A DNA stretch of 59,104 nt, taken from positions 1 to 59,104 of the IMG/VR virus record IMGVR_UViG_3300050016_000060. One strand, 5' to 3'. This document shows, piece after piece, positions 1 to 59,104 of this stretch (position 1 is the first letter of the stretch; every line of letters starts with the position of its first letter). This DNA is from a virus. Lineage: Duplodnaviria; Caudoviricetes. Both the position numbers and the translations under genes were made by a program. The notes below the pieces were generated by a model. The model saw only the letters and a list, made by a program, of their open reading frames with translations, was not told where the DNA came from and made no database searches.

Positions 1-156
1 GTGGGGGATTCCGTGAGGGCTTCCGTGGGGGATTCCGTGAGGGATTCCGTGTGGGCTTCCGTGAGGGATTCCGTGGGGGCTTCCGTGAGGGCTTCCGTGG
101 GGGCTTCCGTGTGGGCTTCCGTGGGGGATTCCGTGAGGGCTTCCGTGGGGGATTCC
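1..156 (+). repeat. 12-bp coding tandem repeat (GTG-NGG-GMT-TCC)x13
   Basis: Direct reading; encodes the VxxS repeats. Confidence 0.9.
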
Positions 157-762
157 GGTTACGGCCAGCATGACGCTAATTGGTTAGCTTTTTATCAATA
201 CTTCCGCGAAGTTACTGATTTGAAAACCGAGACGGATAAAATCTCCGCATTGACCGATCTTGCTATGCACGCTGGCTGGTGGTTGCCGCATGAAAAAATC
301 TGTTGGGTGTCGGAGCGTCACAATATCTTGCGACGAGACGAATCAGGACGGTTGCATGACGTATCCGGTCCTGCGGTTGCTTATCCTGACGGCTGGGCTA
401 TCTATGCAGTTCATGGCGTTCGTGTGCCAGCATGGATCGTCGAAGAAAAGCACACGATCACCGTAGAGAAAGTTGACGCTGAACAGAACACAGAAATTCG
501 CCGCGTGATGATCGACTTCATGGGCTGGCCACGTTACATCAAAGACGCCGGACTCTCGCCAGTCGATGAACGAGAAAACGCCGTTGATGGCACGCTTGAG
601 GCGTTATTCCGGTGCAAAGATGGATCACAAGTTTTGGCGGTGACGTGTCCTACTGGTAGGCCGTTCGTGCTGGGCGTTCCAGCCGAGGTCAGGAGTTGCG
701 AGCAAGCACAGAAATGGCTTGGCCCGCAAGACATGAAGGTGAACATAATCGCTTCTTCGTGA
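1..762 (+). CDS. DUF6745-like phage protein, 5' partial, with N-terminal tetrapeptide repeats
   Basis: (V-G/R/W-D/A-S)n repeats, then YGQHDANWLAFY, GWWLP..ICWVSER, GRLH...GPAVAYPDGW..YAVHGV, NTEIRRVM typical of this family. Confidence 0.75.
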   Translation: MGDSVRASVGDSVRDSVWASVRDSVGASVRASVGASVWASVGDSVRASVGDSGYGQHDANWLAFYQYFREVTDLKTETDKISALTDLAMHAGWWLPHEKICWVSERHNILRRDESGRLHDVSGPAVAYPDGWAIYAVHGVRVPAWIVEEKHTITVEKVDAEQNTEIRRVMIDFMGWPRYIKDAGLSPVDERENAVDGTLEALFRCKDGSQVLAVTCPTGRPFVLGVPAEVRSCEQAQKWLGPQDMKVNIIASS

Positions 763-774
763 AAGGATTGAACC

Positions 775-1230
775 ATGCAAACTGCAATCGAGAAGATCGT
801 GAATCATGCGGCCAAGATCAAAGCCGGAGAAATCGAGCAAGTCAAGCCTGGAATGCCAATCGCGTTTACCGATGCGTGCGTTGCGGGAGATACAATTCGC
901 CAAGGCGACTTGTACCTCGTCATAGTCGCCGACGTGCCGAAAGGCTACGCGGAAGTGACGAAGCCGACGAAGGCCGACCGGCAACTTGTGCCGGGCAATA
1001 CGGAAGGATCACGGCATTGCCTCGATTCGCTCGCTGGCGTGAAGATGTACCGACCCGCGAAGTGGGATGAGGAATCGTTGGATGGTCCGTGCCTTGTGCT
1101 GACGAAGGCGCGCAAGGTGCTGCATCCGACGCATGGAACGGCCCTCTTGCCTGCGGGGTTCACGGTGGTCTGCAAATATCAGCGCGAGTTCAACAAAGAG
1201 CAACAGAAGGCGTTGCGTGCGCGTGATTGA
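775..1230 (+). CDS. Conserved phage hypothetical protein (RQGD...GxxxGSRH...HPTH type), usual neighbour of DUF6745 genes
   Basis: 151 aa ORF, RBS AAGGA, motifs IRQGDL, GNTEGSRH, LHPTHG..LPAG. Confidence 0.75.
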   Translation: MQTAIEKIVNHAAKIKAGEIEQVKPGMPIAFTDACVAGDTIRQGDLYLVIVADVPKGYAEVTKPTKADRQLVPGNTEGSRHCLDSLAGVKMYRPAKWDEESLDGPCLVLTKARKVLHPTHGTALLPAGFTVVCKYQREFNKEQQKALRARD

Positions 1231-1256
1231 ACCAATCCGCTTTGTGGCGGACTGTC

Positions 1257-1290
1257 CCCGCAACCGGCTAATCCAGGGTTGCGGGGCTTA
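1257..1290 (+). terminator. GC-rich hairpin, possible weak terminator
   Basis: CCCCGCAACC...GGTTGCGGGG 10-bp stem after a stop codon; poor U-tract. Confidence 0.35.
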
Positions 1291-1306
1291 AATCAAGGGG
1301 TGCGGC

Positions 1307-1465
1307 ATGAAACTACGGACGCATGTTCGCTGCGAAGAAATCCGCGATCTATGCCGCGAAGTCGATAGCATCATCGACAAGATCAAGGACAAGTTGAGCG
1401 ACCTTGCAAAGCACGCGGAAGATCAAGAGGAAGAGGAAGATCAAGAGGAAGAGCGTTGTCCATGA
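1307..1465 (+). CDS. Small acidic coiled-coil hypothetical protein (52 aa)
   Basis: Translated by hand: MKLRTHVRCEEIRDLCREVDSIIDKIKDKLSDLAKHAEDQEEEEDQEEERCP; RBS AAGGGG. Confidence 0.55.
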   Translation: MKLRTHVRCEEIRDLCREVDSIIDKIKDKLSDLAKHAEDQEEEEDQEEERCP

Positions 1466-1559
1466 TGGCGAATCGCCCGATCATCGTTTCGTGGCAATGG
1501 AGCATGAGGTAGTGGCCGATATTTGGGGAGCCGATTATAGTTGGCGGGGAGGCAGGCGA

Positions 1560-1787
1560 ATGAATGCACCCAACGGCTATCGGTTCCTAGTCCAGTTCCC
1601 CGACCTGCTCACGGAGCCGGAAGCATGGGATCAGCTTTGGAGAATGTTCGGAATGCAAGCCGTGGCCGTTGCTAGGATAATCGCTGGCTCTGAGAAGGCC
1701 GCTATCAATGGCAACAGCACGTTGATATTCAGCAGCCAGCGGAGCGGTTGGACGGTTTACGTGCCCGTGGATTGGAGAGTATCGTGA
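1560..1787 (+). CDS. Hypothetical protein
   Basis: GGAGG upstream of ATG 1560; GTGA overlap with next gene. Confidence 0.55.
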   Translation: MNAPNGYRFLVQFPDLLTEPEAWDQLWRMFGMQAVAVARIIAGSEKAAINGNSTLIFSSQRSGWTVYVPVDWRVS

Positions 1788-2191
1788 AGGTTGTCAATCA
1801 CGCTCTGAGACGCGAGTTTGCTTTGCCAGGAAGATGCGAATGGTGCAATAAGCTCTGCCGTAAGCGGGAAGGCGCTCATTTGTGGGGCCGTGGTGCAGGT
1901 GCGAGCGATCTACGGTGCAACATGGTTTCGCTTGGATCAACGCCAATGATGATCTGCCCGTGCCATGCCCTTTCGCACTCCAAGGGGATGCCGTCGAGAA
2001 CGGAGCTGCTTGGAGTAGTTGCCAAGCGGGAAGGCTACGACGCGACAACGATAGCCGACGTAGTGAACTTCGTGCGATACACGCTTGATCGGGATGATTC
2101 ACCGGAGAGGATTGCGGAGAAGATCGTGGGGCTGTTGCCGAGTGCAAGGGAATTGGCTGAGCGCGAGCTTAGAGAGGCTGGTAAGCTATGA
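1784..2191 (+). CDS. HNH-like / Zn-binding putative nuclease
   Basis: CEWC...AHLWGRGAG..D...N...L...CPCH..SH pattern. Confidence 0.55.
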   Translation: MKVVNHALRREFALPGRCEWCNKLCRKREGAHLWGRGAGASDLRCNMVSLGSTPMMICPCHALSHSKGMPSRTELLGVVAKREGYDATTIADVVNFVRYTLDRDDSPERIAEKIVGLLPSARELAERELREAGKL

Positions 2192-2352
2192 GCGACGATG
2201 ACGAATGGGACGATGACGACCCGGAGTTCGATGATGACGATGATCCGATCTTCGATGATGACGATGAATGTCCTGAATGCGAAGGAACCGGGGAGAGTTG
2301 GGATGGACTTTGCGAATGCCACATTTGCGGCGGAACGGGGGTAATCGAATGA
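2188..2352 (+). pseudogene. Acidic protein with DnaJ-type CxxCxGxG zinc finger split by a 1-nt frameshift
   Basis: MSDDDEW...CPECEGTG in one frame; ESWDGLCECHICGGTGVIE* in the -1 frame, ending in ATGA overlap with the next gene. Confidence 0.45.
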
Positions 2353-2744
2353 GTCGCTTCGGCAAGATTTCTCCGAACACGGAACGGCAGATACGAAAAC
2401 TCTGCGGCGGGGTTATCGTCGGCCCGTCTCCGAAGCGGCACAAGTACGGGGCCGTGAGAACTACGGTTGGCAACATGACTTTCGATTCCAAGAAGGAAGC
2501 GAAGAGATACGGCGAATTGTGCCTGTTGGAGTCGGCTGGCAAGATCAAATGCCTGACGTGCCAACCGGAGTATCGGCTAGTCGTGAACGGCATCAATGTG
2601 TGTTCCTACCGAGCCGACTTCAAGTACCTTCATGGCGGCTCCGAATGGATCGTCGAGGATGTGAAGGGCGTGCGGACGCCGGCCTATTTGATTAAGCGAA
2701 AGCTCATGCTGGCGGTGCATGGCATTACGATCAGGGAAATTTAA
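2349..2744 (+). CDS. DUF1064 family PD-(D/E)xK endonuclease
   Basis: KYGA...FDSKKEAKRY..L...G.I..L..QP.Y...YRADF.Y...VEDVKG..T..Y..KRKL. Confidence 0.85.
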   Translation: MSRFGKISPNTERQIRKLCGGVIVGPSPKRHKYGAVRTTVGNMTFDSKKEAKRYGELCLLESAGKIKCLTCQPEYRLVVNGINVCSYRADFKYLHGGSEWIVEDVKGVRTPAYLIKRKLMLAVHGITIREI

Positions 2745-2750
2745 CCGGAG

Positions 2751-2936
2751 TTGATCTTGACGATACATAGCGACAAGAATAAGCTACTGGCAGCGGTGGA
2801 AATGGGCAGACGCGGTGGGCTTGCCCGTGCCAAGAAGTTGACGAAAAAGCGGCGGCGTGAAATCGCTCGCAACGCGGTCAATGCACGGTGGGCTAAGACG
2901 AAAGGGAAGAAGTCATGCCAAGGGAAGGCGAGATAA
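2751..2936 (+). CDS. Small basic protein (GRRGGLARA...RREIARNA..ARW type)
   Basis: ORF with GGAG RBS; motif common in small DNA-binding proteins of mobile elements; start uncertain. Confidence 0.6.
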   Translation: MILTIHSDKNKLLAAVEMGRRGGLARAKKLTKKRRREIARNAVNARWAKTKGKKSCQGKAR

Positions 2937-3130
2937 TCAAAACCCGCTGGCTCGTCCACGGCGGCACGGCGCATGTTCTCTACGAGACGGAGGAAGGCCA
3001 TAGCAAGACGCTGTGCGGCAAGCTGCTACGCGGGGGAGAGATCAAGCTGGCGACGGTGAAGGCGACGCAGGGAAAATGTCGGGCGTGTATCGAACGGGTT
3101 AGGGTGAGAAATCGCGTCATTCACGACTGA
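2915..3130 (+). CDS. Hypothetical protein, H/C Zn-binding pattern
   Basis: TAH...TLCG...C.AC. Confidence 0.55.
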   Translation: MPREGEIIKTRWLVHGGTAHVLYETEEGHSKTLCGKLLRGGEIKLATVKATQGKCRACIERVRVRNRVIHD

Positions 3131-3143
3131 AAGGACGGTGAGC

Positions 3144-3371
3144 ATGGCAACACGGATTATCTGCCGAGAGGATGGTAAAACGTGCTTTGACAGCCAATCG
3201 CAGGTTGCCAAAGAAGCGAACCGTCTTAGTGCCATGTACGGCAAATATCTCAAGTATTACTTTTGCCACTTGTGCAAGTCGTGGCATCTTACATCAACCA
3301 AGAGCGCCAAACAACTGGCCAGAGAACGCAAGAAAGCGGAGGGCAATCCATGTACTGCATCCAACGAGTAA
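3144..3371 (+). CDS. Hypothetical Zn-binding protein
   Basis: C...K..F.S...A...Y.C..C..WHLTS, common phage family. Confidence 0.6.
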   Translation: MATRIICREDGKTCFDSQSQVAKEANRLSAMYGKYLKYYFCHLCKSWHLTSTKSAKQLARERKKAEGNPCTASNE

Positions 3372-3541
3372 GCGACGGCTTCCGCCTCCTACCCACCCAG
3401 GACGGCGATACAGGGGCGTTTCTCTGCTGGCCAACGCTGGAACAAGCGGAAGCTGGCTTCAAGTTTCAACAGGAAAACTACGACATCGGCAGCGATCCCG
3501 ATGAGGAATGGGAGATTGTGGACATCATGGAAGCGAAGTGA
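3350..3541 (+). CDS. Hypothetical protein
   Basis: GGAGG RBS before ATG 3350; 63 aa. Confidence 0.55.
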   Translation: MYCIQRVSDGFRLLPTQDGDTGAFLCWPTLEQAEAGFKFQQENYDIGSDPDEEWEIVDIMEAK

Positions 3542-3579
3542 CGCGGCCAAGAAACGCGACGAATTGAAAGGGGCAGGCT

Positions 3580-3762
3580 ATGAAAAAGCAACTTAGCCGA
3601 CAACGGCGCTGGCAGATTGCGCAGCGGAAAGCGGGACGATGCGAACGCTGCGGGGAGCCACGAAGCGAACGGAGCGGCATTCATTGCGACGAATGCTTGG
3701 ATAAACGAGCGGCGGAAGAAAAAAATAAAACCCGCCTTGACACACTTGCGGCTTGTGGGTAA
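3580..3762 (+). CDS. Small Zn-finger protein
   Basis: GRCERCG...HCDEC. Confidence 0.55.
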   Translation: MKKQLSRQRRWQIAQRKAGRCERCGEPRSERSGIHCDECLDKRAAEEKNKTRLDTLAACG

Positions 3763-3765
3763 TCT
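3737..3765 (+). promoter_or_regulatory. Sigma70-type promoter upstream of non-coding element copy 1
   Basis: TTGACA-17 bp-TAATCT. Confidence 0.65.
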
Positions 3766-3886
3766 ACCGGAGTGAAATGAAAGCGGGGCGGCGGATTCTT
3801 TCGACAAGATGACCGCTCGCCCCTAAAAGCGTACCGACGAATCCATTCTATACGAATCACGTCGGAACGCAATTCCATTCCACGAC

Positions 3887-4155
3887 ATAGCCCCAGGATG
3901 GGCAAAGCCGCAAAACGTCGAAGGAAGCGGCAAGGGCCGTCAGCCGTGGTCTAGGCCCAAAGATTCGACCTCACTGCTTTTGATTCGCCCCGGTGCATCG
4001 GGTAAGGCTCAATACGGCCCGATCATCGACAGGACGTGACGGAGGAATCGTGGCAACGTCCCTAAAAAACCAGACCATGACAATCGGAACCGACTCACCC
4101 GCGAGGAATTTCCTGCATTGGCTCCCGCTGCGGCGGGGTCAATGCGCCCCGATCT
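3887..4155 (+). ncRNA. Candidate structured non-coding RNA, copy 1 (homologous to 44818-45110, - strand)
   Basis: Identical 44-nt and 26-nt blocks plus several 11-13 nt blocks shared with copy 2; compensatory changes in stems. Confidence 0.65.
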
Positions 4156-4206
4156 ACGCCGCTCAGAATCGGTGGGAGCGGTGTCTTTAACCCAAGGAGT
4201 AGAACG

Positions 4207-4488
4207 ATGACGCCAGAAGAACGAGCGCTATTGATACTTCCTCTTTGTACTGGCATGGACCTAGGCACAAAAGAGGAAGCTGATTATCACAGGAACGAAA
4301 TCGCCGCCGCCATTCGCCATGCCGTCCTTGCCGAGCGGGAAGCGTGTGCGCAGATAGCGGACCAGTGCGGTGATTACGTTGCCCGCGACAACATTCTGAC
4401 GAGGACGGTGAACTCAGAGAGTTCGTTGGAACTGTCGTCGGCCTTGTTCCAGAGGCCGCAACATGCAACATCCGGGTCGCCTATGTGA
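4207..4488 (+). CDS. Hypothetical phage protein
   Basis: AAGGAG RBS; AVLAEREACAQIAD motif frequent in phage proteins. Confidence 0.65.
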   Translation: MTPEERALLILPLCTGMDLGTKEEADYHRNEIAAAIRHAVLAEREACAQIADQCGDYVARDNILTRTVNSESSLELSSALFQRPQHATSGSPM

Positions 4489-4676
4489 CCGTGTACGAGA
4501 AAATCCCGTTCCTTGCGCAGCATCAATTCTTCGGTCCCGCCCAGGGGATTCTGCTCGTTTCGCATGACGGTGGGCAAGTCCCTGTCAAGGTTGACGTGGA
4601 ATATGGAGCATGTGCCGATTTTGAGTTGATCGTCGGAATTAAGATTCCTTGCTTTGTGGAAGGCAAGCCAATCGAA

Positions 4677-5022
4677 GGCAATAACATACTTGGGCAATCA
4701 CATACTTGACGCATCAGGAGAAAAAATGGCAAAAGCAAAACTTGGTGGCGCGGAAGTGACCTGCGATAAATTCGTGAAAGCACTCATTGATCGGCTGCTC
4801 GGTAACGAAAAACGCATCGAGCTGCTGACCACGGAAATAAACGACTTGCGCGACCAAATGGCGGAACAAGCTGCGTGGCTCGTTGCCGGCAAAGGTTTGA
4901 GGTTCAGCAATGTTCTTGACGCTGACAGCGATCTCCCAAATTCACACACGGTATTCGTCCCTATCGAGCTATGCAAGTTTGGTGGGGAAACCGAATCCTG
5001 ATGCGTCAAGTATGTGATTGCC
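4677..5022. mobile_element. Non-autonomous IS1595-like mini-cassette carrying one gene
   Basis: Perfect 30-bp inverted repeat 4690-4719 / 4996-5025; extra partial TIR at 4677-4692; flanks CAATCGAA / CAATGAAG (degenerate target duplication). Confidence 0.8.
4726..5001 (+). CDS. Hypothetical cassette cargo protein (91 aa)
   Basis: AGGAG RBS overlaps left inverted repeat; TGA stop lies in right TIR. Confidence 0.7.
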   Translation: MAKAKLGGAEVTCDKFVKALIDRLLGNEKRIELLTTEINDLRDQMAEQAAWLVAGKGLRFSNVLDADSDLPNSHTVFVPIELCKFGGETES

Positions 5023-5161
5023 CAATGAAGGCATCCTGCGCAGCGGCAGATCGGATCGCCAAGGAGCTATCCAAGACTCTTATAAAAGACGTTTGGGATC
5101 GACTGCCGATTGCAATAGCGTTACGGCAAGCGGCCATGAACAAGCCACGAAAGGCGAAGAA

Positions 5162-5371
5162 GTGACCTACATCCTGCTGCTTTTCCTACTCCTGCCGCAA
5201 TCGCAAGCCACGACGTTCGGCTCTGCGGTGCGGTACGAGTGGCGAGCGCCGGCGTGGGAAGGGTACTACATCCCGTCCGAGCGTGTCGGCGTGGTGAGGG
5301 TTGGCGGGACGTACATCAACGTCGATCTGACGGGGGTTACGAGCAAGTGCCGAGCGACGCTGGTGTCGTGA
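5162..5371 (+). CDS. Small secreted/membrane protein
   Basis: Hydrophobic N-terminus YILLLFLLLP; GTGA overlaps. Confidence 0.5.
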   Translation: MTYILLLFLLLPQSQATTFGSAVRYEWRAPAWEGYYIPSERVGVVRVGGTYINVDLTGVTSKCRATLVS

Positions 5372-5553
5372 ATGTGGCTCACGACTCTTACGATCCGGCT
5401 GGGGACATAATCAACCAGACGTTGCCGGTGCTGTACGCCGAGAAGGTCAAGGCGTGGCAGGTTTGGTCTGACGTTTGCGACAGAGCGGTGGATTCGGTGG
5501 TGGGCGTGCATAAGGCCAAGCCTGTGAAGGAGGATGGCGATGAATCAACCTGA
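5368..5553 (+). CDS. Hypothetical protein
   Basis: ORF in operon with overlapping start/stop. Confidence 0.45.
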   Translation: MNVAHDSYDPAGDIINQTLPVLYAEKVKAWQVWSDVCDRAVDSVVGVHKAKPVKEDGDEST

Positions 5554-5806
5554 AATTATCCAAGCAGTCCAAGACCTCATCAACGCCCCGCCCTACAACG
5601 GCTCGGTGCATGATTGCTACGTGGCGTTCTGTCCGAACGGTAGCATGGGCGGGGCCGAAGTCATGGAAGTGCTAATAGCGGCGCAAGTTACTCCGCGATT
5701 CATGGAGGGCGGTTACGCTAACGCGATCATCGCCAAGATCGGCAGTAATGGCACGCTGTCCGAGGCGGAACTCGATGCGGCCATAGCGAGTAACAAGGAG
5801 GCGTGA
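5540..5806 (+). CDS. Hypothetical protein
   Basis: GGAGG RBS; 88 aa. Confidence 0.6.
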   Translation: MNQPEIIQAVQDLINAPPYNGSVHDCYVAFCPNGSMGGAEVMEVLIAAQVTPRFMEGGYANAIIAKIGSNGTLSEAELDAAIASNKEA

Positions 5807-5985
5807 TGGAGCCTATTTCAATTACAGGATGCGTCGAATGTGAGCCAGACCTTTATATCTTGCCAATTCGGTATGAAGTTCAGTCAACAACCTCACCGCC
5901 TGTTTTAGCCGAGTGGTGGCAATGGCAAAAAGCATCTGGCGGCACAGATACACCGCGATGGGTCCGTGTTATTTCAGTGGGATAA
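5803..5985 (+). CDS. Hypothetical protein
   Basis: AAGGAGG RBS. Confidence 0.5.
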   Translation: MMEPISITGCVECEPDLYILPIRYEVQSTTSPPVLAEWWQWQKASGGTDTPRWVRVISVG

Positions 5986-5988
5986 AAG

Positions 5989-6915
5989 ATGACCGTCCGC
6001 ATCCTCCAACTCTCCGACCTCCACATGGCCGTCACGCCCAACCGCTACGGCCTGCCCGACGTGCTGCAACAGCTGCACGCTGCGCAGGGCGTCGAGCGAC
6101 TGGAACTGTTCGCAAGCCTGATGCGCCGCGACAGCCTGTTGGGGAGCCATTCGCCGGTGTTGGCAACGGCAGTAGAAAAATGGTTCGATGCTAATTCGCA
6201 CGACATTGACGCCATTATCGTCACCGGCGACTTGGCGACAACCGGCGAGATGTCGGACCTTCTCATTGCGAAGAACTGGCTTGATGAACTAGCACCGTTT
6301 ACGCCCGTCGCGGTCATGCCAGGCAACCACGACCGATTTCAAGGCGAATCGACGCTGTACCAACCAGGATGCTCCAACTTCGACACACTGTTCCGGTCGT
6401 GGACTTGCGGCCAGGGCGTCCAGACGTTGTGGAGCGGTGGCGGCGTTACAGTGATCGGAGCGGACCTCTCGCTGCAAGCTGGGGACCAAGGCGACGAGTT
6501 TCTTGTGGGTCATCTGGGACGCGGGCGGGTTCATGAAGAGACCATCGAGGCGCTGCATGAGCAGAGTTGGCCAATCGTACAGCGTGGGGACGTATTACTA
6601 TGGGCGATTCATTTCGAGCCTGGATGCAGCGACGAAACGCTTGCATTGCTCAACGAGGAATTACTGGCCGACGAATTGAAATCCAACGTGGGGCACTATG
6701 ATACGCCAATGCCGTCCGCGATCATCTGCGGACACACGCATCAAGCCAGCCGCGTCAAGCAGTTCGCAGGCGTCCCCGTCCTATGCTGTGGCAGCACTAT
6801 GCAGCGCAGCGAGAACGGCAACTGGCTCAACGTCGTCGAGATTGACGGCGGCAAGGTGACGCTGCGGCCTTTCCGATATAATGAAGGCTCAGGTAGTTTC
6901 GTGGAAGTCCTGTAA
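5989..6915 (+). CDS. Calcineurin-like metallophosphoesterase
   Basis: LSDLH, TGDLA, PGNHD, CGHTH motifs. Confidence 0.9.
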   Translation: MTVRILQLSDLHMAVTPNRYGLPDVLQQLHAAQGVERLELFASLMRRDSLLGSHSPVLATAVEKWFDANSHDIDAIIVTGDLATTGEMSDLLIAKNWLDELAPFTPVAVMPGNHDRFQGESTLYQPGCSNFDTLFRSWTCGQGVQTLWSGGGVTVIGADLSLQAGDQGDEFLVGHLGRGRVHEETIEALHEQSWPIVQRGDVLLWAIHFEPGCSDETLALLNEELLADELKSNVGHYDTPMPSAIICGHTHQASRVKQFAGVPVLCCGSTMQRSENGNWLNVVEIDGGKVTLRPFRYNEGSGSFVEVL

Positions 6916-6936
6916 CCCGTTTCAAAGGAGTTAGAC

Positions 6937-7182
6937 ATGATCGTGAGATTCCTGTTCGTATTGCTGGCGGCGCTCTTGTTTCACTTCGTCAACACCAACG
7001 ATGTCGAGGCGAAGTGCCGCAAGGGCCGCGCCGTCCTGTTCCCGCGCCTGCACCAGTGGATTGCGGAGCATCACCAGCGCGCCGCCGACCATCACGCTTC
7101 GCTAGGTGCGTGTGCCGCGCCAGCCGAGCCAATCCCCGCGCCGGTTGCGCCGCCGACGAAAGCAGATCCGAAGAAGAAGTAA
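6937..7182 (+). CDS. Small exported protein with signal peptide and Pro-rich tail
   Basis: AAGGAG RBS; MIVRFLFVLLAALLFHF...VEA. Confidence 0.65.
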   Translation: MIVRFLFVLLAALLFHFVNTNDVEAKCRKGRAVLFPRLHQWIAEHHQRAADHHASLGACAAPAEPIPAPVAPPTKADPKKK

Positions 7183-7267
7183 ACTACTTCCTACCGAGTA
7201 GACGCTCCGGGACCGGCTCTCTTGTTGAGAGGATACCGGGGCTGTCCTTCACTTCACCAAGGGCGAT

Positions 7268-7522
7268 ATGATGCGCCCGCCGAATTGCCCCGATTTCGCA
7301 TGGGTACGTGCTAGTGAATGCGCTGTCGCTAACGGCATCGGGGACACGTCGCTTTGGAAATGGTCACGTCAAGAACGCACGAAGGTTTTGCTCGCATCTC
7401 TGGACAGTTTACCGCGCGATCAAGCGATGTATGAGGAAGTGACGGCGCTCGTTTACCAGCGCGCCTATGAAGCGGCCCTGGACGTGGCGATACCGTTGTG
7501 GCGGAAACGACGGGAACGGTGA
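7268..7522 (+). CDS. Hypothetical protein
   Basis: 84 aa ORF with AAGGGG RBS. Confidence 0.55.
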   Translation: MMRPPNCPDFAWVRASECAVANGIGDTSLWKWSRQERTKVLLASLDSLPRDQAMYEEVTALVYQRAYEAALDVAIPLWRKRRER

Positions 7523-7644
7523 AATGCTCAATTCCTTAGTTGCTCTCCAAGGTCGCCAGCCGCGCCTTGCCGTTGTCGGATGCTCTTTGGTTCGCGGTCC
7601 CATCGCTTGCCCTCCCGTCCATGCCCGTATTCTGCCGAAATAGG

Positions 7645-7674
7645 TTGCATTTGTCTATCGGAATACCGTAAACT
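7645..7674 (+). promoter_or_regulatory. Promoter for probably leaderless tail-fibre transcript
   Basis: TTGCAT-18-TAAACT, 6 nt before ATG 7681; no SD. Confidence 0.45.
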
Positions 7675-7680
7675 ATCCGC

Positions 7681-9219
7681 ATGAAAAGCGATAACCTGCA
7701 ACCGCCGTTCCTGGGGCCGCAGTTCCCGATCTACCCGCATTTGATGCAGTTGATCCGCGTCACGGACGCTACGCCGATTCCTACGTCTAGCTCGTCGTCA
7801 TCGTCTAGCATCCAAGGCAATTACGTCTTTGCGGCAAAAACGCAGCAACAGCTTGACGTAACGGTTGCCGTGCGGGATAGGGAAGATTGCTATTTGTACG
7901 ATCCGAACGGGACTGATCTGATCGAACATATTTACACGGCCCGTCTGGTTGGCTCTTACGCTGGCTTGCCGCTGTATGCGACAACGGACGCTGTGACTTC
8001 ATCCGTTATCTACGTCTACCCCGGCATAGGCAATCCGCCGCCAGCGTATAACAGCGGTAAAACGTATGGCCAAGGCGACATCGTAAGCGACGGTGCAACC
8101 CCTAATCATGCCTTTGGCTGTTTGGTCGATGGCACGGTGGGCATTTCTCCGGTTGCCGGCCCGAATTGGGCCGATCTAGGCACGGACGTTTATTTCTTCG
8201 CCGCCAATTTGACATCCTTGGTTAATGGCGGATGGGCCGTTGGCGCTGCTATCCAAGCAAGAGAGATGAACGGACTGGCGACGGTTCCGCCTGGCTACTA
8301 TATCGCCGTCTACGAAGAGATCGAGAATGGGATTGCGACATGGGCATTCAGCGGTTTTAGACTGTTGAGATTGCTGAATACGGTTTACAACGCTAATCCT
8401 ACTGGCGGTCCAACGCTACCGACTATCGTGGAGTTCACAGGCTCAGCCCCGGCATGGAGCGCCGGCACATATCAGATGGGTGAGCATGTCAAGTGGACGG
8501 ACGGAAACGAGTACATTTCAAACTCGAATGCGAACGCAGTCGATCCAAGCAATAGCACATGGGACAGTCTCGGCAGCGTTTTGAATTTCGGCCCGCAATG
8601 GATTGTGATTCCGCAGATTGACAACGCTGGATTGCCGGCAGGACCGGCCTCGCCGAAAGTTTCTATCGGAACGATGAACAATCAGGCGCAGTTCTTTGTC
8701 GGCTTAAAAACATTCGACGCCAATATCAACATTGGTGCTGCCTACACCGGAACGTACACGGAAATCTTGGATCAGAGCGTGACAGTGTTTGAGGCAGACG
8801 GAAGCTATGCTTTTATAGGGTACGAAGGCGGGATAAGCGCCCTTGCATTATTAGTGAATACTTTTGGAGTAAGTCACACGGAGGTTACTGATGGATACAT
8901 AACTGCCTATGATGCTGATGCCGCTTCGGGAGGATTCACGACTGGCCTTCAATTCGACACGACAACAGGAACGGTAGTAGCATTCGCCAGCAATTACACC
9001 CATCCTTGTTATGCCGTTTTCGGGGCATTTGGCGTCGGATTGCAACAAGGTTTGTGGGAAACGTATGCCGGATGTTATTTTGCCGGTGGTCTTTACGTTG
9101 GCCATGCCATTCCGCCAATCGTGGCCGATGGAACTTATACGGTTGGGTTGGGCGTGACGACAGACGGTACGATCACGATAACCAACGGCGCTATTACATT
9201 TATTCAACAGGCATCGTGA
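7681..9219 (+). CDS. Tail fibre / receptor-binding-like protein with CBM5/12-like modules
   Basis: 512 aa Gly/Thr/aromatic-rich; AYNSGKTYGQGDIV and AWSAGTYQMGEHVKW carbohydrate-binding-type motifs; C-terminal TITITNGAIT. Confidence 0.65.
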   Translation: MKSDNLQPPFLGPQFPIYPHLMQLIRVTDATPIPTSSSSSSSSIQGNYVFAAKTQQQLDVTVAVRDREDCYLYDPNGTDLIEHIYTARLVGSYAGLPLYATTDAVTSSVIYVYPGIGNPPPAYNSGKTYGQGDIVSDGATPNHAFGCLVDGTVGISPVAGPNWADLGTDVYFFAANLTSLVNGGWAVGAAIQAREMNGLATVPPGYYIAVYEEIENGIATWAFSGFRLLRLLNTVYNANPTGGPTLPTIVEFTGSAPAWSAGTYQMGEHVKWTDGNEYISNSNANAVDPSNSTWDSLGSVLNFGPQWIVIPQIDNAGLPAGPASPKVSIGTMNNQAQFFVGLKTFDANINIGAAYTGTYTEILDQSVTVFEADGSYAFIGYEGGISALALLVNTFGVSHTEVTDGYITAYDADAASGGFTTGLQFDTTTGTVVAFASNYTHPCYAVFGAFGVGLQQGLWETYAGCYFAGGLYVGHAIPPIVADGTYTVGLGVTTDGTITITNGAITFIQQAS

Positions 9220-9226
9220 GGTACTC

Positions 9227-9757
9227 ATGGCAGGAACGCTAGGAACCGCCGCATTGCAACCTACCAGCGCCTTCGTGAGTTCAACCGCGCTGACCACGAA
9301 GGGCGATTTGTTGGCCTACAGCACCGCGATTGCTCGCCTCGGCGTTGGCTCAAATGGCCAAGTCCTGTCGGCGGATTCTACGCAGACAACTGGCCTGAAA
9401 TGGGTAGCTGCTGGCGGGTCTGGGACAGTAACAACCGTCTCCGTCGTCACCGCCAACGGCGTCAGTGGCAGCGTGGCTAACCCGACAACTGCGCCAGCGC
9501 TTACCTTGACAGTATCGCCAACGGCCATCGGCCTCTACGCCGGCAGCTTCTCGCAAGTTGGCACGGCAACCACGACGTTCACGGTTACAATAGGGGTGAC
9601 ATTGGCGGCGAACACTTTCAAGGTGAACGTGACGCCAACGGCGCTGCTGAGCGCGGCGGCGTTCTATGTGACGAACAAAACCACGACGACGTTCGACGTG
9701 GTTTACTTGGCAGGGCTGACCGGCACGGTGACGTTCGATTGGATTCTCAAGACGTGA
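9227..9757 (+). CDS. Tail fibre-like structural protein
   Basis: TTKGDLL...RLGVGSNGQVLSADS..TGLKW, GTVTTVSV, KTTTTFDV motifs typical of fibre repeats. Confidence 0.7.
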   Translation: MAGTLGTAALQPTSAFVSSTALTTKGDLLAYSTAIARLGVGSNGQVLSADSTQTTGLKWVAAGGSGTVTTVSVVTANGVSGSVANPTTAPALTLTVSPTAIGLYAGSFSQVGTATTTFTVTIGVTLAANTFKVNVTPTALLSAAAFYVTNKTTTTFDVVYLAGLTGTVTFDWILKT

Positions 9758-9764
9758 TTTCCTC

Positions 9765-9793
9765 TTGACGCCTCACTTTCATTTCTGTATTCT
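9765..9793 (+). promoter_or_regulatory. Sigma70-type promoter of RHH / glycosylation operon
   Basis: TTGACG-17-TATTCT. Confidence 0.6.
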
Positions 9794-9801
9794 TGTCAAA
9801 C

Positions 9802-9978
9802 ATGGCAACGGTTAAACAGCAAACACGAATCCTGGCCTTGCGCGCGCCGGAAGAAACATGCAAGACGATTGAACGCATCGCGGCGCAGCGAACGATCCGC
9901 ACGGGCAAGCGTTGCACGACGACGGACCTCTTGCGAGAGGCCGTTGCGGAGAAGATCAAGAGGGAGACGAAATCGTGA
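9802..9978 (+). CDS. Ribbon-helix-helix DNA-binding protein
   Basis: ILALRAPEE...IERIA...TTTDLLREAV pattern. Confidence 0.6.
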   Translation: MATVKQQTRILALRAPEETCKTIERIAAQRTIRTGKRCTTTDLLREAVAEKIKRETKS

Positions 9979-10217
9979 AAAAACAATGCCTTAACTGTCG
10001 ATTCTGGGAGGACTGTGAGCCGGAAGAAAAGCCGTATCCAGAAGAAATTGTGCCAGGTTGCGGAGTAACCTTCTTGTCGAAATATGGTATTTGCCGACGT
10101 TATCCTCCCGATCCTTGCCCACCGGAAGGAAACCACGGATGGGCGGTTCTGAACTTTAGCGAATGGTGCGGAGAGTGGAAACCGATTGCGGCAAAAATAA
10201 AGAGGGAGGCGAGATGA
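9975..10217 (+). CDS. Cys-rich hypothetical phage protein
   Basis: CLNCRFW...CRRYPP...WCGEWK. Confidence 0.65.
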   Translation: MKKQCLNCRFWEDCEPEEKPYPEEIVPGCGVTFLSKYGICRRYPPDPCPPEGNHGWAVLNFSEWCGEWKPIAAKIKREAR

Positions 10218-11146
10218 AGATTCTTTTCGTCACCCATCGAGGGGGCGATTATTTGGCCTCGATGATTTGGGACGGCGCACAATCGCTCTTTGGTGAAGAG
10301 AACGTCTACGATGCCGTGAACAATCCTGGCCTTCACGCGGGCGGCGACTGGAATCCCATGTCCCGAATCAGCGGCACGCGGCAAGGGAAAATTCTTGGTG
10401 ATGAAGGCGACTTCGACTTGATGATCCTGAACGCTTGCTTTCTCCGCGATTTCGATTGGTCCCTTCCCGGCAAGTTACGCGAACGCATGAAGCCACGGGC
10501 GAAGATTGCTTACGTCGAAGGATGGGACTCGGCAGCGGAGCATCACGAACCGCCAACGTGGATGCGGATTAGTGATTGCTTCCGACGCGAGATTGATCCA
10601 TCCATCCGGTATCCGTTCCTTCGCGTTTGGCCGCTTTCGTTCGCAGCCCCGGAGCGATGGTTCGATGGAGCGGAGAGCAATGATCGACCGTGGGATTTAT
10701 TCTTCGCGGGAGCGGTGGACGGTTCAGGCGATACGTCGCCAGTTCGTTGGGATATGCTCGCTCCCATGTTCCAGACGCGGACGAAGCATCATTCGATGAT
10801 TGCCACGGGCAGCATCGGCATGGATGGCTACTTCGATATGCTCCGCAAGAGTAGGATAGGATTGTGCCCACCAGGGGCGGCGCAGAGCGTGGCCATGCGT
10901 GCGTTTGAAATCGTGGCTTGCGGGGCAATACCGTTTTTCATCGGAATGCCGCAATGGGAGCGTGATCCGTGGTTTGGTCCCGATACGTCGTTCTCTTGTC
11001 AGCTTGCATCGGGCTTGCCGGACATGATCGCCGCAGCGTTACGAAGCGATCTTGAGCCGATGCGGTTGGCGTGCATCGCTCATGCTAGGCAGCATCACAC
11101 GACGAAGGCCCGCGTACAGCAAATGCTGGAAAGGATGGGGGTATGA
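10214..11146 (+). CDS. Glycosyltransferase (GT-B, Glyco_trans_1_2/CgeB-like)
   Basis: Y.DML.KSRIGLCPPG....MRAFEIVACGA...HHT...RV motif; GGAGG RBS. Confidence 0.75.
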   Translation: MKILFVTHRGGDYLASMIWDGAQSLFGEENVYDAVNNPGLHAGGDWNPMSRISGTRQGKILGDEGDFDLMILNACFLRDFDWSLPGKLRERMKPRAKIAYVEGWDSAAEHHEPPTWMRISDCFRREIDPSIRYPFLRVWPLSFAAPERWFDGAESNDRPWDLFFAGAVDGSGDTSPVRWDMLAPMFQTRTKHHSMIATGSIGMDGYFDMLRKSRIGLCPPGAAQSVAMRAFEIVACGAIPFFIGMPQWERDPWFGPDTSFSCQLASGLPDMIAAALRSDLEPMRLACIAHARQHHTTKARVQQMLERMGV

Positions 11147-11529
11147 GCATGTATGGCGAGTACAACATGGAACCGGACTACGCTCAAACGTATCGCGAAA
11201 ACAAGAGCGATGAAGCGATACGCACCAAAATGTCCATGCTTGAAGGCTTGGCGAAAGCGTTCCTGGACCATACCGGCTTGACGCCTGATCGCGTCGAATT
11301 GTGCCAACAAACGCGCGGAGCGGAAATTGTCTGGTACTTTCGAGAGCGGATAGAATTGCCCATTGTCCAGAGCGAACTAACCTATCGCGGAGTGTCTTTC
11401 GTTGGTCACATAACGCCAGCAGGAACATTGGCAATGCACGCCACGCCCGTTACCGTCCCCGAACCGGAAGAGGAAGCCGACGAAGAAGATGACGACGGAG
11501 CCGACACGCCGATCATCGTGGACGCCTAA
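11143..11529 (+). CDS. Hypothetical protein with acidic tail
   Basis: 128 aa ORF, ATGA overlap. Confidence 0.6.
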   Translation: MSMYGEYNMEPDYAQTYRENKSDEAIRTKMSMLEGLAKAFLDHTGLTPDRVELCQQTRGAEIVWYFRERIELPIVQSELTYRGVSFVGHITPAGTLAMHATPVTVPEPEEEADEEDDDGADTPIIVDA

Positions 11530-11531
11530 CG

Positions 11532-12527
11532 ATGCCCGCATACAGCTACTACGCCGAACAGCGCAACCTCTGGCAGCATGGACCCGCCATGAACGACTAC
11601 GCTGACAAACGACTGGCCCCGCAAAGCAAGCTGGCGTTGCATACGCAGTTTGCGGAGTACATGAGCGGGAAGCGGGTTTACCCGATCAACTTGGAAATAT
11701 CTCCAAGCGGTATTTGCCAAGCATCGTGCGATTTCTGTTTCTATGCGAATACCGGCGAGCTAGGTCATCATCGCAACGTCATGCTCGACACGGAGCGGGC
11801 GAAATTCCTCTTGCTCGAATGCCAAGAACTAGGCATCAAGTCCGTATCGTGGACTGGCGGTGGAGAGCCGACGTTGCATCCGCATTTCGAGCATCTCGTT
11901 GAAACCGCTCGCTACGCTGGATTGGAGCAAGGGCTTTTCACGAACGCTCTCGCCGCTCCGAAATACGATCCTCAATTACTCGCATGGGTCCGCGTAACGA
12001 TGACGGACAAGCCATTTCGCCCGGACTACATCAAGGCGTTGCGAACGTGCAAAACGGTTGGGATAGCGTTCAACTACAGCGGCCCACAAGATGACGCCTA
12101 TCTGCGTGACGTGCTGGCGATGGCGGTTGAGTGCCAAGTTTCGTATGTCCAGTGCAGGCCGGCCTTGAAGTTCCACGGGGAGACAACGGACATCGAGCCG
12201 CCGTCCATTGTGCATCCGTTGCTCCATATCACCGCGTATAAGTTCGACGAAGCACGCAAGCCGCATGGCACGCACTACGCGACATGCGAAGGATACCATC
12301 TTTCACCTATGTGCTGGGAAGACGGGAACGTAGATATTTGTTCGTACATGAGGCAGCATGAAGGATTCACGCTCGGCAATATCTACAAGCAAACGCTGAA
12401 AGAAATCCTTGACGCGGCTCCGCAAGATGTGCCTGTGCATAAGTGCTGCCAGGTAGCCTGCCGGCTGCATGAGACGAACCGCATGATCCATGCTTCACGA
12501 CGTATTGAAGATCGGAATTTTCCATGA
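11532..12527 (+). CDS. Radical SAM protein with SPASM/twitch domain
   Basis: CQASCDFC, TGGGEPTLHP, FTNA, C-terminal C...DGNVDIC...LGNI...CC..AC. Confidence 0.9.
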   Translation: MPAYSYYAEQRNLWQHGPAMNDYADKRLAPQSKLALHTQFAEYMSGKRVYPINLEISPSGICQASCDFCFYANTGELGHHRNVMLDTERAKFLLLECQELGIKSVSWTGGGEPTLHPHFEHLVETARYAGLEQGLFTNALAAPKYDPQLLAWVRVTMTDKPFRPDYIKALRTCKTVGIAFNYSGPQDDAYLRDVLAMAVECQVSYVQCRPALKFHGETTDIEPPSIVHPLLHITAYKFDEARKPHGTHYATCEGYHLSPMCWEDGNVDICSYMRQHEGFTLGNIYKQTLKEILDAAPQDVPVHKCCQVACRLHETNRMIHASRRIEDRNFP

Positions 12528-12970
12528 GCGAAATCGAAGTGCTTGACTTTTGTGCCCGTTTGCGGATAGCGATGTTGTATGCCGTTAATCATGGTCTTCG
12601 TGTAGAGGCTCATTTCGAGAATGGTCTTTACACGGACGCCGGGAAAATCAGGGCCGGAGTTTTCATTCATTACCAAAAAGACAAAGACGCGGTTCCGACA
12701 ACTAACTACAAGCCATTGACGGATGCGGAACGCAAGGAACTCCACAAGCCGTTGACGGAGGAATATGTCGCCCATTTCGGTGAAGGCCAGATTGCCCGTG
12801 ATGCAAGGCGACAACTGGCGAGAGAAATTGCCATAAAATGCAAGGAAGGCATACCCCTGGATTCCGAACCTACTTGCTCCGGCAACATGAAAGATGTCAC
12901 GTTCAGGATATTCAAAACGCGCGACGACGAACCGCCGCCTGAGCCTGAGATTGTGGAGAGGAAGCCGTGA
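12524..12970 (+). CDS. Hypothetical protein
   Basis: 148 aa ORF, ATGA overlap. Confidence 0.6.
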   Translation: MSEIEVLDFCARLRIAMLYAVNHGLRVEAHFENGLYTDAGKIRAGVFIHYQKDKDAVPTTNYKPLTDAERKELHKPLTEEYVAHFGEGQIARDARRQLAREIAIKCKEGIPLDSEPTCSGNMKDVTFRIFKTRDDEPPPEPEIVERKP

Positions 12971-13200
12971 GAATAGGATTGCCTTGTACAAAACGCATGA
13001 CGACTAAAGATGCAAGGATATTTTGCAATCAATTAAAAAAGGTGATGCTCAAGACTATTGCTGCAAACGAGCCTGTAACGGCATCATACGGTGATTGCTT
13101 TGGCGGATCAGGGAGGGGAATTGTATTTATTGAGCGTTCAATTGCTTGTAATGTTAGATCAATAATGAGGTCCATCAGATCGCGGAAAAAGAACCCATGA
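12967..13200 (+). CDS. Hypothetical basic protein (lower GC)
   Basis: Overlapping start and stop with both neighbours. Confidence 0.5.
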   Translation: MRIGLPCTKRMTTKDARIFCNQLKKVMLKTIAANEPVTASYGDCFGGSGRGIVFIERSIACNVRSIMRSIRSRKKNP

Positions 13201-14294
13201 CCGCAAATGAAGTCACAATCTGCACATGCACCCTAGGCGATTCCGCCTTGCATCTCGGCACTCAGCTTGCAGAATTGCGGCGATTCACCAAACGTCGTTT
13301 TCGTCAAATCGTCGTCGATGATGGGACTGCCGACGAAACCATGAAGTGCAACCAGCACAAAGAATGCCTTCATAACGGTGCGCTATGGCTAGAAAATCTC
13401 GGCCCGACGTATGGCTGTTCGTATTCGTGGAATGCCGCTCTTGAGGAAGTGCAAACGCCGTGGGCCTTCTTGATCGAGGACGGCTTGCGTCCCGGCGTCG
13501 GCTGGCTCGAAACCGCTCTGGATTTCATCGCCAAGATCGGCAACCGCTCTTGGCACGGTCACAAGGTAGGCATGGCCGGATTCTCCCATATTCAGGACTG
13601 GACGCTCCGCATGGCCGGCGTGATTCCGTCCGACCTATCGACGATGGAATGGTGGAAACAGCAAGGCTATCGGGATTTCTACGGAAGCGATTGGAACGAC
13701 GGCTATTGGTGCTGGCCACGGATCGCGGGCGGATTGCTGGCGAATGCGGAAGAACTGACCGATGAGCCGCTTGTTGCACGGAAGATCATGCAAAACGCGA
13801 TGGAGATTCCCGCCGAAATCAAGCATGACGAAAACTTTGTGAAGGACCACGACAACTACAAGCTATCTACGTTTCCTGGCAAGTCCCGCTGGCCGCGTTT
13901 CCGCTCGGCAAAGTGCGACTGGTATCCCGGCGCGTTCATGCTCGTCAACATGGACGCATGGCGAGCCGTTGGCAAGTTCCGCGACGGTTGCACGTTCTAC
14001 GAAGGGCATCTAGGCATACGCATGGGTCAGCATGGGTATCTATCGTTGGCCGTGGAAGGCCCGCCGTTTCTGCATACGCCGTCGCTTGGCTTCACGGCAG
14101 GGCCGAAAGTAGGCAAGACGCCACGGCTGCACCTGGACGTGCGGGATACGTTCCTTGCAGATTTTGGCTACGACAACATCGAGGCTCCGCGATTGGCAAA
14201 TGCGGTTGTGTCGCTGGGCACGCAGGCGAAGATTAACGCGGAACTTGCCAAGGTGGAATTGTGGATGGATGAGGGATGGGAGAAATGGCTATGA
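13197..14294 (+). CDS. Glycosyltransferase family 2-like (GT-A)
   Basis: IVVDDGT, G.SYSWN, FLIED, GAFMLV...W..VG.F. Confidence 0.75.
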   Translation: MTANEVTICTCTLGDSALHLGTQLAELRRFTKRRFRQIVVDDGTADETMKCNQHKECLHNGALWLENLGPTYGCSYSWNAALEEVQTPWAFLIEDGLRPGVGWLETALDFIAKIGNRSWHGHKVGMAGFSHIQDWTLRMAGVIPSDLSTMEWWKQQGYRDFYGSDWNDGYWCWPRIAGGLLANAEELTDEPLVARKIMQNAMEIPAEIKHDENFVKDHDNYKLSTFPGKSRWPRFRSAKCDWYPGAFMLVNMDAWRAVGKFRDGCTFYEGHLGIRMGQHGYLSLAVEGPPFLHTPSLGFTAGPKVGKTPRLHLDVRDTFLADFGYDNIEAPRLANAVVSLGTQAKINAELAKVELWMDEGWEKWL

Positions 14295-14491
14295 CGCCTG
14301 AACAATTACTAGCCGAATGGCAAGCTGCCAGGAAAGAATATCGCCTCTTGGATGACGAATGCACAGCGGCTTGGCGTGCCAAAGAGAACGAACGAACGCC
14401 AGCTAAGGACGCCTACAATAACGCACGCGAAGCAAAAGAAAAGGCGTTTTCTAAAATGTGTGAACTGCAACGACAGATGGAGAATTCATGA
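14291..14491 (+). CDS. Small coiled-coil hypothetical protein
   Basis: ATGA overlaps on both sides. Confidence 0.55.
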   Translation: MTPEQLLAEWQAARKEYRLLDDECTAAWRAKENERTPAKDAYNNAREAKEKAFSKMCELQRQMENS

Positions 14492-16369
14492 TTACGGTGT
14501 TGCTTTGACTTTCCCCACGGCCTCGGCGACGTACAGCAGCTTTCCGTCGTCCTCAAGCATCTCCGCAAATACCGTCCCGATTGGGCGGTTGACGTGAAGG
14601 TAGGCTACGGCAAGCATACGTGCCTTGCGGGAGTCTGCCGAAATGTTTTCACGGACAAGGACAAGCTAACCGGCGATTACAACACGAAGATAATGATTCC
14701 CTTCTTTGAAAATTGCCAATACTATACCGACCGCCCAAACAGCAAGGTCACGAACTGCCTGCGGGATGTGTTCGGCCTCGACTACGATCCATCGCTAGGA
14801 CGCTACGAGTGCCCGCGAAGCATCGAGAAAATGAACGTCGTCGCCGCATATCTCGCCTCGATTGGATGCAAGAGCAAAGAGCCGTGGAAGTGGAACGCCG
14901 TCGTCCTGCACTACGAAGGCAATACCTCTTGCCACAAGAAAAACCTACGCCATTGGCAGGTATCCGCATTATGCGATTCCATCCTCGAAGCTGGCCGCGT
15001 GCCGATCATCCTCGATTGGGACAAGCGAAGTACCGTGTACGATCAACGGGACATTTTCTGCCCCGTTGTTTCTCCCGATGACATCTGGGGGGGATTCGGC
15101 AGCGGAGACGCGGAGACGATTGCCTGCCTCATCTCACAAGCCGAAGCGTTCATCGGCATCGACAGCGGGCCAGGCAAGATTTCGTCATCGACCGATACAC
15201 CTTCGTTGCATTGCTGGATCGGGCATCACCCGATGCAATTTCACGATCCGGCTCCGAACACGACACACCTATTGCCGATCACGCATGATCGGTTGGACCC
15301 ATGCCGCGACAAACCGGAAATCCTTGACTACTTCAAGGAGCATTATCTCCACCGTACCTACATCGGGGAGCATGGGCTAGTGCAAGAGGGGCAGAAGTGG
15401 CTGGCCGAGGTCATTGGCAGTCCGCTCCCGTCGAATCAAAGGCCGGTCAAGTTCGTGCTGCCAAGCGGGATCGGTGATTGCGTTTGGGCCTTGCACAAAA
15501 TCCGTGCGATTGCCAACGGCAGGCCGATAGACGTGATTATCAGCGGCAATGCCAACAACGAAATCGAGAGGCGAGCGCTGCCATTTTTGAAGCGGTTCGA
15601 TTTCATTCGCTCGGCAGCGGTCCTCGATGTATCCGTGCTGATCGACCATAGCGATCCGGCAGACGCCAAGGGCCGCTATCGGTACGTGCCGGATGGGTTG
15701 AAGGGGAATCACCATTTCCTCATTCCGAACGCTACCTTGGAGCGGGGAGAGCGGTTGGAGACGTGGTTGCCGGAATATCCTATCGACTGGAAAACGATGG
15801 ACAGTTTCGATTGGTCCGGTACGGAGAAGGGGACGGAAGCGGGGAAGAAATTGCAACCGTTCGCGGCGTTCTATCTTGGCCCTGAGACTGGGAACACGGG
15901 AGAGGGGCACAATCGCGGTTCGCTCTGGACGCCTGGGCAATGGGTTGAATTAGGCAAAGCGTTGACGGATCGCGGCTTGCAGATTGCGATTGTCGGCGCG
16001 TCGTATGACCGTAGCTATTGGGAGCGGTTTGTGCGGCCAGAAGTTGAGCGGTCTGGAATGCAATGGGTTGACATGATCGGCAAGTTTGAAATCGGCGAGA
16101 CGTTCGCTTTTCTGCGGGAAGCGAAACTACTCTGTTCGTATCAATGCGGTCTGGCCATCGTCGGCCATTACATCGGCATGAACGTGATAACGTGGTGGCG
16201 CAGAGCCGGCGCGTCCATTCACCCGCACCGGCTCATTTCGTTCAATGAGGCGATGAAAGATAGCTGGACTAATCCAGCGTTGGCTGATCGGTACATCGGA
16301 GCAATTTACGGACGCGAAACGGTTGCCGATTTGCTTGGCGAAATTGACGCTAGGGGATGGACGCGATGA
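14488..16369 (+). CDS. Tandem GT9 (ADP-heptose heptosyltransferase-like) protein; needs a +1 frameshift at CTT-TGA-C (14503-14509)
   Basis: Two GT9-like halves (FPHGLGD...FIGIDSGP; LPSGIGD...W.ELGKAL...ETFAFL..A); ATG 14488 with GGAG RBS is out of frame by one base. Confidence 0.75.
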
Positions 16370-16581
16370 GGCTGGACATCGACGGCGTGACCGTGCCTAT
16401 CGGAGAGATGCACCTTTTCACGCTTCGCTTTTACCAGAAAGGCGGGAGCGGCATTGGCGAACTCTTGACCATCGAGCCGACGCTTTACATGGACGGAAAA
16501 CGGGTAACGCGATGCTGGCGAATGGTTATGGATATTTCGATCTTGCCCGATGAACACGGCGGAAACGCTAATACGCAATAA
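16366..16581 (+). CDS. Hypothetical protein
   Basis: ATGA overlap; 71 aa. Confidence 0.55.
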   Translation: MRLDIDGVTVPIGEMHLFTLRFYQKGGSGIGELLTIEPTLYMDGKRVTRCWRMVMDISILPDEHGGNANTQ

Positions 16582-16596
16582 AAAAAAATGACGGAT

Positions 16597-16638
16597 GATG
16601 ACATGCACGCTTTCGATTTCAGCCGATCGCTCGTCATC
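16597..16638 (-). ncRNA. TIGR-like guide unit 7 (last; followed by U-tract, doubles as terminator)
   Basis: GATGA-CGA-gcgatcggc-TGAAATCG-aaagcgtgca-TG-TCATC then T9. Confidence 0.8.
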
Positions 16639-16654
16639 TATCCGCCCTGGGCCT

Positions 16655-16694
16655 CCGGCACGTTCCGCTTCGGTTACAAGCCACGGTGCGCCGG
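16655..16694 (-). ncRNA. TIGR-like guide unit 6 (overlaps Tas stop codon)
   Basis: CCGG-CGC-accgtggct-TGTAACCG-aagcggaacg-TG-CCGG. Confidence 0.75.
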
Positions 16695-17465
16695 GTGATC
16701 GTTCCATTCAATCCAAAGCATCTTGAGGAAAAGTTTCGTCGCCAGCAACATGCCGTGCAAATGGCAACGCAGCTTTTTGTAATCGGGATGCGCCGCCTGA
16801 AACGTCGCCTTGGCTTCGTCGTAACGTGCCCGATAGATCGAATGATTTTGCTTCATTAACCCTTCCCCGATCAGGTAGGCAATCGAACGCCGACGAGGTG
16901 AATAGCCGAACTTCTCCCACTCTTCGGACGGCAATTTACCTTCCTTGCCGCGCCTCCACGTCGCTCCCATTGCTGTCTTGCCGTTGAAGATCAACGGGGC
17001 ACAACCGAGCCGCTTCCATACTTTTGCCGGATTGGCATAGTTGGCAAGGTCGCCAGTCTCGCCGATGACGATGGCGAGAAAGAGCAAGCCAAAACCGCGT
17101 TGCTCCGGTTTCTCGACCCATGCCTTGATCGGCAGTTTCTTGGCATATTGGAGCATGTTCTTTTCGATGGCATCCTTCTGCGCCTCAAAAGCATTGATGC
17201 CAATCAGCGTTGTCAGCACGATGGGCTTGAGCGGATGGTCCGCTCCCTCTTCCTCGATTGCCTTGATCTTAGCCGACGCCTCGATGAACTTCTTCGCTCG
17301 TTCCTCTTTGGTCATTGTCGTGCAATAGCCGAGCGTACCGGCAACTATTGCTTGCAAGCGATTGGATTGCATGTTGCGGCTTTTGACGATGATGCTACGT
17401 TGCCGCTGGAGCGGGACAAGTTGATCGACGATCAAGGCAATAGGACGTTTCGGCTGCATTGACAT
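16674..17465 (-). CDS. tasA: TasA-like Nop/IS110 Transposase_20-domain RNA-binding protein lacking a nuclease domain (263 aa)
   Basis: Coiled-coil N-terminus, RGFGLLFLAIVIGETGDLANYANPAKVWKRLGCAP, C-terminal H.HGMLLATKLFLKMLWIEW; no DEDD RuvC domain; AAAGGA RBS; flanked by guide units. Confidence 0.75.
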   Translation of the reverse strand: MSMQPKRPIALIVDQLVPLQRQRSIIVKSRNMQSNRLQAIVAGTLGYCTTMTKEERAKKFIEASAKIKAIEEEGADHPLKPIVLTTLIGINAFEAQKDAIEKNMLQYAKKLPIKAWVEKPEQRGFGLLFLAIVIGETGDLANYANPAKVWKRLGCAPLIFNGKTAMGATWRRGKEGKLPSEEWEKFGYSPRRRSIAYLIGEGLMKQNHSIYRARYDEAKATFQAAHPDYKKLRCHLHGMLLATKLFLKMLWIEWNDHPAHRGL

Positions 17466-17492
17466 GGTGTTTCCTTTCGGTTTGGGTGATTC

Positions 17493-17536
17493 TCTTGGCA
17501 TGATGCCACTCGGTTTCAAAGGATATCTCGTCAAGA
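17493..17536 (-). ncRNA. TIGR-like guide unit 5
   Basis: TCTTGA-CGA-gatatcctt-TGAAACCG-agtggcatca-TG-CCAAGA. Confidence 0.8.
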
Positions 17537-17539
17537 AGG

Positions 17540-17619
17540 TGCAAAAGAAGTCAGTAGAGGTTAATAACGCCTGGGTCGATTACACGAGCGTAGTCATTAG
17601 CCTACTGACTTCTTTTGCA
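17540..17619 (-). ncRNA. TIGR-like guide unit 4 with extended 18-bp outer stem
   Basis: Perfect IR 17540-17557/17602-17619 enclosing TGA-ctacgctcg-TGTAATCG-acccaggcgt-TA. Confidence 0.7.
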
Positions 17620-18097
17620 ACCTCTCGAATCCTCTCCGCAGCTTGTCCTCTGGCACGGACTCACGCACCGTCTTATCCTCTGGCACAAGCGTTGCGAGCC
17701 ATGTCGTCAGCATCACATTAAACCGATGGCCTTCCATAAGTTCCTTTTCGTCGGCAGCGATCTTCTCAAGTTCGTTGCCCATGACAGAGCCGAGCGACTT
17801 GCCAGCAATCGAGTAGAGGTAAACGCTCGCATAGGCATCGTTGACGGCCCCGGCAAGGTCTATTTTCGATTGATTGCTGTACGCTCCCGTATCGTTCTTG
17901 ATCTGACGATTCGTTATGTGCCGCTCGTCATGTACGCGGGCACGGATTGCCTCACGCACCAATTCGGCCTCGAATGATTTGAAATCGGGCAGATTCCGGA
18001 CTTGCTTATCCGCAAGATCGACTGCCGCGTCAATATCGTCGGGGAACTTCGCGGCACAACGCTGCGTTATCTTGATGACGCTCTGAGGAAACTCCAT
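17597..18097 (-). CDS. Unknown 166-aa protein embedded in the TIGR-like array (candidate accessory factor)
   Basis: AAGGAG RBS before ATG 18097; co-oriented with Tas gene and flanked by guide units. Confidence 0.7.
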   Translation of the reverse strand: MEFPQSVIKITQRCAAKFPDDIDAAVDLADKQVRNLPDFKSFEAELVREAIRARVHDERHITNRQIKNDTGAYSNQSKIDLAGAVNDAYASVYLYSIAGKSLGSVMGNELEKIAADEKELMEGHRFNVMLTTWLATLVPEDKTVRESVPEDKLRRGFERLQKKSVG

Positions 18098-18121
18098 CTG
18101 GAAACTCCTTTCGTTTGAATT

Positions 18122-18163
18122 GGCCGCAATTCGCGAGCCGGTTTCATGTGTTGATTCGCGGCC
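18122..18163 (-). ncRNA. TIGR-like guide unit 3
   Basis: GGCCG-CGA-atcaacaca-TGAAACCG-gctcgcgaat-TG-CGGCC. Confidence 0.8.
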
Positions 18164-18175
18164 TTGGTTTAAAAA

Positions 18176-18219
18176 TGGCGACATCGAAAGAGACGGTTTC
18201 AATCCTCGACTCGCCGCCA
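18176..18219 (-). ncRNA. TIGR-like guide unit 2
   Basis: TGGCGG-CGA-gtcgaggat-TGAAACCG-tctctttcga-TG-TCGCCA. Confidence 0.8.
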
Positions 18220-18225
18220 AACTGA

Positions 18226-18269
18226 TTTTGGCTCTCTTGTTTTCGCATTCAGCAACACATTCGCCAAAA
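18226..18269 (-). ncRNA. TIGR-like guide unit 1 (leader-proximal, variant boxes)
   Basis: TTTTGG-CGA-atgtgttgc-TGAATGCG-aaaacaagag-AG-CCAAAA. Confidence 0.65.
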
Positions 18270-18279
18270 CCATAATTGA

Positions 18280-18308
18280 ATCCTATAGCCATACTTTCGC
18301 TACGGCAA
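18280..18308 (-). promoter_or_regulatory. Promoter of the TIGR-Tas-like operon
   Basis: TTGCCG-17-TAGGAT, placing +1 just before unit 1. Confidence 0.55.
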
Positions 18309-18316
18309 TATCAATC

Positions 18317-18345
18317 TTGACGATTTCCCAAAATTTAGCTAATCT
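18317..18345 (+). promoter_or_regulatory. Divergent promoter for RHH-hldE
   Basis: TTGACG-17-TAATCT, 6 nt before ATG 18352. Confidence 0.6.
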
Positions 18346-18351
18346 ATGGCA

Positions 18352-18522
18352 ATGGCACGCCAAAAGAAAAAACCGGCTGACAAACGAACGAATTGCCTTC
18401 GCACGATGCTGACCGCAGAAGAACGTAAGCTAATCGACCGTGCTGCATCGGTTGCTGGCGAGGATACATCGTCGCATGTTCGCCGGCTCGTTCTGGACTT
18501 GATCCGCAAGGGGAGCCGATGA
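18352..18522 (+). CDS. Ribbon-helix-helix DNA-binding protein (not in ORF track)
   Basis: MARQKKKPADKRTNCLRTMLTAEERKLIDRAASVAGEDTSSHVRRLVLDLIRKGSR; ATGA overlap with hldE. Confidence 0.7.
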   Translation: MARQKKKPADKRTNCLRTMLTAEERKLIDRAASVAGEDTSSHVRRLVLDLIRKGSR

Positions 18523-19805
18523 ATCCAATCGACACGCTTATCGAAGCCGACCGCACGACGCCGAAACGCATTGCCATACTAGGCGACCGCATGACGGACA
18601 TATGGATTCACGGCCACTTGGGAACGTGCCAAGAGCAAGCCATGAAGTTCGTAGAAGATTCCAGAATTGCCACAGAGGGCGGAGCGGCGAACGCATGGCG
18701 GCAATTGGAGAACTGGAATTGCCGACGCTTCGGAATGGGATCGCCACGCCCAGAGCGAAACATCAAGACTCGTTTTGTTGTCGATGACAAAATACTCTTT
18801 CGCCATGACGTAGATTTTTTTGGCGAAGCCAATTCAATCGAAGCGAATCAGAAATCAGAATTTGATCGCTTGCTGGAAGCCAAACCAGACGCTTGCCTGA
18901 TAAGTGATTACGCGAAAGATTTCTGGACGCCTGCCTTTATCCGCGATGTCATCACCTACGCCAACGGACGCGGCATTCCGGTCGTAGCGGACGCGAAGAG
19001 AGAGCCGACAGTTTACAAGGGAGCAATCATCAAGTGCAATAAGGCTTATCGCCTACATTTTTATACCTATGAAACATCCAGAAATGACACCTTGGTTATT
19101 ACCAGCGGCGAATATGAGCCGACCGTTATAAGCAACGATGTCGATTTGCATATGCCGAAAGCCCATCCCTATGTCCAATGCGTCAACCACATCGGTGCAG
19201 GAGATAGCTTTGCGGCACATCTAACCCTTGCTCTCGCCCACGGCCTCTCGCTTGAAGATGCCGCCACTATCGCTCATTCAGCCGGTCGTGTTTATGTGCA
19301 ATATCCGCATGGCCGTCCACCGTGGCCACACGAAATCAAGCGCGACATTGATCCACTGGCCGGCAAAATCCTCATCGGCCCCGACATGCCAGGACTCCGC
19401 AAGAGCATCCCCGGCAGGATCGTATTCAGTAACGGCTGTTACGATTTGCTAGGCGCGCATCATCTATACTGCCTCGAAAAGTCCAAGCAATTCGGCGACG
19501 TTCTAGTTGTCGGCGTCAACTCCGATGAAAGCGTGCGTCGGCTGAAAGGACCGAAGCGGCCTATCCAACCGCTTGCAGATCGCGTTGCCATGCTCTGCGG
19601 GCTTTCCTTCGTCGATTGGGTTGTGCCGTTCGATCAAAATGACCCGTCCGAAATCATGCGGCTGTTGAAGCCGGACATTCGCACGAAGGGGGATTTCCCC
19701 GAACTGAATCGGGCCGGCGATGAACACGCCAAAGAAGTGCGATTGATTCCACCGCTGCCAGGCTATTCGACCACGAACACGCTTCGCAAAATTATGGACT
19801 CGTAA
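18519..19805 (+). CDS. hldE: Bifunctional heptose-7-phosphate kinase / heptose-1-phosphate adenylyltransferase
   Basis: PfkB kinase domain (GD.M.D, GGAAN, SDYAK, GAGDSF) + cytidylyltransferase-like domain (FSNGCYDLL..HH, VVGVNSDESVRRLKGPKRPI). Confidence 0.9.
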   Translation: MNPIDTLIEADRTTPKRIAILGDRMTDIWIHGHLGTCQEQAMKFVEDSRIATEGGAANAWRQLENWNCRRFGMGSPRPERNIKTRFVVDDKILFRHDVDFFGEANSIEANQKSEFDRLLEAKPDACLISDYAKDFWTPAFIRDVITYANGRGIPVVADAKREPTVYKGAIIKCNKAYRLHFYTYETSRNDTLVITSGEYEPTVISNDVDLHMPKAHPYVQCVNHIGAGDSFAAHLTLALAHGLSLEDAATIAHSAGRVYVQYPHGRPPWPHEIKRDIDPLAGKILIGPDMPGLRKSIPGRIVFSNGCYDLLGAHHLYCLEKSKQFGDVLVVGVNSDESVRRLKGPKRPIQPLADRVAMLCGLSFVDWVVPFDQNDPSEIMRLLKPDIRTKGDFPELNRAGDEHAKEVRLIPPLPGYSTTNTLRKIMDS

Positions 19806-20100
19806 TCACCGTGAACGGATAAGGCGGCGTCACTTCCGTAAGCCCGTTCACGTCAACCAACGTCCAGCTTCTACGCCATGATCCAGCCGGTGCAATGACC
19901 GTCCAAGTATACCGCACCTTGTCCCCCGTGATCGGCACGGAATAAGCGTGCGTACCTCCGTTGGCGTCCACCATGTTCAGCGTAGCCGTGCCGCCAGTCA
20001 AATCCCACGGCTGACCGTTTAGGAAGCCGCTGAACACGAAGGTTTCCATCGAGCCGACAACAAGGGGATTTTGGCCGGTTGTGGTTGCCGTCACGTTCAT
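19792..20100 (-). CDS. Small beta-rich virion protein (BppU-like)
   Basis: NGQPWDLTGGT...V.YTW...G.W pattern; last gene of structural operon. Confidence 0.55.
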   Translation of the reverse strand: MNVTATTTGQNPLVVGSMETFVFSGFLNGQPWDLTGGTATLNMVDANGGTHAYSVPITGDKVRYTWTVIAPAGSWRRSWTLVDVNGLTEVTPPYPFTVITSP

Positions 20101-20249
20101 TAGTTGCTCCCGTCCACGATATTGTTGAAATAAGCATTATCGACGATGTTGGCAAATGCGGCCACGTCTACGATGATCGGGCCGGTGATGACAGGCGCAG
20201 GCGTACCGCCGCCCATCAATAAGCCAGGAACCAGAATCGTAAGGATCAT
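20100..20249 (-). CDS. Small hypothetical virion-associated protein
   Basis: 49 aa; overlaps with both neighbours. Confidence 0.5.
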   Translation of the reverse strand: MILTILVPGLLMGGGTPAPVITGPIIVDVAAFANIVDNAYFNNIVDGSN

Positions 20250-21868
20250 TTGAAAGCCCATGAGCCTATGACGGTGTTCGCCGAAAGAACCGTTGTATCG
20301 TTGTCGGCAATCGCGCCGGTGCAACGGAACCCTATGCCCGTTGCGAACGTCAAGCCAGCTGGGAACGTCTCGATGATGCCGGCCCCTGCCGTATTGCCAG
20401 GAACAGTGAAGCGATAGACAGGCGTATCTGTCGATGCTGGCGTTGTCGTCTGATTATAGAGGCGAACGTAGACCGGCGTTGCTCCGATATTGGTGAAATT
20501 CAGCTTGTAGAGGTTGCCGGCGCTGGCCTTGATGACTGTTGCTTGCACGGCAGCAGTTGACAGAAACGAACCAGGAGTATAGCCGCCCGTAGTTCCCGCG
20601 ATGCTCTGCGTGGCATTCGTGGTTCCCGGCGTCGTCTGGTCGATGCCGACCTTGCCGAGCAAATTGGTCCCCGCTGGCAACGCATTCGTGATCGCGGTAA
20701 CTGCCGTCACCGTGGAAACGGTCGTCACAGTTGTTACCGTGCCGATGTTCCATGTCCCCGATTGAGTTGCCAACAAAGGCGTCATCGAGGCGATACCCTG
20801 GATAGTGATAACATCGGTCGATGCACTTCCCGCCGTTCCAAGAGCCGGCTGTTTCGCCGCCGTCGATGCTCCGGTCGGCAAGCTGACCGTGCCGCTGATG
20901 TTGGTGATGTTCCATGTCCCGCTCTGCGCAGCTTGTACCGCGAATGTGCCGGTGTTAGTAACCGCAATGGTCTGCGCTGCGGAAATCCCCACCGTCCATG
21001 TCCCTGACTGCGTAACTGCCCCGCTGACGGTGACTGTTCCTGTAACCGCCGTTGTCGATCCGCTATCCGTGATGACGTGGCCAATAACTGCGGAACTTGC
21101 GTCGTTGATGACGTGCCCGATGACATTCGTTCCAGCCGGCAGAGCCGCCGAAATTGTCACCGCTCCGGTGTTACACGCCGTCACCTTGCCATTCAAGGTC
21201 GATAGAGTAGTTTCCGTGGATGCGCCCGTAGGCAAAGGAAGCGAAGCCGCCGAGATTGGCTGGGTTGCTTGCCAGAATGTGCCCGTGACGGCAACGCTGC
21301 CCGAAATTGAAACGGTAGACAACGGTGTAAGCGTGGCAATCTGCGCCGCCGTCAGCACCACGGGGACGCTCGCCGCTGCGATAGCTTGACCTAATGCCGG
21401 CGTCTTTGTGTCGATGCTCGCCAGTGAAGTGTTGCCCGTGGTCTGTAGAGCCGACGTTGCCGCCCCCGTTGGCAGGCTGACCGTCCCTGAAATGTTCGTG
21501 ACGTTCCATACTCCCGATTGCGTGACGCCGCCGATGGCGTTTGAACCGGCAGGCAGCGCCGCCGAAATGACAACTGCCCCCGTGTTGCACGCCGTTACTT
21601 TTGTGTTTAGCGCCGACAGCGTTGCTTCGGTCGAAGCGCCGGCGGGAAGTGGCAGGCTCGCCGCGCTGACGGCGAACGTCACCCCCGTCATCGGCTGGAT
21701 TGGCAATCCGTGCGTGATGTCAACCTGAGCGACGTTCCACGCTCCGGCGCTTCCGCCCGTAACGTATGAACAAACGCCAGCAGACCATTCAATACTGTTC
21801 ACGTCAAAAAAGGTACGCATGACTGCGCCGGAACCTACCGGAACCGAAAGCGTAATATTGTCGGCCAT
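20246..21868 (-). CDS. Thr/Ala/Ser-rich repetitive tail fibre / virion protein
   Basis: Internal repeats SAASLPLPxGAST..TLS.LN.KVTACNTGAV and QSGxWNxTNISGTVSLPTGA; GGAGG RBS. Confidence 0.7.
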   Translation of the reverse strand: MADNITLSVPVGSGAVMRTFFDVNSIEWSAGVCSYVTGGSAGAWNVAQVDITHGLPIQPMTGVTFAVSAASLPLPAGASTEATLSALNTKVTACNTGAVVISAALPAGSNAIGGVTQSGVWNVTNISGTVSLPTGAATSALQTTGNTSLASIDTKTPALGQAIAAASVPVVLTAAQIATLTPLSTVSISGSVAVTGTFWQATQPISAASLPLPTGASTETTLSTLNGKVTACNTGAVTISAALPAGTNVIGHVINDASSAVIGHVITDSGSTTAVTGTVTVSGAVTQSGTWTVGISAAQTIAVTNTGTFAVQAAQSGTWNITNISGTVSLPTGASTAAKQPALGTAGSASTDVITIQGIASMTPLLATQSGTWNIGTVTTVTTVSTVTAVTAITNALPAGTNLLGKVGIDQTTPGTTNATQSIAGTTGGYTPGSFLSTAAVQATVIKASAGNLYKLNFTNIGATPVYVRLYNQTTTPASTDTPVYRFTVPGNTAGAGIIETFPAGLTFATGIGFRCTGAIADNDTTVLSANTVIGSWAFK

Positions 21869-21871
21869 GAT

Positions 21872-23710
21872 TTAACCTCCGATGATGAACCCGCCGCCGC
21901 CACCGCCACTCGCCGCCGCCTGACTCGCCCCCATGTCCACGCTCGAAGCCGTCGGTGCCATCCCCGCGCCGATGTACGGACTCCAACCCTTCCCCTTGAG
22001 GTTCGTGCCGATGGCGAAGTTGCCGCCCGCAGCGTTGACGAACTGCGGATCGAGCGCGAGGTCGTGTGCGCCGCCTGGGGTGCCGCCGCTGATGTCCGTG
22101 CCATTGGCGTAGTAGTCGTTGTAATCCCAGAACGTCACGAAGAACGTGGCGTCGCTCGGCAGGTTGACGCCTGTCGCCCAATTGTCGATTATGTTGTTGA
22201 CCAACACAAGGCCTAGAACCATGCCAATGGATGCGACATAGATACCACTGTCCGCTGCATTGTTGCCGTAGAGGGTGTTGTTCTTGATCGTGACAGGGAT
22301 AAAACCGGAGTGCAAGAGTTGAATACCGTATGCACCACTAGCAACGACAATCGTGCTGTTCTCGATAATTATCGCACCCCCTGTAAGAGCCTCTTGAATC
22401 GAAAATGACGATGCCCCCTTTAACTGGCACGAATCGACATAGAGGCCAATACCAGCCGCGTTGATATTATAAGTCCCGGCGCAGGTAATCGTGGTTGCAA
22501 GCAGATTAAGAACGCCCCCGGTCTGGTTGATGCCCGTACCAGACCCAGAAATCGTCAGGCCGACGACGTTAGTGTGATTGCCTGTGTTGATGCCGTAAGC
22601 AGACCCCAGCATAACTAGCGTGCCGTTTTTGATGAGCCAGTAGTCCCCTGTGATAGTGAATGCGTTAGCATTGGCTGCTGCTGACAGTGTCGTGCCGTTG
22701 AGGTCGAGGATGATCTGCCCGCCAGCAAGCGACCCAGTCGCCGAGAGCGCCAAGGCGCTAGTAAGCGTCTCGCTCGTTTCTTCTTTCAAGGTCCACGCTG
22801 GCAGCGCGTCCGCGAAGATGTGCCGGCTATTCACGTCGTCAACCGTCGCCCGCTTCCCGCCACTGGCCCACGTCAAGCTGCTCTGCGTCGTCGTGTAGCC
22901 CGTCAGCACGGTGAACGTCACAATGTTGTAGCCGACTGTAACGACTGTTATCACGTCGAACTGCCGCCCGCTGCTGGTGAGTACCCAGAGGACCGCCGAG
23001 CCGTTTGCGTTGATGTTGGTAACATCGGGACCGCCGTAGAGGTAGCTGGCCAAGAGAACGTCGAGAATATTGCCGTTGATAAAACTGCCCACGGTGGGCG
23101 TGCCGTCCGTGGTGTTGTTGATGATCGCCGGATTCGTGCCGAACACCGCTTGGCCAGGAGCACCGTTGACGGTGATGAGCCATTTGTCGTTGACAGCGCC
23201 GACGTTGGTGACGGTAACGTATCCGCCGCCCAGAACGCCGTCGTAGATCGCCTGCACCGCTGCGGGATTCGTGGTTCCGCCAATCGGGATGAGCGGCACG
23301 GTTGTACCACCGGCAGGCGTCGCGTTGGTCACGTCGTAGGTTCCCGTCGTCGCACTGCTGCCGTCCAGCACGTAGGACGCCTGCACCGCCGCTGCTGGAG
23401 CCACAACGAACGTCAGCACCGTCCCGCTGATCGTGTAGTCCGTGGTGTACGTCAACGGCGTCCCGTTCTTCGTGATGAGCGTTGCCAGAACTTTCATCAC
23501 CGGAGCATTGGCCAGCCCGAACGTCACGTTGCTGCCGTCGATGGTCCCCGATGGCGTCTCGCCGCTTACCAGCGTGTACTCCGCCGTGATGTCCACGGTG
23601 GTGCTGCCGTTCGTGGCGGCGTGGACTCCGAAGACTGCCGTGCCGCCGCTGCCGGAGGCTTGGGAGTCGGAGCCGGAAGCGCTGTTGAAGGTTTCGAGGA
23701 CGGAAGCCAT
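21872..23710 (-). CDS. Tail spike-like protein with parallel beta-helix
   Basis: ETPSGTIDGSN.TF.LA module; IKNNTLYGN...NNII..N...DYNDYY.N...DPQFV beta-helix signature. Confidence 0.7.
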   Translation of the reverse strand: MASVLETFNSASGSDSQASGSGGTAVFGVHAATNGSTTVDITAEYTLVSGETPSGTIDGSNVTFGLANAPVMKVLATLITKNGTPLTYTTDYTISGTVLTFVVAPAAAVQASYVLDGSSATTGTYDVTNATPAGGTTVPLIPIGGTTNPAAVQAIYDGVLGGGYVTVTNVGAVNDKWLITVNGAPGQAVFGTNPAIINNTTDGTPTVGSFINGNILDVLLASYLYGGPDVTNINANGSAVLWVLTSSGRQFDVITVVTVGYNIVTFTVLTGYTTTQSSLTWASGGKRATVDDVNSRHIFADALPAWTLKEETSETLTSALALSATGSLAGGQIILDLNGTTLSAAANANAFTITGDYWLIKNGTLVMLGSAYGINTGNHTNVVGLTISGSGTGINQTGGVLNLLATTITCAGTYNINAAGIGLYVDSCQLKGASSFSIQEALTGGAIIIENSTIVVASGAYGIQLLHSGFIPVTIKNNTLYGNNAADSGIYVASIGMVLGLVLVNNIIDNWATGVNLPSDATFFVTFWDYNDYYANGTDISGGTPGGAHDLALDPQFVNAAGGNFAIGTNLKGKGWSPYIGAGMAPTASSVDMGASQAAASGGGGGGFIIGG

Positions 23711-24958
23711 TTACGCATCCTTTCCTTGCATCGCAATCACATTAGCCCACGGCGGATTCATCCCGCGCACAATCTGCGTTCGCCACGATCCGCGCCCAAG
23801 CGAATAGTCCTGATACCACCGCACGCCGTCAATCTGGCTTCCCGCCGAAAACGGGATAATACCCGTGTAGGTCTGATCCAGAAAGCCGACTGTCGAAGAA
23901 TAAATGTGGTCGTAATACTGCGCCACTCGCTCATTCGCGATCGTGGTTGCCATCATGACATCCGACGCAATCGGCATCGAATCTTGATCGTATCTTACCG
24001 TGAAGTCATCGTAAAAGTAATGCGTACCCTGCGCTGCCGTGAACTGTGCTGGAGCCTCTACCGTAATCGGATAATACGACCGTGTTGCCCATTGAAACTC
24101 ATCCAATGTCACCGTTTCTTCGTTGCCGTAAAACTCATTTCGCCGATGGAAGAGAACAACAACTTGCCCAGGCACGCGCCCGCTACCAGTGTCGATGTAC
24201 GCTTGATCGTCCTCCAAGAGCGTAGCCGATGCGTTTTGCAGCGTCGTGAACGGCACATCCGTCCCAGCACTCTGCACGATGCTGTACGGCGTTGCTGACC
24301 GCAAATCGACCGCTATCGTCAAGCCGAGCAAGTCCAGTATCCTCATCAACGCCTTCCACGCCGACGTACCTTGGAACCAAAAGTTTTCCGGTGTTCCTTG
24401 CGGACCTATCGGGATGCCAGGATACGTACCAAGGAATCCTTCCATCTGCGTCCATAGATCGTCAAGCATTCCGTCCCACGTAAAGGCACTTGCACCGTCC
24501 ATCGTCGGCGTATAATACTGCCCTGGATATGCCGGTGCGACCACGTTGTAAGCTGTGTAATCCCCGCCTTCGTCAAACGGCTGAACGGGAAACTCAAACC
24601 ACTGATTCACCAAAATGCCCCGCACGTCCGTCAACTCAACCAGATAGATCGCGTTCGGATCGTTTACAACGCCCGTTGAAACGCATCGCGCCTGAACTAC
24701 CGTCAAGCCGTTCAGCGTGATTGACGTTTGACTCTGCACATCTTCAAACTGTAAGATCAAGTCTTTGCTGTACGTGTCGATATTCGCGTAATCCCCTTGC
24801 CGCATCAACACCCATCCCCGCGCCGGCCATTCTCCACCAGGAGCGAAGAACGAATTAGCGTAGGCCAGTTCCGGTATCGCATGACGACGGAACCTTGCCC
24901 GATTCGTGCGGACTTCTATCGGATCGTACAGGGGAAGTCCGTAGAGAGCGTTAGGCAT
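23711..24958 (-). CDS. Tail / baseplate hub-like structural protein
   Basis: 415 aa; LVELTDVRG, YNV, TW..ML.DLW motifs; position among tail genes. Confidence 0.55.
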   Translation of the reverse strand: MPNALYGLPLYDPIEVRTNRARFRRHAIPELAYANSFFAPGGEWPARGWVLMRQGDYANIDTYSKDLILQFEDVQSQTSITLNGLTVVQARCVSTGVVNDPNAIYLVELTDVRGILVNQWFEFPVQPFDEGGDYTAYNVVAPAYPGQYYTPTMDGASAFTWDGMLDDLWTQMEGFLGTYPGIPIGPQGTPENFWFQGTSAWKALMRILDLLGLTIAVDLRSATPYSIVQSAGTDVPFTTLQNASATLLEDDQAYIDTGSGRVPGQVVVLFHRRNEFYGNEETVTLDEFQWATRSYYPITVEAPAQFTAAQGTHYFYDDFTVRYDQDSMPIASDVMMATTIANERVAQYYDHIYSSTVGFLDQTYTGIIPFSAGSQIDGVRWYQDYSLGRGSWRTQIVRGMNPPWANVIAMQGKDA

Positions 24959-25172
24959 TCTTTGCCCCTGCAAACAAAACGTCGGCGTCATTGTCTTGCG
25001 GCTTCGACTTGTCTTTCGGATGTTGCTCGAAAATCTGATCGGCCAAGGCGATAGCTTTCGCCGCATCCTTTGTCGTCTCAATCGTCGCGTGCAAGATCGC
25101 ACAATACCAGTCATCGTAACCGTGCTGCTCGATTGCGTCGGACAGAATCATTTGCTCTTTGGTCGCTGTCAT
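24951..25172 (-). CDS. Small protein resembling the N-terminus of the MuF protein
   Basis: WYCAILHATIETTKDAAKAIALA vs RYTAILRECLLQTDDTEEAILSA. Confidence 0.55.
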   Translation of the reverse strand: MTATKEQMILSDAIEQHGYDDWYCAILHATIETTKDAAKAIALADQIFEQHPKDKSKPQDNDADVLFAGAKNA

Positions 25173-25918
25173 ATTTCACCTAGAGAGAGTTTTTGCGTGT
25201 GTTCTTCGACCGCCTGCCGAGCCGCTCCAATCGCATCCGAAACCAATCCCTTTGCGGCCCGATATGTCGCCATCGGATGACGTACTGCCGAATGAGCAAG
25301 ATACGCTCCCGTCACTGGCGGAATTACCCATGAAGCCGCCGCCACAATTCCACCAAGCGGAGCCGTGGCAACCGCAACCGGCTTGAATGCGACAATATCC
25401 CACGATGCCAAAACGCTTCGGAGTTTCGCCGCTTCTTCCGGCGTTGATCCCTTCTCAATCGAAATCCGCTCCGCGACTTTTTGCGAAGCCGTCCATCCAG
25501 CAAACGCCACGGCAAGAGCCGTCGATACGGCTTTCTGTACCGGCGTCGGCAGCATCTTGAAGCCAGCCGAACCTTTATCGTGGAGATAATGATACGTCTG
25601 TGTGGCCGCATCGACGGCTTTTCCTGCGGATGATTTCGGCTTCTTTGTTCCGCCTTCTCCATCGCCAACGAAACGCCCGTCGCTCTCCCCGTGTTCGTGG
25701 CCTTCTGCATCCTTGATCGAAAACGGAATCGGCTCGGTACTCGGCACTTGAGCCGGTTCCTCGTCCTCCCCGTCGTCTTCCATCGGCGCAAGCAACAAAT
25801 CTTCATCATCCAAATGACGACACCGCTCAACAAATCGAGCGTCTTCCTCATCCGGGCTTTCTTGCCGCAAGCCTTCAACCAGCGATTGGCTTAGGCGGTC
25901 CCCAAATTTTTTCGCCAT
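25169..25918 (-). CDS. Putative head-packaged protein with hydrophobic C-terminal domain
   Basis: DAEGHEHGESDGRFV motif shared with two upstream genes. Confidence 0.6.
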   Translation of the reverse strand: MAKKFGDRLSQSLVEGLRQESPDEEDARFVERCRHLDDEDLLLAPMEDDGEDEEPAQVPSTEPIPFSIKDAEGHEHGESDGRFVGDGEGGTKKPKSSAGKAVDAATQTYHYLHDKGSAGFKMLPTPVQKAVSTALAVAFAGWTASQKVAERISIEKGSTPEEAAKLRSVLASWDIVAFKPVAVATAPLGGIVAAASWVIPPVTGAYLAHSAVRHPMATYRAAKGLVSDAIGAARQAVEEHTQKLSLGEI

Positions 25919-27161
25919 TCAATCCGCCTTTCACGAGTGCTGGGTCCAGGTCGGCCTCATGGGCCTTAAGGCTCTTAACCGCGCTCGCGTAAATGTCCTC
26001 TGACTTCCATTTTAGCGTTTCATCGGGGAAGTCGCTCAATATCTTCGGCTCGGATTTGCTCCGGTTGTCGATGAACACGAAATCCAGCCCTTCGGCGTAC
26101 CTGTTCTGCTTCACGAAGTCGCTCATGTTCTTTGCGCCTTCGGCGTAGCTGTCCGCAAAAAGCCGCGCGTCAACCATGCGGCCCTTACGCATGGCGCGAC
26201 GGATGACGCCCCGGTCGCTCCCTTCCCAGGTGTCTTTCGGGTCAGCCCAAACATAGGCGCACGTGACGGCGATGCCGCGCTTTTTACATTCGGCATAAAT
26301 CCAAGCGTTCTCCGTCGCGTTCTGTTCTCCTGCCGCATCCCATATCGCGCCGACTTGCTCCGACGCTGGCAGCATCCCGTAATGCGGATCATCGGGATTC
26401 GTTGAGCTGGCGAGCGTCGATCCCTTTCCAGCAGCACAACCGCCGTTCGTGATGAGAACGCGACGTTTATCTTCCGGCAGCTTGGCGACAACATCATCGA
26501 GGTAAACCAGAAAGGCCCGCTTCGCAATCGCGTTCGCTGTCTGGTGTACCGCCGTGTTGTATTTCGCCATCGCCTTTTTCGTGTCTTCGTCTAGCTCTTC
26601 GCCAACGCCAATCGCGGACGGATTCCAGTCTGGATTAAGAGCCTTCACGTCATCGGTTGCGAAGATATTTGGCTCAACGCCGACTTTCCGCTTGCGGAGA
26701 GCCTTGAGATATTTGCGGGCCATTTTCTCCGGGTCTTTTTCGTAGGCATCGGCGAACCTGGATTCAACCTTGCGTTGTTTTTTCGAGAGGTTCGGCAAGC
26801 GTGGAATTTTCGGCGGCGGGGGAACTGTCATCGCGGGCACGCCAACGCGGGCATGATCCACAATGCCGGTTGCCGAATTCTTCGCCGTAAGATTCGGCAA
26901 GTAGAATTCTCCTTGCGGCGTTTCTTTTTCGCCGGTTCGTTGGCTCGGCTTTGATTTTCCGGCAACCCCTTCGCTGCCGCCCTGGGCGACAAATTGGCCC
27001 GTATGTTCGCCATGCAAATTCCCTTGCTCATCTTCAATTGCAAGCTTTGCATCATGCTGTAAATGTTCGTTAAGAGACATGGCCCATTCGTCCATGTATG
27101 AATCAAGCCCATCTTCAAATTCGTCATCCATTTTTTTGTAGAGAGCGGCATCAATGGCCAT
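25875..27161 (-). CDS. Putative head-packaged protein with zeta-toxin-like P-loop kinase domain
   Basis: DEQGNLHGEHTGQFV motif; ITNGGCAAGKGS Walker A; YVWADP...RAMRKGRMVD...SY. Confidence 0.65.
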   Translation of the reverse strand: MAIDAALYKKMDDEFEDGLDSYMDEWAMSLNEHLQHDAKLAIEDEQGNLHGEHTGQFVAQGGSEGVAGKSKPSQRTGEKETPQGEFYLPNLTAKNSATGIVDHARVGVPAMTVPPPPKIPRLPNLSKKQRKVESRFADAYEKDPEKMARKYLKALRKRKVGVEPNIFATDDVKALNPDWNPSAIGVGEELDEDTKKAMAKYNTAVHQTANAIAKRAFLVYLDDVVAKLPEDKRRVLITNGGCAAGKGSTLASSTNPDDPHYGMLPASEQVGAIWDAAGEQNATENAWIYAECKKRGIAVTCAYVWADPKDTWEGSDRGVIRRAMRKGRMVDARLFADSYAEGAKNMSDFVKQNRYAEGLDFVFIDNRSKSEPKILSDFPDETLKWKSEDIYASAVKSLKAHEADLDPALVKGGLNGEKIWGPPKPIAG

Positions 27162-29265
27162 AGGAAACACTCCCTACGTAAGATTTTTTGGCAATGTCCA
27201 TTTGCCAGTCGATGCGATCATGGAAGCCGTCGAAAATGAAAACATCAGCCGTTTTTGTATCGGGGTTGATAATGACGGTCAACGTGCGCGGCTTAATCGG
27301 CTTGCCGTACTTTTTCTCAAGCGACTTGATAACCGCCGCTTTTCGTTCCTTGATCCGGCGTTGCTTATGCTGGTTCCATTCCTCTCGTTCTTGTGGCGTC
27401 ATTTTTTCATAGGCTTCGTTTTCGGCTTTGCTGGTTTTGCTGAACGTCAACCGCCACTGTTGCGACTTGCGAGCGTTGCTGACCAGTCCACCCTTCACTT
27501 CCGTTGGCGCATGATCCTCGATCATGTCGATGGGAAAATTCGTCGCTTCCGTGTTCATCGGCCGCGCGTCCTTGAATCCCTTGATTGTCTTGAGGTATGC
27601 GAGCGCGACGGCTTCCGCAACGCGGCCCGTCTCTTGTTTCGTCAGCGTCGTTTTGACCGGGATCGGCTCGCCATTGAATACGCGTTTCTTGATCGCCTTG
27701 ACACTGACCGCAGAGCCGTGAGCCGATCCGGGATGATATGCCGGCGTACCGGTAGTTTTACCTTTAGGTGTTTTATCTAACCCAGTGGACGCCGATTCTT
27801 CATCGCCAGTGAATTGTCCCCCGCCTTTACCTTTCCCTTTGTGCTTATGGCCCTCAGCGTCCACCGAAAACTCCGCTTCAATCGGCATCCGTAGCGATAG
27901 CTGGATGGAGAGCGGAGCGCCGGATAGCGATTTGCGGAACGCTGGATTCGGAGGGGGAATGTAAGGCACGTATTCCGGTTCCGGTTCGATGCCAGTCTCA
28001 AGCCATTTCTGCGCGGACGTAACGCCAGCTTCCGCAGCCATGCGAACAGTCAGGACGATAAATCCACATCTACAATTAAAATCCGCAGGGGGTTTCCACG
28101 CAAGGAACGTGGGATCATCAACACGGTATATCGGCCCCCCATTCAGCCCATGCCATTCCATCGCTAGATGATCGTGCCGTACCCTATCGTCATCTATCGC
28201 GGTCCAACGCACGAATGGAAAGCCGCTGCGCACGTAAGGGTGTTGCAAAATCTTGAATTGCCCGTCCGTGAATGCGGTTTGAATGGCAACCCTTAGAACC
28301 GTTTCTAGGTGTGCCGGCGAAAGAAACGTCCCCTCATCCACCGACGCAAGTATCTTCTCACGTCCTGCTTGAACGTCTGCCCCTTCCGCAATGTTCTCGG
28401 CAATCGCATCGCGTATTTTCTCCAACGTCTCCTGAGCATCAACCCCCGTTACCGTGAACGCCTTGGCCCGTGCCGCTTCGTCCAGACGATCAAAGCCGGC
28501 GCGGTCGATGACATTCTTTTTCGATAACTCTGCCGCTGCTTCGTCGATGATCGGGAAGTGAATACGCCCCGGCTCGCCACGTTCCGGCCTCGTCACGGAC
28601 AACGGCGGCGGCGGAACCGCTGGCTGCTGTTGCTCCGCGATCAACTGATGCCGCACGAACTGCTGTTCGGCAGACGATAGCTTGATGATCTCTTCTTCCC
28701 GTTGCATCGGCTCCAAGTCACGCAATCTCTCTACGAGGTCTAACGCCTCTTGCGGTTCAAGCGAAACTGGCGGGGGAGATGAAGGGAACATCGGCACGAC
28801 GGGAATCTGTTGCACGACTTCCTTTGCGCCGGCCAATAGGGACGCAAGCTGCGTTGTCGTCAACAGACTCGCCAACTGTAGCCGATACTTCGTGATTGCT
28901 TCGATGATCGCCGTGGCCATCTTTGCGGGATCGGTGATCTTCAACGCCTTGCGAAGTGCGTCCCTTGCATCGGCGGATAAGCCTTTGGCTTTGTCGAGAG
29001 AGCGGTTTAGGATGCCTTGGCCGACGCGGGAAAAAATATCATGTGCAAAAAACATTCCGCCGTCTTGATCGCTTGGCGGGATCGGCTCAAGAGACAACGC
29101 ACACGCCGTAAACGTCGCCCCCTGATCGTCCGCACATTCCATTGCAAGTTGAGCCGAAAGAATAGCCTCTTCCGTGTCGTCAGTCTGCAAAAGACATTCG
29201 CGCAGAATCGCCGTGTAACGCAATGCGTCACGGTGAGCCAGCTTTTCTTTGCCGTTGACTGTCAT
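27151..29265 (-). CDS. MuF (SPP1 gp7/Mu gpF) minor head protein with C-terminal PD-(D/E)xK-like extension
   Basis: AFTVTG, HLETVLR, WTAIDDDRVRHDH, PPADFNCRC; tail GRVAEA...PIDM...EVKG. Confidence 0.85.
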   Translation of the reverse strand: MTVNGKEKLAHRDALRYTAILRECLLQTDDTEEAILSAQLAMECADDQGATFTACALSLEPIPPSDQDGGMFFAHDIFSRVGQGILNRSLDKAKGLSADARDALRKALKITDPAKMATAIIEAITKYRLQLASLLTTTQLASLLAGAKEVVQQIPVVPMFPSSPPPVSLEPQEALDLVERLRDLEPMQREEEIIKLSSAEQQFVRHQLIAEQQQPAVPPPPLSVTRPERGEPGRIHFPIIDEAAAELSKKNVIDRAGFDRLDEAARAKAFTVTGVDAQETLEKIRDAIAENIAEGADVQAGREKILASVDEGTFLSPAHLETVLRVAIQTAFTDGQFKILQHPYVRSGFPFVRWTAIDDDRVRHDHLAMEWHGLNGGPIYRVDDPTFLAWKPPADFNCRCGFIVLTVRMAAEAGVTSAQKWLETGIEPEPEYVPYIPPPNPAFRKSLSGAPLSIQLSLRMPIEAEFSVDAEGHKHKGKGKGGGQFTGDEESASTGLDKTPKGKTTGTPAYHPGSAHGSAVSVKAIKKRVFNGEPIPVKTTLTKQETGRVAEAVALAYLKTIKGFKDARPMNTEATNFPIDMIEDHAPTEVKGGLVSNARKSQQWRLTFSKTSKAENEAYEKMTPQEREEWNQHKQRRIKERKAAVIKSLEKKYGKPIKPRTLTVIINPDTKTADVFIFDGFHDRIDWQMDIAKKSYVGSVSYGH

Positions 29266-30662
29266 GCAACTCGCCTCAATGCCTTTCGTGCAATCGCGCG
29301 GATGGAATCAGTGATTAACGGATTCGCGGAGAACCGCTTCCCGCCATCATCGCCCCCATCATCTTGCGTCGGCTCCGGTTGATCGTTCGCCGCTTTCTGC
29401 GCTGGCGGTTGCGGCGGTGTTTGCGTCTGTCCACCTGGTTGCTGACCAGGCTGACCGGCAGACGCTTTGTTCTTTGTTTCGATCAATCGCCGTAGCTTGA
29501 TGTCAAACTTGACCGGCCCAAAGTTCCACAACACCAGCGGCCTTAGCACTTCCTCCACGAACAACCGCAAGAACCGATCCCCGATATGCTGTTGCGAATC
29601 AAGGAACGCTTCCAGGGGAATCCTACGCCCGCTATAACCGCTCCCCGTCTCGGCAGCTTGAATCAATTCAGGCGGCACGCCAACGCCGCGATAAATCTGG
29701 TCGATGAGGTAGTTGATATACTCCACCAACGGCGCGACGTTCAGCACGCTCTTAGGCAACTCGATTTCCCACTTCTTTTTACCTGCCCCCGCCGCTCCGT
29801 CAGGATAGCACGTCGATGGAAAGCCAACGCCTGCCCCCGTCTTTAGCTGTTCGGCCATCTGCCGAGCCATGTCCCGTGCGAACCGGCGAGGATTGCCGTT
29901 GCTGTCCAGCGTCGTGTTGCCGCTCCCTGGATTCGGCCCCTGCAAGTCCTCTTCGGGATAATAGACAATCGGCCCAGCGAACGCATGGCGATAAACGCCC
30001 ATGTCAATCGTCGATTCCGCACCGTCCTTCCATGCCAGCCGACGCCACGGACGCCACGCCCCGAATAGCTGTGATTGCCCGTAGAACAGATTCCACCGTG
30101 GATTGTGGGCATACCACATTGCCTTGCTTGGCACGCTTCCCGATGCCATCCAAAGATCGACCGGCCCCTTGTCCTTAACGTGCTTCACGCGGACGCCAAC
30201 AGGAATCGAGCCTTGCGTGAGAAGAAACGTATCGGCGGGTGAGAAGTGGTTCATCCCATTCCAACTCAAAAGGCCGTCAACATCATCGTACAAATTCTCC
30301 GCGCCGATCCAGCCGTAATCGTAGCCGCCTTGTAATTGCGGTACACCGATGTCCCAATACCTTTGCACTTGCTCAAGGCAAAACTTCGTCACCACGTCCG
30401 ATTCGCTCTTGCAATCGAACTCGGCCCCCGCGATGCCGGCCTTGTAATTGTTCAGTGCGTTCAGCACAATCGGATGCGTCAGCATGTTCTCGATGTCACG
30501 CCGAAACCAAAACCACGGCGAACCATCAAGCCCCCAGATCGTATCGAGAGGGATAGTTGCCTTGTATCCAGTGGTCAGCGGTTCGGACGTAAGAACTTCC
30601 GCCATCCGGTCTTTCTTCGGCGGCTCTTTGTTCAATACGGCGGTTCCGTTTGTTCCTGCCAT
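29262..30662 (-). CDS. Portal protein (DUF935/Mu gp29-like)
   Basis: 466 aa; YGQSQL..AW.PW, EYINYLIDQI..GVGVP, GSGYS, VLRPLV.WNFG; directly upstream of MuF. Confidence 0.75.
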   Translation of the reverse strand: MAGTNGTAVLNKEPPKKDRMAEVLTSEPLTTGYKATIPLDTIWGLDGSPWFWFRRDIENMLTHPIVLNALNNYKAGIAGAEFDCKSESDVVTKFCLEQVQRYWDIGVPQLQGGYDYGWIGAENLYDDVDGLLSWNGMNHFSPADTFLLTQGSIPVGVRVKHVKDKGPVDLWMASGSVPSKAMWYAHNPRWNLFYGQSQLFGAWRPWRRLAWKDGAESTIDMGVYRHAFAGPIVYYPEEDLQGPNPGSGNTTLDSNGNPRRFARDMARQMAEQLKTGAGVGFPSTCYPDGAAGAGKKKWEIELPKSVLNVAPLVEYINYLIDQIYRGVGVPPELIQAAETGSGYSGRRIPLEAFLDSQQHIGDRFLRLFVEEVLRPLVLWNFGPVKFDIKLRRLIETKNKASAGQPGQQPGGQTQTPPQPPAQKAANDQPEPTQDDGGDDGGKRFSANPLITDSIRAIARKALRRVA

Positions 30663-31342
30663 TAACGGCCTCCCTGTGTGGCGCTGTCGTCCGGCTGACT
30701 GAACGGGGCTTGTAGCGCCGTCGGCAATGGGTCCGTAGCCCGAATATGCTGCGCCAAGTTCGGCGGCGGATTCTGCTGATCGGTCGGTGGCTCTGCAACA
30801 GTATACCAGAGCGACCATTCCGCTTTCCAGAGCGGCACGCCAGAATAATTGCCCACGATCTTGTTATACGCCCGCTGCCGTGGTTCATCATCGGGGATTG
30901 CATCAACGCCGCCGAAACTCTTGAGCGATGGAATTGGTACTTGATAGCCGACGCGGAGAGCAAGCCCGCGCAGATTAAAACGGTAAACTGAATGAGCCAT
31001 ACGCTGCGCTACATCCTGAAAGTCGCCGACTGATTTTGTGTTGACCCCTTGCGTCGTGTTCTGCTCCAGTCCTGCATCGAACATATCCATCGAACCGAGC
31101 GAATCGGCGTTCGTATACGTTTGTGGCAATTGGCGATGAACCACGATTCCGCTATCCAATTCCATTTCAAGCCAGCAATCGTAATAGGCGTAAGACCCCG
31201 CCGAAGAGGTACACCACGGAACCTTGACGCCTTGCTCAAGCACCGTACCGGCATCGCTGTCCGAAATGCCCTGTTGGTACGCACCATTAGCGGCAAAGCC
31301 GGACGTGACGTTAGCATTCTGAAATACTGCAAATGCTGCCAT
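30662..31342 (-). CDS. Tail-associated structural protein
   Basis: Position after tape measure region; 226 aa. Confidence 0.5.
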   Translation of the reverse strand: MAAFAVFQNANVTSGFAANGAYQQGISDSDAGTVLEQGVKVPWCTSSAGSYAYYDCWLEMELDSGIVVHRQLPQTYTNADSLGSMDMFDAGLEQNTTQGVNTKSVGDFQDVAQRMAHSVYRFNLRGLALRVGYQVPIPSLKSFGGVDAIPDDEPRQRAYNKIVGNYSGVPLWKAEWSLWYTVAEPPTDQQNPPPNLAQHIRATDPLPTALQAPFSQPDDSATQGGR

Positions 31343-31345
31343 GTT

Positions 31346-32776
31346 TTATCCCGACTGGCCAAAATCGACGATGGCCTGAGCATTCGGATTCAACTGATTG
31401 CCGAGCCACGAACTAGAGCCGGAAATTTGTTGCACGGACGTTGCCCACAATCGCGGATCGCCTTCAAGGGCGCTCTTCCGCCACATGCCAGACGCCTGAA
31501 TAATCCGTGCCCATGAGGAAACAATCTGCCAAGTGATCGAAAATGTCACGGTCCTTGAATCCAGATACATCCCTTCATCCATGCTGAAATCTTTGACAAT
31601 CGGCTTATCGGTGTTCTGTGCTTTCTGTTGCGTTGTTTGATTGACGAGCCGATATAGATTCAATGTCGCTCTCCCCACCGCTGCGACCGTACTACCAGGC
31701 AAAGGATTAAGGACGCTCGTCGCCACATTGAAGCCGTCCCACAAAGCCGTTGTGACAAAATTCCACGGCCCCGGCGCGGACGGTGCATTCGGATTTTGCG
31801 TCTGGGGATTGCTCGTTGGAATAATCCCCTGCGCGGAATTGGCATATCGTGTTTGGAACATCGCTAAAAACGCTTCCCATGCAAGCCGCCGCGAATTTCC
31901 CTTCGCTACCGTGTACGTGCATCGCAGATTACAAAGCCAGAGCGTCAAGCCAGGTCCAGACCTCGCAGGCTTCACCGTAAAACTCCCCCTCGCGTTCGTC
32001 ATCCCAGGCGGCATCCCCATGTACGGCAACTCTTCCGCCGTGAATGACCATTCCATCGTGCGCTTATCACGCGACACATTGAACTCCCGCTCCGTCACGC
32101 GAAAACGGGTCAAGTCAATGCCGCCGCCGCCGACGCTGACAATGCTGTTCAGGAACGTGGAACGGAAATTATCAACAGTCTGCGTCATCGTCCGCGTGTT
32201 CACCGTGGCCCGCGTCATCGGGATTTCCAGCGTGCCTTTAATCGAGAGTGTCGAGAATCCATCGGCATCATATTTGACGCTTGTTTCTTCGTTGAACTGT
32301 AAAATAGGACCGAGCCGCCCGCCAACGCCAGGCACTTCCGGTATGCGAAACGTCACGGTCCACTTTACCTTCGCCGATCTTGCTTGACCGAGCGGCTGAA
32401 AGTCGAGCGTCTTAGGTTCCGGCCCCCACGCCACATCTTGTAATCTTCCGCCAGGCTGATTGACAATAACCGGCCCGAATCCTCGCACGGTATACGTCAA
32501 CACCCCGCCTTGCTGATTCAGCAAATTGCGAATCGTTTGCATCGTGTATTCAATCGTCGATGTGTTCACCCCGTCAACCGAATTAGTAATCGGCCCCACC
32601 GTCACATAGCCGTCCACCATGAGCGTGTACTCCATGTACTTCACAGTCCAGTTCGCTTGGTCCTTGACGGCAATGCCGCTTATGCTGGACGTGAACAATG
32701 GCGAGAACGTGCAACCGTTGTAACTGAGTTGCCCGATGTCTGGTAACAACGTGCTGCCTGTCGTGAAGTTTGGCAT
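31346..32776 (-). CDS. Tail-associated structural protein (distal tail-like)
   Basis: 476 aa beta-rich; immediately downstream of tape measure. Confidence 0.55.
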   Translation of the reverse strand: MPNFTTGSTLLPDIGQLSYNGCTFSPLFTSSISGIAVKDQANWTVKYMEYTLMVDGYVTVGPITNSVDGVNTSTIEYTMQTIRNLLNQQGGVLTYTVRGFGPVIVNQPGGRLQDVAWGPEPKTLDFQPLGQARSAKVKWTVTFRIPEVPGVGGRLGPILQFNEETSVKYDADGFSTLSIKGTLEIPMTRATVNTRTMTQTVDNFRSTFLNSIVSVGGGGIDLTRFRVTEREFNVSRDKRTMEWSFTAEELPYMGMPPGMTNARGSFTVKPARSGPGLTLWLCNLRCTYTVAKGNSRRLAWEAFLAMFQTRYANSAQGIIPTSNPQTQNPNAPSAPGPWNFVTTALWDGFNVATSVLNPLPGSTVAAVGRATLNLYRLVNQTTQQKAQNTDKPIVKDFSMDEGMYLDSRTVTFSITWQIVSSWARIIQASGMWRKSALEGDPRLWATSVQQISGSSSWLGNQLNPNAQAIVDFGQSG

Positions 32777-34515
32777 TAGACCCCCTGCGGTAATTGCATT
32801 CCTTGACCTTGCCCAGCGATTGGCATTCCGTTCGCGTCGAATCCGCCTTGAATCTGCGGACCAATCAAGCCGGTTGCCATATCTTGCAATTGATTACTCT
32901 CTTGTTGGTTACGCCACCAACGAGCGAAATCGGCCAAAATCTGAAGGGCTTCGCCTGCCGTTTCGATGCTTGGAAACGCCAGTTTGAACAATGCCCATAT
33001 CCCCTCGATGTTGTCCGCTCCCGCGCCGACAATCGCCATCAGGTTTTCCGCAATCGGCAACAGCTTCACCAAAATCTTGATCTTCGCTTCCTCGAATTGC
33101 TGTTGAAGATCGCTCCGAGCCTGAATATATCTCGCCAGTTCCGGCCCCGCTGTTTGTGCCCGCCGCATATCTGCGAGAACTTGCCGTATTTCACTTTGCG
33201 CTTGTGCTTGTGCGATGACGGGACTGTAATCGCCGTAGCGGTCTGCCGTGGCATCAACTGCCTTCATAAACTTGCCGAGCGATGAAGCCGCTTCGCCTGC
33301 TACGCTTCCCAATACACTCAATGCCGGGGAAATCAGAAACATACTGGCACTTGCTGATTTGGTCGCCTCTCCGAATGCTGCCGTGCTGCCCGCTGCTGAC
33401 GCATCGGCAGACGCAAACAATGAGGCGAAATCACCAGCACCGCGAACAATCCCCATAGCGGCATCACGGAGCGCACCGACAACCGCCAAGGCAGCGCCGG
33501 CAATCGCCGCGATTGGACCAGCCGTTTCCAAAGCCGCCATTGCGCCACCGCTGGCCGCTACAGGAGCCGCTTGCGTTGCCACTGGCGTAGCCGGCGCAAC
33601 GGCAGCAACCGGCGCAGAAGTGGCCCCAGGCAAAGCCGGGGGAGCAATCGCTGCCGTAGGGATAGTCGGCGCTGGCGCAGCGATCGGAACATTGGCCGTT
33701 GACGGCATGGCCGGCGAAGGAAGCGACGGATTTTGCCCCGATGCCGGAATGCCAGTCTGCGCCGCTCCCTTGGCATCTTGAACCGCCGCAACCACATCAA
33801 GCAAAGCACCCGCCAGCGTGCCGAACACGCCGCCGATTGTGCCGCGCATCTTTTGGGCAACATCCAGCGTTACATCAAACGCCGATTTCGTCTGTTGTGC
33901 CGCTCCATACATCTGATCGTATGCGGCCTTGATCTGCTCTTTGCGGACTTCTGCCTCTCTCTGTTTGCCGGCTTCTTTCGTAGGATCAAACGCGGGGACA
34001 GCGGCAACAGTCGGCGGATTCAGCTTGGCATAGGCCGCATCAATCTGCTCTTTGCGACGTTCGGCATCAAGCCGCTTCTGTGCTTCTGCAATCGGATCAA
34101 ACGCTGGCTTTGCCGCCGCTGCCGGTTGCACACCACCAACCGCCTGTGGAGCCGCTACCGTTGCCGCTGGTTGCGATTGTGCCGCTGTTGGCCGCTGGTA
34201 AGCCGCCATGATCGCATCGCCAATCGTGCCGAATGTCTGGCCAGATTTGCGAAGCGTTTCCAGCATCGCATCAGCGTCTTTTTTCAGGACGCCCGTAGCC
34301 ATCAACGCGGCTTGCGTATCGTCCCAGAAAGATTGCGGCATAACAGACGGCACCGCTGGCGATTGCGTTGCCTGTGTCGATTGGGGTTGCGGAACTGCGG
34401 CTTGCGGAGATGAAGATGGAAGCGAAGGACTTGACTGCGTACCTTGAGCCGCCGGAGAAGTGCTGCCGCCCTCCTCCTCGACTTTGATTCGCAGGACGGC
34501 ATTATCTTCTGCCAC
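32776..34515 (-). CDS. Tape-measure-like protein
   Basis: 579 aa Ala/Gly/Gln-rich, helical, duplicated PAFDP...RKEQIxAAY; downstream of tail tube. Confidence 0.6.
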   Translation of the reverse strand: MAEDNAVLRIKVEEEGGSTSPAAQGTQSSPSLPSSSPQAAVPQPQSTQATQSPAVPSVMPQSFWDDTQAALMATGVLKKDADAMLETLRKSGQTFGTIGDAIMAAYQRPTAAQSQPAATVAAPQAVGGVQPAAAAKPAFDPIAEAQKRLDAERRKEQIDAAYAKLNPPTVAAVPAFDPTKEAGKQREAEVRKEQIKAAYDQMYGAAQQTKSAFDVTLDVAQKMRGTIGGVFGTLAGALLDVVAAVQDAKGAAQTGIPASGQNPSLPSPAMPSTANVPIAAPAPTIPTAAIAPPALPGATSAPVAAVAPATPVATQAAPVAASGGAMAALETAGPIAAIAGAALAVVGALRDAAMGIVRGAGDFASLFASADASAAGSTAAFGEATKSASASMFLISPALSVLGSVAGEAASSLGKFMKAVDATADRYGDYSPVIAQAQAQSEIRQVLADMRRAQTAGPELARYIQARSDLQQQFEEAKIKILVKLLPIAENLMAIVGAGADNIEGIWALFKLAFPSIETAGEALQILADFARWWRNQQESNQLQDMATGLIGPQIQGGFDANGMPIAGQGQGMQLPQGV

Positions 34516-34718
34516 GGTTCACCAATCACTTGCGAAAGAAAACCTTCACTGATTTTGGCGTCATGCCTTTTAGCCCTGTATCTATCATTTCGTCTGTTCG
34601 GTCCTTGATGATTTCTTTCAGCCGTGGCGTTACAGGTCCAGTAAAATCAAAACGATAAACGCCTGTATCGTTTACTTTTTGTTCTTCGTCTTTTTCGTTT
34701 TCTTCTGCCACGGTTCAC
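34505..34718. repeat. 18-bp direct repeat TCTTCTGCCACGGTTCAC at 34505-34522 and 34701-34718
   Basis: Both copies span the GTG start and first codons of consecutive genes. Confidence 0.85.
34526..34711 (-). CDS. Small low-GC inserted gene
   Basis: 61 aa; bracketed by the 18-bp direct repeat. Confidence 0.6.
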   Translation of the reverse strand: MAEENEKDEEQKVNDTGVYRFDFTGPVTPRLKEIIKDRTDEMIDTGLKGMTPKSVKVFFRK

Positions 34719-34722
34719 TCGC

Positions 34723-35247
34723 TCAAGTGGTCGAAAAAGGAATTGCCGTTGTTACCCCGCTGACCGTTGCCGAATACGGGATCAACACCAGCTCCAACGG
34801 AAACTCACGCATCTTGCTCGTCAGATTGAACGCCGATTGACTGTTCGGCGAGATGCCCGCATTCGTGGCCGTCAACGTCTGTGGAGTCGTCGGCGGATTG
34901 GCAAGGATCGCTGTCAACACCAGCGACTTGCAATAGTTCGTCCACCGATCCCCGATGTTCGCAAGCGACGGAGAGAACGAGCCGCTGCCGCCTGGCTGAC
35001 CGAACATCTGCAAAAGGTCAAGCAAGCCGGCCTTGTTCCACTCAAGGCCACGGAAACGGAGCTTCCAGTTCTGGCCCCTCCATATGGCCTCAACCAAAGT
35101 TTGCCCGTACTGATCGCTCGCATTGATTTCCTGCCCTTGGAGTGTGCAAGATAATTCAAAACCGTCGTCCTGTTGGACACCAAGGGCTTTGGCGTTCCAA
35201 GTGCCTGAATATGGGCCGCTGATCGGGATTGTCAAGCCTGCCGCGAT
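34723..35247 (-). CDS. Major tail tube-like protein
   Basis: GPYSGTWN...LG....DGF...I..DQYG...E.IWRG; start either ATC 35247 (after GAGGTG) or TTG 35235. Confidence 0.6.
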   Translation of the reverse strand: MAAGLTIPISGPYSGTWNAKALGVQQDDGFELSCTLQGQEINASDQYGQTLVEAIWRGQNWKLRFRGLEWNKAGLLDLLQMFGQPGGSGSFSPSLANIGDRWTNYCKSLVLTAILANPPTTPQTLTATNAGISPNSQSAFNLTSKMREFPLELVLIPYSATVSGVTTAIPFSTT

Positions 35248-35259
35248 GGTACACCTCTC

Positions 35260-35874
35260 TTACTTGTGAAGTTCAAGATAAGAAATCGCTTTACGCAATC
35301 TCTCAACATCTTCCTTGAAATTACCTATCCCTATGTTGCAATGCCGACAAAGCAGAGAACGTATTTTTTTGGACCCGTGGCAATGGTCAACACAAAGCCT
35401 CTTCAACACTCCCTTGTACAATGCCGTTTCCCGTTCCCCGCAAATGGCACATAGGAAATTCTGAGCTATTTCCATTCGCTCATATTCTTCTCTAGTTATT
35501 CCATATTCCTTGAGAAGTTTTTCCCATCTGGTTTTCTTGTATCGCATTTTGTCTGCGATTGCCGTTTGCCCGGACTTCAGCCTTTTCTGATACTGGTCAT
35601 AGCAAACTGCTGCATTACATGGACGGCATCTATGCCAGACAATTTTCGTAGGGCTATCTGCTGTCCCCTTCTTGCAAAACTCCGCAATAGGTTTGATAGT
35701 CTCGCATGTTGGGCATTGCTTTTCTGTCCGAAAATCCTTCCGCCGCAACTTTATCTCTCGACACGGAATGCACCATGCGCGAATCCGTTTCTTTCTATCA
35801 ACGAATAAATCAAGCGGTTTTTCTCTCTTGCATCGGCTGCAAGTCTTGCTTTCGGTACAATGATTCTCAGCCAC
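35260..35874 (-). CDS. Endonuclease VII-type (homing-like) endonuclease
   Basis: Two KxCxxC...K...F...C..C modules; YGIT..EY..M...Q...CAICG...LCVDHCH...IR.LLC..CN.GIG; low GC. Confidence 0.9.
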   Translation of the reverse strand: MAENHCTESKTCSRCKREKPLDLFVDRKKRIRAWCIPCREIKLRRKDFRTEKQCPTCETIKPIAEFCKKGTADSPTKIVWHRCRPCNAAVCYDQYQKRLKSGQTAIADKMRYKKTRWEKLLKEYGITREEYERMEIAQNFLCAICGERETALYKGVLKRLCVDHCHGSKKIRSLLCRHCNIGIGNFKEDVERLRKAISYLELHK

Positions 35875-35947
35875 TTCGCACCTCCTTCACAGGTTCGTTT
35901 TGGTCAGGACTCAGCACGCTCGTCAAAGCGTGCTGTTTCCGTTTATT

Positions 35948-36268
35948 CTACTGCAACTGAGCCGCCACATCCACCATTTCGCCGTACTCCGTAAGCTGCC
36001 GTTTCGCCTCATCCGTCGCAAGGCAGTCGGGACAAGTAACCGCGCGAGGATCATCCGAGTTCACGCACATCATATGCTCGCCATTCCGTATCTGCGTCCC
36101 CACCGTGTTCTGCTGCCTATTGCAAGCGATGTAGCCTTTCGTGCCGCCGATGTTTGCCAACTGCCCTTCACCTTTCGGCGTCACAATCGGCCCGCTCGCA
36201 TCACGCACGAAGTAGTGAATGCACACCCGCCCCGTGCCGTCTTTCAAAAGCCGCATGTTCAAAATCAT
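35948..36268 (-). CDS. Zn-binding hypothetical protein (paralogue of next gene)
   Basis: IHY...IAC...VTCPDCLATDE. Confidence 0.65.
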   Translation of the reverse strand: MILNMRLLKDGTGRVCIHYFVRDASGPIVTPKGEGQLANIGGTKGYIACNRQQNTVGTQIRNGEHMMCVNSDDPRAVTCPDCLATDEAKRQLTEYGEMVDVAAQLQ

Positions 36269-36516
36269 CCCGTCACCTTCCGTATCCGGCCAAATGCCGC
36301 AAGCTGTTCATCGGCCCGCTTGAACTCATCCGTTGCATGGCACAAAGGGCAATTCACCACGTCGATTTCCGTTGTCCGATGCAACGGGAACGGCCTTTCC
36401 CTAGTAGCATGAAAATCCACGACGTTCGGCGAACATGCAACCTTCTTTTCTTGCGTCCAGTAGTGGATCAAGATGATTTCCCTACCATCTTCCAAGATCA
36501 TCGTCTGATGGTCCAT
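36265..36516 (-). CDS. Zn-binding hypothetical protein
   Basis: IHY...VAC...VNCPLCHATDE. Confidence 0.65.
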   Translation of the reverse strand: MDHQTMILEDGREIILIHYWTQEKKVACSPNVVDFHATRERPFPLHRTTEIDVVNCPLCHATDEFKRADEQLAAFGRIRKVTG

Positions 36517-36522
36517 GTCGCC

Positions 36523-37095
36523 TCACTGAAACGCAAACAATGGCTGCATCCGTCGTGCATCATTGAAACGCAACTCGCACTTTAGACCCATCGCTACCTG
36601 TCCAGGTCCAGGGCTTGCGTAGAACCAATCTGGACCAACTGGCATCGGAGATTCCATTCCCCTGTATCGTGCCGGCTCGCAAAAGCCGTAGACCGTTGAT
36701 CCCGTTGTACACCAATCGGCGATGTACTGATTCGCCTGCGTCAGCACCGTCCATTGTGCCCCGCCCATGTGAAGCAAATTCTTCAACGCTTCCGCTCTGG
36801 CATTGAAGCCGCTACGCTGCGCCTGCGAACGCACCATTTGCAACGCTTCCATCTGACTACCAACCCGATCATCCGGTACGGTTATCCGCATCGAAAGCGT
36901 CACGCGATAGCTGAAATACTCCATGAGGCAATTATCGTTCGTGCTTCGTGACGGCCCCTCATGGATCGACACGAATACGTTTCCCGCTTTGCTCGCCGGA
37001 TGTCCATCTGGCATTATTTCGCAAGTCGCTTCTCCATAGTTCAACGGCGATGCACGAATCGTATCACGCACGGCGAACAAGAGAGCGTCAATCAT
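36523..37095 (-). CDS. Tail terminator / completion-like protein
   Basis: MIDALLFAVRDTIR start, 190 aa, position between head-tail and tube genes. Confidence 0.5.
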   Translation of the reverse strand: MIDALLFAVRDTIRASPLNYGEATCEIMPDGHPASKAGNVFVSIHEGPSRSTNDNCLMEYFSYRVTLSMRITVPDDRVGSQMEALQMVRSQAQRSGFNARAEALKNLLHMGGAQWTVLTQANQYIADWCTTGSTVYGFCEPARYRGMESPMPVGPDWFYASPGPGQVAMGLKCELRFNDARRMQPLFAFQ

Positions 37096-37298
37096 TTCCG
37101 CACCGCTTCTACGAACTCAATCGCATTCTCCGATAGATGCCCGTATCCGCTGGTTTCGAGCAACATCGTTTTGAATCGAATCCGGCAGTCGATGCACAAG
37201 TGAACGCTCACCGTCTGCCAAGTACACTCGCCAAGATGCACGGCCCCGCAATAGGTCAACTCAACATCTTCATCCCCGGAGCATTTCTTGCAACGCAT
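37092..37298 (-). CDS. Small Cys-rich protein
   Basis: MRCKKC...LCIDC. Confidence 0.5.
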   Translation of the reverse strand: MRCKKCSGDEDVELTYCGAVHLGECTWQTVSVHLCIDCRIRFKTMLLETSGYGHLSENAIEFVEAVRK

Positions 37299-37605
37299 GT
37301 TCGTTCCCTTGCTTCGTGACAAACTCATCAAGCAAGATCGCGGCCCTTTGCACTGGCACGCCAAGCACTCCCGTTATTTGCGTGAACAACTGAAACGCTT
37401 GCCCTGCCGAACACGGATCGACCTTCAACGGCTTATTCGCAAAGCAACTCACCGATTCGGGAATGAGCGATTCCAAAAACTTCGCCCGCAATTCTGCCGC
37501 AATCGGTTCGGGATAACTCTTCCCCAACCGCTCAAAAAGAATCCAGACTTCACGCCTGTTATCTTTTGCGTCCCAGCTTCCAAACTGTCCCGTCTCGTAT
37601 CTCAT
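37270..37605 (-). CDS. Hypothetical protein
   Basis: ATGA overlap at 37602-37605; 111 aa. Confidence 0.55.
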   Translation of the reverse strand: MRYETGQFGSWDAKDNRREVWILFERLGKSYPEPIAAELRAKFLESLIPESVSCFANKPLKVDPCSAGQAFQLFTQITGVLGVPVQRAAILLDEFVTKQGNEHALQEMLRG

Positions 37606-38182
37606 GCTGGCAAATTCGCTCTCTGGCGATTCAGCGCCCATTGCTTAGCCGCGTGTTGTGATTCGCTCTCCGTGTATCCAGCGGCCTTGCACAAAGACAA
37701 ATAATTCTCCGTGTTCAAGTCCCGCGTCTCTGGCCGGTGAAGCATCTCCCACGCCATTGCCATGTTCAATCCGTCCTCCATGAGCATCTCGGCGAACGCC
37801 CCCCCACGGTCAGCTAACTCTTTCATTGCGAGAATCGGACTTCCGTATTCGCGGGAGAGTCGTGCATAACGGGCGATTTCAGGACGAAAAAATTTCGCAG
37901 CTTCTCGACCTCCTGCGCGAGCATGTCGATGAACACATTCGCTTCGTGCATCGTCACGTCCTCGCAACGGAGCATCTCGCAAACGAACTGCCTCTTGGCC
38001 GCGTTGTGGTCAAGCAACTTGTCCGCTGGAATCTTCTTGTCGGCGTCCGCGAAGCTGTTGGACAGCACGAACCATTGATCCCATGCCGCCGACACGTCCA
38101 CCATCTGCGGCTCGCCTTCACCAATGGCGAACTTCTTGGTTCCGGCGCGGCTGATCTTGAGAATCCCGTTTCCTTCGCTCAT
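37602..38182 (-). CDS. Tail assembly chaperone-like pair (37823-38182 plus -1 frame extension to 37602)
   Basis: Slippery A-AAT-TTT-TTC at 37886-37895 near end of first ORF; open -1 frame. Confidence 0.5.
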
Positions 38183-38186
38183 GTTT

Positions 38187-38942
38187 TCACCTAATGGTTT
38201 TCAGTCGGTCCAAAAGAATATCCACCAAACCCATGCGACCCTGTTCCACCACGGCTGACCACCACGAAGCCGGCCAGTTATTGGGATTCGGCCAAAGACG
38301 CCTCTGGGGGAGTTTCCCAGGAATCCCCGTATGGTTCGCTGCCGCCCCTTTTCGATTCGTGCCTACGATTACTTCCCCAGGTCCAACGTCGAATATCTGA
38401 TTCGGCGGCGTCGGCGGCGGATTCGGCGGTTGCTCTTGCGTCAGAATCAATCCAGGCGAAAGACTGTTGAGCAACAATCCCTTATCGCGGAGAATCTGAA
38501 CCGGCGTATCTCCGTACTCTCCGATAAGCGTTTTGGCCCCTTCCGATTTCAGGATGATCCACGCCCCCGCTGGCCCAACCGTTGCACACAAAGCCCACCA
38601 TCGTTTCCGCTGCTTGTCCGTCAGCATCCAGCTAGGAGCAAACGCCGCTCGATTCGGACTTCCCTTCACGTTCAACGGCACGCCTGGATGCTTCCGCGAA
38701 TACGCTATCGTACTTCGTTTCAACGGAGGCCATGAATCGCCAGCCTCATCCGTCCCACCCGCTGCCTTTTGCACAAACGCCGTTTTGATAAGCGAAAGAG
38801 CCGTCAGCCCCATCCGCACCATCAACGCATTCGACGCCTCGCTTGATCCATTCCCCGCTGCCAATGCCGCCGCTTCTCTCACCACTTGCAGCACTTTAGC
38901 CTTGGCGTTCTTGCCGCGAACGTAAATGACCGATTCAGCCAT
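38187..38942 (-). CDS. Virion morphogenesis protein (Mu gpG / tail completion S-like)
   Basis: WPPLKRSTI, ILRDKGLLLNSL, VGTN..AA.NH.G...LPQR. Confidence 0.75.
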   Translation of the reverse strand: MAESVIYVRGKNAKAKVLQVVREAAALAAGNGSSEASNALMVRMGLTALSLIKTAFVQKAAGGTDEAGDSWPPLKRSTIAYSRKHPGVPLNVKGSPNRAAFAPSWMLTDKQRKRWWALCATVGPAGAWIILKSEGAKTLIGEYGDTPVQILRDKGLLLNSLSPGLILTQEQPPNPPPTPPNQIFDVGPGEVIVGTNRKGAAANHTGIPGKLPQRRLWPNPNNWPASWWSAVVEQGRMGLVDILLDRLKTIR

Positions 38943-38945
38943 ACG

Positions 38946-39434
38946 TCACCGTAGACCGAGCAGCTTGTACGTAATCGTTACACGGCAAGCCGGCGAAGTT
39001 CCCCCGCTAAACGTCGTCTTGCCAATGAACCGAATCCGACCACCGAGCGGAATCTGCGTTGCCCCGCTGCTTGACGGAAGCGAGCTAGTCGATGCCCGCG
39101 ATTGCTCGACCGCCGTAGCGCCAGCCGTTCCACCGGAAAGCACAAAAACATCCGATGCGCCCGTGATGCCTGATCGACACCATGCCACGTCAACCCAATT
39201 CCCATCGGCGTTCAGGTCCGTCTGCATCACGACGTAGGCAGTCATTCCTGACGGCGAACCCGTCACCGTGAACGTGACAACCGCCATCGCCGCTTGACCA
39301 TAAAGCACGGGAACCGGATCGGGACCGCTGGCGTTGAATAGATCGACTTCCGATCCGGTCAACGCTTTGGCCGTGCAATAGGGCAAACCGTCATCGTTAG
39401 CCGTTGGCGTGATGTTCGCGTAAGTTCCTGACAT
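38946..39434 (-). CDS. Virion structural protein (beta-sandwich)
   Basis: V.MQT.L...GNWVDVA motif; GGAGG RBS. Confidence 0.55.
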   Translation of the reverse strand: MSGTYANITPTANDDGLPYCTAKALTGSEVDLFNASGPDPVPVLYGQAAMAVVTFTVTGSPSGMTAYVVMQTDLNADGNWVDVAWCRSGITGASDVFVLSGGTAGATAVEQSRASTSSLPSSSGATQIPLGGRIRFIGKTTFSGGTSPACRVTITYKLLGLR

Positions 39435-39484
39435 TCGTCACCTCCCTGGCCTTTACTTGATGCCAGCAAAGGCACGTTCATGAC

Positions 39485-40159
39485 TTACGCGGCCTCGAAT
39501 TGAGCGTTGATGTTCGTCACCACCGAGCCTTGCGGATTCGCCAGCACGATCACGAAACTGTTGCCTGGCGTGTTCACGATGCCGCCGGTGGGAAGCGTGA
39601 TGTCCCACAACTGGCCGGAACTGCCCACGGTCGGCAAGTTGAACTGCCAAAGAACGGTTCCTGTGCCGTCCTTGATCTGCACATGCGGCAGCGTCAAGAA
39701 AGAAGGCGTCGAACTGGCGTCGAGCTTGAGAGACTTCAGCACCCATGCCCGATTCGCTTGAGCGGCCTGCGTGAGCGTGTTGACGGCCCCCGTCGCCGTA
39801 TGCGTCGGAAACAGCGTCGTGGAGGCCAGGAACGCATCCTGGTAGCTCTGGTCGATGCTCGTTGCGATGATGACCGTCACCGAACCGCTGGTGTAGGCGG
39901 AGAGCCGTGCCCGTACCTGAGCGAGATTCGTCACCGGAGCAAACCAGTTGCCCGTGGCCGTGGTCGAACTGACCGCCGTGCCGCTGGCAAATGGCGTCAG
40001 CGACAACGGAAACCATGTCAGGCCGTCATTGCTGCCTTCAAACTGGACCGTGCCGACGAAGGTGTTGCTCACCCCGAAACCAACGAAGGATTGGCCCGTG
40101 CAAACGACGGGGAGCGTTTGGCCGGCAACGGTCATCACGAATCTTGAGGTACTTGCCAT
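39485..40159 (-). CDS. Virion structural protein
   Basis: GTVQFEGSNDGLTWF...VRAR...YTSG. Confidence 0.55.
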   Translation of the reverse strand: MASTSRFVMTVAGQTLPVVCTGQSFVGFGVSNTFVGTVQFEGSNDGLTWFPLSLTPFASGTAVSSTTATGNWFAPVTNLAQVRARLSAYTSGSVTVIIATSIDQSYQDAFLASTTLFPTHTATGAVNTLTQAAQANRAWVLKSLKLDASSTPSFLTLPHVQIKDGTGTVLWQFNLPTVGSSGQLWDITLPTGGIVNTPGNSFVIVLANPQGSVVTNINAQFEAA

Positions 40160-40171
40160 GAGTCTTTTCCT

Positions 40172-40930
40172 TTAAGGTTCAAGCAGCCAATAGCTGCTCC
40201 AATCTATCGCCTGGCTATATTGACAACCAGTTGGCTCTGAGATTTGCGTCTCAACGCGAATCTTCCGCACGGTATAGCCAAGGTCCAGGGTCACGTTCGA
40301 GAGGAACGGCCATCCGCTCGTCCTCGTCCCGATGTTCCCGATGTTGTAGTTGCCGCTCCGCACGCCCTTCAACCATTCAACTGTCTCTTCGTAATCGCTT
40401 TCGATACCCACCGGAGCCGCTTGCGTCCGTCGCTTGGCAATCCACCGAGCCGCTATCGTCGATGCCCACCGATTCACGCTCTGCGAAGTCGCCAGAACGC
40501 TCGCATCGTACCGATTGCAACAGTAGTCCATCACCTGCGATGTTGCATACTGGCAAGCCTTTGCCAGCAATCCGCCAAGCCAAACATTCACCCCGTTATC
40601 GTAAGCAATCGCCCCCGTGGAAATTGCTGCCGAGGTAGCGTTGACGGTCAACGCCTGATCCCCGATCTTCGCAACCGCCGAAAGCGTCACCGTGATCGGC
40701 CCGGGCATTGCCGCAAACGAGAAAGCCAACTGCGATCCTTTGAGCAATCCTTGCACCAGCGGCGGAATCGCTATCGTTGTCGCTCCGCTCGCCACGTCCG
40801 CATCGACGATTATCTGTTGACCGCTCGCCTGATTCGTGTCGTCCAGCCGCAACTGCGCCCCGTCTACGCCGATGTAGTCGAATACATCGTTAGGGGTGCA
40901 GAACAGCGGACTGATCGCGGCGGGAGCCAT
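40172..40930 (-). CDS. Head-tail adaptor (Mu gp36/DUF1320-like) with inserted beta domain
   Basis: FCTPNDV start; A.S.V..Y...RY...YEE.VEWL..V..G; follows capsid gene. Confidence 0.7.
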   Translation of the reverse strand: MAPAAISPLFCTPNDVFDYIGVDGAQLRLDDTNQASGQQIIVDADVASGATTIAIPPLVQGLLKGSQLAFSFAAMPGPITVTLSAVAKIGDQALTVNATSAAISTGAIAYDNGVNVWLGGLLAKACQYATSQVMDYCCNRYDASVLATSQSVNRWASTIAARWIAKRRTQAAPVGIESDYEETVEWLKGVRSGNYNIGNIGTRTSGWPFLSNVTLDLGYTVRKIRVETQISEPTGCQYSQAIDWSSYWLLEP

Positions 40931-40946
40931 GTCATCTCATTCTCCG

Positions 40947-42152
40947 TTAAAACACGACCGTGGCCGGGGCGAACACCAGCGGATTGTAAAGGCACGGAAT
41001 CATGTTTCCGAGCGACAAGAGATCAATCGCACTCGGCTGCGTGACGTATTCGCTCCACGAATAGTACCCGCGACGAATGACTGCCGGCATCCCAGGATTC
41101 TCGACCACCGGCTCGCCGCCGAGGTACATCTTCGCGTTTTCGGGACTGGCCGAAGTCGTGAAGATAGCCATGTTGTCGGGGATGAGCTTCTGCGCCGTGC
41201 CCGTGGAATAGCTGTAACTGATGTCCACCGAGTTGCCTTGGCTGATGATGTCATCGTCGATATGCCAAGTGATCGTCGGATCGGCAGCCAGCACCGCCAT
41301 GTACTTGCCGGTGGGCACGCCGTCCATGCCGCGCTCTTCCGTCCACTTGTATTCGGCGAAAGGCGTCTGCGAAGAACCAGCGGCATTGCGAAGGCCGGTG
41401 TTCGTAATCAAGTTCGGCCACATGAGCGAATTGATCCACACATCCGTCAACGGCCATCCGTGAAGCTGTGCGAAAGCGGCCTTGATGCTCGCCACGTTCT
41501 GCAAGATCGGCGCTCCGACGTTGCCCCACGACACCGTAATGATGTCGCCAAGGCCAAGCATGTTAAGCTTGTTTTTGTTGCCAGCTGGAATCTGGAAGTT
41601 CACCTGCAAGCCGATCTGCGGAAATACCGGAGCCGTGAACGAAGGCGTCCAGTTGTCGCCCTGCATGATGAGCCAGAGCGAATCCCGCATCATCGCTGCG
41701 CTGAGCATTTCGGCCATCATCGCCATGCGACGAGCCAGGAACATGCTCTGCTGCTTGATGTAGCTCTGCCCGATGGCGTCGATGTTGCTGTTCGGCCCGA
41801 TCATCGGCGACAGGTTGCCGAGCATTTCGTAGTTGAGGGGAATCTTTTCCCAGAAGCGGGCGCAGGAAATTTGCACCTGACCCATCGGATTTTCGGCAAT
41901 CGTGCCAGGGCCGGTCCCAGGGGCACGGCCAGACGCCACGGAACGAACCGCGTTGAAGATGCGATACGTCACGTTACGAAGATCGCCGCTGATCGTCGCC
42001 GGCCCGCTCAAGGCGACCGAGTTCGGATCGAATCTGTTCGGCTGGAAACCGAGCCACTTGCCGATTGCACCTTGACCCGGACGAACGCGGGAAATCAGGT
42101 CCAACACAAACTGCGGCTGAAGTAACTCGCTTAGGGTCACGGTAGTTGCCAT
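40947..42152 (-). CDS. Major capsid protein (lambda gpE-like)
   Basis: 401 aa after decoration gene; VNFQIPAGNK, W......IL, IPD, terminal P.LY.P....ATV. Confidence 0.8.
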   Translation of the reverse strand: MATTVTLSELLQPQFVLDLISRVRPGQGAIGKWLGFQPNRFDPNSVALSGPATISGDLRNVTYRIFNAVRSVASGRAPGTGPGTIAENPMGQVQISCARFWEKIPLNYEMLGNLSPMIGPNSNIDAIGQSYIKQQSMFLARRMAMMAEMLSAAMMRDSLWLIMQGDNWTPSFTAPVFPQIGLQVNFQIPAGNKNKLNMLGLGDIITVSWGNVGAPILQNVASIKAAFAQLHGWPLTDVWINSLMWPNLITNTGLRNAAGSSQTPFAEYKWTEERGMDGVPTGKYMAVLAADPTITWHIDDDIISQGNSVDISYSYSTGTAQKLIPDNMAIFTTSASPENAKMYLGGEPVVENPGMPAVIRRGYYSWSEYVTQPSAIDLLSLGNMIPCLYNPLVFAPATVVF

Positions 42153-42200
42153 AGGTAAACGTCCTTATCAGGGAAACTTTGCTTTCTCTGTTCCGCGTTG

Positions 42201-42998
42201 TTACGCCACGGTGATCGCATTCGAGCCGGCGCTGGTGTTCTGAGCAATCCACAACGTACCGGCAGCATTCGAGTACAACGTCACCCCGCCACCGATCAAC
42301 TGCGAGCCAGTCGAGAACGCCAGCGAACTTGCCCCCGCGTTGTTGAGCGCGACGATGTTCGTGCCTTCGGCGGATACGATGCTCATGTTCTGGTTGGCGA
42401 TGACGCGGATGCCGTAGATCAACCCGTTCTGAATCGCCGGCAGCGTGATCGCCACCGCGCCGATAGCGCCGGTGTTGTCGAAAATGCTGTTGTTGTCGGA
42501 GAGCAACGCCGTATAGTTCGCGGTCTTGCTCTGCGGAAAAGGCGTGTTCGTGCCGTTCGCACCCGTGATGCCGTCGTCGAAGATGAACCGCAACGCCATT
42601 TGGTCGCGTGCGTTCTGGTCAAGGCCGAGAAGGTTCGTGCCCTGCACACGCCCGCCGACGAGGATCGCGTAGTATTTCGTCGTGTTGACGCCCGTCAGCA
42701 CGTCCTGCATACGCATCCCGTAAGCCAGGACGCCACGCGCGACCTGCGAGCCATCGGTAGCGGTCGCGGAGTAGTTCGTCCACTGGCCCGACGCCGTGAT
42801 GACACCGAGGACCAAGCCGGGCCGCAATCGCCACGTCGGGCTATTGCCGGGATCGGCAGCGGTAGACGCGATGTAGCCGTTCCACCAGACGAGTTGCCAT
42901 TGCGGACCCCACTGCGTTGCCGCATCGTAGGTCTCAATGATCTGCGTCATGCCGGGAAGGTTGCCGAACTGACTGGAAATCATGCCCATGTTTGACAC
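42201..42998 (-). CDS. Head decoration protein with C-terminal extension
   Basis: LRPGLVLGVITASGQW..Y.....DGSQVARGVL (gpD-like) plus KTANYT...ITLP module. Confidence 0.75.
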   Translation of the reverse strand: MSNMGMISSQFGNLPGMTQIIETYDAATQWGPQWQLVWWNGYIASTAADPGNSPTWRLRPGLVLGVITASGQWTNYSATATDGSQVARGVLAYGMRMQDVLTGVNTTKYYAILVGGRVQGTNLLGLDQNARDQMALRFIFDDGITGANGTNTPFPQSKTANYTALLSDNNSIFDNTGAIGAVAITLPAIQNGLIYGIRVIANQNMSIVSAEGTNIVALNNAGASSLAFSTGSQLIGGGVTLYSNAAGTLWIAQNTSAGSNAITVA

Positions 42999-43013
42999 CC
43001 ATGCAAAAAGAGA

Positions 43014-43146
43014 GGGACGGCAAACGCGATTTTCTCACGTTAAGCCGCCCCTTGCATGGCGTCTGAGGTGCAAGCCTATCTCCCGTTGCAACAGGAGTTC
43101 GGCCAATCACGAAACGGCTCACGGAAGAAACCGCGTTTGCCGTCCC
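43014..43146 (-). other. Structured intergenic element between scaffold and decoration genes
   Basis: Perfect 15-bp IR 43014-43028/43132-43146 enclosing further stems. Confidence 0.6.
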
Positions 43147-43159
43147 AACTTCGTTGATC

Positions 43160-44635
43160 TTACTTCGCCGCAGCAACCGCTTGATGCGGAATGCCGCCCG
43201 TGTTTCCGAGAACCGTTTTCATGATCTCTTCCCGACGTTCCGCTGTCATCGTCCCATCGGACGGAGGACTCTGCACGCTGAACGCACCCGATGACTCTCG
43301 CAAGAGCGCCGGCAAGTCAGCCGCCTTTTCCAGCACGCGGAGAGCCGTTTCCATCGGGTCGATGATCTGCCCTTCCAAGCCAAGCGACATTTGCACGCCA
43401 GGCAAAGAGAACTCGGCAGCAACCGCCGACCGCTGATCGTGCGGAACCTTACTCTTGAGCAAGCGGTCGATACGCGCCTGCCGATGCTTCTTGGCCGCTT
43501 CCAGCCGTTCGGCGTCGGCCCCCTTGCGTTTGTTTCGTTCGGCGTCAAGCTCGTTTTGCATCGAGAGCATGGCCGATTTCAGGATCGGGTCTTCAACCCG
43601 TTTGATACGGTCTGCCAGTGACATTTGCATCGCAGGACTCTCCTCAACGATTGGATTCATCGGCTCTTTTGCAGCCGTGTCAACGTCCGTTTCCATGTCG
43701 ATTGATTCTTCCGGCTCCTTCGCCATTTCCTTCACGCCCCGCATCAGCGATTCGTAAAGGTTGCGCACGAAGGACTTGCCAGGATGCGGCGGCACGGGAA
43801 TGCCCATGCAGTCGAGCAGATGAAAGATGACTTCCTCAAGGTGCGAATCGCCGTCTTGATCGTCCAAGGCTTCCGGCACGCCCATGCCGGTCTCTTCTTC
43901 CGTGCCTTCCTTCTTCGGCGGTTCGCTGCCTTCGGCTTCATAGTCGCCTGGGATTTCGTCGTTCTCTTCCATGTCCTCCATTTCCTCTTCGCTGAACTTC
44001 ACGCCAGCGAACAGGCTGAAAGCGATGGGAGCGACCGGCTTGTACTTCTTGCCGACCTTCTTCAACAGGCCGGCGCGGGAAAGAGCAAACCCCTCTTGCG
44101 TGACCGTGGCCACGTCCAGCGGCTTCGCTTTCGGAGCAAGGGAGAGAGCGGCATTGGCCTCGATGAAAGGTTGCTGGCGAGCGATACGCGGGCGAGTGGT
44201 CAGAGCGACATGAGAGATAACGCCGTTCCACTTGCGACCTTCCCCGTCCGTGAAGCTGTTGACCCACGGCGATGCCCAGCGAATCGACCCTTGCTTGATC
44301 CCTTCGGCGGCTTCCGGCTTCGTGATGTTTAGGATGCCGAACAGCGCCGGAATGTCCTTCGCGTTCTCGTCCTTCACCATTCCCTTTTCGTATCGCTTGA
44401 CCTCGCCAGCATTGTGAAGCACCGTGTTCGCGGCCTTCTCTTCCGGCGTCATCGCGGTCGCGGTCGGCTGATGTTCCAGAGGAACGGGAATCGAGATGCC
44501 GTGACTCAGCATCTTCACGCCGTCATCGTGGTAATGGTCGATGGTTGCAGGCGTCACGTCGAGAACTTGCGGCTTGCCCTTATCGTCGATGTAGACGTGC
44601 TTGCCAGCGCGAATGATTTCTTTGCGGACTTCCAT
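43160..44635 (-). CDS. Mu-like prohead protease / scaffold protein
   Basis: VPLEH, WASP, ISHVALTTRP; acidic helical C-terminal half. Confidence 0.75.
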   Translation of the reverse strand: MEVRKEIIRAGKHVYIDDKGKPQVLDVTPATIDHYHDDGVKMLSHGISIPVPLEHQPTATAMTPEEKAANTVLHNAGEVKRYEKGMVKDENAKDIPALFGILNITKPEAAEGIKQGSIRWASPWVNSFTDGEGRKWNGVISHVALTTRPRIARQQPFIEANAALSLAPKAKPLDVATVTQEGFALSRAGLLKKVGKKYKPVAPIAFSLFAGVKFSEEEMEDMEENDEIPGDYEAEGSEPPKKEGTEEETGMGVPEALDDQDGDSHLEEVIFHLLDCMGIPVPPHPGKSFVRNLYESLMRGVKEMAKEPEESIDMETDVDTAAKEPMNPIVEESPAMQMSLADRIKRVEDPILKSAMLSMQNELDAERNKRKGADAERLEAAKKHRQARIDRLLKSKVPHDQRSAVAAEFSLPGVQMSLGLEGQIIDPMETALRVLEKAADLPALLRESSGAFSVQSPPSDGTMTAERREEIMKTVLGNTGGIPHQAVAAAK

Positions 44636-44817
44636 ACGGAGTATCCTTGTGCTGGTTTCCACCGCGTTTTTCAACGTGGCGAGATAACCTATGAGATTGT
44701 TCTACCGAAACATGGGGGGAGTAGTTCAAGCCCAATCGGCAAGAATTTTCCAGATTTCTCGAAATAATTCCGGTAGACATATTCAGCATGTCGTCGATCA
44801 ACTCCATGTCGGGAGGA

Positions 44818-45110
44818 AGATCGGGGCGCATTGACCCCGCCGCGAATTTTATCGCAGCGTAAGTCAATGCGTTTCCGTGTCGTAAAGGTGAGTCGGTAAC
44901 GCTTGCCGAAGTCTGGTTTTTTATGGATGTTGCTTCAGTTCCTCCGTCACATCCTATCGGTGAATGGGCCGTCTTTAGCCTCGCCTCATTGCACCGGCTC
45001 GCCTACGAGCGTTGCAGCAAACAGTATAGATCGAATCTTTGGGCCTAGACCACGGCTGACGGCCCTTGCCGCTTTTTCGATGATTGCGGCTGCGTCCATC
45101 CTGGGACTAT
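44818..45110 (-). ncRNA. Candidate structured non-coding RNA, copy 2
   Basis: Homologous to 3887-4155; intergenic, upstream of protease/scaffold gene. Confidence 0.65.
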
Positions 45111-45300
45111 TTCGGCTTGATTGGGATGACGAGAAATGATAAGCTATTTCCGTCATGACTAATTGCAGTCCCCGTCCTGATTCTAGTCAGGCGGGGACAT
45201 TTCATTTCCAGACTATCGCAAACCTCCCTACCCCTTGTCAAGAGAAAAACCCGCCGCATGTTTCTGTCCATGCGACGGGCCGCGACGATGGGAGAACGTC

Positions 45301-45609
45301 CTACGATTCGCTGCGTTCGATCTTGATTTGATCGACTGGCCCACCTTCGATGCGGAAGTCCCATTCGTAAGCCCCGGTATAATCGCGTGTATTCGGCAGG
45401 CAGAGAATCATTCCTGATTTGATGTTCTCAGCGATCTGCCTTCCAATGTCGCGGCAACGCTCTGCCGCAGGAATGCGAAGAACGCCAATGCCCTTGATCG
45501 CTTCCGCTTTCAACGGCTCATCAGCCTTCGTGTCCGCCATGCTTGCCGGCGCTAAAATCGCCAACCCGATGCCAGAGCCGAATTGCTTAATCGCTTGTCG
45601 CCTGTCCAT
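45301..45609 (-). CDS. Protein with twin-arginine-like signal peptide
   Basis: MDRRQAIKQFGSGIGLAILAPASMA; AGGAG RBS. Confidence 0.65.
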   Translation of the reverse strand: MDRRQAIKQFGSGIGLAILAPASMADTKADEPLKAEAIKGIGVLRIPAAERCRDIGRQIAENIKSGMILCLPNTRDYTGAYEWDFRIEGGPVDQIKIERSES

Positions 45610-45622
45610 TGTCGTTCTCCTG

Positions 45623-46870
45623 TTACGTGATTTTCACCGTTCGGCTCCCCGCGAACTGGAAAGGCCCAGAACTCACAATGCCGGTGACACTAACAGCATC
45701 GGTGTATGTGATCGTTGAATTCGGATCAAGAATCTGGCACGTTCCATCAATCGTCGCGTCCGTGATCGTGAACGGCGACAGGTTCCCGCTCGCATTCAAC
45801 GTGCATTGGTTCGCCATCGCCAGTCCCGTAATCGTCGAATTACTCACCCAGGTAATCGTGCAGTTCGTGTTCGCCACGATGGACGCATAGGTCAACCCAA
45901 CGCTGCCGATGAAAAGTTGCACCCCGGACTTCACCGTCACCGCTCCAGGGGCACAATAAAGCTCCAGGTTGCCGCTCGTGGCTATCACGCCTCCCGCAAT
46001 CGTAACACCGCTCCCCAGAACCAATGAGCCGCCGCCGTCTAATGCCGCCGACGCTATCGTTGACACTTCACCAGACTGGACGGCTACGCCAATCGAAGCT
46101 CCCAGGACGCTCACGGTACTACTTGCGTTGACGTTGAGCAACAGAATCGAGAACGCATCCACGGGCGAACCAGCGGCAAGCACGGTCAAAGCAACGTGTT
46201 GAGTCAGGCAGTTGTACCGTTCCCGTGACGGGCCGTTGCCAGAACCAATGCCAAGCGTAATGGTTAACGTGCCGCTGCCGATGAACTCGAAGTAAGTCGG
46301 ACGGTACTCAACATAGCCAAGCGGATTGTATGTCGGCAGGCCAATCGTGCCGGTGAACGATTGCCAGCGCGTGAAGCTCGCAAACTGGACCGCTGCTAAC
46401 GCGGTCAGGTTCCAGAGCAGCGGGACGGTCGAATCCGATACCACCACATCATCGCCGTTTACCGGGATAGCTGCCGAGCCTGCACGGTTCCAGTTGGCCG
46501 CAATCCCGACATCGGACGGCGAGCTATTTGCCGTCGTCGCCGTCAACGTGCATGTTGCCCCGCCAGCTTGTGCCTTGGTCAGCGTGAACGGCGTGCCGGG
46601 AACCGCTGCCGTGCCGACGATGTTCGTTGCCGATGGATTCGTCCAATTGACCTCAGCAAATTCAGGCGGTCCGGCTCCTTGCGTTGCTTGGAGCAATGCG
46701 GCCCATGTGGTCGCTGCCGTTGTGGTCGTGTCGGTATTGTTGCAAGTGTAGACAATGGATTTCCCATTGATGATTGCCGACAAGGTTCCACCGTTAGCTA
46801 CGGCGGTCACTTGGAGAGTCGCAACTTGCGCGATCTTTTGCGCATTCGGCGACCAAAAAGTTATTGCCAT
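45623..46870 (-). CDS. Virion structural protein, beta-rich
   Basis: 415 aa Thr/Ser/Gly-rich; AANW.....P..GDDV motif. Confidence 0.6.
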   Translation of the reverse strand: MAITFWSPNAQKIAQVATLQVTAVANGGTLSAIINGKSIVYTCNNTDTTTTAATTWAALLQATQGAGPPEFAEVNWTNPSATNIVGTAAVPGTPFTLTKAQAGGATCTLTATTANSSPSDVGIAANWNRAGSAAIPVNGDDVVVSDSTVPLLWNLTALAAVQFASFTRWQSFTGTIGLPTYNPLGYVEYRPTYFEFIGSGTLTITLGIGSGNGPSRERYNCLTQHVALTVLAAGSPVDAFSILLLNVNASSTVSVLGASIGVAVQSGEVSTIASAALDGGGSLVLGSGVTIAGGVIATSGNLELYCAPGAVTVKSGVQLFIGSVGLTYASIVANTNCTITWVSNSTITGLAMANQCTLNASGNLSPFTITDATIDGTCQILDPNSTITYTDAVSVTGIVSSGPFQFAGSRTVKIT

Positions 46871-47284
46871 TTAAGCCGCTCCGTTCTTGTGCTTTGCCTT
46901 GGCGTTCTCGACCTGCCGCCGCAACTCCGCAACCTGCGACCTCAACCGCTCGTTCTCGCCCCGCATTTCGATCTGCTGCAAGAGCAAATCATCCCGCTCT
47001 TTGATGAGGCCGTCAACGCGGCCCTGGACTTCGTGAAAGAGATTGTTCGCTTCGTACAGCCGATGCCCGATGGGATTGACGTTTCTCTCGGCAAGGGAAT
47101 TGTGCGGGTCAACCACCTCGATCTGATACGGCACGGGTTGCCCATCGAAGCGGTAGCCGTGATACTCCACGATGACGGCAGACGTGCCGCATATCGTTGC
47201 GGAAATGACCTTGAACGGAAATGGTAGCTTTGTCGTGGGCCGGTCATCGGACATGGACCTGGCCACTTCATTCACCTGCAACAT
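46871..47284 (-). CDS. Hypothetical protein with C-terminal coiled coil
   Basis: AAGGAG RBS; 137 aa. Confidence 0.6.
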   Translation of the reverse strand: MLQVNEVARSMSDDRPTTKLPFPFKVISATICGTSAVIVEYHGYRFDGQPVPYQIEVVDPHNSLAERNVNPIGHRLYEANNLFHEVQGRVDGLIKERDDLLLQQIEMRGENERLRSQVAELRRQVENAKAKHKNGAA

Positions 47285-47293
47285 GCGTTCTCC

Positions 47294-48784
47294 TTACCAT
47301 GCGGACTTGCCGCTTGTGAACAACAATGGGTCTTCCCGTGATTCCCTTATCGGCTGGCGTAGTCCTTGCACAACGCGGGCCGTGATTGATCGGCAGTCAA
47401 CCATATCATCATCTTCCCCAGGCGTTCCGGTCCACGACGAAAGTTGTTCTTTGAATGCCGAAAGCCACGGAGCATTTTGCGGTAGATGGACGCGATGGTT
47501 TTCTCCATCGATGATCGCTGCCGAGGCCCGCACCTTTTTATCTCGATTGCCAATTGGCATACACCGAACTTCGGGAATCTCAGGATGACGCCGATATTCC
47601 AAGAGCATCGCTTGCGAAAGATTGTCGTCATCACCAGCCACGATGTTCGGGTTCCACTGGCGGCACACATCGGCTAATCTCCCCCCAATATGCTCTAGCC
47701 GGATGCGGTCGTTAATGCTCTCAAATATAAGCGTTCGACCGTCCCGCGTCAAACCCGAATTTGCAGGAAGCAATCCCGATACCTCGATTGCCGTGTGATC
47801 GCTCGTTTTTTTCTTGCCCAGCGAAACGTCAATCGAGACGACAATCGTCACGTCCTTTGCATAATAAACTCGCCGTGTAGCCCCTTCCATCACCCACCAT
47901 GAATTAGGCACGCTATACGTCGATCCATAGATGGGCCAGTCCTGCGGCTTAAATAGCAGCCCTTCTTCGTCAGGCGGTTCCTGTTGCCAGCACGCCTTGA
48001 ACCATCGCCCGCGTTTTTGTTGAATCAACTGCAATCGCTTGAGCGGCACACGTTCAGGCCAAAGAGCATCACCTGCCTTGCGCCCGAGAATATCGTTTTC
48101 GCCAGCAATCGCTTTGAACTTCACGACACGCCATTTCTCGCCCGTGTCCATCGCCTCCCGATAAATCCGCCCCGGCAAGTCATCTTTCACCCATCGCGTT
48201 GTTACCATGATGATCGGAGCAACAGGACCGAGCCGCGAATAGGCCACGGTCGAATACCAGTCCCAATGGTTATCGAGGATCGTTTTCGATTGCGCCTGTT
48301 CCGCGTCCTTGATAACATCATCCAGAATGAGCATATCGGCAGGCCGTCCTGTCAAGCCGCCTTTCAATCCCTTGCAGACCAATCCGCCCCCGTGCCCCTC
48401 GATGTTCCATTCGTTCTTTGATTTCGTGTCTTTACGCAATTCGATCCCGTGTGGCCCACCGAATCTCCTAATAACTTCGCGGACCTTCGAGCCGAACGTA
48501 CCGGAATAATGTTCTTCATAAGACGCCAGCACGATCCGCATGAACGGGAAAAGCAAGAGAATCCAGGCAGGGAAGTAATGCGAGCAAAGAACACTCTTGC
48601 CGTGCTGAAATGGCATGTGAACGCCGAGCCGATCATTCAGACCGAGGCCGATGTCCACTAGCTCTTTGTTGACGACCGCGAGATGAGGGGCCATTCGCCA
48701 TTTGCCGTTTGTGTCGGCAAACGCTAATGTTGCTGGACTTGCAAGGTGCGGGCAGCGTTCAAGAAGTTCAGGAAGCTGCATCAT
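47294..48784 (-). CDS. terL: Terminase large subunit
   Basis: MPFQHGKS Walker A, LTGRPADMLILDD Walker B, TRW..DDL.G, SID, DDDMVD nuclease motifs. Confidence 0.95.
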   Translation of the reverse strand: MMQLPELLERCPHLASPATLAFADTNGKWRMAPHLAVVNKELVDIGLGLNDRLGVHMPFQHGKSVLCSHYFPAWILLLFPFMRIVLASYEEHYSGTFGSKVREVIRRFGGPHGIELRKDTKSKNEWNIEGHGGGLVCKGLKGGLTGRPADMLILDDVIKDAEQAQSKTILDNHWDWYSTVAYSRLGPVAPIIMVTTRWVKDDLPGRIYREAMDTGEKWRVVKFKAIAGENDILGRKAGDALWPERVPLKRLQLIQQKRGRWFKACWQQEPPDEEGLLFKPQDWPIYGSTYSVPNSWWVMEGATRRVYYAKDVTIVVSIDVSLGKKKTSDHTAIEVSGLLPANSGLTRDGRTLIFESINDRIRLEHIGGRLADVCRQWNPNIVAGDDDNLSQAMLLEYRRHPEIPEVRCMPIGNRDKKVRASAAIIDGENHRVHLPQNAPWLSAFKEQLSSWTGTPGEDDDMVDCRSITARVVQGLRQPIRESREDPLLFTSGKSAW

Positions 48785-49181
48785 GGGGTTTGCCGTTGGT
48801 GTCCTCGATTGCCTTGACCGGCGAACAAACTTGATCGGAGAAGGCAACCAACATCTTACGGACCTCTGGCGATTTCATGGCTTCCCGCAGCCCTGCCGTA
48901 GCTTCCATAACGTCCGTTTGCCGCTCTTGGACGCGAACCGCTTCACGCTTCACGTTGATCGAATCAGCCGTCAAAAGGACTTTCGCCGCTAAAAGTTGCC
49001 AGCGTTCGCTATCGGAGAACATGAGAATTGTATGGGCCTGGCCGATGATATTCTGCCGTATTTCCGGCGTCATCTGGTATTCGTTGCGAATTGCGGTGTT
49101 GGCCAGTTTCAAATCGGAACGTGTAACTTCCCCCTGACCCCCCATGAATTTGCCGTTTGAGTGGCCGTTGGTTTCGCTCAT
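48768..49181 (-). CDS. terS: Putative terminase small subunit
   Basis: 137 aa helical protein overlapping terL start; positional. Confidence 0.5.
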   Translation of the reverse strand: MSETNGHSNGKFMGGQGEVTRSDLKLANTAIRNEYQMTPEIRQNIIGQAHTILMFSDSERWQLLAAKVLLTADSINVKREAVRVQERQTDVMEATAGLREAMKSPEVRKMLVAFSDQVCSPVKAIEDTNGKPHDAAS

Positions 49182-49423
49182 CTGAATTGCCCCATCCTAC
49201 TCGCCTCATGCCCCATCCCGATCATCACCAACGCCAAGAGGCCAATCAGCAATATGGCTATCGTCGAAACAGCCCCCACGCCAATCACCCGCAACCATTG
49301 CGGCAGCACCTTGCCAAACTCGCCGAGGCCCATGACCATCGGGGCTTGCATCAAGCGAGCTATGGCGTAGATCGCAATAATGAAGCCGATAACCTGCATC
49401 ATCTGAAATTGGACGGGGAACAT
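49178..49423 (-). CDS. Small two-TM membrane protein
   Basis: Two hydrophobic segments; first gene of the late operon. Confidence 0.6.
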   Translation of the reverse strand: MFPVQFQMMQVIGFIIAIYAIARLMQAPMVMGLGEFGKVLPQWLRVIGVGAVSTIAILLIGLLALVMIGMGHEASRMGQFR

Positions 49424-49429
49424 GGTTCA

Positions 49430-49458
49430 ATCCTAGTCTGAGGTTTTCGCCGTGTCAA
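49430..49458 (-). promoter_or_regulatory. Promoter heading the morphogenesis operon (leaderless first gene)
   Basis: TTGACA-17-TAGGAT, 6 nt before ATG 49423. Confidence 0.65.
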
Positions 49459-49588
49459 GACCCTTCCACGATGCTGGCAATATGTGAGCCCTGGGAGCCG
49501 GGCTCTGGGTTGTGTTGCTGTGGTACGGATGGGTCGTGCTGGATTGCTGGCTCGTGATGCGCTGGCTGCTGGCGTGAAACCTACAAGC

Positions 49589-49741
49589 CTAGAACTCTCT
49601 TCGCCTCCTGCAGTCGTTTGAACGGCCCCTCGCCGCGGATTTTTTGCGTTTTGCTTTTTTCTTCCGGTATCGTTTTTCCGCGCGGTCAAGTTCACGCTTG
49701 CCAACCGCCAGGAGAGCGCGGAGTAATTCGTCAAAGGTCAT
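49589..49741 (-). CDS. Small basic protein coupled to IS1595-like gene
   Basis: MTFDELLRALLAVGKRELDRAEKR..., homologous to 56378-56518. Confidence 0.65.
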   Translation of the reverse strand: MTFDELLRALLAVGKRELDRAEKRYRKKKAKRKKSAARGRSNDCRRRREF

Positions 49742-50622
49742 TGCCGTTGCCCCCGACAGATGCGGTGGATATATCGGATTGGCACACAAAAACGTTCGGC
49801 CAATTCAGCTCGCGACACGGATTCCTTGACCCGATGAATCTCAGCAATCTGTGCATCGGTCAAGAGTGCAAGGTGTTGTCGCTGCCCTCTCGCAGTGGTT
49901 CCGTGCCGGCGCTTGTCAGCCGCATTTTCCAAAGGCGTGCCCCATGCGAGATTATCCAACCGATTGTTCTCGCGGTTGCCGTCGAGATGCCTTGCCTCTT
50001 TGCCGTCTGGTCGTGGCCCAATGAACGCGGCGAGAACGATTCCAGCAACATTGACGTTGCGGCTTGCGGACTCGCTTCGCAGCGAAACACACCGATAGCC
50101 GTGACCGTTCAGCGTTGGATGCAGAAATTTCCACGGGCCATGAAATTTCGACCAAACCGATCCATTACTCCCAACGCGGTATGCCGGGAATCCGGCAATT
50201 GGACGATATTCTACGTGCGGTTCGGCGAGCAAAAATTCTTGAGTCTCCATCGCGACTTTGAGCCGGTGCAAAAGATACCACGCGGACGGCTGGCGGATGC
50301 CGAGCGCCCGCGCGAGTTCGCAACTGCTGATCCCGTTCTTGGCGTTGGCTCTACACCAGACGGCCACGAACCACTTATCCAAGCCGAGCGGCGAATCTTC
50401 AAAGATCGTCCCGACCTTCGCGGAGAATTGCTTGCGGCACCCAGCCGCTTTGCATTGGAGCATACACCGACTGGCGATGTTGCCGATCTTGTCCCCGCCG
50501 CATTTCGGACAGGTGATTTTCCCGTCCGGCCATTTCAGGCGGATCATGTAGGCGTGACACTCGCCGAGATCGGCGAAGTGCGTCACGGCTTCGATCAGGG
50601 TTTTTGGTCCGTTCTCGTTCAT
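49738..50622 (-). CDS. Fusion: IS1595 transposase Zn-ribbon + HTH joined to NUMOD4-HNH endonuclease
   Basis: KWPDG..CPKCG...CRKQFSAKVGTIFEDS.L.L.KWF...KNGISS..LAR.LG....AW..LHR then YRPIAGFPAYRV...G.VWS, HLDGNRENNRLDNLAWGT..EN. Confidence 0.85.
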   Translation of the reverse strand: MNENGPKTLIEAVTHFADLGECHAYMIRLKWPDGKITCPKCGGDKIGNIASRCMLQCKAAGCRKQFSAKVGTIFEDSPLGLDKWFVAVWCRANAKNGISSCELARALGIRQPSAWYLLHRLKVAMETQEFLLAEPHVEYRPIAGFPAYRVGSNGSVWSKFHGPWKFLHPTLNGHGYRCVSLRSESASRNVNVAGIVLAAFIGPRPDGKEARHLDGNRENNRLDNLAWGTPLENAADKRRHGTTARGQRQHLALLTDAQIAEIHRVKESVSRAELAERFCVPIRYIHRICRGQRQ

Positions 50623-50625
50623 GGA

Positions 50626-50853
50626 TCATTTCCCTTCCGGCGATTTGCTGGCGTGCTCGGTCATGGCTTCTTGGATTTCCGCCAGGCGAGATTTTGGAAG
50701 AACGAACACAAGGCCATGATCCGTGCGGCGCGCCTGTGGGAGATGCTCATCGGGTAGCCTCTCAAAAGGACGCCCCCGCCAAGGCCGAACGCCGAAGCGT
50801 TCCAAGGGTCCGCACTCCTGAGCGGTTTCCTTGGCGGGGACTCGGAGTATCAC
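50626..50853 (-). CDS. Hypothetical protein
   Basis: GTGA overlap with upstream gene. Confidence 0.45.
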   Translation of the reverse strand: MILRVPAKETAQECGPLERFGVRPWRGRPFERLPDEHLPQARRTDHGLVFVLPKSRLAEIQEAMTEHASKSPEGK

Positions 50854-51242
50854 GCATCGACGCCAGACGATCCGAGGATCACCGAGAAACGCCAGTAAAT
50901 AGTGTACGCGCATTCTTTCGCGCTGGAAAATCCGGAATCCCCGCCGAACAGCGGGCCACCATTAAGGCCGAAAGAAATAACATCGCTTGGAGCGTGGTTG
51001 GCCCAATTGACGACGGCCTTGAGCCGAACCAAAAAATCGCTTGGCTGCCCACATCGGAGGGCGGCCAAAATTCTCCACCGATGCTGTGGGCAGATGCCAC
51101 CGGCATAGTATGCCGCGACCTCTGCAATTTTTCGCAGAAGAGGCGTCCATCGGTCGTCGAAATGGCCGAATTGAGTGTGGACGATTGGGTGCCGACGATA
51201 CATCGGATGCTCGTCGCCAGAGAGGACAGACACGATACACAT
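50850..51242 (-). CDS. Hypothetical protein
   Basis: AGGAG 7 nt before ATG 51242. Confidence 0.55.
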   Translation of the reverse strand: MCIVSVLSGDEHPMYRRHPIVHTQFGHFDDRWTPLLRKIAEVAAYYAGGICPQHRWRILAALRCGQPSDFLVRLKAVVNWANHAPSDVISFGLNGGPLFGGDSGFSSAKECAYTIYWRFSVILGSSGVDA

Positions 51243-51325
51243 AGCATTGCTCCTGAATTAGGGACGGGCTGCCGAACACTCGACAGGCTGGATTGAGGAC
51301 CGGGCTGACGAGGCCCGGCGAAAAA

Positions 51326-51565
51326 TCAAAACTCTTGAGCGGTCGCGAACATGGCCTCACCAGTCGCGTCATCGACCGTCGTAACAGGCCCGTAAGCCCG
51401 ATGGCTCCCGTTGCTCTGACAGATGCGTTTCTGCCAGCCTTTTTTCGTCCGCCGAATCTGATGATGGTGGACTCCGCCGGCGCTCGCCTGATCGTTGGCG
51501 ACATCGTGCGTGTAGCCAGTGGTGCGATAGGTGTTCCATGTCGTCTTGCTGATCGTGGTCTTCAT
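51326..51565 (-). CDS. Hypothetical early protein
   Basis: GGAG RBS; first gene after duplicated promoter. Confidence 0.65.
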   Translation of the reverse strand: MKTTISKTTWNTYRTTGYTHDVANDQASAGGVHHHQIRRTKKGWQKRICQSNGSHRAYGPVTTVDDATGEAMFATAQEF

Positions 51566-51610
51566 GATCTTTCTCCGATGCGTCCTGCCCCTGATCGCCG
51601 GGGCCGCGTC

Positions 51611-51683
51611 GTCGAGTTCCTCACCCGACACCTTAATTATACCGGATAGCGTCGATGAGTCAAGCGTATAGTCTAGTTATTTT
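51611..51683 (-). promoter_or_regulatory. 73-bp direct repeat copy 1 containing strong promoter
   Basis: TTGACT-16-TATAAT; identical to 52904-52976. Confidence 0.85.
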
Positions 51684-51731
51684 GAAAGATTTATCAAAAT
51701 ACTTTCCTGACGTTCCCGACAGGTTTTACTC

Positions 51732-51755
51732 TGATGAGCCAAATGGATAATCACC
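51732..51755 (-). repeat. IS1595-like TIR (no partner found)
   Basis: GGTGATTATCCATTTGGCTCATCA. Confidence 0.7.
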
Positions 51756-52014
51756 CAAGCAAGTGCAGGGCATCTTGCGGTGTGCGAGCGCAGTAGATTC
51801 TCTGAGCGAAAGCTGGACTGTCAGCGTATGCCGAGTAGACGTTGTGCCGCGTATTGCAATCGTCGCAGAGTGTCGGCACGGTCATATCAGGTTCAATCGG
51901 AGCCATCCCAGGCATCCCGAAGTCAAGGACTTTGGGGTTGTTCGACCAGAACAATCCATCGTCAGATTCGCGGCCACAATGGGCACACAGACCGCCAAGT
52001 TTTGCCGAGCGCAT
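51751..52014 (-). CDS. Small Zn-binding hypothetical protein
   Basis: CAHCG...LCDDC; GGAGG RBS; stop codon inside the TIR. Confidence 0.6.
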   Translation of the reverse strand: MRSAKLGGLCAHCGRESDDGLFWSNNPKVLDFGMPGMAPIEPDMTVPTLCDDCNTRHNVYSAYADSPAFAQRIYCARTPQDALHLLG

Positions 52015-52164
52015 TTATGCCTCCTATTCGAGCGGTTTGAGACAGGGGAGTTTCGCCACGCGCCGCCAATGACACTTCCGCTCAAGAGCCTTGTGCGGCT
52101 TGCCCTTTTTGCAGTCCCACACGCTGATAGTCCATTGCTGTCCTTCGCCCGGCTCACCGGTGAA

Positions 52165-52863
52165 TCAATGGGTGTGGCTCCGGCTGATTTTCGTGGTGCC
52201 GTCGGGTTGGGCGGTTTCACTCAGAATGTCGATGTCACATTCCTCGACCGAACCGTCACACGTCGCACTCCAGCGCCGAATCTCGACAGGCCGGCCGGTC
52301 AACTTGGCCTGCTCAAACGCGGCTCGGCGCTTCGCCTGACGTTCGGCGTTTTTCGCGTCCAGCTTGGCTTTCTCTTCGTCCAAGCCGGGTTTGGCGAAGG
52401 CGACAGCGGCGGGATAGGTGAAACTCTCGCCTAAGGCGTCGATCACTTCGTTTTTGACGTGCGTTCCCCAGCCGCGAACGTCTTTCGCCAGGCCGAGCTT
52501 TTCCAGGAGTTCGGCCGCGTACCCAGAGACCGCATAGCCGGTCAGGTATTCCCCGTCGTGATAGTGATAGGTGACCTTGATTGGATCGGTGCCGTTTTCG
52601 ATTCGCTCGTGAGAGGCTTTTTCTTCGGCCGCTTTTGCGTCGGCCGCTTTTTTCTGCTCAGCCACAATTTCTCGGACCTTGGCCGCGAGTTCCGGTTTAT
52701 CCGCGATTCGGACCTTCAGCGTCCGCTTCGCCCCGCCGACGGTCTGGGTGCCGAAATCCACCATCGTCTCGCCGTCCTGCTGGACGATGCGACCGCCGGT
52801 GAACGTCCCGCCGCCGAGTATGCCGGCCGGTGCGGTCCAAGTGATGCTTTTTTCGTTCGACAT
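52165..52863 (-). CDS. Hypothetical early protein
   Basis: 232 aa; AAGGG RBS; first gene after promoter copy 2. Confidence 0.7.
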   Translation of the reverse strand: MSNEKSITWTAPAGILGGGTFTGGRIVQQDGETMVDFGTQTVGGAKRTLKVRIADKPELAAKVREIVAEQKKAADAKAAEEKASHERIENGTDPIKVTYHYHDGEYLTGYAVSGYAAELLEKLGLAKDVRGWGTHVKNEVIDALGESFTYPAAVAFAKPGLDEEKAKLDAKNAERQAKRRAAFEQAKLTGRPVEIRRWSATCDGSVEECDIDILSETAQPDGTTKISRSHTH

Positions 52864-52903
52864 GGTTTTTCCCTTTCGTGCCCCGGGTCGGCCAGGGTTG
52901 CCG

Positions 52904-52976
52904 GTCGAGTTCCTCACCCGACACCTTAATTATACCGGATAGCGTCGATGAGTCAAGCGTATAGTCTAGTTATTTT
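52904..52976 (-). promoter_or_regulatory. 73-bp direct repeat copy 2 containing strong promoter
   Basis: Identical to 51611-51683. Confidence 0.85.
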
Positions 52977-53025
52977 CGGATTTTCCCGAAAATAGTTTTC
53001 TTGCCGTCCCGAAAGGCTCGGGGCG

Positions 53026-53049
53026 TGGTGCGTCAAGTGGATAATCACC
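53026..53049 (-). repeat. IS1595-like TIR abutting target sequence CAAATGAA
   Basis: GGTGATTATCCACTTGACGCACCA. Confidence 0.75.
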
Positions 53050-53070
53050 CAAATGAAGGCAATAATATAG

Positions 53071-53099
53071 TTGACTCACCACGCTCCGCTGCCTATAAC
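53071..53099 (+). promoter_or_regulatory. Promoter whose -35 lies inside the left TIR
   Basis: TTGACT-17-TATAAC, 6 nt before ATG 53106. Confidence 0.65.
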
Positions 53100-53105
53100 G
53101 AGAGT

Positions 53106-53882
53106 ATGAGCATGACAGAAAAACGCATCGAACTTTGGTCTTGTGGCGGCGGTCGGCAGTCAGCCGGTATCGCGGCCTTCATCAAGGAAGGCTTGCTCCC
53201 CAGGCCGGATCATGTCGTCATGGTCGCCTTGGAATGGGAAGTGCGGACGGTCTGGGCCTACGTCAACGCCTACATCCGCCCCGCAATGGAATCGCTGGGT
53301 ATCCCGTTCACAGCCATTCCACGAAAGAAGTACGCGACGAAAGACTTCTGGGGCGGCGCAGACGGCGATTCCACGCTCTTGCCGGTCTACACGAACCAAT
53401 CGGGCGAGAACTCCAAGCTGCCAGAGTTTTGCAGCGGGGAGTGGAAGCGAGAAGTCGTCAAGCGCTGGGCCGCTGAACAACCTGGGTGGAAAGATCGCGG
53501 GGTAAATTGCTGGACTGGCATCAGCAAGGATGAGGCGGGCCGTCGCGGTGTCGCGCGGGCCTTGTGGTACGGGCCGACGTATCCCCTGCTCGATGTCCTC
53601 TGCACTCGCGTTGCCGGTTGCCTGATGGCTGTAGAGCGTCAAGGATGGCCAGCCCCGCCACGTTCGCGGTGTCGGCATTGTCCGAACCAGCAAGACGCGG
53701 AGTGGGCCGAACTGACTCCCGAAGAGTGGGAGCTTGCCTGCCAGACCGATGAAATGGTCCGCGAAGTCGATCCCCACGCTTTCCTGCATAAGAGCATGAT
53801 GCCGCTGCGAATGGTTACGTTGAATCCAGACGACGACAACGGCGGCTTGTACGGTGGATGCCAGAGCGGAACTTGTTGCTAA
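53106..53882 (+). CDS. PAPS reductase-like / PP-loop adenine nucleotide alpha-hydrolase family protein
   Basis: SCGGGRQS, CSGEWK, GISKDE, YPLL, PPRSRCRHCP, terminal GCQSGTC. Confidence 0.8.
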   Translation: MSMTEKRIELWSCGGGRQSAGIAAFIKEGLLPRPDHVVMVALEWEVRTVWAYVNAYIRPAMESLGIPFTAIPRKKYATKDFWGGADGDSTLLPVYTNQSGENSKLPEFCSGEWKREVVKRWAAEQPGWKDRGVNCWTGISKDEAGRRGVARALWYGPTYPLLDVLCTRVAGCLMAVERQGWPAPPRSRCRHCPNQQDAEWAELTPEEWELACQTDEMVREVDPHAFLHKSMMPLRMVTLNPDDDNGGLYGGCQSGTCC

Positions 53883-53891
53883 AGGTGAACC

Positions 53892-54431
53892 GTGATTGAT
53901 GAGAAGAAATCGACGGAAGCAGTTGCACTTGAACACGGCATGAATTGCCCACATAGGACGCCGAACAGCGACGACGATTGCACCTGCGGATTGCGTTGGC
54001 GGATCGCTCTCCAAACAGAACAGACGATGCACGCCGCATGGAGGAAGAGAGCCGAGGAAGCAGAAGCCGCGATTGCCGTTAGCTCTCAAGATGCCGTAGC
54101 CAAAGAATGCGAACGAATCAGCATCACAATCTACATGGCCGGGGACATCGCCCAGGCCAAGCAGATCATCCGTGGTTTTTGTTGGGCTCGCGGCTGGTGC
54201 GTAACGGTGACGCCAACGGCGTACATCTACTCCGGTGGTGAAGAAAGCGGCTTCATTGTTGGAATCGAAAACTATCCGCGATTCCCTTCCACGCTGGATG
54301 AATTGACCGGGAAGGCAAAGGAACTTGCCGAACGATTGGCCGTGCTTCTCTTTCAGAAAAGTTACATGATCTGCACACCAAAAACGACATTCTGGCAAAC
54401 CGACAAAATGCCTTTTGAAAAGGACAGTTGA
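53892..54431 (+). CDS. Conserved phage hypothetical protein
   Basis: IYMAGD...CVTVTPTAYIYSGGEESGFIVGIENYPRFP. Confidence 0.7.
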   Translation: MIDEKKSTEAVALEHGMNCPHRTPNSDDDCTCGLRWRIALQTEQTMHAAWRKRAEEAEAAIAVSSQDAVAKECERISITIYMAGDIAQAKQIIRGFCWARGWCVTVTPTAYIYSGGEESGFIVGIENYPRFPSTLDELTGKAKELAERLAVLLFQKSYMICTPKTTFWQTDKMPFEKDS

Positions 54432-54579
54432 ATGAACGCAGACGGACCCCAAACCCTGATCGAAGCTGTGAAGCACTACGCTGATCTCACGGTCTGCCAT
54501 AACTACATGGTCAAGCTGAAATGGTCTGATGGCCGGATCGTCTGCCCGAAGTGTGGTAGCGACAAGATCGGCTCGGCAA

Positions 54580-54807
54580 TCACATACTTGACGCATCAAG
54601 GCCCGTCTGGGCTTTCACTAGCGCGAACTTCGCGCCGTACTTGATCTCGGCATCTTTAGTGGCCCGTCGTCTTGCTTCTCTCCCGTCGTTCCATCCGGCC
54701 ATGAAATCTTCGTCGTTCTGCATTCCCGCCGGCGTTGGCTGAACCGCCGCTGAACAAAACCACCCACGCATGTAAATCATCATCAGGTTGTACTGGTCTG
54801 CGCTCAT
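54580..54807 (-). CDS. Hypothetical cargo protein
   Basis: GAGGAG RBS; stop codon inside TIR. Confidence 0.6.
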   Translation of the reverse strand: MSADQYNLMMIYMRGWFCSAAVQPTPAGMQNDEDFMAGWNDGREARRRATKDAEIKYGAKFALVKAQTGLDASSM

Positions 54808-54816
54808 GTCAACTCC

Positions 54817-55026
54817 TCAAAAGTAGTCGTCATCCAGAGGTTCGTATTCCTTCATGACTGAGCCAGTTCCTTGGCATCGAGAGCATTCACGCACGCGAAG
54901 AAGATCGTCAACGATTGATTGCAACTCGCCGCTTCCCTGGCAATCTGGACACTCGTCACCTTCCTCGTGGTTTCCATCCCCGTTGTTCCAGTCGTAAGGT
55001 TCAATCGGGCAACCGTGATAGTCCAT
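54817..55026 (-). CDS. DnaJ-type zinc-finger small protein
   Basis: CPDCQGSG...CSRCQGTG. Confidence 0.65.
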   Translation of the reverse strand: MDYHGCPIEPYDWNNGDGNHEEGDECPDCQGSGELQSIVDDLLRVRECSRCQGTGSVMKEYEPLDDDYF

Positions 55027-55031
55027 GTCGG

Positions 55032-55655
55032 TTACACCTTCTTTCCTGTCAGCCGTTCAAATATCTCAATCGTCTTCCATCCTTGCTCTGTCATCAGGTC
55101 CGCAAGAATGCAGTTGTCGGTCTTCAAAGTGGAATGCTTGATCTGACGTGCGTATGCCGTCAATCCAGCAATGAACCCGTGATGAAACGCCGTCGCCTCT
55201 TCAACCGTTTGCGGGCCTGTGAACGGTTCGCTAGAACACGTTACCAATACTTCCGGGAGGAACTCATCTGGTCGGCATTCCTTGCAAAAATACTCCGATC
55301 CGGCTTTGTGGTCGCACTTGATGTCGAGCGGCGGAAACTCGTTGCGGTCGTCTTTCGGATTCCTATCGTCCTTGATTTCTTCGAGTTGAAAAATAGATGC
55401 CGCCAACTTTTCAAATTGGTTCCCTTTCATCGGGCAGTCCGCTTCATTGCACCTAACGAAGTGGTGACACGCAAGGAATGTCGTGTTGCACTTCAGGCAA
55501 ACCTCGTCAACCAATCCATCACGGTAGGCTTGCACTTGCATCTCGACCAACTTGGCGTCCGGGAACCGTTGACGATGCAGCGACTCCGCAGCTTCCCTTT
55601 CGTGGCCAGTCGAATTACGTTTTCTTGCTTCACTCATAGATTTTCTCCTATTCAA
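55032..55655 (-). CDS. Cys-rich hypothetical cargo protein
   Basis: 207 aa ORF; start may be ATG 55637 (AGGAG RBS). Confidence 0.6.
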   Translation of the reverse strand: MNRRKSMSEARKRNSTGHEREAAESLHRQRFPDAKLVEMQVQAYRDGLVDEVCLKCNTTFLACHHFVRCNEADCPMKGNQFEKLAASIFQLEEIKDDRNPKDDRNEFPPLDIKCDHKAGSEYFCKECRPDEFLPEVLVTCSSEPFTGPQTVEEATAFHHGFIAGLTAYARQIKHSTLKTDNCILADLMTEQGWKTIEIFERLTGKKV

Positions 55656-55876
55656 TCACCAGGGCAGTTTTCCGGGAATCCACATACCGTGTCGTGACAA
55701 TCGCAACCGTCGTGCGGATCAGCGCCGCATATTTCGCAGTCGTCGCTGTCCATTTCGCTGGCATCGCCTACAATTCCATCCCAGCAATCAAAGCAAAGAT
55801 CGGTTTGCTGTCCTTGCCATTCGCCAGACCATTGAACATCGAATTGCGTCCCGCAGATTGTGCAAGTTCTGTCCAT
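55652..55876 (-). CDS. Small Cys-rich cargo protein
   Basis: CTICG...CFDC...CEICG. Confidence 0.6.
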   Translation of the reverse strand: MDRTCTICGTQFDVQWSGEWQGQQTDLCFDCWDGIVGDASEMDSDDCEICGADPHDGCDCHDTVCGFPENCPGD

Positions 55877-56064
55877 TACTTCTTAACCTCGTCGATCCAA
55901 GATCGAATCCAGTAATTGAAATGCTTGTGCGCCAACGTGAACGCCTCTTGCTCTTCCTTCGTCAACGTCGATGAACTTCCGCCCAGCATCCCGTACCTCG
56001 GATCGCGGTCGATGTTCGCCAGCAGTTTTTCAAAATCGGCTTCCGCCAGGATGTAGGCTTTCAC
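55876..56064 (-). CDS. Hypothetical cargo protein
   Basis: GGGAGG RBS adjoining the TIR. Confidence 0.65.
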   Translation of the reverse strand: MKAYILAEADFEKLLANIDRDPRYGMLGGSSSTLTKEEQEAFTLAHKHFNYWIRSWIDEVKK

Positions 56065-56377
56065 GGACCAACCTCCCTTGATGCGTCAAGTATGTGATTA
56101 CCATCGGCTCGATTGCCACGCGATGTATGTTGCGCTGCAACGCGAAGGGATGCCGGAAACAGTTTAGCGTCAAGGTCGGCACGATCTTTGAGGATTCCCC
56201 CCTGGGTCTCGACAAGTGGTTCATCGCGATCTGGTGCGTCATCAATGCCAAGAACGGCGTCAGCAGCTACGAGATTCATCGGGCGCTTGGCGTTACGCAA
56301 AAGACGGCCTGGTTCATGGACCATCGAATCCGCTTGGCACTCAAGACCGGCACGGCGGGTTTTATGGGGATCGAGTG

Positions 56378-56518
56378 ATGGCAAAATCCAAGGAAGCAAC
56401 GGCGTTCGATAAGGCGATGGCCGCACTTGTCCAAGTTCCGAAATCGGAACTTGACAAGGCGCTGCGCGAAGAGGCGCGGGCGAAGAAACGCCGCAAGCAA
56501 CGCAAGCACAAGCGATGA
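56378..56518 (+). CDS. Small basic protein coupled to IS1595-like gene
   Basis: MAKSKEATAFDKAMAALVQVPKSELDKALREEARAKKRRK. Confidence 0.65.
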   Translation: MAKSKEATAFDKAMAALVQVPKSELDKALREEARAKKRRKQRKHKR

Positions 56519-56622
56519 TGAATTTAGCCAGCATTTTCGCCCTCGCATGAATCAGTAATCCGTGGTGAGCCAAGTATGTCATTACCCAAATGAAACTTGG
56601 CTGCTTGTGTTTGCGAGGGCAA

Positions 56623-58191
56623 TCATATACTTGACTCATCAGCCGAAAAACCGCTGCCACAGAACGCAAAAAGCAACCGCGCCACAAGCCGGGACGACTG
56701 CATTTCCCAGCGCGCGAAGCTCATCGGTTCGACTGTTTGGAGCGTTGCCCATCCCATCGGCAACCCCTGTAGCCACTCCACGAATCGCGGATTGAGTCGC
56801 GGGCGCGAGGTCGGGCCTGACGGCAAGGATGCGCTCCCATTCGGCTCTGGCGGCGGGGCCTGGGGGCCAGTAAGGGATTCCTGAAATATCCGCACTTGGT
56901 CCGTGATCGTTGTCGTGATCGGCTCGCCGTCCTTGTTTCTCGGCATCTCCCCAGGTGCCCATGTCGCTTCTTTCGTTCCCGCTGACATTTGATTTCTTGG
57001 CGTGGCCCATTGGCTCATCGTCTGCTCCACCGACTTCGCAAACTCCCCGCCCAGCCCCTGCTTGCCCGTCGCATCCACTCCCGCCATCCCTGCTGGCGTC
57101 GGCCACAACTCCGAAGAGGCAGTCGGGACAGGTTCCTCGATGTTCATCGCTGATACGCCGGAAAACAAGTCCGCTTCCTTTGCAGGTCGTGCAAATTCTT
57201 CGATCGCTCCCCGCAGGCTGTCCTGCTTCCCCGGATGGTTGCCGCAACTCTCCGAGTCCTCCGCTCGTGGGGTCGGCCACGTTCCCGTTTGGCGATTCAG
57301 ATTGGCCCCCTGCGTCGATGTCTCGTCCACTCCCGGCCGTCTGCCGTCGTGCGATGTCGGGCTGTTCCACAGCGATTCCGTTTCCAGATTCTCCATGAGG
57401 ATATTTGCTGCTGCTGCTGCTGCTGCTGGCGAATGGCGTGCCCGTTCCGAGGGACAATCCAGATTCGCGTTTTTTGTCGGAGTCGGCCAGCACTTCGTCG
57501 CGCCCGTCAGACTGTCCATCGCGTCGGGGTGGTTGCCGCAACTTTCGGAGTCCTCGGCTCTGGGGGATGGCCAGTTGCTCGCCTCTTCGCACAACGCCCG
57601 AAAGCCCAGGGCCTTCGCTTCGTCGCTGCATACCGGCTCTTTGTGCTCCGAACTTCGCGGCGTAGGCCAAGAGGAAGAACCGTTCCCGCCGCTGGGGCGC
57701 TCCAACGTCTTCCGCCGCCACACTGATCCACTCCGCATCGTACCCGTCTTCGGCCAGCTCTCCGAGTATCCGAACGATGGGAGCTGTAAGCTGCTTTCCG
57801 CGCTCTGGAATAGCGATCCCTGGCACGTTCTCCAGGAAGAGGAATGGCGCTCCCACGTCGCGAAGGGTTCGCCGCAAGGCGGGCCAGAGATTTCTTGGAT
57901 CGCGTTCGAGTTCACGCTTTCCGGCGATGCTGTTTCCCTGGCAAGGGATTCCCGCAACGACGCAATCCACGAGACCGCGAAAGCCTTTGCCTTTGAAGGT
58001 GGTAAGGTCCGTCCAAATAGGCGCCGGATCAAGCCGCCCTTCTTCCATGCGCGTTGCCAGAACTTCGGCGGCATAGATTTCCCTCTCCAAGTGAACGAGC
58101 GTGCGAACGCCTGGCATTGCGAGTCGGACGGACAATCCGAGTCCGCCGATGCCGCTGCAAACTTCGATAGTTGTGAAGGAATTATCCACAC
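56623..58191 (-). CDS. Overlapping-frame partner of the methyltransferase (WPTP repeats + motif IX-like end)
   Basis: 522 codons open, same strand; repeated W-P/N/A-T/S-P; RLNPRFVEWLQGLPMGW. Confidence 0.7.
   Translation of the reverse strand: MWIIPSQLSKFAAASADSDCPSDSQCQAFARSFTWRGKSMPPKFWQRAWKKGGLIRRLFGRTLPPSKAKAFAVSWIASLRESLARETASPESVNSNAIQEISGPPCGEPFATWERHSSSWRTCQGSLFQSAESSLQLPSFGYSESWPKTGTMRSGSVWRRKTLERPSGGNGSSSWPTPRSSEHKEPVCSDEAKALGFRALCEEASNWPSPRAEDSESCGNHPDAMDSLTGATKCWPTPTKNANLDCPSERARHSPAAAAAAANILMENLETESLWNSPTSHDGRRPGVDETSTQGANLNRQTGTWPTPRAEDSESCGNHPGKQDSLRGAIEEFARPAKEADLFSGVSAMNIEEPVPTASSELWPTPAGMAGVDATGKQGLGGEFAKSVEQTMSQWATPRNQMSAGTKEATWAPGEMPRNKDGEPITTTITDQVRIFQESLTGPQAPPPEPNGSASLPSGPTSRPRLNPRFVEWLQGLPMGWATLQTVEPMSFARWEMQSSRLVARLLFAFCGSGFSADESSI
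56639..58189 (-). CDS. dcm: DNA cytosine-C5 methyltransferase (alpha-type chain)
   Basis: Motif I CSGIGG, IV GIPCQ, VI LENVPG, VIII QRRERFF, X LRALGNAVVP; motif IX not in this frame. Confidence 0.9.
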   Translation of the reverse strand: MDNSFTTIEVCSGIGGLGLSVRLAMPGVRTLVHLEREIYAAEVLATRMEEGRLDPAPIWTDLTTFKGKGFRGLVDCVVAGIPCQGNSIAGKRELERDPRNLWPALRRTLRDVGAPFLFLENVPGIAIPERGKQLTAPIVRILGELAEDGYDAEWISVAAEDVGAPQRRERFFLLAYAAKFGAQRAGMQRRSEGPGLSGVVRRGEQLAIPQSRGLRKLRQPPRRDGQSDGRDEVLADSDKKRESGLSLGTGTPFASSSSSSSKYPHGESGNGIAVEQPDIARRQTAGSGRDIDAGGQSESPNGNVADPTSGGLGELRQPSGEAGQPAGSDRRICTTCKGSGLVFRRISDEHRGTCPDCLFGVVADASRDGGSGCDGQAGAGRGVCEVGGADDEPMGHAKKSNVSGNERSDMGTWGDAEKQGRRADHDNDHGPSADISGIPYWPPGPAARAEWERILAVRPDLAPATQSAIRGVATGVADGMGNAPNSRTDELRALGNAVVPACGAVAFCVLWQRFFG

Positions 58192-58246
58192 GATTCAGCC
58201 TCTTGATGAGCCAAGTATGTAATTGCCCTTCATTTCCATGCTTCGC

Positions 58247-58702
58247 TCATGGCGTCCCTCCTTGCAGCGTCAACTCGCTCGTAGCCGTCACTTCCGCCGC
58301 CTGTCCGGTGAATAGCGAAAATGCCGCGTTAGGGAATGTGGTCGGCCCATTGAACACCAGGCCGCTCGGCAAGTATAGCGTCGAGTCGGGGCAGACGATC
58401 TTCTTGGCCACGACCGTCAGCGTTGCGAAGTCCACCACGACCGGCTCAGGGATCAGGTTGACGACGAAGCTATTTCCCGCCGCGTCCTTGCCCTGCCCTA
58501 TGCAGGCGTCTACCTGCCAGATGCCTACGTGCTTCCATCGCACCATCGTTTCAGGGATCGTCACGATCATCTTGATCGGCGTGCCGTCCGGCAGCGGGAA
58601 GGTTCCCTGCATGTTCTCGATGGCGGTTCGCTTGAGGTGGATGCCGTAGGGCTTAACCTCCATTGCGGGGCAGAGCAGAGTTGCCTGAATGACGGTCAGC
58701 AT
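58247..58702 (-). CDS. Hypothetical protein
   Basis: GGGAG RBS before ATG 58702. Confidence 0.55.
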   Translation of the reverse strand: MLTVIQATLLCPAMEVKPYGIHLKRTAIENMQGTFPLPDGTPIKMIVTIPETMVRWKHVGIWQVDACIGQGKDAAGNSFVVNLIPEPVVVDFATLTVVAKKIVCPDSTLYLPSGLVFNGPTTFPNAAFSLFTGQAAEVTATSELTLQGGTP

Positions 58703-58992
58703 GATCGAAATACTCCCGCCGTCAAGTAACCGTGCCAATGTCCATTGCCGATGTTAATGCTTGGCGTCGTGGTCGGTTGTTCTTCGTTTTTGTCCCAACC
58801 CCACGCGCCAGGACATTGTTGACCATCATTGCGGACAGTAATTCCGCAGAGATCGCCGCATCCGCATGGACATCGAAACGACAACCTGCGGGTTGCTTCT
58901 GGATCAGGGAAATCCTGAACAGTCAGGAAGAACTCGCCAGGATCGTTGCACGAATCGAAGTCGGCAACTCGCTTCGCTTTTACATCGGCCAT
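58696..58992 (-). CDS. DUF6527-like protein
   Basis: FRCPCGCG...WGWD....PT.TPSI....HWHGYL..G. Confidence 0.65.
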   Translation of the reverse strand: MADVKAKRVADFDSCNDPGEFFLTVQDFPDPEATRRLSFRCPCGCGDLCGITVRNDGQQCPGAWGWDKNEEQPTTTPSINIGNGHWHGYLTAGVFRSC

Positions 58993-59104
58993 CAATATCA
59001 CTCCCAAAACGCGAACACCGCCCACGCCAATAGGATCGCGGCGACACCGATCAGGCGGTAGTAGGTGATGCTCATTTCGATTCCTCGATCAGCTTGCGGA
59101 GGTC

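Follow-up and report, generated by a model that had tools for sequence, protein, structure and literature searches.

Known cassettes and the present locus

Mobile insertion cassettes (MICs) possess inverted repeats and a target duplication, contain no transposase and, according to the available part of the source, are mobilised in trans (PMC3913671). An element with these structural features lies at positions 54575-56102 of a peat phage genome (IMG/VR record IMGVR_UViG_3300050016_000060; the window, i.e. the whole stretch analysed, is 59,104 nt long). As in MIC231 of the IS231 group and in mic-qnrD, the repeats of a known insertion sequence (IS) enclose passenger genes with no transposase inside, there is a target duplication, and the elements are presumed to be mobilised in trans. 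IS231 belongs to the IS4 family. The present element differs in that its ends are those of IS1595 and not IS231, in that it resides in a phage genome, and in that it is nested in a member of its own family. For MIC231 trans-mobilisation has been shown experimentally, whereas for the nested element it is presumed.

MITEs are likewise non-autonomous, have inverted repeats and target duplications and need a transposase from elsewhere. Viral examples have been reported, and the size of MITEs is given as tens to several hundred bp (PMC11602168, available part). They are small and non-coding, whereas the nested cassette is 1.5 kb long (1528 bp) and approximately 96% coding, with five packed ORFs. 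Restriction-modification units between long inverted repeats, with 8-bp duplications, have also been described, and a non-autonomous status was considered for them (Furuta et al., 2010; PMC2853133, available part). Two methylase cassettes, at 56618-58227 in the window and in a related viral locus (L089), resemble those units. The available text of that report links the units to no defined IS family, whereas the ends seen here are common to IS1595 elements that bear a transposase.

The IS1595 family is described, in the available parts of the sources, as usually generating 8-bp duplications and encoding a transposase whose N-terminal zinc finger is accompanied by a DDE_Tnp_IS1595 domain (PMC8101967), and passenger-carrying 'transporter IS' (tIS) as confined to the IS1595 and IS66 families (bioRxiv 10.1101/2021.05.26.445724). 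The element that hosts the nested cassette (53058-56586) and its viral and bacterial relatives resemble the ISNwi1-type tIS of IS1595 in their GG-initial repeats, their 8-bp duplications, their passenger genes, which occupy 1-2 kb, and a transposase that combines a zinc ribbon with DDE_Tnp_IS1595. The window's copy differs from these in that its DDE domain is gone, and the nested cassette is transposase-free. No description of IS1595-family elements in phage genomes was found in the literature searched, many subscription papers lying outside its reach.

Structure of the nested insertion

The nested element is bounded by a left terminal inverted repeat at 54575-54601 (plus strand) and a right one at 56076-56102 (minus strand), which match at 26/27 positions. 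Allowing up to three mismatches, this 27-mer occurs four times in the window, compared with no occurrence in 100 shuffles. Copies of the target-site duplication ATCGGCTC lie immediately outside, at 54567-54574 and 56103-56110, and are identical over all 8 bp, as direct reading and a script agree. In-silico excision of 54575-56110, which removes the insert and one copy of the duplication, produces a 411-nt open frame of 136 codons that reads KIGS-IATRCM across the joint. This frame aligns gaplessly with residues 1-127 of the protein encoded by a paralogue at 49738-50622 (minus strand), with 87/127 residues identical. The preliminary description had proposed a nested insertion with these repeats and a duplication, whose removal restores a frame collinear with the paralogue, and it is upheld on each of these points.

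The contig is metagenome-derived, and a structure of this kind could in principle be a chimera. The preliminary description had itself named an assembly artefact at the junctions as the outcome that would overturn it. A single 6,080-nt Logan contig from a second assembly (run X1, depth 35) covers 52947-58400 with zero differences and crosses all four junctions of the two elements; X1 was the sole run found and, since it may be the source sample, cannot count as independent support. A mis-join would in any case not bring about inverted repeats that match, a duplication that is exact over 8 bp and a reading frame that can be restored, and we regard an artefact as extremely improbable.

The host element and its interrupted gene

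The host element at 53058-56586 was 1993 bp long before the nested insertion. Its ends (53058-53083 and 56561-56586) are 81% complementary (21/26), and the 8-bp duplication CAAATGAA is present on both sides (53050-53057 and 56587-56594), in agreement with the earlier claim that it has a duplication of its own.

The target of the nested insertion had been called a transposase-like gene. This is correct and can be refined, as the gene encodes an IS1595-family transposase whose DDE domain has been lost by in-frame deletion. Its 5' piece (54432-54574, plus strand) encodes the first half of the zinc ribbon, as indicated by a partial Zn_ribbon_IS1595 match and the restored frame. The 3' piece (56111-56378, plus strand) encodes the second half and the helix-turn-helix region, directly followed by the last seven transposase residues. 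The interrupted gene thus retains residues 1-127 and the terminal AGFMGIE of the full-length protein, and the whole DDE domain is gone. Comparable internal deletions of the transposase are seen in two related loci (L033 and L012).

Two passenger genes precede the transposase gene on the plus strand. The first (53106-53882) encodes a 258-aa PAPS-reductase-like protein (phrog_424, E 3e-20), and the second (53892-54431) a 179-aa protein of phrog_4848, of unknown function. A related element in L045 also carries a PAPS_reduct gene as cargo. Three other viral loci encode a PAPS-reductase-like relative (66-70% identity); they have no other window gene in common, and no element ends occur near them within the DNA examined. 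A small basic ORF of 46 aa (56378-56518, plus strand) overlaps the transposase stop and is kept at the same position in the related elements L005, L007, L091, L093 and L238-L240, as detected by tblastn and, for L005, also by ORF listing.

Assignment to the IS1595 family

A search of viral contigs yielded relatives of the interrupted gene in 94 stretches, from which 79 loci were kept; 60 of these contain ORFs of at least 300 aa. Pfam searches of 29 loci detected Zn_ribbon_IS1595 in every one, with a full DDE_Tnp_IS1595 domain in 19, a partial one in four and none in six. With a weight matrix derived from the ends present in the window, ends were located in 80 of the 97 loci scanned. Plus/minus pairs of ends within 7 kb numbered 65, and 35 of these have identical 8-bp flanks. 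Two of the 35 are those in the window; the other 33 show 30 distinct duplications. The repeat pattern was also matched in bacterial genomes of several phyla, in at least 127 stretches, and among the matches listed a transposase homologue is present in the examined flank in 64 of the 127. The consensus of the ends may be that of the ISNwi1 subgroup, one of the seven subgroups of IS1595.

Both the nested and the host element have the 8-bp duplications of the IS1595 family, as well as ends common to elements with a Zn_ribbon_IS1595 plus DDE_Tnp_IS1595 transposase. They belong to, or derive from, a single well-known IS family and do not represent a new form of cassette mobility. Neither has the DDE_Tnp_IS1595 domain of an autonomous IS1595 element. 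The host element keeps only the N-terminal zinc-ribbon part, profile searches (Pfam and PHROG) detected no transposase-like ORF in the nested element, and PF12762 (DDE_Tnp_IS1595) has no match at E<=1 anywhere in the 59-kb contig, which is approximately 80% complete. The cassette had been called transposase-free, and domain searches of its ORFs and of the contig bear this out.

Transposase-less cassettes with the same family of ends occur elsewhere as well. That in L089 is 1483 bp long and carries one N6/N4 methylase gene between copies of the duplication CTGCGGAG, and that in L020 is 508 bp long, with a Dam-like ORF and the duplication ATTGGATG. The passenger ORFs of related elements were chosen by hand (32 of the 68 listed), those overlapping transposase genes being left out. 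Picking the longest ORF gave spurious antisense ORFs in GC-rich DNA.

Passenger genes of the nested element

The nested element is filled by five tightly packed ORFs, all on the minus strand. In all five GC2 is lower than GC3, and a Shine-Dalgarno-like motif lies upstream of most. The first (55876-56064, 62 aa) has a GTG start behind AAGGGAGG, and the second (55652-55876, 74 aa) encodes a Cys-rich protein; the function of both is unknown. The fourth (54817-55026, 69 aa) encodes a CXXCXGXG-type zinc-finger motif, with matches to DnaJ_CXXCXGXG (E 5e-7, under the Pfam cut-off) and to the Q-like phrog_6060 (E 6e-7). The fifth (54580-54807, 75 aa) enters the left repeat with its 3' end.

The third ORF (55032-55637) encodes the largest protein, of 201 aa from an ATG or 207 aa from an upstream TTG, and is an orphan in database searches. 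Among 5.8 billion proteins its sole match is itself, and it has no Pfam or PHROG match. Every match in a structure-atlas search stayed below 0.9, the protein's own model being poor (pLDDT 0.47). Eight pattern matches to possible relatives in viral contigs were found and none was confirmed. Comparison of all five proteins with the fetched related loci by tblastn gave no match. The cargo had been described as phage genes; that label finds no support in these searches, the five ORFs being without informative relatives.

Neighbouring modules

No fewer than five modules in the contig bear ends of this one IS family. Besides the nested pair, these are a methylase cassette, a 330-bp element and two solo ends. 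The methylase cassette (56618-58227) is a transposase-less element with the same family of ends, encloses a C5 DNA methylase gene (56639-58189, minus strand) and has no target duplication. The 330-bp element (4693-5022) has perfect 30-nt inverted repeats and a 91-aa ORF, and also lacks a target duplication; its first 24 nt are those of the left repeat of the nested element. A solo right-end module at 52876-53049 (minus strand), consisting of a repeat, a stem-loop and an inward TTGACT-N16-TATAAT, abuts the duplication of the host element, and a second copy, forming a direct repeat of approximately 177 bp with the first, lies at 51583-51755 (minus strand). In the run X1 assembly the unitig of this repeat has doubled depth. 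No partner was found for the ends at 51755 and 53049. The inward promoter-like sequence is good in both solo modules, and the idea that the repeats are mere promoters was considered and rejected, as the duplications show transposition. Simple transposition does not account for these neighbours, the methylase cassette and the 330-bp element having no duplications and the two solo ends no partners; recombination between ends has therefore also shaped the region.

The paralogue at 49738-50622 encodes a fusion of the N-terminal domain of the IS1595 transposase (the zinc ribbon) with an HNH_3 nuclease, which takes the place of the DDE domain. It is intact and occupies the transposase slot of a degraded element. 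The DNA below it matches the right arm of a related element with 96% identity over 57 nt, beyond which the two diverge, and no element end remains there. The fusion architecture occurs in 10 of the 120 best matches. When viral sequences were scanned with the HNH half, the genes recovered were ordinary HNH genes, with neither a zinc ribbon nor ends, and a metagenome scan with an alignment of the fusion returned almost exclusively transposase N-termini, the lone long match (L240) consisting of two separate matches.

This protein, or one encoded by the cassette itself, might be the enzyme that moved the cassettes, which would fit both the presence of an intact Zn_ribbon_IS1595 plus HNH_3 protein with counterparts elsewhere and the failure to detect a DDE domain in the contig. 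We consider this very improbable. The combination of an 8-bp duplication and repeats typical of the family is the hallmark of DDE transposition, and genuine DDE transposases lie between these same ends in other loci. Insertion by homing endonucleases, in which the nuclease gene lies inside the mobile unit, leaves no target duplication, whereas here one is present. The five cassette proteins, moreover, match no nuclease family (Pfam, PHROG) and no recombinase family.

Mechanism and timing of the insertion

The nested element is very probably a non-autonomous, passenger-carrying IS1595 derivative of the mobile-insertion-cassette type, integrated by a DDE transposase acting in trans. Because there is no transposase able to act in the 59-kb contig, and no DDE_Tnp_IS1595 domain in particular, the five-ORF cassette is best read as a MIC-like derivative, and its mobilisation in trans is something we infer. 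An IS1595-type DDE transposase supplied in trans would have bound the repeats through its N-terminal zinc-ribbon and helix-turn-helix part, and its DDE domain would have joined the element ends to an 8-bp staggered target, gap repair then giving rise to the ATCGGCTC duplication. The target was the stretch of zinc-ribbon codons in the already DDE-deleted transposase gene of 53058-56586, an element that is one of several IS1595-derived modules following one another at one contig end. The enzyme may have come from the missing 20% or so of the phage genome, from a co-infecting phage or from the host chromosome. Counting against this explanation, the 30 other duplications are mostly AT-rich and ATCGGCTC has a higher GC content than the majority of them, and no empty site, relative or second copy of the cassette was found.

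The cassette had also been said to have moved recently, a dating that we do not retain. The repeat sequence is conserved by function across contigs and even across phyla, so the 26/27 identity is no sign of youth and gives no date. The insertion may also have arisen by the same mechanism and be an old, fixed relic, one of several inert fossils in a dispensable region. The contig without a transposase, the host element's transposase already deprived of its DDE domain and the neighbouring modules that have lost ends or duplications would all suit such an origin. So would the failure to find the uninterrupted allele, i.e. a joint of 54574 to 56111, among the assembled contigs of run X1, or a second copy of the cassette in viral contigs, run X1 contigs or 5.8 billion proteins. 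However, assembled contigs drop rare variants, and a rare empty site would be invisible in them. The duplication is still perfect, the two halves of the split gene are still open and can be aligned with relatives without a gap over 136 codons, and the 330-bp element shares the same 24-nt end. On this evidence an old relic is a serious possibility, although not the reading that we favour.

Implications for phage biology

The nested insertion reveals no new mechanism of mobility, and the element is a clear but fairly ordinary non-autonomous transposon. The locus merits some attention: phage genomes are reported to contain few insertion sequences, insertions being purged (PMC11602168, available part), and yet this peat phage bears an array of modules with IS1595 ends. 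Related elements in viral contigs carry cargo typical of phage-host conflict. It is conceivable, if rather doubtful, that in soil and peat phages IS1595 elements and their transposase-less derivatives form a system for the exchange of accessory genes, in which tolerated arrays would grow by mutual insertion and the end-binding domain would be re-used, either as a stand-alone protein (130-160 aa) or fused to an HNH nuclease that targets element ends. The cargo named for such a system comprises DNA methylases, PAPS-reductase-like enzymes, DUF3800, PIN and SocA modules. In the nested insertion nature offers a clean example of the way in which a phage can gain genes through transposase-less cassettes; the example also shows why elements build up inside each other where essential genes are densely packed.

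Structure of the nested insertion

The element at 54575-56102 is bordered by 27-nt inverted repeats with one mismatch and flanked on both sides by the target duplication ATCGGCTC (54567-54574 and 56103-56110). With up to three mismatches allowed, the window has four copies of the 27-mer end, against none in 100 shuffles. In silico excision of 54575-56110 leaves 54432-56378 as a single open frame of 136 codons, which aligns without gaps to residues 1-127 of the paralogue at 49738-50622 (minus strand; 87/127 identical), the insertion point falling between the two cysteine pairs of the zinc ribbon. The host element (53058-56586), whose ends are complementary at 21 of 26 positions, carries the duplication CAAATGAA at either flank and was 1,993 bp long before the nested insertion. 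The repeats, both duplications and the restored frame claimed in the preliminary description are thus all seen; the observation holds, and reading it as a nested insertion is correct.

The window is a linear IMG/VR record of 59,104 bp (55.7% G+C; about 80% complete by CheckV) with phage genes including a large terminase and a portal-like gene. Its sequence occurs in a sole public run, X1, labelled as a peat metagenome and possibly the source sample. A 6,080-nt contig from a separate assembly of this run (depth 35) crosses 52947-58400 with zero differences. An assembly artefact is very unlikely.

The interrupted transposase gene

Relatives of the interrupted gene, searched for with its 3' piece, lie in 94 stretches of viral contigs. 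Of the 79 loci retained, 60 have an open frame of at least 300 aa. All 29 relatives put to Pfam carry the IS1595 zinc ribbon, and DDE_Tnp_IS1595 is complete in 19, partial in 4 and absent from 6. Full-length relatives share a conserved tail, ...GDAGFMGI(E/K/Q). The restored protein is collinear with them as far as residue 127, where it passes directly to AGFMGIE and a stop; an in-frame internal deletion has therefore removed its whole catalytic domain. Similar deletions arose independently in two related loci, whose products have 123 aa (L033) and 219 aa (L012).

The IS1595 family is described as single-gene. In the IS lineage of the window a small Lys/Arg-rich ORF, conserved between contigs, overlaps or trails the transposase stop codon. 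One copy (56378-56518, plus strand, 46 codons) overlaps the stop of the interrupted gene, a place kept in relatives; others lie at 49589-49789 (minus strand) and, in the related locus L005, at 3637-3723 and about 6900-7061.

A cassette without a transposase

The nested element is nearly filled by five minus-strand ORFs (62, 74, 201, 69 and 75 codons) with coding-like codon-position G+C and, 5' of most, a ribosome-binding motif. Pfam and PHROG link none of them to a family of transposases, recombinases or nucleases; one has a CXXCXGXG-type zinc motif under the Pfam cut-off. The largest protein matched only itself among 5.8 billion proteins and had no useful neighbour in an atlas search. DDE_Tnp_IS1595 gave no match at E<=1 in the whole contig, so the cassette was rightly called transposase-free.

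By definition, mobile insertion cassettes have inverted repeats and a target duplication but lack a transposase, and are moved in trans (PMC3913671). Since the nested element shares the repeats, the duplication and the absent transposase, it fits this definition. Two viral contigs hold independent transposase-less examples of the same end family. The one in L089 measures 1,483 bp, encodes a single N6/N4 DNA methylase and is flanked by the duplication CTGCGGAG; the one in L020 measures 508 bp, contains a Dam-like ORF and has ATTGGATG as its duplicated target.

Mobilisation and age

An IS1595 DDE transposase very probably mobilised the nested cassette in trans; it might have been supplied by the missing part of the phage genome, by a co-infecting phage or by the host. 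Other X1 contigs match short N-terminal coding pieces at 90-95% before diverging. The peat community thus contains related genes, a weak hint to the enzyme source.

Another candidate is the paralogue itself, in which an HNH_3 nuclease replaces the DDE domain behind an IS1595 N-terminal domain (zinc ribbon) that shares up to 83% identity with the one in true transposases. This architecture recurs in 10 of the best 120 database matches (43-56% identity). The gene occupies the transposase slot, between the end at 51755 and a 57-nt stretch (49637-49693) that shares 96% identity with the right arm of an element in the related locus L240 (5731-5787), beyond which the element end is gone; the rest of the element is 75-83% similar. 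The 57-nt stretch points to a recent exchange of IS segments, and the fusion may be a re-used end-binding domain. Movement of the cassette by this fusion, or by one of the cassette proteins, is very unlikely, and trans-mobilisation by a DDE transposase is the preferred reading.

The cassette had also been said to have moved recently. Repeat identity is functionally conserved and does not date the event, and neither an empty site (assembled contigs of X1) nor a second copy (viral contigs, X1 contigs and the 5.8-billion-protein collection) was seen. Two features alone argue against great age: the duplication is perfect, and both halves of the split gene are still open.

Neighbouring modules

IS1595-type end modules follow one another along the right end of the contig. 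A methylase element of the same end type (56618-58227) has a C5 DNA methylase as its only cargo and lacks a duplication. Solo right ends lie at 51755 and 53049, each within a 177-bp direct repeat (51583-51759 and 52876-53053). Both copies combine the right-end inverted repeat with a stem-loop and an inward-facing sigma-70-like promoter, TTGACT-N16-TATAAT; in X1 the unitig of this repeat shows about 2x depth. The insertion site of the host element lies exactly between the 53049 end and the methylase cassette. Towards the opposite end of the contig, a 330-bp element (4693-5022) with 30-nt perfect repeats and a 91-aa ORF shares its first 24 nt with the nested cassette; a 16-nt partial left end stands just before it (from 4677) and it has no target duplication. 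As duplications and partner ends are missing, recombination or deletion between ends has shaped the region besides transposition.

Directly past the right end of 4693-5022, CAATGAAGG resembles the host-element target CAAATGAA plus GG. Elsewhere, a 286-aa ORF (16674-17534, minus strand) matches the phrog_4285 'transposase' (E 1.6e-7) and no Pfam family; by eye it may resemble the C-terminal half of an IS110-type protein. A 27-nt inverted repeat adjoins it at 17531-17628.

The end family in phages and bacteria

A weight matrix derived from the ten ends of the window detected ends in 80 of 97 loci; in the usual layout, one end precedes the transposase gene by about 50-200 bp and the other lies 1.2-3.1 kb off. 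Identical 8-bp flanks were found for 35 of 65 plus/minus end pairs at most 7 kb apart (2 in the window and 33 on other contigs, where the duplications are mostly AT-rich and 30 of them distinct), and one further pair had single-mismatch flanks. The window ends presumably resemble those of the ISNwi1 subgroup in ISfinder. Ends, duplications and transposase match the 8-bp duplication, N-terminal zinc finger and DDE_Tnp_IS1595 domain given for IS1595 in PMC8101967, and place both nested and host elements in this family.

Family members carrying passenger genes are termed 'transporter IS' (bioRxiv 10.1101/2021.05.26.445724). From 68 listed passenger ORFs of duplication-flanked elements, 32 were hand-picked for Pfam, leaving out overlaps with transposase genes; 20 had no family at E<=0.001. 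DUF3800, found in six (L015, L021, L042, L050, L058 and L062), is a recurrent passenger of such elements in viral contigs. PIN gave one match and one weak match; PAPS_reduct, SocA_Panacea, N6_N4_Mtase and, slightly under the cut-off, Dam gave one each. A PAPS-reductase-like gene (phrog_424) is also among the cargo of the host element, which shares this cargo type with one tested relative.

Both the family of these elements and their type of derivative were already known. Some added interest comes from context: insertion sequences are said to be few in phage genomes (PMC11602168), and no description of IS1595 elements in phages was found in the literature searched, a scope that excluded the founding IS1595 paper.

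A 24-nt degenerate end pattern matches at least 127 bacterial genome stretches; among the matches listed, titles name Acidobacteriota, Planctomycetota, Verrucomicrobiota, a cyanobacterium, Rubrobacter, Dehalococcoidia and others. A transposase homologue adjoins the end, within the flanking DNA covered, in 64 of the 127 listed, near full length in 26. Conservation of the motif in genomes of at least six phyla by title (bacterial contigs L101-L227) is unusually strong for IS ends. It suggests wide horizontal spread, with phages possibly acting as carriers.
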